A stretch of DNA of 64,000 bases from Octopus vulgaris (Eukaryota), in contig OX597843.1 of the NCBI GenBank assembly GCA_951406725.2, forward strand, positions 17,980,001 through 18,044,000, given 5' to 3'. The notes beneath the pieces were generated by a model. That model was given only the letters and a program-made list of their open reading frames with translations, did no database searches and was not told where the DNA came from. Every line of letters starts with the position of its first letter. The first letter of the stretch is position 1. Made by a program: the position numbers and the translations under genes. Of the stretch, positions 1 through 64,000 are shown one piece after another.

Positions 1-138
1 TGGTGAAGCAGCAATGATGTAGAGAGAGAGAGAGAAGAAAAAGAGAGAGAGAGAGAGATTACACACTGAATAGGTAGACTGAAACCACACACACACACAC
101 ACACATTCACTATACACAATTATTATGCCACACATACT

Positions 139-344
139 CTCTTTTACTTGTTTCAGTCATTTGACTGTGGCCATGCTGGAGCATCGCCTTTAGCCGAGCA
201 AATCGACCCCGGGACTTATTCCTTTTTGTAAGCCCAGTAAATATTCTATCAGTCTCATTTGCCGAACCGCTAAGTTACAGGGACGTCAACACACCAGCAT
301 CGGTTGTCAAGCAATGCTAGGGGGACAAACACATACACACACTC

Positions 345-379
<35 letters not shown>

Positions 380-548
380 TACGACAGGCTTCTTTCAGTT
401 TCCATCTACCAAATCCATTCACAAGGCATTGGTCGGCCCGGGGCTATACCAGAAGACACTTGCCCAAGAAGACACGCAGTGGGACTGAACCCAGAACCAT
501 GTGGTTAATTAGTAAGCTACTTACCACACAGCAACTACTGCGCCTATA
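139..548 (-). mobile_element. SINE family A (tRNA-like head, CORE-like segment, internal (AT)n, tail ending gaaacaagtaaaaga)
   Basis: Same element recurs at ~13013-13722, 14186-14600, 18721-19150, 38137-38532, 50978-51351, 58295-58810 and as many fragments. It contains gcaccttgggcaagtgtctt, which resembles the CORE domain. Confidence 0.8.
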
Positions 549-671
549 TAGTCATATTACTATACAAACACACACACCCAACACAGCTATAATACTGACA
601 TGCTCACAGACATCATCATCATCCTTTAACGTCTGTCTTCCACGCTGGCATGGGTTGGATGGTTTGACAGG

Positions 672-1234
672 AGCTGGCAGAAATGTTAGCACGCCGGGCG
701 AAATGCTTAGCGGTATTTCCTCTGCCATTACGTTCTGAGTTCAAATTACGCCGAGGTCGACTTTGCCTTTCATCCTTTCGGGGTCGATAAATTAAGTACC
801 AGTTATGCACTGGGGTCGATATAATCGACTTAATCCCTTTGTCTGTCCTTGTTTGTCCCCTCTGTGTTTAGCCCCTTGTGGGTAGTAAAGAAATAGGTTT
901 GACAGGAGCTGGCAAGGCTGGAGAGCTGCACCAGGTTCCATTGTCTTCTTTAGCATGGTTTCTACAGCTGGATGCCCTTCCTAACACCAACCAATTTACA
1001 GAGTGTAGTGGATACCTATTTCTTTATTACCCACAAGGAGCTAAACATAGAGGGGACAAACAAGGACAGACAAATGGATTAAGTCGATTATATCGACCCC
1101 AGTGCGTAACTGGTACTTGATTTATCGACCCCGAAAGGATGAAAGGCAAAGTCGACCTCGGCGGAATTTGAACTCAGAACGTAACGGCAGACGAAATACA
1201 GCTACGCATTTTGCCCGGCGTGCTAACGATTCTG
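672..1234. mobile_element. Two inverted copies of SINE family C (672-897 +, 1015-1234 -)
   Basis: tRNA-like head (gagttcaaattcc) plus central gtcgactttgcctttcatcctttcggggtcgataaattaagtaccag. Other copies at 5675-6052, 24810-25036, 32320-32733, 53222-53345, 61435-62065, 62258-62445. Confidence 0.8.
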
Positions 1235-1638
1235 CCAAGGCCAACCTGGCTTCCACACTGAACCATCCTGCAACCTCACCACACCACCACAGCACACACT
1301 GTCTACCCATCTCTATTGTGGACTCTCCCATCACTTGATGATTGATGAGGCTGCTGCAATTCCTTGCCAAGCAATCTGCACAAGGGATCAAATGTCTGCA
1401 CTGAACATTGGCTCACTCCCTCTGGAACAACATGAAATGCACCACCCAGTGTAGGGATTGAAAACACAATCTTGTGACTGTGAGTGCAACATGCTAACCA
1501 CTAAGCTACCAAGTAATCCATAAAGGTACCGGGACGTAGTTTACACAGTTCATTTATCAGGATTTGCACACATCAGCACAGCACACCCGTCCCTCATCAG
1601 CACCACCCACAGCCCCACAGGCCAGAGCCTATACCTAC

Positions 1639-1738
1639 CAAGTAATCTTCAAATGTACTGGAGTGGGGTTTGCGCAGCCAAGCTATCATGTCTTCGACAT
1701 TCCATTTCACCACTTTCCTGCTTTCTGAACTGGTACCC
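1639..1738 (-). CDS. PCIF1: PCIF1 coding exon (GTSSESRKVVKWNVEDMIAWLRKPHSSTFEDYL), 100 bp; not in the ORF track; the gene continues beyond position 1
   Basis: SRKVVKWNVED..WLRK motif. Acceptor cttacAG at 1740-1739, donor TTG|GTAGGT at 1638-1637; phase fits the previous exon. Confidence 0.93.
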
Positions 1739-1993
1739 CTGTAAGTAGAGAGTGACACTCAGGGAACAGAGCAACACTAACAGCAATCAGGATGACAATA
1801 AACCAACAAAGGTGAAGAACATACAATATTTCAGGACTTTAAATATGATAGGCCTGGATTTTCAATAACTTAAATTATTTTAATCCCTTATATAGTATTA
1901 TATTCACAAGGAAAAAAAAAATGTATTTCAAACACACTTAAATATATATCAGAAGTATCCTGTTTTTCAAACAACTCTGATCACAAATAAAAT

Positions 1994-2033
<40 letters not shown>

Positions 2034-2045
2034 AATTATGTCAGG

Positions 2046-2592
2046 TCACTTTTGAGTGCTACTGGTAACATGTAACCCAGTACAACCTGTTGCATGGTTG
2101 GGTCGTCGGCGACTAAACCGGCAACCCCACCAAGCTTGCTTGGTGAGGAGGGTGTTTATTGGACACCCTACGAGATGAAAAACAAAACCCGCCAAAGGGC
2201 GGAGGAACTCTTGAGAGTCAACGTCCATCCAATAAATGTCTTAAGGCTGTATCATGCGTGGGGACATAGAAATAATCGGACTGAATACCCGATCACACGG
2301 TTAAACCATTGGGAGTGAAGGACTTCTAGCTTTTGTTAGGGCATCCTTCTAGGAGAAGGTAACTCAGGTAACTGGGATAACTCTAACATAAAACCTGCGG
2401 CTCAGTGGCTACCGATGATGTTGACTTGTTCTTCTTTACGGATTATGGCTGCTGTTGCTTAGTGAGTGGGATTGACTCAGTGCACAGCCTTTCCTCACTT
2501 CAAAAAAAATCTTTTTGCACAGGCATTGCATGATAACAACATTGATTAAGCTTCGTGCAATGGCCATACTCGATAACGAGGGGGCAGCCACC
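2046..2592 (+). mobile_element. Unclassified interspersed repeat with an RTE-5'UTR-like segment
   Basis: Sits between microsatellites; gggcatccttctaggagaaggtaactc resembles RTE 5'-UTR motifs. Single copy in the window. Confidence 0.35.
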
Positions 2593-3714
2593 ATGTATGT
2601 ATGTATGAATGTATAGATAGATAGATAGATAGATAGATTGATTGATTGATTGGTTGGTTGATTGATTGATTGATTGATTGATATAAATCAATATGATTTA
2701 TTTGTGGTCAGAGGCGTTTGTAAACCAGAATATGAAAAAGACAGGAGATAAAGCATGTAAGGGTTTATCTCCTGGCATACATTGGATGGTTTGACTGAAA
2801 ACCTGGTAAGCTGGGGTTGGCGGGGGGGGGGGGGCTGCAACAGATTCTGATCTGATTTGGCAAGGTTTCTAGAGTTGGACGCCCTTCCTAATGCCAACCA
2901 CTCCAAGAGTGTAGTGAGTGTTTTGTTGCATGTGTGTGTTTGTGAGTGTGTATTTATACATACACACACACAATGCAAGTGTCTATCTCTAACCCAAGAA
3001 GACATGGGGCAAGGTGGTGAAGCATGACTGAGTCTCACAGAAGCGATGACAAGTGATGAAGACTTTCATCGATTTGCTGAGAAAACTTGTCAAGTCAAGT
3101 GAAACCGTAGCCATGGTTGGTGCTGGTGACACATAAAAGGCACCTGCACTGGTGAAGTGTAAGAGGCACCTGTGCCAATGACACATAAAAGGCACCCACT
3201 ACAGTATTGAAGTGGTTGGCATTAGGAAGGGGATCCAGCCGCAGAAACCAAGCCAAAATCAGACAGGAACCTGGTACAACTCTTTCACTTACCAGTTCCA
3301 GTCAAACCATCTAACCCATGCCAGCAATGAAAGCAGATGGTAAATGGTGATGATGATGATATATGTAACCCACCTCATCACCTGGCACAAAGCCATCTCC
3401 TTCAATATTAGCCCCCTTTTGGGGGACTTTTGTCTTGCAAGTTACTTGGTGACCTTGCTGGTTCTGGTGTCACTTAAAAAGCACCTAGTAGACTCTAAAG
3501 TGGTTGGCATTAGGAAGGGCATCAAGCAGCGAGAACCATGCCGAAACAGATGATGGAGGCTGGGGCAGTTCTCTGGCTTGTCAACTCCTGTCAAACTGTC
3601 CAGTCTATGCCAGCTCATGATTGTTTATTTTTAGAATGACATTGCAGGGTAGGTGTGAGAGGCTAGATATGGTCAGTTTAAACATAAAACGGGTAGAATA
3701 TCTTATCCTACTAT

Positions 3715-4007
3715 CAATGGCCCAGTGGTTAGGGCAGAGAACTCGTGGTCATAGGATCGCGGTTTCGATTCCCAGACCGGGCGTTGTGAGTGTTTACCGA
3801 GCAAAAACACCTAAAGCTCCACGAGGCTCCGGCAGGGGGTGGTGATCCCTGCTGTACTCTTTCACCACTCTTTCTCTCACTCTTTCTTCTGTTGGCCTGC
3901 TCGCTTAGCCAGCGGGGTGGTGTCATTTGAAGGCTAAAACAATGCGAAGCGCATTGTGACCAGCGATGTATAACAACATCTGATGGTCTGGTTGGTCACG
4001 TGATCAC
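3715..4007 (+). mobile_element. SINE family B (tRNA-Arg-like head)
   Basis: A-box tggcccagtggttagg, anticodon-like tcg, B-box ggtttcgattccc. Copies at 16000-16770, 23005-23300 (-), 50288-50586 (-) and a variant at 40948-41255. Confidence 0.8.
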
Positions 4008-4170
4008 TATCTTATATACGGAAAGACATGGTGAATGATTTAAGACTAAGATTCATTTGTTCATTCAGAAAAGACAAAAGTGATGGTCATAGCTGGAATG
4101 TCTTTAATCATAGTTCTGTTCCGTCAGGGTCGACTACATAACAACGACCATCAATGTGATTTGAACTTAC

Positions 4171-4402
4171 CTCGATTCAATCATCTTCTTTGCTGCCTCT
4201 GCGTAGTTAACCAACTGCCGTTTGACGTCACCCGAGTATTTGGGGTTGCTCAGCTTGACCGGGATGTCGTTCATGATTTCACGGTACATTGACTGTGACA
4301 CTTCGCTGTTACAGTCGGACGGCAACATGGCGTCAGTTCCGCGGTCACACACTTTCCGCTCCATCAGCCAGCGATTGAACGACTCACTGGGGGCGTCGAT
4401 AT
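4171..4402 (-). CDS. PCIF1: PCIF1 coding exon ([18 protein letters not shown]...[14 protein letters not shown]...[11 protein letters not shown]), 232 bp
   Basis: Highly conserved PCIF1 motifs ESFNRW..ERKV and REIMNDIP. Acceptor tttgcAG at 4404-4403, donor AG|GTAAGT at 4170-4169. Confidence 0.95.
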
Positions 4403-4825
4403 CTGCAAAGACAACCAGAAACACTTTGATGCGGGTGAGTAGAATAAGAGGCATTTCTCCTAACATCACTGAGGCACCTCACCATCACAAAATACAACAC
4501 ACACACACATCACAACATAGACATACATAACACACAGAACACACAATCACACACACAAGTACAGACACCATATCACACCACAAACACACACACATCAGCA
4601 CAGAAGCAACCGAAGAAAGGTCTTTGCAGTCACTCAGAAATGATAGGCAAACCACCCTCTCTTTCTCTTCTCTCCAGGTAACCATGTACCTCTTCTACAG
4701 CAAAACACCTGTTTCCACCTTTCCGTTTCTCTGTCATGCTCTAACCTTGCATCATCTGACATCGTATCACCTCCTCAAAAACCCCTGCCTCTCTCAAATT
4801 CTTAGTCTTGAAACTACCAGCGCTG

Positions 4826-5310
4826 GTACCATGTAAAAAGCACCCAGTCCACATTATAAAGTGGTTGGCATTTGGAAGGGCATCCAGCTGTAAAAACCTT
4901 GCCAAAACTGACCTTGACTGTGCTCGTACCATGTAAGAAGCACCCAGTCCACACTATAAAGTGGTTGGCATTTGGAAGGGCATCCAGCTGTAAAAACCTT
5001 GCCAAAACTGACCTTGACTGTGCTCGTACCATGTAAGAAGCACCCAGTCCACACTATAAAGTGGTTGGCATTTGGAAGGGCATCCAGCTGTAAAAACCTT
5101 GCCAAAACTGACCTTGACTGTGCTCGTACCATGTAAGAAGCACCCAGTCCACACTATAAAGTGGTTGGCATTTGGAAGGGCATCCAGCTGTAAAAACCTT
5201 GCCAAAACTGACCTTGCCTGTGCTGATGCCATGTAAAAAGCACTAAGTCCACTCTGCTGAGTGGTTGGTGTTAGGAAGGACATCCAGATGTAAAAATCCT
5301 GCCAAAAAAG
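4826..5310 (+). repeat. 100-bp tandem repeat, 4 near-identical units plus 1 diverged, derived from the RTE 3'-UTR
   Basis: Unit gtaccatgtaagaagcacccagtccacac...gcatttggaagggcatccagctgtaaaaaccttgccaaaactgaccttgactgtgctc recurs every 100 bp. Confidence 0.9.
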
Positions 5311-6579
5311 ACACCATAGCCTGGTGCAGTCTTGGTCCAAGCCGGCTCCTGTCAACCGTCCTACCCATGCATGCATGGAAGATGGACGTTAAACGATGAT
5401 GATGATACAGACTTAAAACTAATATATAAATGAAAGAGAATCTGAGGCTCGTGAAACTTCCTAAATGATGCATCTAAATAAAAAAAATTACATTGAATTT
5501 TCTCCTTTTAGTAGTGTGGCCCACCTAATAACGAACCACGTCTCATGCGTCCTGTTTCTCTCAAAAAACAGGGTTGCCCATTTAGTTTGTATCCTGCACT
5601 TGTCATGCTAAGGGAGATAATCGGAGATAATCTCAAGCATATACTAGTTACCTCCCCGCTCAATTTCTCTACACCTATTTCTTTACTACCCACAAGGGGC
5701 CGAACACAGTGGGGACAAACATGGACAGACAAACGGATCAAGATGATTGCATCGATCCCAGTGCGTAACTGGTACTTAATTTATCGACCCCGAAAGGATG
5801 AAAGGCAAAGTTGACCTCGGCGGAATTTGAAATCAGTGTTTAGGCCCTTGTGAGTAGTAAAGAAATAGGTATTTCGTCTGCCGCTACGTTCTGAGTTCAA
5901 ATTCCGCCGAGGTCGACTTTGCCTTTCATCCTTTCGGGGTTGATAAATTAAGTACCAGTTACTCACTGGGGTCGATGTAATCAACTTAATACCTATGTCT
6001 GTCCTTATTTGTCCCTTCTGTGTTTAGCCCCTTGTGGGTAATAAAGAAATAGGTAATCGTAGCACATGGCCAGTAAGCTGTATCTGGCCCTTAGTCAACA
6101 AGCTGTATCTGGCCCTTCCAATCGCATCTTCGTTTCTCACTTCTGTCCCAGTAAGAGATGTCCTGGACTGAACCTAGGCAACATCGATGGAAGATGTCTA
6201 ACCACTGAGAGGTCTTGGTTATTGCCTCCATGAGGCCCAACACTTGAAAGGAACTCGCACACTTTGCCCTCATGGGTCCCAATGCTCAAAAGGAACTGAG
6301 CTACCTTGCCTCCTTGAGGCCCAACACTCGAAAAGAGCTCAGGCATAAGATGGCTGTTGGTCAGTCGGACGAAGGTGTTGGAATACAGACATTGCTTTAT
6401 TTATCCTGGTCTTCACTTCAATCTCTGCATCACCCCTGTTGCAAATACAGCTTCTGAGACGAGGAAGCTTATTGAGATTCTCGTTTTATCACAAGCAGAA
6501 TAATTCATTTGGTTGATCTTACACAAATGTAAATTTTGAATCATTTTTATGTTTAATTATTTGTCACTATATTACTCGA

Positions 6580-7050
6580 TGTTAGTTAGTTAGTTAATTT
6601 TTTGGCTCAAAAAGCAAAAAACAAGGCCATGTAGGGGGACATGGAGTTATGTACAGGGTGGTGTTCATGTAAAGAGTTCAGGCCATTTGTGGTCAAGGGA
6701 GACTTTGAACCGAGCGGTCGTCGGCATCTTCACTATCTCGTCCGGCAGCTTATTCCACGGATCCGCAACCCGGACGGAGAAAGCCCCTCTCCTTCGATTG
6801 AGATGAAGTCGTCGCAGATAGAGCTTTTCGGAGTGACCCCGAAGCCGACGCTCTGGAGCAGGAGTGAAGAACAGCTCTTTCGAGAGGTTACCTTTTCCGC
6901 TTATGATGTTGTGAGCAAGAATGAGATCACCACGGCGTCGTCGTTTTTCTAGAGAATAAAGGTCGAGCGTCTTCAGCCTTTCTTCATAAGACAAATGCTT
7001 GAGACCAAGAACCATGCGGGTAGCCAGCTTCTGGACTCTTTCGAGATGTA
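6580..7050 (-). mobile_element. 5'-truncated CR1-clade LINE (ORF2 C-terminus, 3' UTR, (CTAA)n tail)
   Basis: LERVQKLATRMV..LSYEERLK.LDLYSLEKRR.RGDLI...RGH...FSVRV...WNKLP is the CR1/L2 ORF2 end. The frame is uninterrupted; tail at 6580-6596. Confidence 0.9.
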
Positions 7051-8666
7051 CAGTATAGTCTGTAAGGTAAAGGAATCCTGGCAACTGTTGGTAGTGAGGG
7101 AGCCTTATTAGGGGTGATGGTTGGGGAAATGACCTTAATAGGGAGTCAAAAATGGAATTTGGTCAAAACAAGGTCTTTGCTGATCTGTTACTTGTTTCAG
7201 CAATTGAACCACAACCATTCTGGGGCAGCTTTGAAGGGTTTTAGTCAAACAAATCGACCCCACAAGTTTTTTTTTTTTAAAGTATAGTACTCAATCTTTC
7301 CATGTCTTTTGTTGAACTAAATTGTGGGGATGCAAACGAACCAACACCGGCTGTCAAGTGGTGTAGTAGGGGACAAACAAAGACACACACAAATAGGGCT
7401 TAGAGAAGCTGAAGGACCACTGCAACAAGTGAGTGAATCTGAGAAGGGAATATGTTAAATAAAATCCTAATTAACTGATTTTCCAGTATTTTCTTTTACC
7501 CAAAGCTAGATACTTTTCAGCATTCTCTCATATATATATGTATACACACACACACACAGGTCTTCTTTCAGTTTCCAACCTCCACATCTACTCACAAGGC
7601 TGTTACTATAGTAAAAGACATTTGCCCAAGGTGCCATGCAGTGGGACTGAACCCAGAACCATGTGGTAAGAGCAAACTTCTTACTACTTAGCCATGTCTG
7701 ATTTTTACATATGTATATATATCTAGGTGTGTATGTCATTGTGTTTGTTCCCCACCATTGCTTGACAAAAAGTGTTTATTTGTTTATGGCCCAATAACTT
7801 AGCAGTTTGGCAAAAAGAGACTGACAGAATAAGTACCAGGCTTAAAAAAAAAGGAAAACACTAAATACTGGGGTCGATTTGTTTGACTGAACCCTTCAAG
7901 GTGGTGCCCCAGCATGGCCACAGTCAGATACTGAAACAAGTAAAACAATAAAAGAATAATTGATAGTTAAACAGTAACATTGCTGTTAATAATGTATATT
8001 TATTGTAAACACACAAACAAAAAATTCGTTTTAATTGGATTTTAATTGAAATACTTTTAGTTGAAAAATTATATTCATGTTCTTTTAGGTGATACAAATA
8101 TTACTACTGATCTCATGTCTATATACAAATGTGTGCATGTACACATGTTATATATGTGTGTGTACATATTACATATACATGTGTGTGTACTTGTGTACAT
8201 ATTACAAATATACATGCGTGTGTGGAGCACTGGGCCGCATGGAGGCAAGTACCTGAGTTCGTTTTGCATATTGGGCCTCATGGAGGCAAATAGCTGAGCT
8301 CTTTTAGAGTGTTGGGCCTCATGGAGGCAAGGTGGCTCAGTTCCTTTTAAGCATTGGGACCCATGAGGACAAAGTGGCCGAGTTCCTTTCAAGTGTTGGG
8401 CCTCATGGAGACAATGACCAAGACCTTTGGTGTCATGTCGTGCTTGAGAAGAAGACCCATCAATCCGAGCAAAATCAGTCGTGGTAGATACTGGTGTCAC
8501 ACAAATGGCACCAGTGCTGGTGGCACATATAAACATCTATTACACTCTCGGAGTGGCTGGCATTAGGAAGGGCATCCAGCCATAGAAAAATGCCAAATCA
8601 GACTGGAGCCTGGTGCAGCCTCCCTGCATACCTACTCAATCAAACTGTCCAACCCATGCCAATAGG

Positions 8667-8833
8667 TGCAGGAGTGGCTGTGTGGTAAGTAGCTTGCTTA
8701 CCAACCACATGGTTCCGGGTTCAGTCCCACTGCGTGGCACCTTGGGCAAGTGTCTTCTACTATAGCCTCGGGCCGACCAAAGCCTTGTGAGTGGATTTGG
8801 TAGATGGAAACTGAAAGAAGCCCGTTGTATATA

Positions 8834-8881
<48 letters not shown>

Positions 8882-9050
8882 AGTGGCTGTGTGGTAAGTA
8901 GCTTGCTTACCAACCACATGGTTCCGGGTTCAGTCCCACTGCGTGGCACCTTGGGCAAGTGTCTTCTACTATAGCCTCGGGCCGACCAAAGCCTTGTGAA
9001 TGGATTTGGTAGATGGAAACTGAAAGAAGCCCGTTGTATATATGTATATG

Positions 9051-9101
<51 letters not shown>

Positions 9102-9256
9102 AGTGGCTGTGTGGTAAGTAGCTTGCTTACCAACCACATGGTTCCGGGTTCAGTCCCACTGCGTGGCACCTTGGGCAAGTGTCTTCTACTATAGCCTCGG
9201 GCCGACCAGAGCCTTGTGAGTGGATTTGGTAGATGGAAACTGAAAGAAGCCCGTTG

Positions 9257-9302
<46 letters not shown>

Positions 9303-9700
9303 AGTGTCTGTGTGGTAAGTAGCTTGCTTACCAACCATGTGGTTCCGGGTTCAGTCCCACTGTGTGACACCTTGGGCAAGTGTCTTCTACTATAGCCTCG
9401 GGCCGACCAAAGCCTTGTGAGTGGATTTGGTAGACGGAAACTGGAAGAAGCCCGTCGTATATATGTATATATATATGCGTGTGTGTGTGTTTGTGTGTCT
9501 GTGTTTGTCCCCCTAGCATTGCTTGACAACCGATGCTGGTGTGTTTATGTCCCCGTAACTTAGCGGTTCGGCAAAAGAGACCGATAGAATAAGTACTGGG
9601 CTTACAAAGAATAAGTCCTGGGGTCGAGTTGCTCGACTAAATGCGGTGCTCCAGCATGGCCGCAGTCAAATGACTGAAACAAGTAAAAGAGTAAAGAGAA
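8667..9700 (+). mobile_element. Head-to-tail array of four SINE-A 5' halves separated by (AT)n; the last copy is full length
   Basis: Near-identical ~160-bp units start at ~8667, 8879, 9099 and 9300. Confidence 0.85.
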
Positions 9701-9820
9701 AGAGAGTATGCCAGCATGGACAATGGATGTATGATGATGATGATGATGATGATGATGTGTGTGTGTGAGTGTATACAAAAACAACATTTGAGGCCAGGGG
9801 ATAAAAGTGTTTCTACTGAC

Positions 9821-9975
9821 CTTCTCTTGTCTTACACAGGTATTTGTAGTTCATCCTCAGTTTGGCCACCAACTGGGCACGCAGGAGTTCAATCTCAGGC
9901 AGCACTGGGGGCAGCATACACGGGGCCCTCTCGTATATCACTGCATTCGAGGCAATGTCGAAATTCCAGTAGGGG
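9821..9975 (-). CDS. PCIF1: PCIF1 coding exon (PYWNFDIASNAVIYERAPCMLPPVLPEIELLRAQLVAKLRMNYKYLCKTRE), 155 bp; not in the ORF track
   Basis: Translated by hand; matches the PCIF1 helical-domain start (PEIELLRAQL..KLR..Y...C..RE). Acceptor ttctAG at 9977-9976, donor G|GTCAGT at 9820-9819; phases fit both neighbours. Confidence 0.93.
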
Positions 9976-10504
9976 CTAGAAATAAGGATCCGTCAGAGAT
10001 TAATCAAGGTGACAAGGGTCAGAATGAGAAGAAAAAATTTAAGGGTCAGTTTCATGTTAATGAAAACTATAATGATTGATTAGCAGGGGCTGAAAATAAG
10101 GGACGTTCACTTATGGATGAAAACTTGGATGATTAAGCATAGGGATTGAAAAATAAGGGTCATTTACACATTAATGAAAACCACAAAGATCAGAAGTAAT
10201 ATTTAAAATTTTTCCTCTTTTACCATTTACTACTTTCAGTCATTGAACTATGGCCATGCTGGGGCACCATCTTGAGTTTAATCAAACAAATCAATCCTAG
10301 TACTTATTCTATCAGTCTCTTTCACTGAACCCCTAAGTTACAGGGACTAGACATTGTTTGTCATGTGGTGAGGATGGGGACAAACACATCATTATTTAAG
10401 TGTCCCCTTTTCTATGTTTGCTTGGATTGGACAGAATTTATTGAGGCAAATTTTCTATGGCTGGATGCCCTTCCTGTCGCCAACCCTCACCAGCTTCCAA
10501 GCCG

Positions 10505-11075
10505 TGTAATGTCAGTGTCCATACTCGACAGAGTGTAAGTGCCTTGAGAGAAAAGTTGGACCTAAGAAGCATCAGTTGTGATGTGCAAGAGAGACGTTTG
10601 TGCTGGTATGGTCATGTGGCGAGAATGGATGAAGACAGTTGTCTGAAAAAGTGCCACACCCTAGCGGTTGAGGGAACCTGTGTAAGAGGTAGACCCAGGA
10701 AAACCTGAGACGAGGTGGTGAAGCACGACCTTCGATCTTTAGGTCTCACCAAGGAAATGACTAGAGACCGAGACCTATGGAAGTATGCTGTGCGTGAGAA
10801 GACCCGGCAGGACAAGTGAGACCATAACCCATGGCCTCTACCTGGGATGTAGCCAGTCCACTTATGCATACCTTTCCTTCTTGGGACACAAAACTCCACT
10901 TGTGAAGACCCGTTGAGGCAAGTGGAAATCAAAATCAGAACCAAAATCGAAGTCGATCAACATCAATGGAAATTGCAGCTGTGATACCAGTGCTGGTGGC
11001 ACGTATGTGAACCATCCGGACGTGGCCGTTGCCAGCACCGCCCCGACTGGACGCTAAATGATGATGATGATGATG
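10505..11075 (+). mobile_element. RTE LINE 3' fragment
   Basis: SALREKLDLRSISCDVQERRLCWYGHVARMDEDSCLKKC...GRPRKT followed by 3' UTR and (GAT)n tail. Confidence 0.85.
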
Positions 11076-12017
11076 AGGAATGCCACTGCTTGTATAACAG
11101 GGACAATCTTTTACAGACATCTCGCAATGTCAAGGCAAAGAGACACACACATAATCATCATCATTAACATCTGCTGGCATACGTTGGATGGTTTGGCTGA
11201 AAACCCAGTAAGCTGGGGGTGGGGGAGGGCTGCAACAGATTCTGATCTGATTTGGCAAGGTTTCTAGAGTTGGATGCCCTTCCTAATGCCAACCACTCCA
11301 AGAGTGTAGTGAGTGTTCTGTGGTGTGTGTGTGTTTGTGAGTGTCTATTTATACATACACACACACACACACAATAGGCTTCTTTCAGTTTCTGTCTATC
11401 AAATCTACATACAAGGATTTTGGTCTTCTGTCAGAAGACACTTGTCCAAGGTGCCATGCTGTGGGACTGAACTCAGAACCCTGTGGTTGAGAAGCAAACT
11501 TCATACAACCTGCTTGACAACCTGTCCTGGTTTGTTTACAGTCTCTCGACATCAGGTGCTTGGCAAAAGAGACGGACAGAATATGTAGCAGACTTACAAA
11601 TCAAAGAAAAAAAGCGTAGGTCCTGGGGTTGATTTCAACGACTAAAACCCTTCAAGGTGCTGCTCCAGCATGGCAGCAGCCCTATGACTAAAAAAAATGA
11701 ATAGCAAAAATTAAAAAAATCTTTCTTAACCCATTAGCATTTAAAGGGACCATATTCAGCCCCAATATTTTACATGTTTTATGTTCAAACCAGCCAGATC
11801 TGGCCCCTTACACATACCCTACAATATCATTCTAAAGATAAACACAGGTGCAGGTGTGGCTGTGTGGTAAGAAGCTTGCTTCCTAACCACATGGTTGTGT
11901 GTTCAGTCCCACTTCGGGCAAGTGTCTTCCACTATAGCCTTGGGCCAACCAAAGTCTTGTGAGTGGATTTCATAGTCGGAAACTGAAAGAAGCCTATTGT
12001 GTGTATGTATGTATGTG

Positions 12018-12054
<37 letters not shown>

Positions 12055-12081
12055 ATATATATACATATATATATATATATA

Positions 12082-12295
12082 TAGTTAATCCAAACAAGAA
12101 AGCACAAAAAAACACAACAACGCAAGGACGTGGAACAAATATAGTATTATTGGACGCTCAGGAAAGAAGGAAAGAAGGAAGGTTTAACGTTTCGAACGGA
12201 GCTCTTCGTCGGAAACATAGGAGAAGGAAAGATCCAGAGAAGGGAAGACAGAGGAAAAAAAATCGCCAACAGTACACACGCGGTCACATTTTGAA
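12082..12295 (-). mobile_element. Short microsatellite-inserted element (family H1) with a minimal hammerhead motif at 12182-12216; Penelope-like non-autonomous
   Basis: Minus strand GTTT-CCGACGA-A-GAGC tcc GTTC-GAAAC-GTT-AAAC. Further copies at 59265-59446 and 63426-63570. Confidence 0.6.
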
Positions 12296-12641
12296 TATAT
12301 ATATATTTGTATATATGTGTGTGTGTGTCTGTGTGTTTGCCCCTACCCACCCTCCATCATTACATGACAGTCAGTGTTGGTGTGTTTACATCCCTGTAAT
12401 GTAGCGGTCCGATGAAAGAGACAGATAGAATAAGTACTAGATTTAAGAAGTAAGGCGGTGCTCCAGCATGGCCGCAGTCAAATGACTGAAACAAGTAAAA
12501 GAATAAAAGGTGAGAATTGCATCATTGAAATCTCAAAGCTACAAGATAAATGTTCGAGACAATGTGAATCGCTGGACGTTGGACCCGACAGGATGACCTG
12601 AATGTGTTGGACGGCTGAAGAGAGGTTTATGGTTGTCTCAC

Positions 12642-12838
12642 CTGTAAGTGAAAGTCATGCGTTTTGTTGGACTTGCAAATAACTCTGAACTCGCTCGTCG
12701 TTTTTCACCAGAGACTGGCAACGAAGGCAGTGGCCCTTCCACGCTGCTTGACCTGCTGAAAGGGGCCTGGCCAACTGGGGACACCATCCCACTGGAAGAA
12801 GGACTGCTGATTCCTAAAGGGTCAGTCAAAGGATCCAG
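12642..12838 (-). CDS. PCIF1: PCIF1 coding exon (LDPLTDPLGI...KRMTFTY), 197 bp
   Basis: DPLTDPLG motif follows the WW domain as in other PCIF1s. Acceptor ttttcccAG at 12840-12839; donor AG|GTGAG at 12641-12640; phase 0 in, phase 2 out. Confidence 0.92.
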
Positions 12839-13739
12839 CTGGGAAAAAAATGGGAGGAAAAAAAAATATAATAACATATTACACAATGAAATGCAGAAAA
12901 AGAAGAAAATTAAAGATCATCATCATCATCATCATCAACAACACTCTTTGATAAATTCTCCACTTACCATTATTGTATATAAGTGTGTGTGTGTGTGTGT
13001 GTGTGCACATATAGGTGCAGGAGTGGCTGTGTGGTAAGTAGCTTGTTTACCAACCACATGGTTCTGGGTTCAGTTCCACTGCATGGCATCTTGGGCAAAT
13101 GTCTTCTACTATAGCCTCGGGCCGACCAAAGCCTTGTGAGTGGATTTGGTAGACGGAAACTGAAAGAAGCCCGTCGTATATATGTATAAGCATATATATA
13201 TATGCGTGTGAGTGTTTGTTCCCCTAGCATTGCTTGACAACCGATGCTGGTGCGTTTATGTCCCCGTTACTTAGCAGTTCAGCAAAAGAGACCGATAGAA
13301 TAAGTACTGGGCTTACAAAGAATAAGTCCCAGGGTCGATTTGCTCGACTAAGTAGCTTTTTTACCAACCACATGATTCCGAGTTCAGTCCCACTGCATGG
13401 CACCTTCGGCAAGTGTCTTCTACTATAGCCTCGGGCCGACCAAAGCCTTGTGAGTGGATTTGGTAGACGGAAACTGAAAGAAGCCCGTCGTATATATCTA
13501 TATATATATATGCCCGTGTGTGTTTGTGTGTCTGTGTTTGTCCCCCTAGCATTGCTTGACAACCGATGCTGGTGTGTTTATGTCCCCGTTACTTAGCGGT
13601 TCGGCAAAAGTGACCGATAGAATAAGTACTGGGCTTACTCCCGGGGTCGAGTTGCTCGATTAAAGGCGGTGCTCCAGCATGGCCACAGTCAAATGACTGA
13701 AACAAGTAAAAGAGTAAAGAGTATATACATATATATATA

Positions 13740-14005
13740 GTAGGTATAGGTTAAAGTAGTGAGGAAAAGTAACAATTAGTGAAGGCAAGACAAGGACATT
13801 TGATTTCATTTAACTCAATCCAAAAAATTTTACTACATAAACGAATGGTAAAAATAGTACAGAGACTATCACTACCATTTTGTATTATTTTTACCATTCC
13901 TTATGAAATAAAATATTTTAGATTGAATTAAATGAAATCAAATGTCCTTGTGCTGCCTTGACTAATTGTTTGCCTTTCCTCTGCACTGCTTCAACAGATA
14001 CCTAC
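13740..14005. repeat. Degenerate long inverted repeat (~125-bp arms, ~15-bp spacer)
   Basis: caaggacatttgatttcatttaa...gaatggtaaaaata pairs with tatttttaccattc...ttaaatgaaatcaaatgtccttg. Confidence 0.8.
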
Positions 14006-14350
14006 TCACTCAAAGGGAAGCCACCACTAGCTGTTTTTTGAACAAGACAATCACACAACCACAACTTCGACTACTGTTCAAACTGGAATTTTGGTGGCAC
14101 ACCCATTTGAGTCCTCTGAACAAAGACCTAAGAGATTGAGTCATCCTGATGAAGACTTCTCATATCTCTATAAAAACATAAACATGGTGCAGGAGTGGCT
14201 GTGTGGTAAGTAGCTTGCTAACCAACCACATGGTTCTGGGTTCAGTCTCACTGCGTGGCATCTTGGGCAAGTGTCTTCTACTATAGCCTCAGGCCAACCA
14301 AAGCCTTGTGAGTGGATTTGGTAGATGGAAACTGAAAGAAGCCTGTCGTA

Positions 14351-14388
<38 letters not shown>

Positions 14389-15382
14389 AGTGTGTGTCTG
14401 TGTTTGTCCCCCTAGCATTGCTTGACAACCGATGCTGGTGTGTTTACGTCCCCATCACTTAGCAGTTCGGCAAAAGAGACTGATAGAATAAGTACTGGGC
14501 TTACAAAGAATAAGTTCCAGGGTCGATTTGCTCGACTAAAGGCGGTGCTCCAGCATGGCCGCAGTCAAATGACTGTAACAAGTAAAAGAGTAAAAGAGAG
14601 AGAGAGTATGTATATACACACACATATACACTCATACCTCAATACTGTGGACCTCCATCATCATCATCATTTAACGTCCGTTTTCCATGCTGGCATGGGT
14701 TGGACAGTTTGAGGACTGGCAAGCCAGGAGGTTGCACCAGGCTCCAATGTGATCTGGCAAAGTTTCTGTAGCTGGATGCCCTTCCTAATGTCAACCACTC
14801 TGAGAGTTTAGTGGTGGCTTTTTATGTGCCACCAGCATGGGAGCCAGTCAGGTGGCACTGGCATTGGCTTTTTATGGATGGTGCTTTTTATGTACCACTA
14901 GCACAGGAAACAGTCAAGGGGACACTAGTTTCCTTTAACGGATTTTGGAAGCAGTGGACAAAATCACAGCATATCAACAACACCTCTTCACCACCCATGG
15001 TCAAATATTGAATCTACTGTAGTAGAGAGTATATTTACAGTGTACAGGTGTCAGCCTGGATTGTGTGCTTGATTAAAAGTACAGTACTCTATTCGTTCCT
15101 CTGTCAAGGTGGCGCTGGCATCGGCCACGTTCGGATGGTGCTTTTTACGTGCCACCGGCACAGAAGCCAGTTGAGAAGCATGCATGAAGAAATTCTAAAC
15201 AAGAAGACTACCACAGATTTAATCAATAAAAATTTCTCCAAAACACCTTTCCATAACAACCCAATTTACAACCTAATTACCACTCAACTCAAATCCACAC
15301 ATTCAAGGAAGATTTTAAAAAGCCAAGGTTAACTTCATTGAATTTCAGTTCGATGATAATGTAATTGTCTTTCATAATGTAA

Positions 15383-15715
15383 TCTATCTCTCTATATATA
15401 AACGGCAGTTTGTCTGTGTGCGTGTCTGTGTGTCTGTTAGGTTGACACACACATAGCCCAATGTCATAATTCAAAACTAACGGAGCGAAAATTTTGAAAA
15501 GTTCCCCCAGTTCTGAAAAAAATCGATAAATTCGACATGGGGTCGAGAATCAGAAACACAAACCACATACTGTCTAGGGGACGCAACTCGACCGTTTTAA
15601 CTCTCAAAAAAAAATTTACCGTCATTTTTTTTTGCTTTTTTTGGCTATAACTCTCTAAAAATGCTTTATAGTTATTTCCCTTACAAACCCGAGCAACGCC
15701 GGGCGATACTGCTAG
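15383..15715 (+). mobile_element. Non-autonomous Helitron-like element
   Basis: A|TC start; subterminal hairpin cccgagcaacgccggg; CTAG|T end; no target-site duplication. Confidence 0.75.
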
Positions 15716-15834
15716 TTGTTGATATTAGCCACTCCTAACGTATCCTAACCTCAGTGTTGGTATCAACAGACAATCGGCTTCTTCGGACCAATATTCCCCA
15801 CTTTTAGTCTGTAGTAGCAAGGTATGAGTGTACA

Positions 15835-15879
<45 letters not shown>

Positions 15880-15999
15880 ATGTTACTATCTCCTTGTCTT
15901 GATATTGTGTAAGAGTTGTAAATGAATGACACCATCACGCAAGTCTTCCGTGTAAACATGCCTGATCATTGGGAAACATTACCTTGTATGGAAATGAGT

Positions 16000-16770
16000 G
16001 GAGGCGCAATGGCCTAGTGGTTAGGGCAGGAGACCCGCGGTTGTAGGATCGTGGTTTCAATTCCCATACCGGACGTTGTGAGTGTTTATTGAGCGAAAAC
16101 ACCTAAAGCTCCACGATGCTCCGGCAGGGGGTGGAGGTGATCCCTGCTGTACTTAGAAGTGGAGGAGCAATGGCCCAGTGGTTAGGGCAGCGGACTCGCG
16201 GTTGTAGGATCGCGGTTTCGATTCCCAGACCGGGCATTGTGAGTGTTTATTGAGCAAAAACACCTAAAACTCCACGAGGCTCCGGCAGGGGGTGGTGGCG
16301 ATCCCTGCTGTACTCTTTCACCACAACTTTCTCTCACTCTTTCCTCTGTTGGCCTGCTCGCTTAGCCAGTGGGGTGGCGTCATTTGAAGGCTAAAACAAT
16401 GCAAAGCGCATTGTGACCAGCGATGTGTAACAACATCTGTTAGCCCGGTCGGTCATGTGTGTGTGTGTGTGGAGGCGCAATAGACCAGTGGTTAGGGCAG
16501 CGGACTCGCGGTCGTGGGATCGCGGTTTTGATTCCCAGACCGGGCGTTGTGAGTGTTCATTGAGCGAAAACACCTAAAGCTCCACGAGGCTCCAGCAGGG
16601 GATGGTGGTGATCCCTGCTGTACTCTTTTGCCACAACTTTCTCTCACTCCTTCTTCTGTTGCTCTGCTCGCTTAGCCAGCAGGGTGGTGTCATTTGAAGG
16701 CTAAAACAATGCAAAGCGCATTGTGACCAGCGATGTGTAGCAACATCTGATAGCCTGGTCGGTCACTGTG
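16000..16770 (+). mobile_element. Cluster of three tandem SINE-B copies (one truncated)
   Basis: Heads tggagg.gcaat at ~16000, 16160 and 16470. Confidence 0.8.
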
Positions 16771-17179
16771 ATGGAAATGATTAGAGGTTGGTGGCAGGAA
16801 GGGCATCCTGCTGTAGAAAGCATGGGAAAATGGATGTTAAGTAATGATCATCATCATCATCATTTAGCGTCCGCTTTCCTTTCTAGCATAGGTTGGACGG
16901 TTCAACTGGGGTCTGGGAAGCCAGAAGGCTGCACCAGGCCCAGTCTGATCTGGCAGTGTTTCTACAGCTGGATGTCCTTCCTAATGCCAACCACCCCGTG
17001 AGTGTAGTGGGTGCTTTTTACATGCCAGACGGGGCTGGCAAACGGCCACGGTCGGATGGTGCTTTTTACATGCCACCGGCGCGGGGGCCAGGCGGATAAC
17101 AAATCGCAGCAAAGAAGGAAAACATGAAGTAACAAAAGCATTTTAGAAACAATAATATAAAAAAAAAGGGGCTCCTTAC

Positions 17180-18352
17180 CTGTCCAAAAACTGGCATCTC
17201 CCATAAGGACTCATTTGTGATTTTGTTAAAGAAGTAAGGCCTGTTCTCACGCTTGCTCCAAAACTTTCGCCAACCAGCTTGGAGTAACTCAGGGGGCAGA
17301 TCATGCACCGGGTCGGGAAACTGGGCCTGCGGCGACATGGGGAAGGTGCTGTTCTGTGGTGATTGCAGGGCAGGTGGTGTGAAGGAATCTTGGCTGTTTG
17401 CTGCCGTCGCCGTTGGTGACGACAGCGACAGTTGGCTGGTCACCACAGCAATCGGTGATGTGCTGGTGACAGAGGTGATGCCCGTGGCGGCGGCGGTGGT
17501 GGAAGTGGACGTAGAGACAGTGGAGGTGGTGAAGATGGTGGAGGGGTTGATTGTGGTTATGGGAGGGGTGTGCGTGATGTTGTTGTTGTTGTTGGTAGAG
17601 TCAGCTTCCATGCTGGAAGAGATGGGGTTTGCAGCGTTTGCGCAGTGAGTCTCCGTTGTTGACATGGTAGTGTTAGTAGCAACAGTAGGACTACTACTAC
17701 TACTACTACTTGAGTTAGTGGTGGTGGTGACAGTGGTAAAGGTGGTGGTGGTGGTGGTGGCGTCAACAGCGGTGCTGGCTGGGGCTGTGGAATCAAGGGA
17801 GGAGGAGGAAGCGGCAGCGGCTGCAGCAGCATTGTTGGCGATGATAGTGGCGGTGTTGTTGGTGGTGGAGATGGTGATGGTGAGGGATGGCTTTGATGAT
17901 TTGGATGACTTTGTCACTACTGCTGACGTCAGTGATGATGATGATGGTGGTGGTGGTGATGATGAAGACGACGTTAATGATGATTGTAACGATGACGACA
18001 CCGTCGTCACTGTCTTCGACCCAGTGAGAGGAGGACAGAGGTTGCTGATGGTGGTGTTGGTGGTATTGGTGGTAGTGGTGGTGGTGGTGGTAACGGTGTG
18101 GTTGGCAGCATTCCTCGCGCTTGTTCTCCGCTTGCGTTGCGGTCGCTGCACCTTACCCCCCTTCCTCTCCTCCTCTTCCTTCACGCTCTCCTCTTCCTCA
18201 GCATCTTTCTTGCTCTCCACCTCAAACACAGTCAGTGCCTGCGCGATAACAGAGTGGTCATCAACGCCATCAGCCGAGAAGAGGTCGGTTTTGGCCAGGT
18301 GGACTTCTGTGTCGATGGTCAGGTCGTCCCTTTGTTGACAGAGTTCGGACAT
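17180..18352 (-). CDS. PCIF1: PCIF1 first coding exon (exon 17180-18377, ATG at 18352): long S/T/A-rich N-terminus followed by the WW domain
   Basis: Ends LPPELLQAGWRKFWSKRENRPYFFNKITNESLWEMP, the PCIF1-type WW domain. Acceptor tctttgcAG at 18379-18378; donor CAG|GTAAGG at 17179-17178, phase 0. The start codon choice is inferred. Confidence 0.9.
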
Positions 18353-19842
18353 TACTGCATCTGGCAATCGGGACCCACTGCAAAGAAAGAGATGGAGAGT
18401 GAGAGAGAGTAAAACAGAAAGAAGAGAGGTGAGAGAGTGAGTTAGAGAGTGAAATACAGTTAGAAAGAGAGAGAGAGAGAGAGATTGAGTGAAAGAGAGG
18501 CGAGAGAGTGAGAAAGAATATTTGATAAAGAGCGTGACAGAGAGTAAGTGAGAAAGAAAGGAAGCAAAAGAGAGAGAGAGAGAGAGAGAATTAAATTAAA
18601 GAGTGAAAGAGAGATAGAGGATAAGAAAATTAATTTCAATAAACGATCCCTCACCCCATTCCCCCACCCCACAACATCAAAACAAAATCAGAAATAGCAC
18701 GATAAAAAAAAAATGAAAAGTAGGCGCAGGAGTGGCTGTGTGGTAAGTAGCTTGCTTACCAACCACGTGGTTCTGGGTTCAGTCCCACTGCGTGGCATCT
18801 TGGGCAAGTGTCTTCTACTATAGCCTCGGGCTGACCAAAGCCTTGTGAGTGGATTTGGTAGACGGAAACTGAAAGAAGCCTGTCGTATATATGTATATAT
18901 ATATATATATATATGCATGTGTGTGTGTGTGTGTGTGTTTGTGTGTCTGTGTTTGTCCCCCTAGCATTGCTTGACAACCAATGCTGGTGTGTTTACGTCC
19001 CCGTCACTTAGCGGTTCGGCAAAAGAGACTGATAGAATAAGTACTGGGCTTACAAAGAATAAGTCCTGGGGTCGATTTGCTCGACTAAAGGCAGTGCTCC
19101 AGCATGGCCGCAGTCAAATGACTGAAACAAGTAAAAGAGTAAAAGAGAGTAAGAGTATTAAGAGGCTTGCTTCCAAACCATATGGTTCTGGGTTCAGTCC
19201 CACAGCATGGCACCCTGGGTAAGTACTTTCTACTTGTAGCCTTGGGCTGACCAAAGCCTTATGAGTAGATTTGGTAGACAAAAACTGAAAGATGCTTGTC
19301 AGGTGTGTATGTGTTTATCCCCCAACGCTTGACGACCAGTGATGGTTTGTTTATGTCCCTACAACTTGGTAGTTCAGCAAAAAGAATCTGCAAGAATAAG
19401 TACTGTGCCTAAAACAAATTAATACTAGGGTTCATTTGCTTGACGGAACCCTTCAAGGTACTGCCCCAGCATAGCCGTAGTCCAGTGACTGAAACAAGTA
19501 AAAGATAAACAACAGGAAAAAAAGAAAATCAAAAGATTTACAAAAGACCCTCACCAGACCACCTGACAACTGGTGTTGGTTTGATTACATCCTCATTCAA
19601 GAGAATTTGGCAAAATAAGTATGAAACCTTGAAAAAAAGAAGCACAGAAACTGAGTTATATCCAACCAAACCCTTCAAGAAGGTGCCCCAGCATGGCCAT
19701 GGTCCAATGACTGAAACAAGTAAAAAATATCTGACGTAAACCAATGCAACTCAATTCAGCTTGACATACCCAGACTTGAACTTACGTGACCTACCCCTAT
19801 CTATTCTGGCCACCAAAAGAAATAGACATGATCCAGTCAGTC

Positions 19843-22088
19843 ATAATTCCCTTGGCATCTCAGATGTTTTATAGGAATATTAAATCTACCCCAGTATTTC
19901 ACTGCTACATTATTTTATCCACCCCACAACAATGAAAGGTAAAGTTAGTGTTAGTCTTCTATTATAATTCCCTTGGCATCTCAGATGTTTTATAGGAATA
20001 TTAAATCTACCCCAGAATTTCACTGCTACTTTATTTTCTCCACCCCACAACAATGAAAGGTAAAGTTAGTGTTAGTCTTCTATTATAATTCCCTTTGCAT
20101 CTCAGATGTTTTATAGGAATATTAAATCTACCCCAGTATTTCACTGCTACATTATTTTCTCCACCCCACAACAATGAAAGGTGAAGTTAGTGTTAGTCTT
20201 CTATTATAATTCCCTTGGCATCTCAGATGTTTTATAGGAATATTAAATCTACCCCAATATTTCACTGCTACTTTATTTTATCCACCCCACAACAATGAAA
20301 GGTAAAGTTAGTGTTAGTCTTCTATTATAATTCCCTTTGCATTTCAGATGTTTTATAGGAATATTAAATCTACAAAGAAAGGTAAAGTTAGTGTTAGTCT
20401 TCTATTATAATTCCCTTTGCATCTCAGATGTTTTATAGAAATATTAAATCTACCCCAGTATTTCACTGCTATTTTATTTTATCCACCCCACAACAATGAA
20501 AGGTAAAGTTAGTGTTAGTCTTCTATTATAATTCCCTTGGCATCTCAGATGTTTTAGAGGAATATTAAATTTACCCCAATATTTCACTGCTACATTATTT
20601 TCTCCACCCCACAACAATGAAAGGTAAAGTTAGTGTTAGTCTTCTATTATAATTCCCTTGGCATCTCAGATGTTTTATAGGAATATTAAATCTACCCCAG
20701 TATTTCACTGCTACATTATTTTCTCCACCCCACAACAATGAAAGGTAAAGTTAGTGTTAGTCTTCTATTATAATCCCCTTGGCATCTCAGATGTTTTATA
20801 GGAATATTAAATCTACCCCAGTATTTCACTGCTACATTATTTTCTCCACCCCACAACAATGAAAGGTAAAGTTAGTGTTAGTCTTCTATTATAATTCCCT
20901 TGGCATCTCAGATGTTTTATAGGAATATCAAATCTACCCCAGTATTTCACTGCTACATTATTTTCTCCACCCCACAACAATGAAAGGTAAAGTTAGTGTT
21001 AGTCTTCTATTATAATCCCCTTGGCATCTCAGATGTTTTATAGGAATATTAAATCTACAAAGAAAGGTAAAGTTAGTGTTAGTCTTCTATTATAATTCCC
21101 TTGGCATCTCAGATGTTTTAGAGGAATATTAAATCTACCCCAGAATTTCACTGCTACTTTATTTTATCCACCCCACAACAATGAAAGGTAAAGTTAGTGT
21201 TAGTCTTCTATTATAATTCCCTTTGCATCTCAGATGTTTTATAGGAATATTAAATCTACCCCAGTATTTCACTGCTACATTATTTTCTCCACCCCACAAC
21301 AATGAAAGGTGAAGTTAGTGTTAGTCTTCTATTATAATTCCCTTGGCATCTCAGATGTTTTATAGGAATATTAAATCTACCCCAATATTTCACTGCTACT
21401 TTATTTATACACCCCACAACGATGAAAGATAAAGTTAGTGTTAGTATTCTATTACAATACCCTTGGTATCTCAGATGTTTTATAGGAATATTAAATCTAC
21501 CCCAGAATTTCACTGCTACTTTATTGTATCCACCCCACAACAAAGAAAGGTAAAGTTAGTGTTAGTCTTCTATTATAATTCCCTTGGCATCTCAGATGTT
21601 TTATAGGAATATTAAATCTACCCCAATATTTCACTGCTACATTATTTTCTCCACCCCACAACAATGAAAGGTAAAGTTAGTGTTAGTCTTCTATTATAAT
21701 CCCCTTGGCATCTCAGATGTTTTTAGAGGAATATTAAATTTACCCCAATATTTCACTGCTACATTATTTTCTCCACCCCACAACAATGAAAGGTAAAGTT
21801 AGTGTTAGTCTTCTATTATAATTCCCTTGGCATCTCAGATGTTTTATAGGAATATTAAATCTACCCCAGTATTTCACTGCTACATTATTTTCTCCACCCC
21901 ACAACAATGAAAGGTAAAGTTAGTGTTAGTCTTCTATTATAATCCCCTTGGCATCTCAGATGTTTTATAGGAATATCAAATCTACCCCAGAATTTTACTG
22001 CTACTTTATTTTATCCACCCCACAACAATGAAAGGTAAAGTTAGTGTTAGTCTGCTATAATAATTCCATTGACTTCTAGGATGTTTTA
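19843..22088. repeat. 121-bp satellite, ~19 units, two of them 80-bp deletion variants
   Basis: Unit ataattcccttggcatctcagatgttttataggaatattaaatctaccccag...aatgaaaggtaaagttagtgttagtcttctatt; unit starts at 19843 and 19964. Confidence 0.97.
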
Positions 22089-22782
22089 CAGCAAAGGTTC
22101 TCAACCCATTTTGACCAGAAACCCCCTTTTGACCCTTGGAGTCACAAATACTACCCCCTTGAAAATATTTCTATTTTTCAATATACCACTTATTTTGATA
22201 TCAGCGGAGAATGATTAAAACATAAAGGATATCGTTTTGCATATGCGTTTGTATGCAGTCAGGGGTACAGATGCACATATTGAAATGCAAAAAAAAAAAA
22301 AAATGAAAGAAAGAATTGAAAGTTTGGTAATTGCATTTATTTCCACCACACGACACTTATGAGATCACCATGTTGTCTCTCGAAAGAGGGCTCTTAGGTA
22401 CAAGTAAATGCCAATAAAATCATTTCAAACCTTTCCAATTTCCCTTATCAAAACAGCTAAAACTTGTGCAATAATCTGACATACATTTGCGTTATGCATC
22501 TCAAGTGCAATGAAATCAACCTTTTTTTTAAAATGAATCATCACTGGTGATCAAAAATGGATTGTCTACAATAAAATCAATCGAAAACGATCAGGGTCCA
22601 AGTATAACGAATCAACACAAACTACACCGAAAGGTGAATTGCATAAAAAAAAAAGGTCATACTGTCAATTTGGAGGGTCTACAAAGCAGTGCATTTTGAG
22701 CAGCTTCCAAGGAACCAAACAACCAATTCAGACATTCACTGTCAACAACTAATGAAACTGGAAGAAGCAATCTAAGAAAAAT

Positions 22783-23630
22783 GGAGTGGTTGGCGTTAGG
22801 AAGGGCATCCAGCTGTAGAAAAACTGCCAGATCAGACTGGGACTGGTGCAGCCTTCTGGCTTCCCAGACCCCAGTTGAACCGTCCAACCCATGCTAGAAA
22901 GGAAAGCGGACGCTAAATGATGATCATCATTACTTAACATCCATTTTCTCATGCTTTCTACAGCAGGATGCCCTTCCTGCTACCAACCTCTACTCATTTC
23001 CATCACCGTGATCACAGTGACCGACCAGGCTATCAGATGTTGCTACACATCGCTGGTCACAATGCGCTTTGCATTGTTTTAGCCTTCAAATGACACCACC
23101 CCACTGGCTAAGCGAGCAGACCAACAGAAGAAGGAGTGAGAGAAAGTTGTGGTGAAAGAGTACAGCAGGGATCGCCACCACCCCCTGCTGGAGCCTCGTG
23201 GAGCTTTAGGTGTTTTCGCTCAATAAACACTCACAACACCTGGTCTGGGAATCGAAATCGCGAGTCCGGTGCCTTAACCACTGGTCTATTGCGCCTCCAC
23301 ATATATATATATATATATTATTATTATATAGAAGGAGCTTCTACAGGACTAGAACTGTTTCATTCAAGAGAAATCTTCAGGAAGCTCTGCTGTGCTTCCT
23401 GAAGATTTCTCTTGAATGAAACAGTTCTAGTCCTGTAGAAGCTCCTTCTATATAATAAATTAATTTTACTCTGCTATGTATTGAGTACCTTATTTACTGT
23501 GGTTAACCCCGAATCAACCCGGGACCTACATATATATATATATATATATATCACCGTGACCGACCGGGCTAACAGATGTTGTTACACATCGCTGGTCACA
23601 ATGCGCTTTGCATTGTTTTAGCCTTCAAAT
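22783..23630 (-). repeat. Inverted copy of 16383-16997 (RTE 3'-UTR + SINE-B junction) with a later nested palindromic element
   Basis: Shares diagnostic junctions and variants with the source: cttaacatccatttt, ggaaagcggacgctaaatg, ctggtctattgcgcc, ccgggctaacagatgttgttac. Confidence 0.85.
23321..23530. mobile_element. Palindromic element (65-bp perfect arms 23321-23385/23394-23458) with a CTGAAGA...GAAAC motif; Penelope-like
   Basis: Arms read directly from the sequence. The tail tttactctgctatgtattgag...cccgggacctac recurs at ~50600-50668, also in (AT)n. Confidence 0.65.
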
Positions 23631-25139
23631 AAAGGAATCGTGCTCCACCATGTCTTTGCATATTCTTGAAAAATTATTGGAGCCTGGTTGGGAAGTGGTG
23701 CCACATCCACCTTCCACCATCTGATGACCATATTTTGAAATTGGGAAAATAATTCTTTGAATGGTAAAACTTTCAATAATGGTGATGGCCTGAAATCGCA
23801 CTTGCTTCAGCTCTTGGATGATAAGGACCAGAAGTTCTATGAGTGCAGAATCATGAAGCTGCCAAAAAGATGGCAAAAGGTCATCGAACAAAATGGAAAA
23901 CATATAATTGATTAAAGTTCATTGTTTGTATCAACAAAAACAATTTTCATTTCACACTAAAAAACTGAAATTACTTTCTTACCAACCCAATAGAATGTTT
24001 TATAGGAATATTAAATCTACCCCAGCATTTCACTGCTACTTTATTTTATCAACTCTGAGCAATGAAAGGTAAAATGTTTTACTGGAATATTTTAACTACC
24101 CCAATATTTCGCTGGTACTTTATTTCATCAATCCCACAAGGATAAAAGACAAAACTGTCCAACATACTAACAATTTTGTCACCTACTGGCCTGACCCAAC
24201 CCTGTCCAAATTGACCCCAACCAATCTGCTATGACCTCATGGAACTGATATTTCACTCAATCAGAAATTACCACATTTATTTTTGTTATTCTTTAACTCT
24301 AGGTCAACAGATCCAGTAGACAAAATGACCAAAGGCACTCCAACTGTGACCATCTCGTCATTCTTTTTTCAGACAACGTGTAACAAGTCCTCAATGCTCA
24401 ATAAGTGCAAGGATTTGCTTTCTGTAGAGAAAATAATTTTATTTATATTTACAAGACATTGATTCCTGGGTATCAATTTCCTATCTGAGAGCTGAATTTG
24501 TGCTTCAGTACAATCTCCCTAACATGAAAGCTGTAGAGTTAGCATCTGAAAAATAATATTCTGAGATATACCTTCATCATCTGCACATTTGTGGTTTTAT
24601 TGTTCATCCTGATAAGCATTTCTTCAGGATAACACCAAGTTCAAAGGTTTTGTAGGGACCTCGTCAGTTACCAATGAAAGAATCAATGCAATGCTCAACT
24701 ACCTGATCATTCCTCACCTGCTCAGAATCAAGTTCATTATCATTGCTCAATGAATTCAGACATAACATTCCAGAGTTACTTTCATTGCTGTTGTGTAGAG
24801 ATGGACATTGGCGAGCTGGCAGAAACGTTAGCACACTGGGCAAAATGCTTAGCGGTATTTTGTCTGCCGCTACGTTCTGAGTTCAAATACCGCCGAGGTC
24901 GACTTTGCCTTTCATCCTTTCGGGGTCGATAAATTAAGTACCAGTTATGCACTGGGGTCAATATAATCGACTTAATCCGTTTGTCTGTCCTTGTTTGTCC
25001 TCTCTGTGTTTAGCCCCTTGTGGGTAGTAAAGAAATTATTAAAATATCTCTCTGATTATCTTCTCTAAATAGAGAAACCAGAGTCTAAACTCCAGTTCTC
25101 TAAATCATTAATTCTATCACTAAATTCTAACTCTGCCCT

Positions 25140-25560
25140 TGAGGTAACATCTACCCTGAAAGGCAGGTTGTATGATACCTGTGCACAAACAGTCATGCTA
25201 CATGGTTGTGAAACCTGAGCTGCAAATGCAGAAGACATGCAAAGACCAGAAAGAAAGGATTCTCTGATGGATCTACAATGTCAGTGTGCATGCACAGTAA
25301 AGTATGTACCTAGAGAAAGATGGTATAAGCGGCATCAGATGTGGTGTGCAAGAGGGAAGACCACTGTGCTAGTATAGTTGTGTGGTGTGGATTGATTGGG
25401 GATTGGCTGCATAAAGAAGTTGTAAACAAGATGAAGAACGTGTGGAAGAGGAAGGCTAAGGAAGACATGAGACAAAGTGGTGAAGACTGACCTCAAGAGA
25501 TTGAGCCTCTATGAAATAGACAGAAATAAATGGTGATATGCTGTGCTTGAGAAGAACCGT
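25140..25560 (+). mobile_element. Old RTE LINE 3' fragment
   Basis: Decayed paralog of 28700-29130 (ggcaggttgtatgatacctgtg...atcagatgtggtgtgcaagag). Confidence 0.7.
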
Positions 25561-26232
25561 CCATCTCAGCAGAATCAAGGTTCTGTCAAACCTTCCCCCT
25601 GCAACTCAACTTCTGACCCTCTTCCATCAATCTTCCCCGTGACCCTACTTTCTTCACACTTCTTCTCCTTCCGCTGAACTGACATCCTCTGCATCCAACT
25701 CCTTCCCCATCTCTAAATCATCTCTCACACGATTCTCACTCACTTCACTTACCCTAACCAGCCACCTCTTCCACCTGGACCTCACCCCTCTGTCTCTCTT
25801 TTTCCAGGTGGGCAACCCATGTATTCACCTCTTTAGCAACACACCTCCTCTCCCTCTATCAGAATTTATTACCCCTCCGTTCTGTACCCCACTGGTGCCC
25901 GTACCACATGAAAAGCACCCAAAGTTGTTGGCATTAGGAAGGGCATCCAGTTGTAGAAACTCTGTCAGAGCAGACATAAAACCTAGTGCAGCCCTCTGGC
26001 TTGCCTGTTCTTGTTGAACGATCCAACCCATGCCAGCAAGGAAAAAGGGGACACTAAATGATTATGATGCTTAAAAATCAAAGTGAGAAAAGAAATTTAA
26101 TGAACACACACATACACAAAAAAAAAGAAAATGCAACAGGAAGTTCTTTTCTAAAATGAAGCTAAACTTTGTGTCTTGCATTGAACAGTGCTTAATTTTC
26201 TGGGTTTTAGCTCCAAACAACATCATTACAAC

Positions 26233-26440
26233 AGGGTGCTGAAAAGTTCCTGGCTTTGGGTAAAAGAAAATAGAGGAGGATCAATTAATTATGATTTTAT
26301 TCAACATATTTATTCTTGCACTTATTGCAGCAGTCCTTTAGTTTTTCCAAGCCCCGTAAAAGAACTTGCAAGGTTGGGACTCCAACCAGGCCTTTCACAA
26401 TACCCTTCAAGCCAGAAACTCTTCAGAACCCTCTATCTCT
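26233..26440 (+). mobile_element. Non-autonomous Tc1/mariner-like fragment
   Basis: gggtgctgaaaagttcctggcttt terminus; related pieces at ~29500, 30225-30400, 47020-47180 and 63890-64000. Confidence 0.5.
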
Positions 26441-26879
26441 TTGTTTTATTTTGTTACCTGGTATCTTATCCAAATGTTCCATTGTTTGCCCAAATAGCCC
26501 TAATTCTTGGAAATTTCACCACTCTCCCTCTTTCTCTCTCAGTTTGTTAACCACTTGCTTTCCCCACGTTGATTGTTAATTAGTGACTTGCTCTGCCTGT
26601 GGCTGTTCTACGTCAGCTTTAGCCAGGGAATAGGGTAGCCATAATGTTTTGTCGTCTGTGGTGTGCCCTTCCATCCCACCTGTACCAGATGTCTTTCTCC
26701 TGAGTACCCCTAACAGTTAACTATACAGAGGGCTTTCATCCACCATCCTTATCTAGTGTCTCTCTCTCCTGTTGAATGTAATGACGATGAAGTGTATGCA
26801 GGTTGAAGCCTATATGTATGTTTACGAGATCTACCATACACACACGTGCGCTTTCTTTTCAGATGTATAATGCTGCTGT

Positions 26880-29461
26880 CCCCAATCCCAGGAAGTCACC
26901 AGCCCACATCTTCCGCACCCTCAGAGTTGGCACATCGAAAGGTAGGTCTGGTGAGATCGTTGAGATGCTAGAACAGAGATGTGTTGATTTGTGCTGCGTC
27001 CAAGAAGTAAGGAGGAGACAAAGTTCTGCTTGGTTCCTCACAAGCAAAGAACATAGGTATAAGATTTTATGGGTAGGAAACACTGATGGAGTTGAGGGCA
27101 TGGGTATACTTCTTGCAGAGAACTGGGTTTATAAGGTAATCAAGGCAGTCAGAGTCTGTGATAGAATACTTAAGCTTAGACTAGTACTAGAACATGGATT
27201 AGCAACCATTATCTCGGCCTATGCCCCTCAGCCAGGGCTACCTGATGACAGAAAGACTGGTTTTATGACACCATCCTGCAGACTACCTTGTTGACAAATG
27301 ACAGGGACCTTCTCTTTGTGGCTGGCAACTTCAATGGACATGTTGGACAACATCCAGGGAGTTTTTATAGTGTACATAGTCGCAATGGATTTGGTTCCCG
27401 CAGTGAGAGAACCAGGCTGCTGGAGTTCTGTGATGCAAATGATCTTATGATCTGTAATAACTAATTTCAGGAAAGCTGCCAGTCAATGTAGCTGACAGAG
27501 CCATTAGGAAAAAGAAACAGGCGAGGAAGCAGTGGAAGTGTGGTGGTAGCAGGGATCTGTATCAGGTTGCCAGAAGGGAAGCTAGGAGACAGGTTTACTT
27601 AGCCAGAGGGGAAGCAGATAAGAAGAAATTTGCGCATCAGGAATCAGTGGTGAGATGTTTAAAATATCTGGTGGTGTAGGATATAGTCTAGTCACCTGTA
27701 CAGTTAACTAAGTGATACACGAAGGAGTCATACCGAAAGATTGGTGTAACAGCACCATAGTCAACTGCAACAAAGGTAAAGGTGATGCCTTAGAAATAAT
27801 TAGAGGTATCAAATTATTGGATCGGGTGATGAAAATAACAGAGAGGGTCAACTAATTAGGGAGAGAGTTAGTTTAGATGAGATGCAGTTCGGGTTTGTGC
27901 CAGGGAGAAGCACCACTGATGTTATATTTCTGGTAAGACAGCTGCAGGAGAAATTCCCAGCCCAAGATAAACCTCAGTACTTAGCTTTTGTTGACATAGA
28001 GAAAGCTTTTGACAGGGCCCTCCAATCCCTTATCTGGTGGTCAATGCAGAAACTAGGGTTAGATGGATAGATCAGTGGTTGGTGAGAGCTGTACAAGCCA
28101 TGTACAGAGATGCTGTCAGTAAGGTGAGGGTTGGTAACGAGCATAGCAAAGAATTCTGGGTAGAAGTAGGGGTACACCAAGGATCAGTCCTCAGCCCCCT
28201 CTTGTTCATCATAGTCCTCCAGGCAATAACAGAGGAATTCAAGACAGGATGCCCCTGGGAGCTCCTCTATGCTGAAGCACTATCAGAACTGGAGAAGAAG
28301 TTTCAGTTGTGGAAGCAAGGATTAGAATTGAAGGGCCTTAGAGTCAATTTAGCTAAAACCAAAGTCTTAATAAGTAGGAAAGCAGACAAACCACAAATTC
28401 TTTCAAGTAGATGACCCATAAACTGTACCTGGTGTAAGCTAGGTGCAGCAATATCAAAGGAAGGCTCACTGGGAAGATAGTTCTTGTATGGAAGATAGAC
28501 AGGTGCAATAAACACCGAAGATGTACAGAAAACAGATCCCATCACATACCAGGGGGAAAAACTAGAAGTAGTTGATAGCTTCCATTACCTAGGTGACCAA
28601 GTCAGTAGTTGGGGTGGATGCTCTGAGAGCATAACTACTAGAATAAGAATAATCTGGGCAAAGTTCAGAAAGCTCCTGCCTCTGCTGGTGACAAAGGGCC
28701 TCTCGCTCCGAGTGAAAGGCAGACTGTATGATAGCTGTGTGCGAACAGCCATGCTACATGGCAGTGAAATATGAGCTGTGACTGCTGAGGACATGCGTTG
28801 GCTTGAAAGAAACGAAGCTAGTCTGCTCCACTGGATGTATAATGTCGGTGTGCATATAATAGAGAGTGTGAGCACCCTGAGAGAAAAGTTGGATATAAGA
28901 AGCATTAGATGTGGTGTGCAAGAGAGACGACTGCGCTGGTATGGCCATGTGTTGCGTATGGATGAGGACAGCTGTGTGAAGAAGTGTCACACCCTAAAAG
29001 TAGAGGGAACCTGTGGAAGAGGTAGACATGGGATGAGATGGTGAAGCACAACCTTTGAACATTGAGCCTCACAGAGGCAATGACAAGCAACCGAAACCTT
29101 TGGAGATATGCTGTGTTAGAGAAGACCCAGCAAGCCAAGTGAGATCATGGTCATGGCCAATGCCAGTGTTGCATAACTGGCTCATTTAAAAGTATGCTGT
29201 TGGACAATATGCCATGCTTGTGAAGACCGGTTGAATTGAGTGAAATTGTAGTCGTGGCTGATGCCTGACTGGCACCCATGATGGTGGCACGTAAAAGCAC
29301 CCACTACACTCTCAGAGTGGTTAGCATTAGGAAGGGCATCCAGCTGTAGCAGCCTTGCCAGATCAGATTGGAGTCTGGTGCACCCTCATGGCTTGCCAGT
29401 TCTCAGTCAAACCGTCCAACCCATGCCAGCGTGGAAAGCAAATGTTAAATGAAGATGGTGA
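26880..29461 (+). mobile_element. Internally deleted, frameshifted RTE-clade LINE (APE endonuclease + RT + 3' UTR)
   Basis: LCCVQEVR..GVGIL..ISAYAPQ (endonuclease); MQFGFVPGRSTTD..AFVDIEKAFD..VGVHQGSVLSPLLF..LLYA (RT, DD motif deleted); RRLRWYGHV C-terminus. Confidence 0.93.
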
Positions 29462-29899
29462 TTATACATATATATATGCACACACATACCCACAGGAAGA
29501 AATGCTGAAAAATTCCTGGCTTTCGGTAAAAGAAAATATAGGAAGGATCAGTTTATTATGATTTTATTGAACACTAGCACTATGACCCAGCATTGCTGGG
29601 TCATAGTGCTAGTGCATGCATATACAGCTGCATGCGTGCACACACACACACGCGAGTACTGTCCAAATCTCCGCCCAATCACATACAGCTAGCTGGCATT
29701 CAATTGGCGTATCAAGTTTCAGGCATTTTGATTGGGTTTTGGATAGAAAATCCACAAAAAAGTCACTTCTATTTATTTTCTAATGGCTTTGCAAGGTGAC
29801 TGGGGAAATGTAAAGATGTGCATGACCACCCTTGGACGGTTTTGAAAGACCATAGAAAGTGTGAGCCCTCTAACTGAAAAATTGTGCATTTGTATAAAG

Positions 29900-30186
29900 C
29901 ACCATCTGAACGTGGCCGATGCCAGCGCTGCCTCGACTGGCTTCTGTGCCGGTGGCACGTAAAAAGCACCATCCGAACGTGGCCGATGCCAGACTCCCCT
30001 GGCACGTAAAAAGCACCCACTACACTCGCGGAGTGGTTGGCGTTAGGAAGGGCATCCAGCTGTAGAAACACTGCCAGATCAGACTGGAGCTTGGTGCAGC
30101 CTCCTGGCTTCACAGACCCTGGTCGAACCGTCCAACTCGTGCTAGCGCGGAAAACGGACGTTAAACGATGATGATGATGATGATGA
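29900..30186 (+). mobile_element. Solo RTE 3'-UTR copy with (GAT)n tail
   Basis: ggagtggttggcgttaggaagggcatccagctgtag...cggacgttaaacgatgatg. Same module at 16848-17095, 36025-36350, 43560-43995, 48683-49322, 60028-60325, 60635-61140 and 63045-63420. Confidence 0.8.
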
Positions 30187-30899
30187 CACACACGCAGACA
30201 TTTTGTTGTTTATATATATAGATACTCCTCTCTCTGATTCACACACTTATTATAGCAGTTTTCAGTTTTTCTAATCCCTGTAAAAGAACTCGGAAGGTGG
30301 GCCTCCAACCAAGCCTTTTGCAATACCCTTGAAACTAGTAACTTTCCAGCATCTCTTTGCAGTTCTGCTTTCCAAATGACTTCATCATCAATGAAGGGAT
30401 ATTTGGTCACTCGTTTTTATGTCTATTTTTCCATGCTAGCATGGGTTAGATGAATGTTATGGAGGTATTGTCTCACAGCTAGATAACCTTGTTGTCGCTA
30501 ATCCTTACCTGTTTTAAGAGCAAGGGATCTCTTATTCCTTGCAGCTTTGAAGGCTCAAAATGAGTGGTTGATTTCTTGACAAGGAAACTGAGAGTTGACA
30601 TTAGTGGCACACCACAACTTTTACAGGAGCAAAATGTTTTAACACACACACACACACGTTACAAAGTGCTGAAAGGTAGGGACGAGAATTAGTGTTGCGA
30701 AGATTGAGGCATTGGTCCTTTCAAGGGAGTCTTTCCAGGGCACTCTGCATGTTAGTGGAATGTCAGTGAAACAAGTACAAGTTGATCTTGGGGGCCATAT
30801 TCAGAAGAGGAAAGGTTGAATTGGATGCTAGAACTGCAGGGACGGGCACAGTAGTGTGTCAGCTCCAGCATTTGGTCCCCAGAATTGAATGCACGTAGG

Positions 30900-31265
30900 A
30901 ATCCAGCTGGGAAGTGCAATGATGGATGCTTCTGACAGAATCCTACAGGAGGAGGAGGGAGCCCAAGGGCTCAATCCCAAGAGTCTCCACAAGAAGAGTG
31001 GGCAGAGAAGATGGCCGGATGTTGTTTTCTGCAGTAAAGTCCCTCAAAACAGTCTGCAAATATGCCAACAAGGGATCTGATCCTGTAATGTTTGATCTCA
31101 CTTTGGAAAACAGCTGTAATGAAGCAACTGAGTTCTGGCAGGGACAATTCTTCAACAGCAAAACAGCTCTTTGCCCTCTTTTAGCCTTTCCTGTTCTTGA
31201 AGACAGCATTTAACAACATGCTGTCCACTCACAGAATGGCCAACAGGTTTATTTCGCTTCAGCCA
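30900..31265 (+). mobile_element. Decayed Helitron Rep/helicase fragment
   Basis: YRRR...SAVKSLKTVCKYANKGSDPVMF...NE...GQFFNS..A...LLAFPV..VHSQNGQQVYF resembles the Helitron Rep motif KSIKYICKYVNKGSD...GRYISSNEA..RILGFPI..VHLENGQRVYF. Confidence 0.75.
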
Positions 31266-31441
31266 TTGTTGCACAACACAACATCCAAGGGATACAGCAC
31301 TTAGAGTGTTGTTCAAGCTGTGTTAGAAATATCAGCTAAACCTCCCTCAAGGCACACCCTACTGTCTTATGTATGTACGAGCCAAAGCAGGAGACCTCTG
31401 CCAGCCAAATCTTCCTCTAATCACACCTGACTGTTTTATGT

Positions 31442-31732
31442 ATGTATGTATTAGCCAAAGAGGCAGACATCTACATGGTAGCTAGACCTGCTAGAAATAG
31501 CAGCCAAATATTTATCAAAATTACACCCTACTGTCTTATGTATGTATTAGCCAAAGAGGCAGACCTCTACATGGTAGCTAGACCTGCTAGAAATAGCAGC
31601 CAAATATTTATCAAAATTACACCCTACTGTCTTATGTATGTATTAGCCAAAGAGGCAGACCTGTACATGGTAACTAGACCTGCTAGAAACAGCAGCCAAA
31701 TTTCCCCCAAACAACACCCAACTGTCTTATGT
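31442..31732. repeat. 96-bp tandem repeat, 3 copies (plus degenerate flank)
   Basis: Unit tatgtatgtattagccaaagaggcagac...aattacaccctactgtct; visible as a 32-aa repeat in ORF 31442..31798. Confidence 0.9.
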
Positions 31733-33265
31733 AATGAAAGGGACGAGGAAGGATCTCTTTACCTTATCCTATTTGTTCATTCATTTGTCCACTATTAATA
31801 TCTTGGGTTGGCAGAAAATGCATTCAAGGTAGGAGCTTACAGATGGATGCTCCTCCTGTTGCCAACCCTTAGCTATTTTTCAAAGGATTTCTGATTTTAC
31901 AGGTCTTCAAAACTGTAGATCTCAATTTCATTCAAATGAACCTACGGGATGACAACACCGACTCATACATACGAGCAACAGGCTTCTTTCAGATTCTATT
32001 TACCAAACTCGCTAAACAAGGAAAGTAAAGAGCACATCACTGTTTCGTTCAAGTGGATCCTTGGGATAACAACATCCATATAGACATGCACACATGACAG
32101 GCTTCCTACAGTCTCCTCCTATGAGTTTCACTCACAAGGCTTTGGTCAGCCCAGTGCAATAATAGAAGAGATTTGCCCAAGGTGCCATGCAGTGTGACAG
32201 AACCCCAAAACCACAGAGTTAAGGAAATCAAGTCAGTGAATATCCACATCTACATATGAGAGGATTCTTTCAGTTTCCTCCTACCAAATTCACTCACAAG
32301 GGCTATAATAGAAGACATAAGGCGGCAAGCAGGCAGAAACGTTAGCACGCCAGGTGAAATGCATAGCTGTATTTCGTCTGCCATTACGTTCTGAGTTCAA
32401 ATTCCACCGAGGTCGACTTTGCCTTTCATCCTTTCAGGGTCGATTGAATAAGTACCAGTTATGCACTGGGGTCGATATAATCGACTTAATCTGTTTGTCT
32501 GTCCTTGTTTGTCCCCTCTGTATTTAGCCCCTTGTGGGTAGTAAAGAGATAGGTATTTTGTTTGCCACTACGTTCTGGGTTCAAATTCTGCCGAGGTCGA
32601 CTTTGCCTTTCATCCTTTCGGGGTCAATTGAATAAGTACCAGTTACGCACTGGGGTCGATATAATCGACTTAATCCGTTTGTCCGTCCTTGTTTGTACCC
32701 TCTGTGTTTAGCCCCTTGTGGGTAGTAAAGAAATATATAATAGAAGACATTTGGCCAAGGTTTCATGCAGTGGGACTGAACCCAGAACCATGTGACTAGG
32801 AAGTGAACCCCTTAACCACACAGCTACACCTACACCATATAACATCCATGCTGGCATCGGTTGGACAGTTTGGCAGGATCCAAAGATTGTATCATGCTCA
32901 GGTGTCTGCTTTGGCATCGTTTTTGACAGCTGGATGCATTTTTCAAGCCATGCAGCTTGCAAGTCAATAAAAACTGAGCAGGAGGGGGCTGGGAGTACGT
33001 TGTCATATTAGATGAAGGTCGAACTGTTAGGGTAGAGCAGCTACATGGCTACATAATTAAAAACAAATCCACTGGCAACACTGTTTCCATTCAGAACTGT
33101 ACAAAAAGTAACAGAACTTGTTACAAGAATTTTTAGATCTTTTTGAGAACTGTCACAGATTTCATATTTTTTCAATTTTGTTCCAATAGTTTTTCTAATT
33201 TATATTTAGTTATGATGACTTAGTTTTGCCTGCTAATTAAGAAAATGAATCTCATTTTTGACATA

Positions 33266-33565
33266 TCTTTATATATAAAGCTGAATTTGTGTGTGTGAGT
33301 CTGTCTACTCCGATTTAGATTCCTAACTACTCCGACATTTTGCGGTGCAGTTTAACCAAAAGCAGGTATCTTATAGTCGTGATTCATTTCGAGCCCTTCT
33401 GGGTATTAGCACGCGTCTATGATGAGTCTATGATTTTAAAAAAAAAATTACCATCATTTTTTCAATGCATTTTTTGCTCGGTTTATATAAGGGAAGTAAC
33501 TCTCTAAAAATGCTTATATAGTTATTTCCCTTACAAACCCGAGCAACGCCGGGCGATACTGCTAG
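33266..33565 (+). mobile_element. Non-autonomous Helitron-like element
   Basis: A|TC...cccgagcaacgccgggcgatactgCTAG|T; same 3' end as 15383-15715. Confidence 0.78.
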
Positions 33566-34894
33566 TATTAAATAAAAAGTTAATAAACTTTTAAAGTTTG
33601 CAAATTTGGGGTAGTTTTGACGAATTGAAAGCCATCATTACACACACGACCATAAACCTTACATTGGCATCTGTTTCCATAGTAACGAGCCCGGTTTTCA
33701 TTATAACAAAGACACTGTTTGTTGCGTGACTGTGATACTTTCACAACAAATTCTGTAATCAATATTGTTGTTGTTGTTATTTCTGTTTTTCATTCTGTAA
33801 CAAACCACAAAGAAAATATGCAGTTTCCAGTTCCTAGATTCCGATTCAACTAAAATGATCAACTTTTGAACTCCATTCCTAAATTTTCCTGGGAATTGGG
33901 ATTCCAGCATGAAAAATTACACCAAAATACCAAATTTGAAAATTTCCAGATCAGAGGTAACTACCAAAAAGGTCCAGATTGATTTTCCCATGTTGCGAGG
34001 GTTCTATGCGTAGTTCCTACCACCCCACCCACTGCCCTTCAGGCAAACAGCAAACCAACACAAACATACTCATGCTCAACAATGTCACAAGTCAAATCAA
34101 TCAATACAGAATAAATCACTTTTATTGATACATAATACAGATCGGTTATTGATATATTGGTTACAAACTGAGATTTGGTTTATTCATATCAGTCTTTAGA
34201 CTGTGGTCATACTGGAACACAAACTTCTGGGCAAGGTTTTAGTCAATTACAGCAATCCCCCTTCATACTTCTGGTACTTAGTTTATTGATCTGAGACATA
34301 TGGCTAAGTCCACCTTGGCACAAAATGGACATATGTTATGTGTGTGATGCACTGATTGTCTTCGGCCAGTCTTCGTCAGTAAGTGTAAGACACAAAACAC
34401 AAATCATTTATTTCATTACCTTTCTGGAACCCAAGGTTTCATGTAAATGGAAATCACCATTTATTCAGCCACAATTCAACTCACAAATGATACCCCACTA
34501 GTACAGTGTGTGTGTATGTTAATTATAGGATTCATTACCCATCAACAGGTAGGGTGCCAGAAATGGTTAGGCACAATAAGGTCCATCATGAGGTAAAACA
34601 ACCATGAAGGTATCGTGTGTTGGTAGGATACTGCAGATATCTAAATACCAAATCCAGTTTAAACTATAGATCTAACACAGAACTGGTTCCAGGTGTGGTG
34701 TAGGTGTAAAAACGAACACAAATGGAATGTAAAATTTACTACAGCCACTTTGGTAGAATACTGATGTATTCATAGATTATATCATAGCATACAATCCACC
34801 ATCTTCAGGCAAAATTTTGAACAGGTAAAAACAAGTGAGATAATACCTTAATGATGAATCCAATCAACATTTTGGGATAAGTGGTGTGAGTATG

Positions 34895-34930
<36 letters not shown>

Positions 34931-36825
34931 TCATATATATCTACATCCTGCATACACCCTTATATATGCACAGACACACACACATATGTATATACATACA
35001 CATTTTATGAGAGCCTTTTGCAGAAGACCTAGTTGACAAATGAGTGCGTTTTCTGCATTCACCTATTCTCGATATATTCCTGGTTCCTCCCGGGTGATCC
35101 TTCAAGCAGAGTGCCAGTCAATCCTCATCTGCCCTGGCCATGTGGTGTATGCCCAACACAAGACATTAACCCCAGACATCCTCAGTGAAGGGAACATGGT
35201 AAGCAGGGCCTGATTCAGAAGACTGATCGACATGGCCAAACAGTCGGAGCTGGTGCTCCCAAATCACACAAGCAACAAGAAGCATACCAGTTTCTGGATA
35301 GAATCATTGGTTGGCTGTAAAATCCAACCAATCACCTGAATAGAAGCTACAACAAAAGACCCTTGTCTGATGTAGCATGCAATGGGATTGAACTCATAGC
35401 CATGTTGTTGCAAAGTGAACCTCTTAACCATATACTTATAACTCCATAAATATTACAGGATCATATAAAAATGCCTTGAGGCATTTGGTTCAGCTTTTAA
35501 CAGTCTGAGTTCAAATCCTGCTGAGATCAACTTTACCTTTCATTCGTACAAGGTGGATAAAGTACCAGTCACATATTAGGGCCAATATAATTGACAATTC
35601 CCCTCCCTCAATATTCTGGCCTTTTGCCTATATAAGAAAAAAAATTAATATCAATTAGAGCGGCTGTGTGGTAAGTAGCTTGCTTACCAACCACATGGTT
35701 CCGGGTTCAGTCCCACTGCGTGGCACCTTGGGCAAGTGTCTTCTACTATAGCCTCGGGCCGACCAATGCCTTGTGAGTGGATTTGGGAGACGGAAACTGA
35801 AAGAAGCCTGTTGTATATATGTATATATATATATATGTATGTATGTTTGTATGTCTGTGTTTGTCCCCCTAGCAGAAGACACTTGCCCAAGATGCCACGC
35901 AGTGGGACTGAACCCAGAACCATGTGGTTGGTTAGCAAGCTACTTACCACACAGCCACTCCTGCGCCTATGATATAAATCACTACTGTGTAGAATTAGAC
36001 ATTGAAACATCTCAATCATCTTTCATCATCATCATCATCATCATTTAACGTCCGTTTTCCATGCTAACATTGGTTGAACGGTTCAACTGGGGTCTGGGAA
36101 GCCAGAAGGTTGCACCAGGCTCCGGTCTTATCTGGCAAAGTTTCTACAGCTGGATGCCCTTCCTAATGCCAACCACTCCGTGAGTGTAGTGGGTGCTTTT
36201 TACGTGCCACCTGCACAGGTGCCAGGCGAGGCTGGCAACAGCCACGATCGGATTGGTGCATTTTACGTGCCACCGGCACAGGCATCGGCCACGATTCGGA
36301 TAGCGCTTTTTACGTGCCACCAGCACGGAAGCCAGTCCATGTGGCGCTGGCTAAAACCATTACAGAGTAACAGAGAGAGAGAGAGACATTATTTACTGAC
36401 TGAGCATATCATAAACACTTCCTTCTCCTCAGATACATTATAAACAGAGAGAATAAGAGAAAGAGAGAGGAGGGATATTATATAAATCTTTTTATCTTTC
36501 ATTTGTTTCACCCATAAGACTGTGGTCATGCTGGAGTACAGTGTTGAAGACTTTTTTAGTCAAATGAATCAACCCCAGGACTTGTCTTTTTTATAAAGCC
36601 TGGTACTTATTCTATCAGTCTCTTTTGCTGAACTGCTAAGTAACCACAACACTACCAGTTGTTAAGCAGTGGCAACACACATATACATATATATATGACA
36701 GGCTTCTTTCAGTTTCTGTCTACCAAATCCACTCACAAGGCTTTGGTCAGCCCGAGGCTATAGTATAAGATACTTGCCCAAGGTGCCATGCAGTGGGACT
36801 GAACCCAGAGCCATTATATATATAT

Positions 36826-37051
36826 GTCAATTATTCGATAGCCATGATAAAACTCCGAGTTTCGGAGGCCGAGATGGAAATCCATGTCTCCATCTCTTCA
36901 GTTATCCGGCCATCGGAAAAATACTGTATCCGAAACTCAGAGTTTTATCATGGCTCCCGAATAATTGTCACGTATTATATATACAGATAAATTCCTCTAT
37001 TTACATAATATCGAGGTCTCTTTCATTCTTTTGTTGTCTTACCATTTCCAT

Positions 37052-37055
<4 letters not shown>
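36826..37055. mobile_element. Inverted-repeat element in (AT)n carrying a canonical-core hammerhead motif (36846-36906, minus strand)
   Basis: Minus strand GATAA-CTGAAGA-[helix II]-GAAAC TCGGAG TT-TTATC. Arms caattattcg..gccatgataaaactc..gagtttcgga / tccgaaactc..gagttttatcatggc..cgaataattg. Confidence 0.7.
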
Positions 37056-37097
<42 letters not shown>

Positions 37098-37099
37098 GT

Positions 37100-37380
37100 A
37101 AAAAAATACAAACTGGGACAAGAACGCAAAACATTTAGAAGACGATACAAAAAACGCGGACGGGACATTCGAAGCCTTCAATCTTCAGTCAAGAACCGGA
37201 TCATCCTCGCAATTTTGGCTGATTAATCTTGAGATTGCTCCGACCTGGCCAGCCCCAAAGGAAAATCTAAGCCAAGCGCATTAGATTCCTTGCAAGAAAA
37301 CCTCAAATGTCTAAAAAACAAGGACGGGAACGAATAAGAATACAAAAATACGTAAAAATAATAATGATAACAAGAATACG
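37100..37380 (-). mobile_element. Microsatellite-inserted element, related copy at ~50040-50270 (+)
   Basis: Shared ggcc....ggagca..ctcaag...gactga.gat...gaatg pattern; both copies are flanked by (AT)n. Confidence 0.5.
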
Positions 37381-37381
37381 A

Positions 37382-37412
<31 letters not shown>

Positions 37413-37439
37413 AAAGGGTGAAAAGGAACACACGAGTTG

Positions 37440-37871
37440 ATATATATGAAAAAACAAGTCAAAATAGAAAATGCTAAAATAATTTTATAAAGAACATTTC
37501 AGTACCGGTTTCGGTCATTTTGAGACCTTTTCAACTGTAACGATTAAATAATTAAATTTAGAAAAATTAGAAGAAAAGTTTTTTTAAAGGAATATTTGTA
37601 TAGTGTTCAAATATAAGTGGCATTCTGCCTTTCTCTGACTCCCTTGTTTGCACTTGTGTGCAAACAAGGGAGTCAGAGAAAGGCAGAATGCCACTTATAT
37701 TTGAACACTATACAAATATTCCTTTAAAAAAACTTTTCTTCTAATTTTTCTAAATTTAATTATTTAATCGTTACAGTTGAAAAGGTCTCAAAATGACCGA
37801 AACCGGTACTGAAATGTTCTTTATAAAATTATTTTAGCATTTTCTATTTTGACTTGTTTTTTCATATATAT
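37440..37871. repeat. 432-bp palindrome: 214-bp arms (37440-37653 / 37658-37871), 4-nt spacer; a hammerhead motif in each arm
   Basis: Centre ...cttgtttgcac ttgt gtgcaaacaag...; I found no mismatch between the arms by eye. Confidence 0.95.
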
Positions 37872-38548
37872 ATATATATATAGATAGATAGATAGAGAAT
37901 TAATTGAACATGATTGAGACAGACACTTCCCTCTCCAAACAATAAAGAGCAATGTGTTGAGAGAGAAAGAGAGAAGAAGGGGAGAGAGACAGGGAGGGAG
38001 GGGGAGATGGAGAGAGATTGCAGTTTATCAACTGGACATGATTGGCATGAACACTTTCCCTGTCTTCCAACACATAAAAAGAAAGAGAGGGGGGGAATAT
38101 ACATACATACATACATATACATATATATATATATATACTCTTTACTTGTTTCAGTCATTTGACTGCGGCCATGCTGGAGCACCGCCTTTAGTCGAGCAAC
38201 TCAACCCCGGGACTTATTCTTTGTAAGCCCAGTACTTATTCTATCGGTCTCTTTTGCCGAACTACTAAGTGATGGGGACGTAAACACACCAGCATCGGTT
38301 GTCAAGCAATGCTAGGGAGACAAACACAAACACGCATATATATATATATATACATATACACATATATACGACGGGCTTCTTTCAGTTTCCGTCTACCAAA
38401 TCCACTCACAAGGCTTTGGTCGGCCCGAGGCTATAGCAGAAGACATTTGCCGAAGGTGCCACGCCTTGGGACTGAACCCGGAACCATGTGGTTGGTTAGC
38501 AAGCTACTTACCACACAGCCACTCCTGCACCTATATATATATATATAC

Positions 38549-38622
<74 letters not shown>

Positions 38623-38849
38623 GTGTGTATAGAAGGAGAGAGGGAGATTGCAATTTATTAACTGAACAAGATTGACATATACACTTTTCCTCTCCTCAGA
38701 CACTTAAACAGAAATATACTCACACATGTCGAGAGAGAGAGAAGAAAAGGGAAACATTAAAATGTCTGAGGTCCAATAAGTTGACAGGGGTCACCAAAAC
38801 AATCCCCTCCACACATCAAAGCCCAACAACGACCAAAGTGGGGGACGAC

Positions 38850-40530
38850 ACGCTAGAAATAACATCTTGCTGAAACCACACCCTACCACTTTAAATGGTG
38901 GAAAGACACGTTCGATGATGTAGTCCTAGATACACTGTGCCTGAATAAAAGACAGGATGGTCACAACTGGTGCATCAACTGGATCAGGACTGACCCTGGG
39001 CTAAACAACAAGGAAAGACATTTAAAAGGTCATCACTTCAATGTCATAGAACAAAAATGAAATCTCCTTCAGATCCAATTCTCATGTGGTTAAAAAAATA
39101 AAAAGAGCACATTTCATAAGTTAGTCTCAGATAGACCATGTCAGAATAGGAGCCAGGATGCCAGCTGGAGTGCCTTTGATCAATTAGGACTGACTTGGGG
39201 TTAAACAACGATAAGGGTACATTATATAATGTAGTCCTAGATACACTGCGGCTGAATGAAAGACAAGATGGTTACAGCTGGAACATCACTGATCAAAGGT
39301 CTACTGGATCTGGACTGACCTAGGGCTAAACAATAACAAGGACAGGAGATCATGTAATCCTAAATATACTATGTCAAAAAGACAATGGTAACAGGTGGAA
39401 CATCTTTGATAATAAATCTACTGGATGGGAGCTGACCTGGGGTTAAACAACTGCCTTCATAACACATAATCTGACATAGACACAGGACTTCCAGGTCTCA
39501 ATCCAACCATGCCCACCTGCACCATCTGTGTCTGTACTTCTCGCATTTCAAATATCAAGCCTATACGTGGTTGCCCAACCTGTTAAAAATAAACCTCAAA
39601 TCATAACCTACTGTCTTGTAAAAAGGAAGGACACGCACAGGATAATATGATCCTAGGTACACAGTGTCTGAAAAAGAAAAAAAGAAAAGTTGGGATGGTC
39701 ATGGCTGGAATGCCTATTGATGGTAGATTTTATTGGATCAATACTGGCCTGGAGTTAAAAAAAAAACAATGACAAGGCAGGACACATTAGATGATGTATG
39801 CTTAGATATACTATGCCTGAATAAAAAGATCAACACAGCTGGAATATAATCACAAGTTTGTTGAATCAGGTGTGACCTAGGGCTAAACAAGAACAAAGAA
39901 GATACATTAGACTATGTCTGAATAAAAGACATGATGGTCACAGCTGGAACGACTTTGATCACAATCTTGGAAATCAGGACCGACCCAGGGCTAAACAAGA
40001 ACAAAGAAAGACACATTAGATATTGTAGTCCTAGATACACTATGTCTGATGGTCACAGCTGGAACACCCTTGATTGAAGGTCTGTTGGATCAGGGCTGGT
40101 CTGGAGCTAAACAAGGAAGGACACATCTTTATATATAAAATTGAAGTTGTGTGTGTGAGACTCTGTCTCCTCCGATTTAGATTCCTAACTACTCCCACAT
40201 TTTGCGGGTATCTTGTAGTCGTCATTCATATCGAGCCCTTCTGGGTATTAGCACGCGTCTACCATGAGTCTACGATTTTAAAAAAAATTTACCATCATTT
40301 TTCCGCATTTTTAATGATTTTTGCTCGGGTTATATAAGTAACTCTCTAAAAATGCTTATATAGTTATTTCCCTTACAAACCTGAGCGATACTGCTAGTTA
40401 GTCCTAGATGCACTATGTCCAAATAAAAGACAGGATGGTCACGTTTGGAACATATTTAATCAGGGGCTTGTTGAATTAGGACTAAGTCTAAACAACTACA
40501 AGAAAGACAAATTAGATGATGCAGCCCTGG
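38850..40530. repeat. Degenerate tandem array (~115-125-bp units) of a SINE-like 3' module
   Basis: Repeated gtagtcctagatacact...aaaagacaggatggtcacagctggaa...ctgacctagggctaaacaac. The module also occurs at ~4070-4146, 42560-42920 and 53000-53430. Confidence 0.75.
40126..40397 (+). mobile_element. Non-autonomous Helitron-like element inserted at A|T inside the degenerate array (hairpin deleted)
   Basis: TC...CTAG ends; body homologous to 33266-33565. Confidence 0.75.
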
Positions 40531-41371
40531 ATCTGCTCCCAGGGCCTCGTTAAATTGGTGCTAAACATCAGGGTTCCCATCTGTTTTCTTATAGTTTCTG
40601 CCATATTGCAGGTATTTACCATTTCTTCATCATGGACTTATATCCTAAGACAGAGGTAAGTAACCAGATTTGGTGGTGGGCCAGGGTGGAAAGGTGGTTT
40701 CATATGTTGTGAGTCAAAGTAAATAAAGAAAATGAAACCCTAACCATACAAAACTTTAGAAAGATCTGGGTTTTTTTTAAAATGCCACTTGTTGAAGCAA
40801 AGGAATCGTTACAACATTTAATGAGTTTCAAATTAGTATGCATCACGTGTGACCCAGCATGTAGTGAAGAGTTAAAAGCAGTTTTAATCAGGCTGAATGG
40901 AAGTGGTTGTGGGCTTTTGTAGTTGATGTGGGGGTCAACCAGTTTCGTGGAGGCACATGGCCTAGTGGTTAGAGCAGTGGACTCGCGGTTGAGGGATAGC
41001 GGGTTCAAATCTCAGACCGGGCGATGTGTGTGTTTATGAGTGAAACACCTAAGCTCCCCGTGGCTCCGGCAGAAGGTAATGGTGAGACTTCTGCTGACTC
41101 TTTCGCCACAACTTTCTCTCACTCTTTCCTCCTGCATCTTGCAGCTCACCTGCGATGGACCGGCATCCCATCCAGGTGGGGAACCTATATGCCAAAGAAA
41201 CCGGCCTTTATGAGCCAGGCATGGCTCGAGAAGGAATAAACAAACAAAAACAAACAACCAGTTTTGCTGATCCCCTCAACAGACAAATGGTTTTAATCAC
41301 TCTCTCCCTACTTACAATCACTCATACATATAAACTATATTGAAAGCAATGGTAGGGGACCCATTTTCCTT

Positions 41372-41757
41372 TCAGCCTCAAACTGGGAGATGCAAGTGGA
41401 TCTGAAGGGCAGACTTGTCTTCTCAGAGGAGATGGTGGTAACATCACTCCAACCAGACATGTTCCTGCTCTTCAGGAATATGAAAACAATAATTGTGGTC
41501 GAACTTACTTGCCTTGAGAGGACTTAACTGAAATTTCCTATCAGATAAAAACAAAATAACGGAATTTAGTCAATGACGCCCCTATCAAGGTCTGGGATGC
41601 AGCCTCATTCCCCATTGAAGTCAGCTGTTACAGTTTTCCAGCCAAATCAGTGAGTGGTTTAAGACAGGACTGGAACCCAGACAACTGAAGAAAGCCATCA
41701 TGGAAAGATGCACAGCAGTTGAAGCTAGATCAAGATGGCTATGGTTGATGAGAGATT
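41372..41757 (+). mobile_element. Decayed HERO-like non-LTR retrotransposon, restriction-like endonuclease region
   Basis: WEMQVDLKGRLVF..VTSLQPD...IIVVELT...FPIEV.C..F...SRWLWLMR resembles the HERO REL domain (RPD..ELTVPWE..PIEVGCRGF..SRWLW). Confidence 0.7.
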
Positions 41758-44700
41758 GCAAGACGAACCCTTTTGTAGGTAAAAACTAGCTCAGTCTTTC
41801 CTGCCCCACTCAGGAGTTCAAGTGGTTAGGTCAGGTGTGTGCATGTGGAGGGGGAGGGCATAGCACCAGTTATCGGTAAATTGTTGGGCGACCCACTGAG
41901 CAGAATCCAGTTAGTCCCCATCTCCAGATTCCTCCTCATCTGCCGTTAGCATGTGGCATGGGTTAAACAGCACAAGCTGTCAACCCCACTGGTACCCTCG
42001 GTGAAGAGAGCGCAATAAGCAGGGTCTAACTCAGACTACTGAGCAACATGGCCTAACAGTATGAGCTGATGCTCCTGAAACATACAAGGAACGGGGTACA
42101 TCTCAGTTTCTGAGTAGAATCGTTGGAGATGAGATCTGACAGATGGTACCCCACAATCCTGTGAAACATCCTGGTAGCAAAGTAGTTCGGGTGGCTCTTG
42201 AGGGCCCTGGAACAGTGTCAAAGTCTCATAACTATAGAACAGGACAAGAAGGACCAGAGACATTGGGATCCAAACCTTTGTCCTCCTGTGTAGATATCAG
42301 CAGCACCAAACACCCTTGTCCATCGAGTCCACAACTGCACCAGCTCATCCAAGTCTCTTTAGGATTTCAGACTTGCAACCAATGTCACTTTTAATCTTAA
42401 TGCTGAGATAAGTGAAAAGGGGTCAACAACTTTCACAATCTCACCCACTACGGAGACAGTCGAGGTGGAATCCTCCAAAGAACCAACGAAGGACTGAGGA
42501 TCAGAACAAATAATGCATTTTACCCAACTCTCATACAAAACTGCCAAACAATAGATACATTGTGTCTGAAAAACAAAATAAAACAAGATGGTCATGGCTA
42601 GAATACATTTGATCTGCTTAAGGACGAACCTGGGGCTAAACAAGGAGGAGGAGCACATTACATTATGTAGCCCTACATACATTTTATCTGAAAATCAAAA
42701 AAGTAAATGAGATAGGATAGTCACAGGGGGAATATTTTTGATCTGCATAAGGGCTGACCTAGGGCTAAACAACAAGGAGGGAGAACACATCACATAATAT
42801 AAGTCCTAGATGCACTATACCTGAAAAACAAAAAAAAAGAATGAAAGGTAGGATGTTCAGGGATGGGATGTTTTCAATCAGAAGTCTGCTGGATCAGGCC
42901 TGACCTAGGGTTAAACAACACTTCAAACGATAGTTATTGCAGTAAGAGAGAATGTTGTTGTTGTTGATATTATCATCACTTAATGTCTGTTTTCCATGCT
43001 GGCATGGGTTGGATGGGTTGAACTGATAAGCCACAGGATTAAGCTAAGCTCTGCTGTCTGTTTTGGCAGGGTTTGTACAACTGGATGCTCTTCCTAACAG
43101 CAACCACTCCAGACTGTACTGGGAGCATTTCACATGGCACCAACACAAGTGAGGTCACCAGGTAACCCACGAGACAAGACCCTTTATTCCAGGATCAGAC
43201 CCTTTGCATGGAACCTTGGGCAAGTGTCTTCTACTGTAACTCCAGCTTGAGCAAAGCTTTGTGAGCGGATTTGGTAGACGGAAACTGAAAGAAGCTCATC
43301 ACATACATGTGTGTGTGTCCGTGTGTCCGTCCACCACCACTGCTTGACAACCAGTGGTGGTTTGCTTACAACACCTGTAAGTTAGCAGTTTAGTAAAAGA
43401 AACTGATAGAATAAGTCCTGGGGTTGATTTGTTTGACTGAAACCCTTCAAGGCAGTGTGCCCCAGCATGGCCACAGTCAAATGATAGAAGCAAGTACAAG
43501 ATATACACCCACCCACACAAAAACAGGTTATCAAATGCCGTACAACATAAATTTTGGATTCGAAGTCGATATAGAACCTCATCCGACGACAGGCACCCAT
43601 GCCAACCCCCTTTGCTTGCGAAGACATGTTGGGGAAATCGAAATCGAATTGAACCAGCCAGGATCCCTGGTCTGGTGGTACGTAAAAAGCACTATCCGAC
43701 TCGTGGCTGATGCCAGCGTCGCCTCGACTGGCTTCCGTGCCGGTGGCACGTAAAATACACCAATCTGACCGTGGCCGTGGCCAGCCTCGCCTGGCACCTG
43801 TGCAGGTGGCACGTAAAAAGCACCCACTACACTCACGGAGTGGTTGGCATTAGGAAGGGCATCCAGCTGTAGAAACATTGCCAGATCAGACTGGAGCAGC
43901 CTCCTGGCTTCCCAGATCCCCAGTCGAACCGTCCAACCCATGCTAGCATGGAGAATGGACGTTAAACAACGATGATGATGATGATGATGATGATGAACTC
44001 TGCCAAACTGCAATTAAGACAAGATAACCTCAAGATTGAAAAGTGCTCCAAAGTTAACATGCTGTTGCGAAAAGGGACAGGCAATGTCTGGCAACAAGAG
44101 GACAGTTATGGATGTGTTTTTGACTCAATAATCATTGCCAGCACATGATGACCTTCTTTCAGTTCACATCTACCAAATTGACACACAGAGGTTTTGATTA
44201 ACCCAGGGCTATAATAAAAGATACTTGCCTAAGGTGCCGTGCAGTGGGACTGAACCTGGAACTATGTAGTTGGTAAGGAAGCTTTGTAATCCAACAGTCA
44301 TGCCAGTGCTTAACCTTTAGGATGCTTCAGCCTATCATGTTACTGTATGAGTTTTCTCCAGGTGCATTGTGTTGCATTGAGAGGGGAGAAAACTCATGCA
44401 GTGACATGATATACCTACAGCATGCTAAAGGTTAAATTAATTAACAATAAAACTTGTTGCTTGTATGTTCTGATGTATTCAATTCTTTAGCAATTAAACC
44501 AGTCGTATCAGACCCAAATATTCTGTCTGTTTTATGCCCAAACTGGCCACATCTGGCTTCTCACACCTACCCTACAATGTCATTCTAAAAATAAACAACT
44601 ACATAATTGAAATCTTGAAGCTACAAGGTAGCTGCATGATTAATTCAAAACAACGAGAAGAAATAAGAGTTATATTTGATAGAGTAATCTAAATTTTAAA

Positions 44701-45154
44701 GGATTAAGAGAGATACAGGGGTAACTTGAGGCGACGACAAACAAAACTTTGATGCCATAGCATAACAGCACACTCATCCAGGGGTCATTCCATGTGTGAC
44801 ATTTTGATGAACCACTCTTACCCCCACCAGCTGTTTGACTCTCCAGATTTAGCCCCTGCAAATGGTTGTTTTTCTCCACCAAAAGTTGGAGTCTACCCCC
44901 AAGAAAGGTAACTGATTTCTACCAACAGAAGAGATCAAAGAAAATTTGCAAGAACTGCCACCCAATAGCCGAAATGAATTCCAAAACTAAGGAAAACATT
45001 GGGAATAGTTTACCAAGGCTGGAGGGAATTGCGTCAAAGAGGGCATTCTAAGGAAATTCTAATAGATTTGCTTTAATTCTTAGATCTCCTGAATGTAGCT
45101 ATGTCTGCATGAGAGTGTGTGTGTACAGACACACACACACACACACTAAGACAA

Positions 45155-45955
45155 CATGCATTCCAGAAGTTTCGAGACTTTATCAGACAAGGCAGTTATA
45201 ACTGTCAGAGGTAATTGTAAATTTAGTATATCACTGCTAGACATCTAATAAGCTGACCTGCCACCTTTAGTTATTCCAGACTGAAGGAGATGGCTGTAAT
45301 AGTACTTTGAACTTTACTAAACACTGCTTGTCACGGCTGACTAGTTTTGCAGCAGAATGCAGTCAGGAGACGCGAAGGCAATCTGGAAATATTGTTGTGC
45401 AATGAAGTTTGGTGTTGAACTGGGCAAAAACATGGCAAAACCTTATGAAATGCTCCAGACTGGTCGTGGATTAACTTGTATGAGCTGAGCATTTGATTTT
45501 CACTGGCACAAGGGGCCAGGAAAAGCAAGTCTACTGGCAAGCTCATAATGATCCCCTTTTTCCACAGCACCCACTGGCTTCCCTCTGACCAGAAAGGCAA
45601 CAAAGAACACTTTGTGGAGGTTTTGAGGGAGTTCAGGATGCGATTTCATCAGAAAAGGCTAAGACGCCTGCTCCAGTTAACAATTCCATTCTGGTAACTG
45701 ACCACTCAACAGAGATGGGCATCAAATTTGATACTCACCATCCCCACAGTCCAAACCTTGTTCTTTGTTGTTCCCTAAGCTGAAAGAGACAATGAGGGAG
45801 GGTCCTGAACCCCTTCACTTTAAAGAACTTCCATGGGTCCTTCATGCAGTGGCTGGAATGCTTCAACAAAAGCATTGAAGTCAGAGAATCCTACTTTGAA
45901 GATTAGAGTTTTGGATTTTGAAATTAATAAATCTCAAAACTTCGTTAATGCTCTT
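45155..45955 (+). mobile_element. Internally deleted old mariner (different subfamily from 22483-23992)
   Basis: CAMKFGVELGK...YEMLQT; KEHFVEVLREFR.RF..KR; HNSILVTD..EMGIK...HHPHSPNL..FPKLK; imperfect TIRs gaagtttcgagactt / aatctcaaaacttc. Confidence 0.75.
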
Positions 45956-46514
45956 TGTATGTGTGTGTGTGTGTGTGTGCACAAATGTATGTATATGTGT
46001 AAGCAACTGGTGCAAAATAAAGCACAGCCTACATCTTCAAGACACCAAAGATACAATGAGAAACCCTTAGAAAACTCCAGTGAATCCCACAAGGAATTGA
46101 CAGCTTCCACATTTGGGGCATAGAGAGACAAAAAAAAAAGTCCCATGTAATCGATTGACCTGAAATCACCAATAGGCACCACTATCTGGCACACAAACAG
46201 AGTGTCTCATCGCTCTCTGCTGCTTCTACAATAATGGTCTCAGCGCTTCACAGCTTGTTGGTTTTGCACGACTTCTGTTCAGGCAAGCACCTTTGGCTTT
46301 CTCACCTCTCCTCCTTTTATAATCCAAGCTGAGTCCACTAACAGGGTCCTAACCCTAACTACTAACTCCTGTTTCTTCCTCCCTACAATGTTGACATTTT
46401 TAATTCCTTTTTTGTCCATTTTTTTTTCTTCTACAATTTATTAATTTTCTTGCAACTGTTTGAAAGAAATATTTGTCAGTATTGACCCCAATGATTTTGA
46501 AGAATCTAACTAAC

Positions 46515-46960
46515 CTCTTCTACCAGTCCTTAATGAACTCCTTTTTCCAGCCCTCACCAATAAACCCCCCGCCAACAAAACCCCTTTTGTCCATCCCTCA
46601 CCAACAAAACCCCTTTTGCTCATCCCTCACCAACAAAATTCTCTTCATCCTTCCCTTGCTAATAAAACCCTCTTCATCCATCCCTCACTGAAGAAACCCC
46701 TTTTAGCCATCCCTCACCAAGGAAACCTCTTTTAACCATCCCTCACTGAGGAAGCCCCTTTTTTCCATCCTTCAAAACTTTTTCATCCCTCCCTCACTAA
46801 TAAAACCCCTTTTGTCCATCCATAATACAACTCCTATCATCTGGCCTTCCCCAATAAAGTCACTTAATCTGGCCCTCACCTATAAACCCCCTTTCTGTGT
46901 CCTTCACCAACAAAGCTCCTTCATCCAGCCCTCATCAATAAAACCCCTTCTGGTCCTTAC
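46515..46960. repeat. Degenerate C-rich minisatellite (~31-bp unit)
   Basis: Repeats of catccctcaccaacaaaacccctttt. Confidence 0.8.
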
Positions 46961-49900
46961 TGATGAAAGGAAATTCGACATGTTGAAAACTTTAAAATCT
47001 CCCTCCAACTGGTAACACAAGAGGGGGCTGCAAAGTTCCCTTATGTTTTTATTCAACATATTCCTCTCATACACTTATTACAGCAATCCTTCAGTTTTCC
47101 TAAGCCCTGTGAAAGAATTTGGAAGGTTGGGCCTCTAACCAAGACTTTCATGATACTGTTAAAGCCAGGAACTTTCAGCAGCCCTTTGTGCAACCTGTTG
47201 CATGGCCAAGTTATCAGCAACTAAGCAGGTTCCCCCCAACACACACACACACACTGGCTGGTGGGGATGGAAACCCACGAGGACTAGAACACTACCTGCC
47301 AAAAGGAATGGGGCATATAATTGATGTAGACTCAACAGCTACCTTGCAACAGAGTGGGGATGTAGGAATTTCAGGTTGGTGTCTGGCATGCTGTAAGATC
47401 ATCAGGGATGAAGCCCCTCTTAGTTTCAGTTACAGCATGCCTGAGCAAGCACCACAGCTGTACTGGGTAATATAGCAGTGGCAGGGGTGGGGGTGGAGTC
47501 TAGGTGTGACAGGCTTGGAAGGCAGCCAGGCTAGAAGAAGAGCTAAGAAAGCAAACCAGACAGCCCTAATAAGGGCCTGAAGAAGCAACAAATAGATTAT
47601 GTCTGAGCCCCCACCCAGAACTCAACCCTTCAGTTATGCCAATGGGAATACTCTAGGTCTTCATCATCATCATTTTAAGGTCCTCTTTTCCATGCTTGCA
47701 TGGGTTGGGGTGTGTTTGCAGAGGCAGTTTACTACACGTGATGCCAAGAAAACAGAGATAGTAACACACAAACACACATTGTATAACTGGCCTGTTAAAA
47801 GCACCCTTCAATTGTTGGGTGATATGCTGTGCCTGTGAAGGCCTGTAAATTCGTAGTCATGGCCAATACCAGTGCCATCTGACTGGCACCTATGCCGGTG
47901 GCGCATAAAAGGCACCGCTCGAGCGTTGAACCTCATGGTGGCAGTGACAGGTGAGCAAGACCTTTGGTGAGATACCATGCTTGTGTAGACCTGTCAAGTG
48001 AGACCATAATCGCTACTGATGCCAGTATCAGATCAATGGCACCCATGCCGATGGCATGTAAAAAACACCCACTACACTCTTGGAGTGGTTGGCATTAGGA
48101 AAAGCATCCAGCCGTAGAAACTTTGCCAGATCAGATTGGAGCCTGGTGCAGTTTCCTGGCTTATCAGTATTCGGTCAAACTATCCAACCCATGCCAGCAT
48201 GGAAAGCAGACATTAAATGATGATGAAGGGCTTCTTTCAGTTTCTGTTCACCAAACCCACTCACAGGTCTTTGGTCAGCCTGAGGCTGTGGAAGAAGATA
48301 CTTGCCCAAAATGCCACACTGTAAGAGTGAACTTCTGAGCACACAGCCATACCAGCAGCTTTTTAAATATAATTCAGAGAAAATTTTCATAGGTACAGGT
48401 GTGGTTGTGAGGTAAGAAGTCTGCTTCCCAATCACATGGTTCCGAGTTCAGTTCCACAGTGTGGCACCTTGGGCATGTGCCTTCTACTATAACCCCAGGT
48501 TGACCAAAGCCTTATGGGAGGATTTGGTAGACAGAGATTGAAAGAAACGCGTGTGTGTATCCACCACCATTTGACAACCAGTATTGGTTTGTTTATATCC
48601 TTGTGACTTAACAGCTCAGCATAAAAGACTGATAGAAGGAATACCAGGCTTGAAGAACATAAAATAAATATGTATACAGATAGATGACTAGAGACCGAGA
48701 CCTATGGAAGTATGCTGTGCGTGAGAAGACCCGGCAGGACTAGTGAGACCATAACCCGTGGCCTCTACCTGGGATGTAGCCAGTCGACCTATGCATATCT
48801 TTCCTTCTTGGGACACAAACCTCCACTTGTGAAGACCCGTTGAGGCAAGTGGAAATCAGAAATCAGAACCAAAATCGAAGGCAATCAACATCAATGGAAA
48901 CTGCAGCAGTGATACCAGTGCCGGTGGCACGTAAGCGAACCATCCAATCGTGGCTGTTGCCAGCGCCGCCCCGACTGGCCTCCGTGCCGGTGGCACATAA
49001 AAAGCACCATCCGATCATGGCTGTTGCCAGCCTCGCCTGGCCCCCGCACCACCCGACCGTGGCTGTTGCCAGTGCCACCCCGACTGGCCTCCGTGCTGGT
49101 GGCACGTAAAAAGCACCATCCGTTCGTGGCCGTTTGCCAGCCCCGTCTGGCACGTAAAAGGCACCCACTAGACTCACGGAGTGGTTAGCATTAGGAAGGG
49201 CATCCAGCCGTAGAAACACTGCCAGATCAGACTGGGCCTGGTGCAGCCTTCTGGCTTCCCAGACCCCAGTTGCACCGTCCAACCCATGCCAGCATGGAAA
49301 GCGGACGTTAAATGATGATGATAGATTTGTCCCACTATAACCATTCCAGGGCTGTGCCACTGAATGGGCTCAAGATAATGACCAGAACAAGTGAATGATA
49401 TATGATAAAATATAAAATCAAAAATGACAAAAAAAAAATCCAGCCAGCAATGTCCACTGAAAGAGGGAAATGAAAGGCAAAAGATGGTTAAAACGAAATT
49501 TTGAAAAACCAAAAAAATTATTTTGTCACAAAATTGGAATCTCGTGCTTTATGCAAGAGACTGCAATTTTGTGACAAAAACAAAAATTTTAGAATTCAGC
49601 TAAAAAAGAAAAAATCAAAGAAGTGATGGAGAATAAATAATTTCAATTATATTTTGAAATTTTGTTTTATGGAATTGTAATTTTCAACATTGAAAATAGA
49701 ATCTGCTATCTTTTACTTGTTTCAGTCATAGACTGCTGCCATGTTGGAGCACCGCCTTAAAAGATTTTTCAGTTGAATGAATTAACCCTTGTACTTTTTT
49801 TTTTTAAAAACTTGGTACTTATTCTATCAGTCTTTTTTTACTGAACTGCTAAGTTACAGGGACATAAATACACCAGTACCGGCTGTCAAAGCAGCAGGAG

Positions 49901-50663
49901 GGCAAATAGTGACATGCCCACAGATATACATGCGTGCATGTGTGTGTGTGTGTATATATATATATACACACACACACACATATATATTGTATTTGTAATT
50001 GTGTACCAATTCTCCATTTTTTCGTTTTTGTTTTCATATACATTCGCTTGCTTTCTTCCAAGTCCTCTTAGCTTAAGTTTTCTTGGGGCCGGCCAAATTG
50101 GAGCAGTCAAGAGTCTCAAGTGTAACCGGCTGAAACTGCTAAGACGGTCTGGAACTCGACTGAGGATAGGAAGCTCTGAATGACTTTTTTTTCCGTCCTT
50201 TTTTGTATTATATAACTGTCCAGATGTTTTATTGTCGCCTCTTACATTCTTGTTCTATTTTTTTGTTTACTTTATATATATATATATCACCGTGATCGAC
50301 CAGGCTATCAGATGTTGCTACACATCACTGGTCACAATGCGCTTTGCATTGTTTTAGCCTTTGAATGACGCCACCCCACTGGCTAAGCTAGCAGGCCAAC
50401 AGAAGAAAGAGTGAGAGAAAGTTGTGGTGAAAGAGTACAGCAGGGATCGCCACCACTCCCTGCCGGAGCCTCGTGGGGCTTCAGGTGTTTTCGCTCAAAC
50501 GCTCACAACGCCCGGTCTGGGAATCGAAACCGCGATCCTATGACCGCGAGTCCACTGCCCTAACCACTGGGTCATTGCGCCTCCACATATATATAAATTT
50601 ATTTACTCTGCTATGTATTGAGTACCTTATTTACTGTGGTTAACCCCGACTCAACCCGGGACC

Positions 50664-50707
<44 letters not shown>

Positions 50708-51664
50708 TTTCTATCAGTTCTCATCAACTAACTCCCTCTCACAAGGCTTTGATTAGCCAGAAGCTATAGTAGAAGACACCTGCCCAAGGTGCCATGCAGT
50801 GAGACTGAACCTGGAATTGTGCGACTTCTTACCACACAGCCACACCTGTGCCTAATATTAGAAATTTAAACAAAAATATTCTGAAATATGAAAAATAGTG
50901 TGCATGTGTGTGTATACACATGCTGTACATAGAGAGAGTGACGGTGCACGGTTGAGTGATTAGGGTGTGGTTCTTATACTCTTACTTGTTTCAGTCATTT
51001 GAATGCGGCCATGCTGGAGCACCGCCTTTAGTCGAGCAAATCGACCCTGGGACTTATTCTTTGTAAGCCCAGTACTTATTCTATCGGTCTCTTTTGCTGA
51101 ACCGCTAAGTGATGGGGATGTAAACACACCAGCATCGGTTGTCAAGCAATGCTAGGGGGACAAACACAGACACACAAACATATATACGACAGGCTTCTTT
51201 CAGTTTCCGTCTACCAAATCCACTCACAAGGCATTGGTCGGCCCGGGGCTATAGCAGAAGACACTTGCCCAAGATGCCACGCAGTGGGACTGAACCCGGA
51301 ACCATGTGGTTGGTAAGCAAGCTACTTACCACACAGCCACTCCTGCACCTATGCTCATATTGCCAAGAGTTTGATTCCTGGACTGGGCATTTTGTTGAGT
51401 CCTTGAAGAAAACACTTCACTTCACACTGCATCCAGTCTACTCAGCTGCAAATGGAAACCAACCCAGTGCGCCAGTACAGCTAAGCCCCTCACCTTCTGC
51501 CTCTCCGCTTGTCATATACCTTAAGGTTCCAAAAGGTAAATCTGGAAGGGCTGAGAGGATGGACTGCTTGGTTTCCCTCTGAGAACTTTCAAAGGAACTC
51601 AGGTACATGGTACCTGGTCATAAACACTTGCAATGGTTAAGGTTGAATAGAGATAAAATTAGGA

Positions 51665-51695
<31 letters not shown>

Positions 51696-51707
51696 GTATC
51701 TATATAT

Positions 51708-51988
51708 ACTCAAAAATAAGCAACAAGAATGAATCCGGTAATTTAGTACAATTGTTTCATACTACAACATTTTATTAAAAGCTGTAAATATTACAGCAGA
51801 TTTAAGATGCCGAGTAATCTTCAGCTAATTTCATATAGGTTTTCCAATAATATAAAGTTCTCAGATCAATTAGTAACATCTTAGGGAAGGTAAATATACA
51901 GATAAAGATGTAGATATGAATCTCAGGAACATGAGGTAGTGTAGTTAGGATGCCAACCAGACCAAAACTAAGTTCACAATTTCCTTAG

Positions 51989-51990
<2 letters not shown>
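51708..51990 (-). mobile_element. Microsatellite-inserted element with a canonical-core hammerhead motif (51743-51828)
   Basis: Minus strand TTAG-CTGAAGA-[~60-nt extended hairpin]-GAAAC AATT GTA-CTAA. Confidence 0.7.
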
Positions 51991-52021
<31 letters not shown>

Positions 52022-52022
<1 letters not shown>

Positions 52023-52410
52023 TAGCAGTATCGCCCGGCGTTGCTCGGGTTTGTAAGGGAAATAACTATATAAGCATTTTTAGAGATGTAAAGTATAATA
52101 GCCATCTCAATATGGCTAACCACAAAGGGAAGTGTTACTGTAGCTTTTTACGTTCTGAGATTTAATAATACATTTTTAGAGTTACTTCCCTTATATAATA
52201 GCAAAAAAATGCATTAAAAGTGGGGAAAAAATGATGGTAAATTTTTTTTTAAATCGTAGACTCATCGTAGACGCGCGCTAATACCCAGAAGGGCTCGATA
52301 TGAATCACGACTATAAGATACCCGGTTTTGGTTACACTGCACCGCAAAATGTGGGAGTAGTTAGGAATCTAAATCGTAGGAGACAGACACTCACACAACT
52401 TCACTTGTGT
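52022..52410 (-). mobile_element. Non-autonomous Helitron-like element
   Basis: Begins ctagcagtatcgcccggcgttgctcggg, the reverse complement of the hairpin+CTAG end. Confidence 0.78.
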
Positions 52411-53845
52411 ATATATATATATACACACACATACATACATACACACACATACACGCGCGCGCAAGTCATTGCTTCCAATACACACGTTAGGTACTCTTAG
52501 TACACGAGAAAAGCTACCTTTGCACACAAAGTAAGTACCCGCAACACACAGACCATGTACATTCACACATAGAGTGAATCTACCCCACCACATACACGGC
52601 AACCACCACCAATACCCAAGGAAGGTACCTCCGGCACACAGCAGGTATCACCCCTAACACACAAAACAAGTACCCCTGGCGGGAACGGGATCTCCCCGCC
52701 GCCCCTACACACTGTGTCGGTCCTTCCCCCAATACGCATACGGTAGCTGCCCCCTACGTGCACACGGCCGGTACCCCAGTTGCACTCACTGCATCTACCC
52801 TCTCCTCCATTCAGTGTACACGATGTATAGGCTGAGGAAGTGTTAAAAGCCAAGGTCACCAATGGCGGGAATTTTCGACAGCAAGTGAAGACCAACATAT
52901 TTCGCCAGAGTCAGTACAGAGAAAATTAAAGAACCACCAACCCCCTAATATTCAATTGGTATTTTACGAAGCAAGGAAAGGGCGGACGGCTTGATGGTTG
53001 CTCGACTGTTAGAAATAGCAACCAAATATCTCTCAAATCACACGACTATCGCCTTTGAAGGAGGACGTCAGATATTGCAGTGGTACAGTGAATAAAAAAT
53101 GGGACAGTCCAATCTGCAAGAGTTTTGACCAAAAGACTCCCAGATCAGATCTGACTCGGGTTAAACAGCAACATAAAAGTCAGGACTGGACAGGGGCTTA
53201 TAATATATTAAAATAGAGACAGTCGACTTTGCCTTTCATCCTTTCGGGGTCGATAAATTAAGTACCAGTTACGCACTGGGGTCGATGTAATCGACTTCAT
53301 CCGTTTGTCTGTCCTTTCTATGTTTAGCCCCTTGTGGGTAATAAACAAAAAAAAAATAGAGACAGTCAGGGATGGAACGCTTTTGATCAAAGAGTCGCTA
53401 AATCGGGATAAGCCAAGGATTAACCAGCAACTAGTACCTTGTCACAATCCAGACCCTCCCACCACGGGGGATTATGAAGGCACAGCTGATCCCACGGAAA
53501 ATTATTGGTATAAGGGATGCGTTAGTAACCGTGTGTGTGGGGGGGGAGGGGGTCTTGGAGGGAGAAATTACTTTTGTAGCCCTTAGAAATAAGGTTGTAG
53601 AAATGGATACAAATGCGCGCGCGCGAAATTTATATCTAGATGTCAGTCGTTTACGAAAGCGCGCGCAACACTCCTCCCCCCTCCAACCGACATACATATG
53701 TGCGTGTGTGTGTGCAAACAAGTATGTGTGTGTGTACGTATAAATATATTCATACGCATACATATGTGTGTGTGTGTGTGTGTGTGTCACACATTTATGA
53801 TGGGTGTGTTTATATATCTATATTTAAAAGGAGGGTATATTATGA

Positions 53846-53881
<36 letters not shown>

Positions 53882-54048
53882 CTTTAAAGCATTGACTTAA
53901 ACGTCGATATTCACATAAAAAAGTGCGTGCTACCTGTTTTTATGCTTGTAAAATAGTGTGTATATATATATATATATATAAGGACACATACGTTTATTAA
54001 ATCGTATATGAAAATACAAACATTCGAATGTTAGTATGCAGTGAAAAG

Positions 54049-54084
<36 letters not shown>

Positions 54085-54351
54085 ATGTATATGTATATAT
54101 ATGTATATGTATATATATATGTATGTATATGTGTATATAAACTAGCGCTGACATGGAAAATAGGTCTGTGAGTAAATAAACGGTTATGAGTCAGTGAGGG
54201 TGGGTGTGTGTGTATATGTCTATAGTCAACACACACATATGTGTGTGTATGTGTGTCAATCCAATTTTGAAAACTGTAGATCGATCGTCCATAGAGAACG
54301 AAGTATCAAGTGATTGTTTTTTTTTATTCTTGGTTAACTGATGCGCATGTA

Positions 54352-54383
<32 letters not shown>

Positions 54384-54436
54384 ATTTATATATACACAAA
54401 CATATATGCGTATGCACACACACACATATTTACGTG

Positions 54437-54481
<45 letters not shown>

Positions 54482-54661
54482 AATAGTCGAAATATATGTG
54501 TGTTTATATGCATATATAAATTTAGTTTGTATACATTCACAAATATATATGGGATTAATATACATTCTGCCACGCACACACAACTATATAAACACCCATA
54601 TATATAGTATAATTTTGAATTATATATTATACATATAAACAGCAAAATACACACATTATAT

Positions 54662-54724
<63 letters not shown>

Positions 54725-55094
54725 TCGAGAGAAGTGAGGTAATTAATTTCAAAAACAGAATGTGGTTGACAGAACATTATACACATAGATATACACACAC
54801 ATCTATATACGTAAATGTGTGCTCACATACACACAGTTAAATAGATATAGACACAGGCATATAAATATATACGTACACATATTTATACGTAAGTATGTGT
54901 GCACATATATCGATATATACACATATAAATGTATAAATATATATATATAGATAAATAGATAGATGGATATAAACAAAAACATGACATAAAGGTGTGTATA
55001 TAAATACACACCACAGATATGTACATACACATATCTACACATTTGTTTATGTGCATAAATACATATAAATATATATATAAACACACACATGTGA

Positions 55095-55738
55095 ACGTAT
55101 ATATATATATATATATATAGGCACACACATATATATATAGACTCATATATATATATATATAGACTCATATATATATATACAGACACATATATATATATAT
55201 ACAGACACATATATATATATATACAGACACATATATATATATACAGACACATATATATATATATACAGACACATATATATATATATATACAGACACACAT
55301 ATATATATATATAGACACATATATATATATACAGACACATATATATATATATACAGACACATATATATATATATACAGACACACATATATATATATATAC
55401 AGACACATATATATATATACAGACACATATATATATATACAGACACATATATATATATACAGACACATATATATATATACAGACACATATATATATATAG
55501 ACACATATATATATATAGACACATATATATATATAGACACATATATATATATAGACACATATATATATATAGACACATATATATATATACAGACACATAT
55601 ATATATATACAGACACATATATATATATACAGACACATATATATATACAGACACATATATATATATAGACACATATATATATATATATAGACACATATAT
55701 ATATATATATACAGACACATATATATATATATATACAG

Positions 55739-55775
<37 letters not shown>

Positions 55776-56000
55776 CACATATATATATATATATATACAC
55801 AGACATATATATATATATATAGACACATATATATATATATATACAGAGATATATGTGAACGTATACACACACATATATATTATATACACACACACACATA
55901 TATATATACAGACACACATATATATATATACAGGCACATTATATATATACAGAGATATATGTGAACGTATATACACACACATATATATATACACACAGAT
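55095..56000. repeat. Compound microsatellite/minisatellite: (AT)n-(AC)AGACAC units
   Basis: Dozens of ~18-24-bp units, seen directly. Confidence 0.95.
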
Positions 56001-57250
56001 ATAGGCCCGTCCCCGCCACTGCCTCCACCGTTTGTCAAGCAATTTTTTTTTTCCACCGAGGGTAAACAACAGCAACAACAGTAGGAACAACAAGAAGCAG
56101 CACTGACCTGTATGCAAGGTAAAGAAACGACCACAAGAATATCGCCGTCCTTAATCCATGAAGCCAGCGAGAGAGTGTATATAGTAATAATATGTGTGTT
56201 GTATATCAGCCATGCTGGAACTGGAGGGGAGAAGATGAGATAAAAGGAGGAGGGGAGAAGGACAAAGACTCAAAGACGGAGGGTGGGGGACAGGCAATAT
56301 ATATACATATAAATAAAAATAGATATCGGGTATATATTTGTTTATGTATATCGATAAGAACCCCTAAAATACTATCCTTTATAAAAAATAAAGGAAATAA
56401 AAAATAAATAAAAATTATATGTTTATATATATGTGTGTGTGCGTGTGTGTGTATTTATATATATGTATGTATATATATATAAACACACAATTAACTTAGC
56501 CAGCCTGCCTGTCTGTCTGCCTGCTTGGGGTTGTTACCAAAAATAGGAACCGGTTCATGGGTTTCGTTGAAGACGAAAAGAAGGAGTCCGTCGATATTGT
56601 CGATTTGCATGGCATTGTAAAGACGAGCAGAAAAAACAAATGTGTCTCTCAATCTCTCCCTGGTTGGTGTCTTGATCGTGGTCGTTGCTGTCGTCGTTCA
56701 GGATGTTTTGTTTGCAAGTTGATACTGTATTATTAGTGTTGTTTTTTCGTTCCTGCTCTTTTTCCCTTTCCCCCCTCGCACTTCGTCTATGACCTCTTTC
56801 TGTCTCTCTCTCTACCAGTCGACCAGTTCGCAAGTAAGTTTGTTTGTTTTTTGAATTTTTACGAACCGTGGCGAACCAGTTGCTTTCTGCTTAGGTTCGG
56901 ATAAAATACAAGCCTTAACTGCCGACCGAGCAAAATTGTTGCCATGACTATTGGCGCCGGCGAAACGACGTGAAAATTCTCACACTGCTCTGTCGTCGAG
57001 TCGTTCCGCCGTGCGCTTCGTATGCCCAGCGCCACAATGGCTTTCACTAAACACTCACTAGGTGAACGTTTTCAAGCCAATAAAAGCAACTTGGGCGACC
57101 CTTAAGACGGGCTAAAATATACAAAATAGGCAACATTGGTCCTTAATCTACCTTACTATGACAGAAAGGGGTCAGTTAAAGGGCTGCAAACGGCAGAGAA
57201 ACGGGTTCGCAAATTGCCCAACGTAACGTACGTGGCATAGATAGACATGG
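56000..57250 (-). promoter_or_regulatory. Candidate PCIF1 promoter / non-coding first exon region
   Basis: Unique, CpG-retaining sequence. Minus-strand donor CAG|GTCAGT at 56108/56107; CCAAT and E2F-like (TTTCGCCGGCGCCAAT, ~56950-56965) motifs. The first coding exon has an acceptor, so an upstream exon must exist; its position here is inference. Confidence 0.35.
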
Positions 57251-57339
57251 TTGATATTTGGGGTTGCCAATTTGTACAGCACGGAGCTCAGTTGAAAAAG
57301 GAAAAAAGACAAACCTCGCTTCGCCTCATTCTCGCCTTC

Positions 57340-57677
57340 ACTCACTCACTCTCTCTATTTCCCTCTTTCCTATCTATCTATCTATCTATCTTTATCACTT
57401 ACTCCGTCTTATTCTCTTTCTCTCTATTCTCTCTCTATCTCTCTTATTTTTGTCTCTCTTTACCGTTCACTCAATCTTATTTCCTCTATATATCTCTTTT
57501 CTCTCTCTCTCTTCTGTTTCTGTCTATCTTTACTACTCCCTCTCTCTTATTCTTGCTGTCTCTCTCTCTTTCGTTTCTGTCTATCTTTACCACTCACTCA
57601 TATTATCTCTCTGTCTTTATCCCCCTCTCTTTGTATCACTTTGTCTCTACCACTCATTCACTCTTATTATCTCTCTG

Positions 57678-57714
<37 letters not shown>

Positions 57715-57861
57715 CTTATCACTATCTTTCTGTCTTTTTATATCATACACCCTCTCTCTCTCTCACCAGAAGTGCTTTTTACCAAATTACGTCTTATCTG
57801 TATGTATGTGTGTATGTATATATATATATATATACATACATACATATATATATATATACAC

Positions 57862-57908
<47 letters not shown>

Positions 57909-57942
57909 CATACATACATACATACATATATATATATATACA

Positions 57943-58002
<60 letters not shown>

Positions 58003-58119
58003 CTATATATATATATACATACATATATATATATACATACATATATATATATATACATACTATATATATATATACATACATATATATATATATACATACA
58101 TATATATATACATACATAC

Positions 58120-58150
<31 letters not shown>

Positions 58151-58200
58151 CATACATATATATATACATACATATATATATACATATGTATATATATATA
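57340..58200. repeat. CT-rich low-complexity tract followed by (TA)n/(TACA)n microsatellite
   Basis: Seen directly; explains the I/Y/H/T and S/L/F ORFs. Confidence 0.95.
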
Positions 58201-59099
58201 ATTTTAGCGGAAGACGTTACAAAGTGACTCAAGACACGAGAATTCCGAGTATTGGCGCTTATCAAACTCTGCAAGTCACGAAACTTTCGTGTCTTGGTTG
58301 TGTGGTAACAAACTTGCTTACCAACCACATGGTTCCGGGTTCAGTCCCACTGCGTGGCACCTTGGGCACTTGTCTTCTACTATAGCCTCGGGCCGACGAA
58401 AGCCTTAAGAGTGGATTTGGTAGACGGAAACTGAAAGAAGCCCGTCGTCATATATATATATATATATATGTATATCGTTAGTTTTCATAAAAAGCCTTTA
58501 CTTTTTTTGACTTCCAATATGCATTTTTACCTTTTTTCTTCTTACATTTCCACGTGTAGTTTCTTTTTTTTTTTTTTGTAACATATTTCTATTATATATA
58601 TATGTGTGTGTGTATGAATGTGTGCGTGTGTGTTTGTCCCTCCACCATCGCTTGACCACCGATGCTGGTGTGTTTACGTCCCTGTAACTTAGCGGTTCAG
58701 TATAAGAAGCCGATATAATAAGCACCTGGCTTACAAAGAATAAGTCTTGGGGTTGATTTGTTCAAATGAAGGCGGTGCTCCAGCATGGCCACAGTCAAAT
58801 AAAGTAAAAAAATAAAAGAATACACACACACTTATACATATATGTACACTCATATATACATATAAATGTGTATACACAGACATATTACATGCAAACACAC
58901 ATATTTCTGTGTTAGATGTTGAGAAACCAACTAAGGGATAATACCTATCCAATATATTGCTGGTAGTGTACCCAATCTTTCATACTCAAGTACCAGTTAT
59001 TGCATGGCAATCTTGCAATTGGGTGTTGTGTATGGGCCGGAGTAAGAATTGGTTAACTCTTGATTTATGCGGCAAATAAGAAAGTGAAATATATATATA

Positions 59100-59650
59100 A
59101 GCCTTGTTTTTTTCTGTTGAAGAGTGTAGGCTCGAAACATAAAAGACTTGTTTTATTTCTATTCCTGAGCGCCATACTAATACATTTGTTTGTTTGTACT
59201 CCACCTGCCTTCGTCTTTTGTTTATTTTCGTAAACCTTCCCGTTATATTAACTATATATATATATAGTTAATCCAAACAAGAAAGCACAAAAAAACACAA
59301 CAACGCGAGGACGTGGAACAAATATAGTATTATTGGATGCTCAGGAAAGAAGGAGGGTTTAACGTTTCGAGCGGAGCTCTTCGTCGGAAACATAGGAGAA
59401 GGGAAGACAGAGGGAAAAAAAATCGCCAACGGTACACAGGCAGTCAATGGGTAGGTTTACGAAAATAAACAAAAGACGAAGGCAGGTGGAGTACAAACAA
59501 ACAAATGTATTAGTATGGCGCTCAGGAATAGAAATAGATCAAGTCTTTTACGTTTCGAGCTTACGCTCTTCGACAGAAAGATACACAGAAAAGAAACAAG
59601 GAGAGAAAAAAAATGCGTGTAGGAGCTAACGATCTATCATGGCGTTGGCG

Positions 59651-59655
<5 letters not shown>
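59100..59655. mobile_element. Composite: two inverted copies of hammerhead element H2 (59100-59245 +, 59448-59655 -) around one H1 copy (59265-59446 -)
   Basis: Hammerhead motifs at 59110-59145 (+), 59357-59391 (-) and 59545-59580 (-). Confidence 0.65.
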
Positions 59656-59685
<30 letters not shown>

Positions 59686-59687
<2 letters not shown>

Positions 59688-59912
59688 TGTGTATATTAAA
59701 AGGGTTAAAAAACCACTGGGTGATCAGCCGTATGCTAGAAATAGATCACCTACGATCAAACTACAAAGAAAAGAATGTTCTCTAGAGGAAAATTCAGCAG
59801 CACCAGAACGATATGCGGGCAAGACAGATGAAAATTATATAAAAAACCAGAATTTTGGATTTTTATACAGCTGACCACCTAGTGGTTTTTTAGCCCTTCA
59901 AATATACACATG
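59686..59912. mobile_element. Element with ~48-bp imperfect terminal inverted repeats
   Basis: catgtgtatatt..aagggttaaaaaaccactgggtgatcagccgtat ... atacagctgaccacctagtggttttttagcccttc.aatatacacatg. Confidence 0.65.
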
Positions 59913-60340
59913 TATTAGAATTTTCTCTGATTTTTCAGATTTTCGTATGCTAGGCTACTGGTTTTAAATTGATATTAATTAAATTAATATTCAATTTATC
60001 TCCCTCATTACTTAAATACATACATACATCATCATCATCATCGTTTAGCGTCCGCTTTCCATGCTAGCATGGGTTGGACGGGTCAACTGGGGTCTGTGAA
60101 GCTGGAAGGCTTCATCAGGCCCAGTCAGATCTGGCAGTGTTTCTACGGCTGGATGCCCTTCCTAGCGCCAACCACTACGCGAGTGTAGTGGGTGTTTTTT
60201 ACGTGCCACCTGCACAGGTGCCAGACAGAGCTGGCGAACGGCCAAGAACGGATGGTGCTTTTACGTGCCACCGACACGGGGCCAGACAGAGCTGGCAACC
60301 GGCCACGAACGGACGGTGCTTTTACATATATATATATATT

Positions 60341-60371
<31 letters not shown>

Positions 60372-61434
60372 ATATTTATATATATATAATATATATATGC
60401 ATAAGTACACCCATACTCTTTTATTCTTTTACTTGTTTCAGTCATTTGACTGTGGCCATGCTGGAGCACTGCCTTTAGTCAAGCAAATCAACCCTAAGAC
60501 TTATTCTTTGTAAGCCTGGTATTTATTATATCAGTCTCTTTTACTGAACCGTTAAGTTACAGGGACGTAAACACACCTGCATCAGTTGTCAAGCAAAGGT
60601 GAGGAACAAACACACAAACACATACATATATATATCATCATCATCATCGTTTAACGTCCATTTTCCATGCTAGCATGAGTTGGACGGTTCGACCGGGGTC
60701 TGGAAAGCCAGGAGGCTGCACCAGGCTCCAGTCTGATCTGGCAATGTTTCTACAGCTGTATGCCCTTCCTAACGCCAACCACTCTGTGAGTATAGTGGGT
60801 GCTTTTTATGTGCCACCGGCACAGGGGCCAGAGGAGGCTGGCAAATGGCAACGATCGGTTGGTGCTTTTTACGTGTCACTGGCAGGGACGCCAATCAAGG
60901 TGACGCTGGCATCGGCCACGTTCGGATGGTGCTTTTTACGTGCCACCGGCACGGGTATCACAACTACAATATCCATTTGATTTTTATTTTGATGTTGATG
61001 TACTTGACTCAACAGGTCTCCTCAAGCACAGCCGGTCACCCTATGAACCAAGGTTTGCACAGCAGGCTGTCCTGCGAGCCATGAACTCACAGCATATCTC
61101 CTGCAGTCTCGGTCTTTCATCATTGCCTCTGTGAAGCAATATATATATATGACTGCGAAGACCCGACAATTAACATGAGTTAATGGCTGTTTCCTGCACC
61201 AGCTTCACGTAGAAGCCCCAACCTATCCAAAGTACCTTGGATCGCAGGATGGCCTGCTGAGATAAACTTGGATTGTAGGACGACCTGCTGTGCTTGAGGA
61301 GACCTATAGTCAGATACCATGTCCAGAATGGAGGACATAGGCAGTCACAATTCTCTGTTCTTTGTTTTCTTTGTTCCACTTACAGATGTTTAATGCCTCT
61401 CTCTCCCCACCAGTTCGTCAAGCTTGACATCCAT

Positions 61435-62065
61435 ACCTATTTCTTTATTGCCCACAAGGGGCTAAACACAGAGCGGACAAACAAGGGCAGACAAACGGAT
61501 CGAGTTGATTGCATCGACCCCAGTGCGTAACTGGTGCTTAATTTATCGACCCCGAAAGGATGAAAGGCAAAGTCGACCTCGGCGGAATTTGAACTCAGAA
61601 CGTAACGGCAGACGAAATACCTATTTCTTTATTACCCACAAGGGGCTAAACACAGGGGGTACAAACAAGGACAGACATAGGTATTAAGTCAATTACATCG
61701 AACCCAGTGCGTAACTGGTACTTAATTTATTGACCCCGAAAGGATGAAAGGCAAAGTCGACCTCGGCGGAATTTGAACTCAGAACATAACGGCAGACGAA
61801 ATACCTATTTCTTTATTACCCACAAGGGGCTAAACACAGAGCGGACAAACAAGGACAGACATAGGTATTAAGTCGATTACATCGACCCCAGTGCGTAACT
61901 GGTACCTAATTTATCGACCCCAAAAGGATGAAAGGCAAAGTCGACCTCGGCGGAATTTGAACTCAGAACGTAACGGCAGACGAAATACCTATTTCTTTAT
62001 TATGCAGACAAAATACCGCTAAGCATTTCGCCCGGCGTGCTAACGTTTCTGCCAGCTCGCCGCCT
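61435..62065 (-). mobile_element. SINE-C with its body tandemly repeated about three times (184-bp period)
   Basis: acctatttcttta starts at ~61435, 61619, 61803 and 61987; a single head lies at 62010-62065. Confidence 0.85.
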
Positions 62066-62069
62066 TGAC

Positions 62070-62258
62070 ATCCATACCATTCTTCTCCTTCTCTGTTTCT
62101 TTTACCTTCAACCTTTCTGGTCCTCACTAAATTCTTCAGGCCCTTTTTCTTCATCATAAAAAATTTCAGTTCCTTGGCCCTTAACTCATGAGGCAGTTTC
62201 CTAATTAACACAGCTCGTTTCATCACTTCTTCATTAGGCACTTTGTCTGTCCATTCTG
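62070..62258 (-). mobile_element. Old RTE/RTE-X RT C-terminal fragment
   Basis: WTDKVPNEEVMKRA...LKFF..KGLKNLV.T.KVEGKRNR. Confidence 0.7.
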
Positions 62259-63010
62259 GCAGAAATGTTAGCATGCTGGGCGAAATGCTTAGCGGTATTT
62301 CGTCTGTCTTTACGTTCTGAGTTCAAATTCCACCAAGGCCAATTTTGCCTTTCATCATTTCGGAGTTGATAAATTAAGTATCAGTTGTTTACTGGGGTCG
62401 ATCAAGTCAACTGGCCCCCTTCCCGAAAATTTTGGGTCTTGTGTCACAGTGCTCTCTCCTCTCTCCTCTGTAACACTTCCACTTCTTCCTGATGGTTAAT
62501 GGTTCTTTCTTGCAACCAGTCCATCATGCTTGACATCTGTACCATCCTTGTCCTTCCCCTGCTTCCCCTTAGCCTAGGCATGGGGTTTTAACAGCCTGGG
62601 GATGGGGCTTTAAAAGCCTAACTCCCACATATCCTCTGCATGTCATAAAAGGTGACTGAAAGGGGAACCACAGCAACAACAGGGGGCCTGGATGTTGTTT
62701 GGTTGGCACCAATGGGATCATTAAAAGTTGCATACCCCCAAGGATGTTGCTGCAGTCGGGCAGGTATCGACCTCCTTTGCATCGGCCTAGGCATTCCCTG
62801 CACCAAGCAGCAGCACAAGTATTTTGGTGGGTGATCCTTGAGTGATGGACAATGGCAGAACTTGATCAAGAGAAAGGTGTTCTGGTAACCCTTGATGCCA
62901 CCATCATGCTGCGATGAAGAAGGCAATGAGAAACCATTTCGCTACATTACAATTGCCAAGAACAACCATGGATATTGCAATTCAGTGCTGGAAGGGCACT
63001 TGTCTGTCTA

Positions 63011-63047
<37 letters not shown>

Positions 63048-64000
63048 AATCGAAATCTTTCAACATCAATGGAAATTGTAGCTGAGATACCAGTGCCGGT
63101 GGCACATAAGAGAACCATCCGAATGTGGCCGTTGCCAGTGCCTCCCCAACTGGCCTCCTTTTTCATGCCTCCGTGCCGGTGGCATGAAAAAGCACCATCC
63201 GATCGTGGCCGTTTGCCAACCTCTCCTGGCACCTGTGCAGGTGGCACAATTAAAAGCACCCACTACACTCTCGGAGTGGTTGACGTTAGGAAGGGCATCC
63301 AGCTGTAGAAACACTGCCAGATCAGACTGGGCCTGGTGCAGCCTCCTGGCTTCCCAGACTCCAGTTGAACCATCCAACCCATGCTAGCATGGAAAACGGA
63401 CGTTAAACGATGATGATGATATATAAAGTTAATCCAAACAAGAAAGCACAAAAAAACACAACAACGCGAGGACGTGGAACAAATACAGTATTATTGGACG
63501 CTCAGGAAAGAAGGAGGGTTTAATGTTTCGAGCGGAGTTCTTCGTCGGAAACATAGGAGAAGGAAAGACGGAGGCAGGTGGAGTACAAACAAACAAATGT
63601 ATTAGTATGGCGCTCAGGAATAGAAATAGAACAAGTCGTTTACGTTTCGAGCCTACGCTCTTTGACAGAAAGATACACAGAAAAAAACAAGGAGAGAAAA
63701 AAAATGTGTGTAGGAGCTAACGATCTATCATGGCATATATATATACGTTTTTTTTTTCCTCTGTCTTCCCTTCTCTGGGCCTGGCGCAGCCTCCTGGCTT
63801 CCCAGATCCCAGTTGAACCGTCCAACCCATGCTAGTATGGAAAGCGAACGTTAAACGATGATGATGATGATGATATACACAGAAAAATATAAGGAGGTGC
63901 TAAAAGGTTCTTGGCTCTAAGAGCATTGTGAAAGGTTTGGTTGGAGGCCCAAACTTCCTTCTGAGTTCTTTTACAGGGTTTAGAAAAACTGAAGGACTGC

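What the first reader, a model, noticed from the sequence alone, without database searches (positions are those of the whole stretch)
37440..37871. 432-bp palindrome carrying a U3-A8 variant hammerhead on both strands
Seen: 214-bp arms with a 4-nt spacer. Plus strand 37774-37811 reads CAG-TTGAAAA-GGTC tcaaaat GACC-GAAA-CCGG-TA-CTG, mirrored at 37500-37537. Established: C3-G8 pair in the hammerhead core, so TTGAAAA is a compensatory U3-A8 double change; ACCGGT is a palindromic helix III suited to dimer cleavage at GUA; Penelope elements often form inverted pseudo-LTR structures. Inference: a young insertion. As RNA it would fold into 214-bp dsRNA (ADAR/Dicer substrate, masking the ribozyme); as DNA it could extrude a cruciform.
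Basis: partly seen in the sequence, partly recalled or inferred. Interest (0 to 1): 0.7.

Follow-up and report, generated by a model that had tools for sequence, protein, structure and literature searches.

The report
Head-to-head stub of Neptune-type Penelope retrotransposon
This mirror-image DNA is a real but ordinary footprint of a young, common jumping gene of the Penelope kind: two short copies of its end joined head to head, each with a known variant of a predicted self-cutting RNA, likely made when both strands of a cut TA repeat copied the same RNA from two neighbouring start points.

Summary
Observation confirmed: perfect 214-bp arms, 4-nt centre, and a minimal hammerhead with a U3-A8 core on each strand. 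The arm is the 3' pseudo-LTR of a young Penelope-like element. Longer copies carry RT, a CX4CxxC linker and GIY-YIG, and the genome holds 1,765 exact copies of the 38-nt hammerhead. The insertion is 30 bp longer than reported: one arm carries the known Penelope 'tail' (37410-37439).

The U3-A8 variant, palindromic helix III, opposite-strand pairs, inverted pLTRs and one-sided tails are all published. What the copies add:
- Exactly one arm is tailed in 23 of 23 unselected pairs, 41 of 45 short palindromes and 15 of 15 sister-family pairs.
- The tail side is independent of arm length.
- Arms share their subfamily type (0 of 53 discordant).
- 5 of 49 centres have no loop.

This favours priming from both target strands over cDNA fold-back (about 65%). 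Long copies also hold two ORFs overlapping at U-UUU-UUA. Cleavage, transcription, editing and cruciform extrusion are untested. This scan noted both the twin-priming reading and the frameshift many times before, on other DNA.

The parts
37382..37409 (.). (TA)n target repeat, left flank
   Evidence: sequence
37410..37439 (-). 30-nt Penelope 'tail', on the left arm only; in a tandem copy it lies between the pLTR and ORF1
37440..37660 (-). left arm: 5'-truncated pLTR copy starting 123 nt upstream of the hammerhead; 37440-37447 is the internal AU-rich stretch
37500..37537 (-). minimal type-I hammerhead, U3-A8 core, mirror copy (cleavage predicted, not shown)
37651..37660 (.). head-to-head junction: 3-nt microhomology around a 4-nt centre that is native to the minus-strand copy; the same junction occurs at two other loci (L151, L175)
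37658..37871 (+). right arm: 5'-truncated pLTR copy starting 116 nt upstream of the hammerhead; no tail; ends at the internal AU-rich stretch 37864-37871
37774..37811 (+). minimal hammerhead: core 37777-37783, helix II 37784-87 with 37795-98, GAAA 37799-37802, palindromic helix III 37802-37807, predicted cut after A37808
37872..37893 (.). (TA)n/(AGAT)n right flank; a target-site duplication cannot be discerned in the microsatellite
   Evidence: sequence

Best explanation
The palindrome is one insertion of two 5'-truncated copies of the 3' pseudo-LTR of a young Neptune-type Penelope-like retrotransposon, joined head to head in a TA repeat, and it likely formed when both nicked target strands primed reverse transcription of the same element RNA. 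Shown: family identity, copy number, tail asymmetry and junction types. Inferred: the GIY-YIG enzyme nicks both strands of (TA)n. One 3' end pairs with the internal AU-rich stretch (tail-less arm) and the other with the AU-rich stretch about 40 nt further 3' (tailed arm). Both cDNAs stop in a hot spot 116-146 nt upstream of the hammerhead, at the RNA's 5' end or a structural barrier. Their free 3' ends are joined through 0-4 nt of microhomology or with short templated inserts. The hammerhead is a passenger of the pLTR. In this locus it is predicted to be masked, because any read-through transcript makes the antisense arm first.
For: Family: RT (RVT_1 33.8 bits, cut-off 29.6) and GIY-YIG (23.5 bits, cut-off 22.6) lie upstream of the arm in longer copies, and L064 is a pLTR-tail-ORFs-pLTR tandem with period 4,386. 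One tail per pair: 23 of 23 pairs found from the first 100 listed exact matches, 41 of 45 scorable short palindromes (4 of 49 unscorable), and 15 of 15 picked sister-family pairs, read by eye. Two arms choosing independently would give at most 50% (p about 1e-7 for 23 of 23); only 13 of 51 solo copies are tailed. Tail side is independent of length: among the 23 pairs the tailed arm is longer in 7, shorter in 11, about equal in 4 and unclear in 1; in short palindromes it is 15 longer, 21 shorter, 5 equal (p 0.41). The window's own junction occurs with the tail on either arm (L175 versus L151). Five of 49 centres are perfect palindromes with no loop, which a hairpin primer cannot easily make. 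Same template: 0 of 53 pairs differ at two or more subfamily sites, against 46% of random pairs. Hot spot: 26 of the 44 copies ending within 400 nt end at 120-160. In vitro precedent: PAc nicks and extends both strands and starts at two adjacent RNA sites that bound the tail (PMC11167929).
Against: All mechanistic steps are read from genomic scars. Two-tailed pairs exist (L031, L037, L142, L164), and two scored tail-less (L155, possibly a shifted miss that scored tailed; L176, a double palindrome). The recurrent 2-4-nt-loop junctions with 3-nt microhomology, including the window's, fit fold-back equally well. Identical arms could also come from two RNAs of one source locus or from gene conversion; five of 27 pairs showed 4-19 arm differences (L045, L046, L047, L050, L052), not all inspected. 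No single cap-derived extra base marks the hot spot, so 'RNA 5' end' is not shown. Copying one RNA twice needs strand displacement, which is untested for PLE RT.
Confidence: 0.65

Rival explanations
1. Fold-back self-priming. A single cDNA (or an antisense RNA, as proposed by Arkhipova et al. 2013) snaps back through 2-3 nt of microhomology and copies itself; endonuclease resolution then leaves the tail on one side.
For: Proposed in print for head-to-head PLE palindromes (PMC3846280 discussion passages), and tail formation is attributed to endonuclease resolution in PMC8557442. The window's centre is a 3-bp stem with a 4-nt loop, and 14 of 49 short junctions have a 3-nt overlap. It explains identical arms without strand displacement.
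Against: In its simple form the tailed arm must be the longer, loop-bearing one. It is shorter in 11 of 23 and 21 of 41 cases. Five zero-loop centres, and 10 of 49 joins with no overlap, fit it poorly. It needs an extra step to remove exactly one tail at either side.
Confidence: 0.22
2. Twin priming on two separate RNAs held by a protein dimer, usually from the same source locus.
For: PAc is predicted to be a dimer (PMC11167929). It needs no strand displacement and explains the two-tailed pairs. An earlier scan note (e1-9536500) reports mixed arms in about a tenth of pairs of another family in this genome.
Against: In this family 0 of 53 pairs mix subfamily types, though at least four types are common. 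Independent RNAs give no simple reason for exactly one tail.
Confidence: 0.1
3. Assembly or library fold-back artefact, or a palindromic mini-element that moves as one unit.
For: No contig bridging the window's junction was seen (uninformative). L175 shares the window's junction and a rare tail variant.
Against: The mirror stops exactly at the internal AU-rich stretch, and the tail and flanks are not mirrored. The same spot gives 54 matches per strand with many different centres, across several subfamily types. L175 has a deletion in both arms that the window lacks.
Confidence: 0.03

Closest known systems
EN+ Penelope-like element insertions with an inverted 5'-truncated pLTR and a one-sided 30-40 bp tail (Adineta Pen2a, PMC3846280; overview PMC8557442)
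   Same: Head-to-head inverted pLTR, tail at one end only, 5' truncation, microsatellite target, hammerhead in the pLTR.
   Different: Here both arms are reduced to pLTR stubs, giving a perfect palindrome. The near-strict one-tail rule and its independence from arm length are quantified. No target-site duplication can be discerned in (TA)n.
[quoted passage not shown]
   Same: Type I, U3-A8 core, G10.1-C11.1 pair, short helix I, small palindromic helix III, predicted dimer activity, opposite-strand pairs 100-700 bp apart.
   Different: Helix II is 4 bp, without the usual extra base before it. The motif is highly uniform (1,765 exact copies), more like the D. virilis case than the variable Schistosoma families. 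The cut site is GUA, so U3 can mispair with A17.
Neptune/Nematis clades of EN+ PLEs (definition from PMC8557442 passages)
   Same: C-terminal GIY-YIG with two internal cysteines and two downstream histidines, CX4CxxC linker, DKG motif, (TA)n target.
   Different: Two overlapping ORFs with a U-UUU-UUA heptamer instead of one ORF. The figure legend there allows an optional frameshifted ORF1 with a pseudoknot; I could not see for which clade, and no downstream structure was predicted here. No tree was built.
PAc, Poseidon of Anolis (PMC11167929)
   Same: Two adjacent RT start sites bounding the tail; both strands nicked and extended; uncut RNA as the main template.
   Different: In PAc the start sites lie inside the ORF in an AC-rich stem-loop with no homology to the target. 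Here they lie upstream of ORF1 at AU-rich stretches that match the (TA)n target.
L1 twin priming (recalled; no call)
   Same: Two target ends prime on one RNA and the cDNAs join by microhomology.
   Different: L1 gives an inversion of non-overlapping parts; here both arms copy the same stretch.

Membership tests
EN+ Penelope-like element | Reverse transcriptase followed by a C-terminal GIY-YIG endonuclease | tested here: met
   In longer copies continuous with the arm: RVT_1 33.8 bits, above cut-off; GIY-YIG 23.5 bits, above cut-off, in L039 and 21.1, just below, in L063. The window copy itself has no coding part.
EN+ Penelope-like element | Pseudo-LTRs from tandem or partial tandem arrangement | tested here: met
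   L064: two hammerheads 4,386 nt apart around the ORFs.
EN+ Penelope-like element | Inverted 5'-truncated copy and optional 30-40 bp tail | tested here: met
EN+ Penelope-like element | Hammerhead motif in the pLTR | tested here: met
EN+ Penelope-like element | Single ORF (usual description; an optional frameshifted ORF1 appears in the Fig. 1 legend of PMC8557442) | tested here: not met
   Two ORFs overlap in the -1 frame in 6 of 6 fetched copies spanning the site; 98 of 100 listed of 135 matches keep six T, 2 have seven. This departs from the usual description but is a listed option, so it is not taken as excluding.
EN+ Penelope-like element | Target-site duplication | tested here: inconclusive
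   Both flanks are (TA)n.
Neptune/Nematis clade | CX2-5CxxC linker between RT and EN; CCHH-type motif in EN | tested here: met
   C-x4-C-x2-C before GIY-YIG, and CxxC plus two histidines, read by eye; a loose C-x2-5-CxxC pattern is in the last 190 residues of 120 of 120 listed homologues.
Neptune/Nematis clade | RT phylogeny groups with named Neptune (versus Nematis) elements | not tested
   The homologue list carried no PLE clade names; no tree was built.
Minimal type-I hammerhead ribozyme | Core C3/U3-U-G-A-N-G8/A8-A and GAAA, helix II closed by G-C, U16.1-H17, helix I around the cut | tested here: met
   Rfam HH9 only 20.9 bits, below gathering 52
Minimal type-I hammerhead ribozyme | Palindromic helix III allowing a double hammerhead | tested here: met
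   Predicted only: cofold -27.1 versus -9.8 kcal/mol per monomer.
Minimal type-I hammerhead ribozyme | Self-cleavage at GUA | not testable with these tools
   Indirect look: about 8 of 31 listed TA-adjacent truncations within a 31-nt span start within 2 nt of the site (counted by eye); biased pattern, no clear spike.
Non-LTR retrozyme | Head-to-tail tandem monomers with canonical hammerheads and no ORF of their own | tested here: not met
   Copies are head-to-head or solo, and continuous with an RT-EN ORF.

The most novel reading that the evidence does not exclude
Neptune-type Penelope elements integrate by obligatory two-site twin priming. The two nicked strands of a TA repeat each pair with one of two AU-rich sites about 40 nt apart on one RNA, so the published 'optional tail' and 'inverted pLTR' are a single product of one reaction. 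The same element makes its RT-endonuclease by a -1 ribosomal frameshift at an HIV-type U-UUU-UUA site.
Probability: 0.5. Interest if true: 0.55.

Novelty: new member of a known kind. Interest (0 to 1): 0.3.

Why it matters
The locus itself is ordinary: one of dozens of near-identical palindromes of a known architecture, with a published ribozyme variant. Its value is as data on an open question, named as such in PMC8557442: how Penelope elements make inverted repeats and tails. A young family with many copies gives counts (one tail per pair, tail independent of length, same template, loop-less centres) that separate twin priming from the published self-priming idea, and it points to a direct in vitro test. 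The scan has already reached the same reading in other families, so this adds a replicate rather than a discovery.

Tried and rejected
- Read support for the window's junction: only Logan contigs were served. No listed piece bridged the centre in 4 + 4 runs. This is uninformative and was not used as evidence.
- No RNA holder was listed, so expression, editing, small RNAs and RNA ends were not examined.
- miRNA-family hits in Rfam are hairpin artefacts below gathering.
- Ribozyme cut recorded in 5' ends: no clear spike.
- Cap-derived extra base at the hot spot: not at one fixed site among about 44 listed loci.
- A long-range pLTR stem pairing the hot-spot region with the tail is in the MFE and centroid folds, but z = -1.1. 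It stays a lead only.
- Covariation search: the pattern was one base too long and returned only 13 insertion variants. Discarded.
- Searches used a copy-private letter and were superseded.
- The junction columns used a wrong reference stretch and were redone.
- The frameshift could not be checked in the sister family, because L191 is truncated there. No stable structure follows the slippery site (-2.9 kcal/mol). Many listed homologues have a methionine just before the first conserved motif, so they may not need a frameshift.
- MITE reading rejected: the arms are continuous with an RT ORF.
- A search of scan notes by sequence found nothing.

Full report
Observation. The palindrome is as described: arms 37440-37653 and 37658-37871, 214 nt, 100% complementary, 4 nt apart. 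The motif at + 37774-37811 has the stated parts and is mirrored at - 37537-37500. A minimal type-I hammerhead scan over both strands of the window found only these two sites, and none in 20 shuffles. Rfam support is weak (HH9, 20.9 bits, gathering 52).

What the arm is. A DNA search of the genome with one arm gave 1,154 candidates; 40 were scored, giving 43 matches at 98-100% identity. The exact 38-nt hammerhead occurs 1,765 times, with 0 for the control. Upstream of the arm, longer copies run into an RT and GIY-YIG frame. L064 is a tandem copy with period 4,386: pLTR, tail, an ORF1 of about 410 residues with no Pfam match, a 784-residue RT-linker-EN frame, a low-complexity 3' region, then the pLTR again. 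A C-x4-C-x2-C linker and a CCHH-type pattern place it with Neptune/Nematis as defined in PMC8557442 (passages and section 15 read; figures not visible). No tree was built. The window copy holds only pLTR sequence. That the host is an octopus is my recollection from its repeats and the wording of earlier scan notes, not a call result.

True limits. The left arm continues for 30 nt (37410-37439) as the Penelope tail, and the right arm stops at an internal AU-rich stretch; both then meet (TA)n. The centre belongs to the minus-strand copy, which starts 123 nt upstream of the hammerhead. The plus arm starts at 116, with 3 nt of overlap. A sequencing fold-back would mirror the tail and the flanks; it does not. 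A pattern for two exact 17-nt arms within 30 nt of each other at this spot gave 54 matches per strand with many different centres, two of them identical to the window's. The structure is therefore recurrent. Direct read support was not obtained.

What is already known. Cervera and De la Pena (PMC4209133; parts 1-2 of 4 read) report the U3-A8 core in Schistosoma PLEs, small palindromic helix III variants, opposite-strand pairs 100-700 bp apart, and low in vitro activity only as multimers. Arkhipova et al. (PMC3846280; passages) describe inverted pLTRs, a tail on one of them and junction palindromes, and propose self-priming on an antisense template. Craig et al. note that the tail is often at one end only and call the mechanism open. 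Frangieh et al. (PMC11167929; parts 1-2 of 4 read) show that a Poseidon protein nicks and extends both strands, starts at two sites bounding the tail, and uses mainly uncut RNA. Of the retrozyme preprint I saw the abstract and outline; of PMC13282606 and PMC5408684, passages only. No supplements were read; they may list this family. Two searches for a twin-priming account of PLE inversions listed no PLE paper using that term, but the library lacks most subscription journals.

What the copies show. I fetched the surroundings of the first 100 listed exact matches, all on contig C1 (the one on C1 at 70.86 Mb within L064). They give 23 head-to-head pairs, and all 23 have a tail on exactly one arm. 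Of five further pairs picked by similarity, three have one tail (window, L066, L067) and two have two (L031, L037). Among 49 short palindromes's list, three of which overlap the sets above, 41 of 45 scorable have one tail, 2 have two, 2 scored none, and 4 were unscorable. In a sister family whose ORF is 57% identical, 15 of 15 picked pairs have one tail by eye. Solo copies are tailed in 13 of 51. The tailed arm is longer in 7, shorter in 11, about equal in 4 and unclear in 1 of the 23 pairs; in short palindromes the split is 15, 21 and 5 (p 0.41). Arms share subfamily-diagnostic sites: none of 53 pairs differ at two or more, against 46% of random pairs. Five of 27 pairs did show 4-19 differences in a 100-190 nt alignment. 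5' ends cluster, with 26 of the 44 ends within 400 nt falling 120-160 nt upstream of the hammerhead. Centres show overlap of 1-4 nt in 24 of 49, no overlap in 10, and inserts in 15, several visibly templated from nearby arm sequence; 5 have no loop at all.

Mechanism. The simplest account (inferred) is that both nicked strands of (TA)n prime on one RNA at two AU-rich sites about 40 nt apart. That forces exactly one tail, leaves the two lengths free, and gives identical arms. Both cDNAs often stop in the same hot spot, which yields near-perfect palindromes such as this one, and the free ends are joined by end-joining repair. Simple cDNA fold-back predicts the tail on the longer, loop-bearing arm, and a loop at every centre; both predictions fail, although fold-back plus later trimming of one tail is not excluded. 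Two-RNA priming explains the rare two-tailed pairs but not the rule. I stated the twin-priming reading before seeing earlier scan notes. Those notes repeat it for other families and are not independent support.

The hammerhead. Two copies are predicted to form a double hammerhead through helix III (-27.1 versus -9.8 kcal/mol per monomer). In both monomer and dimer folds U3 pairs with A17, a possible brake. At this locus any read-through RNA makes the antisense arm first, so the motif would be trapped in duplex (-342 kcal/mol for the 432 nt). Whether the locus is transcribed is unknown. Truncations at the predicted cut site are few and show no clear spike. A sister family has U3 with G8 beside the same helix III, so the 3-8 pair varies among relatives in this genome.

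Side finding. In 6 of 6 fetched copies spanning the site, ORF1 overlaps ORF2 in the -1 frame, with an in-frame U-UUU-UUA, and 98 of 100 listed copies keep this spacing. The first methionine of ORF2 lies after a motif conserved in homologues. A programmed -1 frameshift or slippage is likely but untested, and no stimulatory structure was predicted. An optional frameshifted ORF1 is mentioned in the Fig. 1 legend of PMC8557442, and earlier scan notes report the same feature.

Verdict. Real, young and correctly recognised as a Penelope inverted pLTR with a U3-A8 hammerhead. It is a new member of a known kind, useful as a replicate for a mechanistic question. Interest 0.3.

Noticed in passing
L064, L047, L057, L058, L063, L081 (ORF1/ORF2 junction, about 3,030 nt upstream of the 3' hammerhead): Two overlapping ORFs with an in-frame U-UUU-UUA heptamer; 98 of 100 listed copies keep six T. 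Candidate -1 frameshift, with no downstream structure predicted.
   Followed up: partly
L124-L130, L177-L191: Sister Penelope-like family (ORF 57% identical) with a smaller hammerhead (U3 with G8, very short helix II, same helix III) that also forms head-to-head pairs with one tail. L064 ends in a junction that runs directly into this family's pLTR.
   Followed up: partly
L121, L127, L122: Further hammerhead-like variants with the same palindromic helix III: older relatives with U3/G8 (L121, L127) and a C3-G8 type (L122).
   Followed up: no
window 17177-18350, minus strand: Exon-like frame with a WW domain whose best PDB match is PCIF1 (E 1.4e-18), after a long Thr/Ser-rich stretch. The palindrome lies about 19 kb upstream on that strand; whether it is inside the transcript is unknown.
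   Followed up: partly
L031:3618-3910 minus strand (pLTR RNA): The tail is nearly complementary to the region where 5' ends cluster, giving a predicted long-range stem around the hammerhead; z only -1.1.
   Followed up: partly
window 37100-37340: A different, very high-depth repeat between two TA runs just left of the insertion; not identified.
   Followed up: no
window 38900-43000 and 31350-31730: Arrays of diverged 110-150 nt repeats, and three 96-nt tandem copies.
   Followed up: no
window 28013-28411 plus strand: Fragment of a LINE-type reverse transcriptase (RVT_1, E 7e-9).
   Followed up: no
L052; L176; L037, L047, L055, L063: L052 has both arms ending at the same base with (TA)n between them. 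L176 is a double palindrome. Several long insertions hold a third rearranged segment at the inner junction.
   Followed up: no
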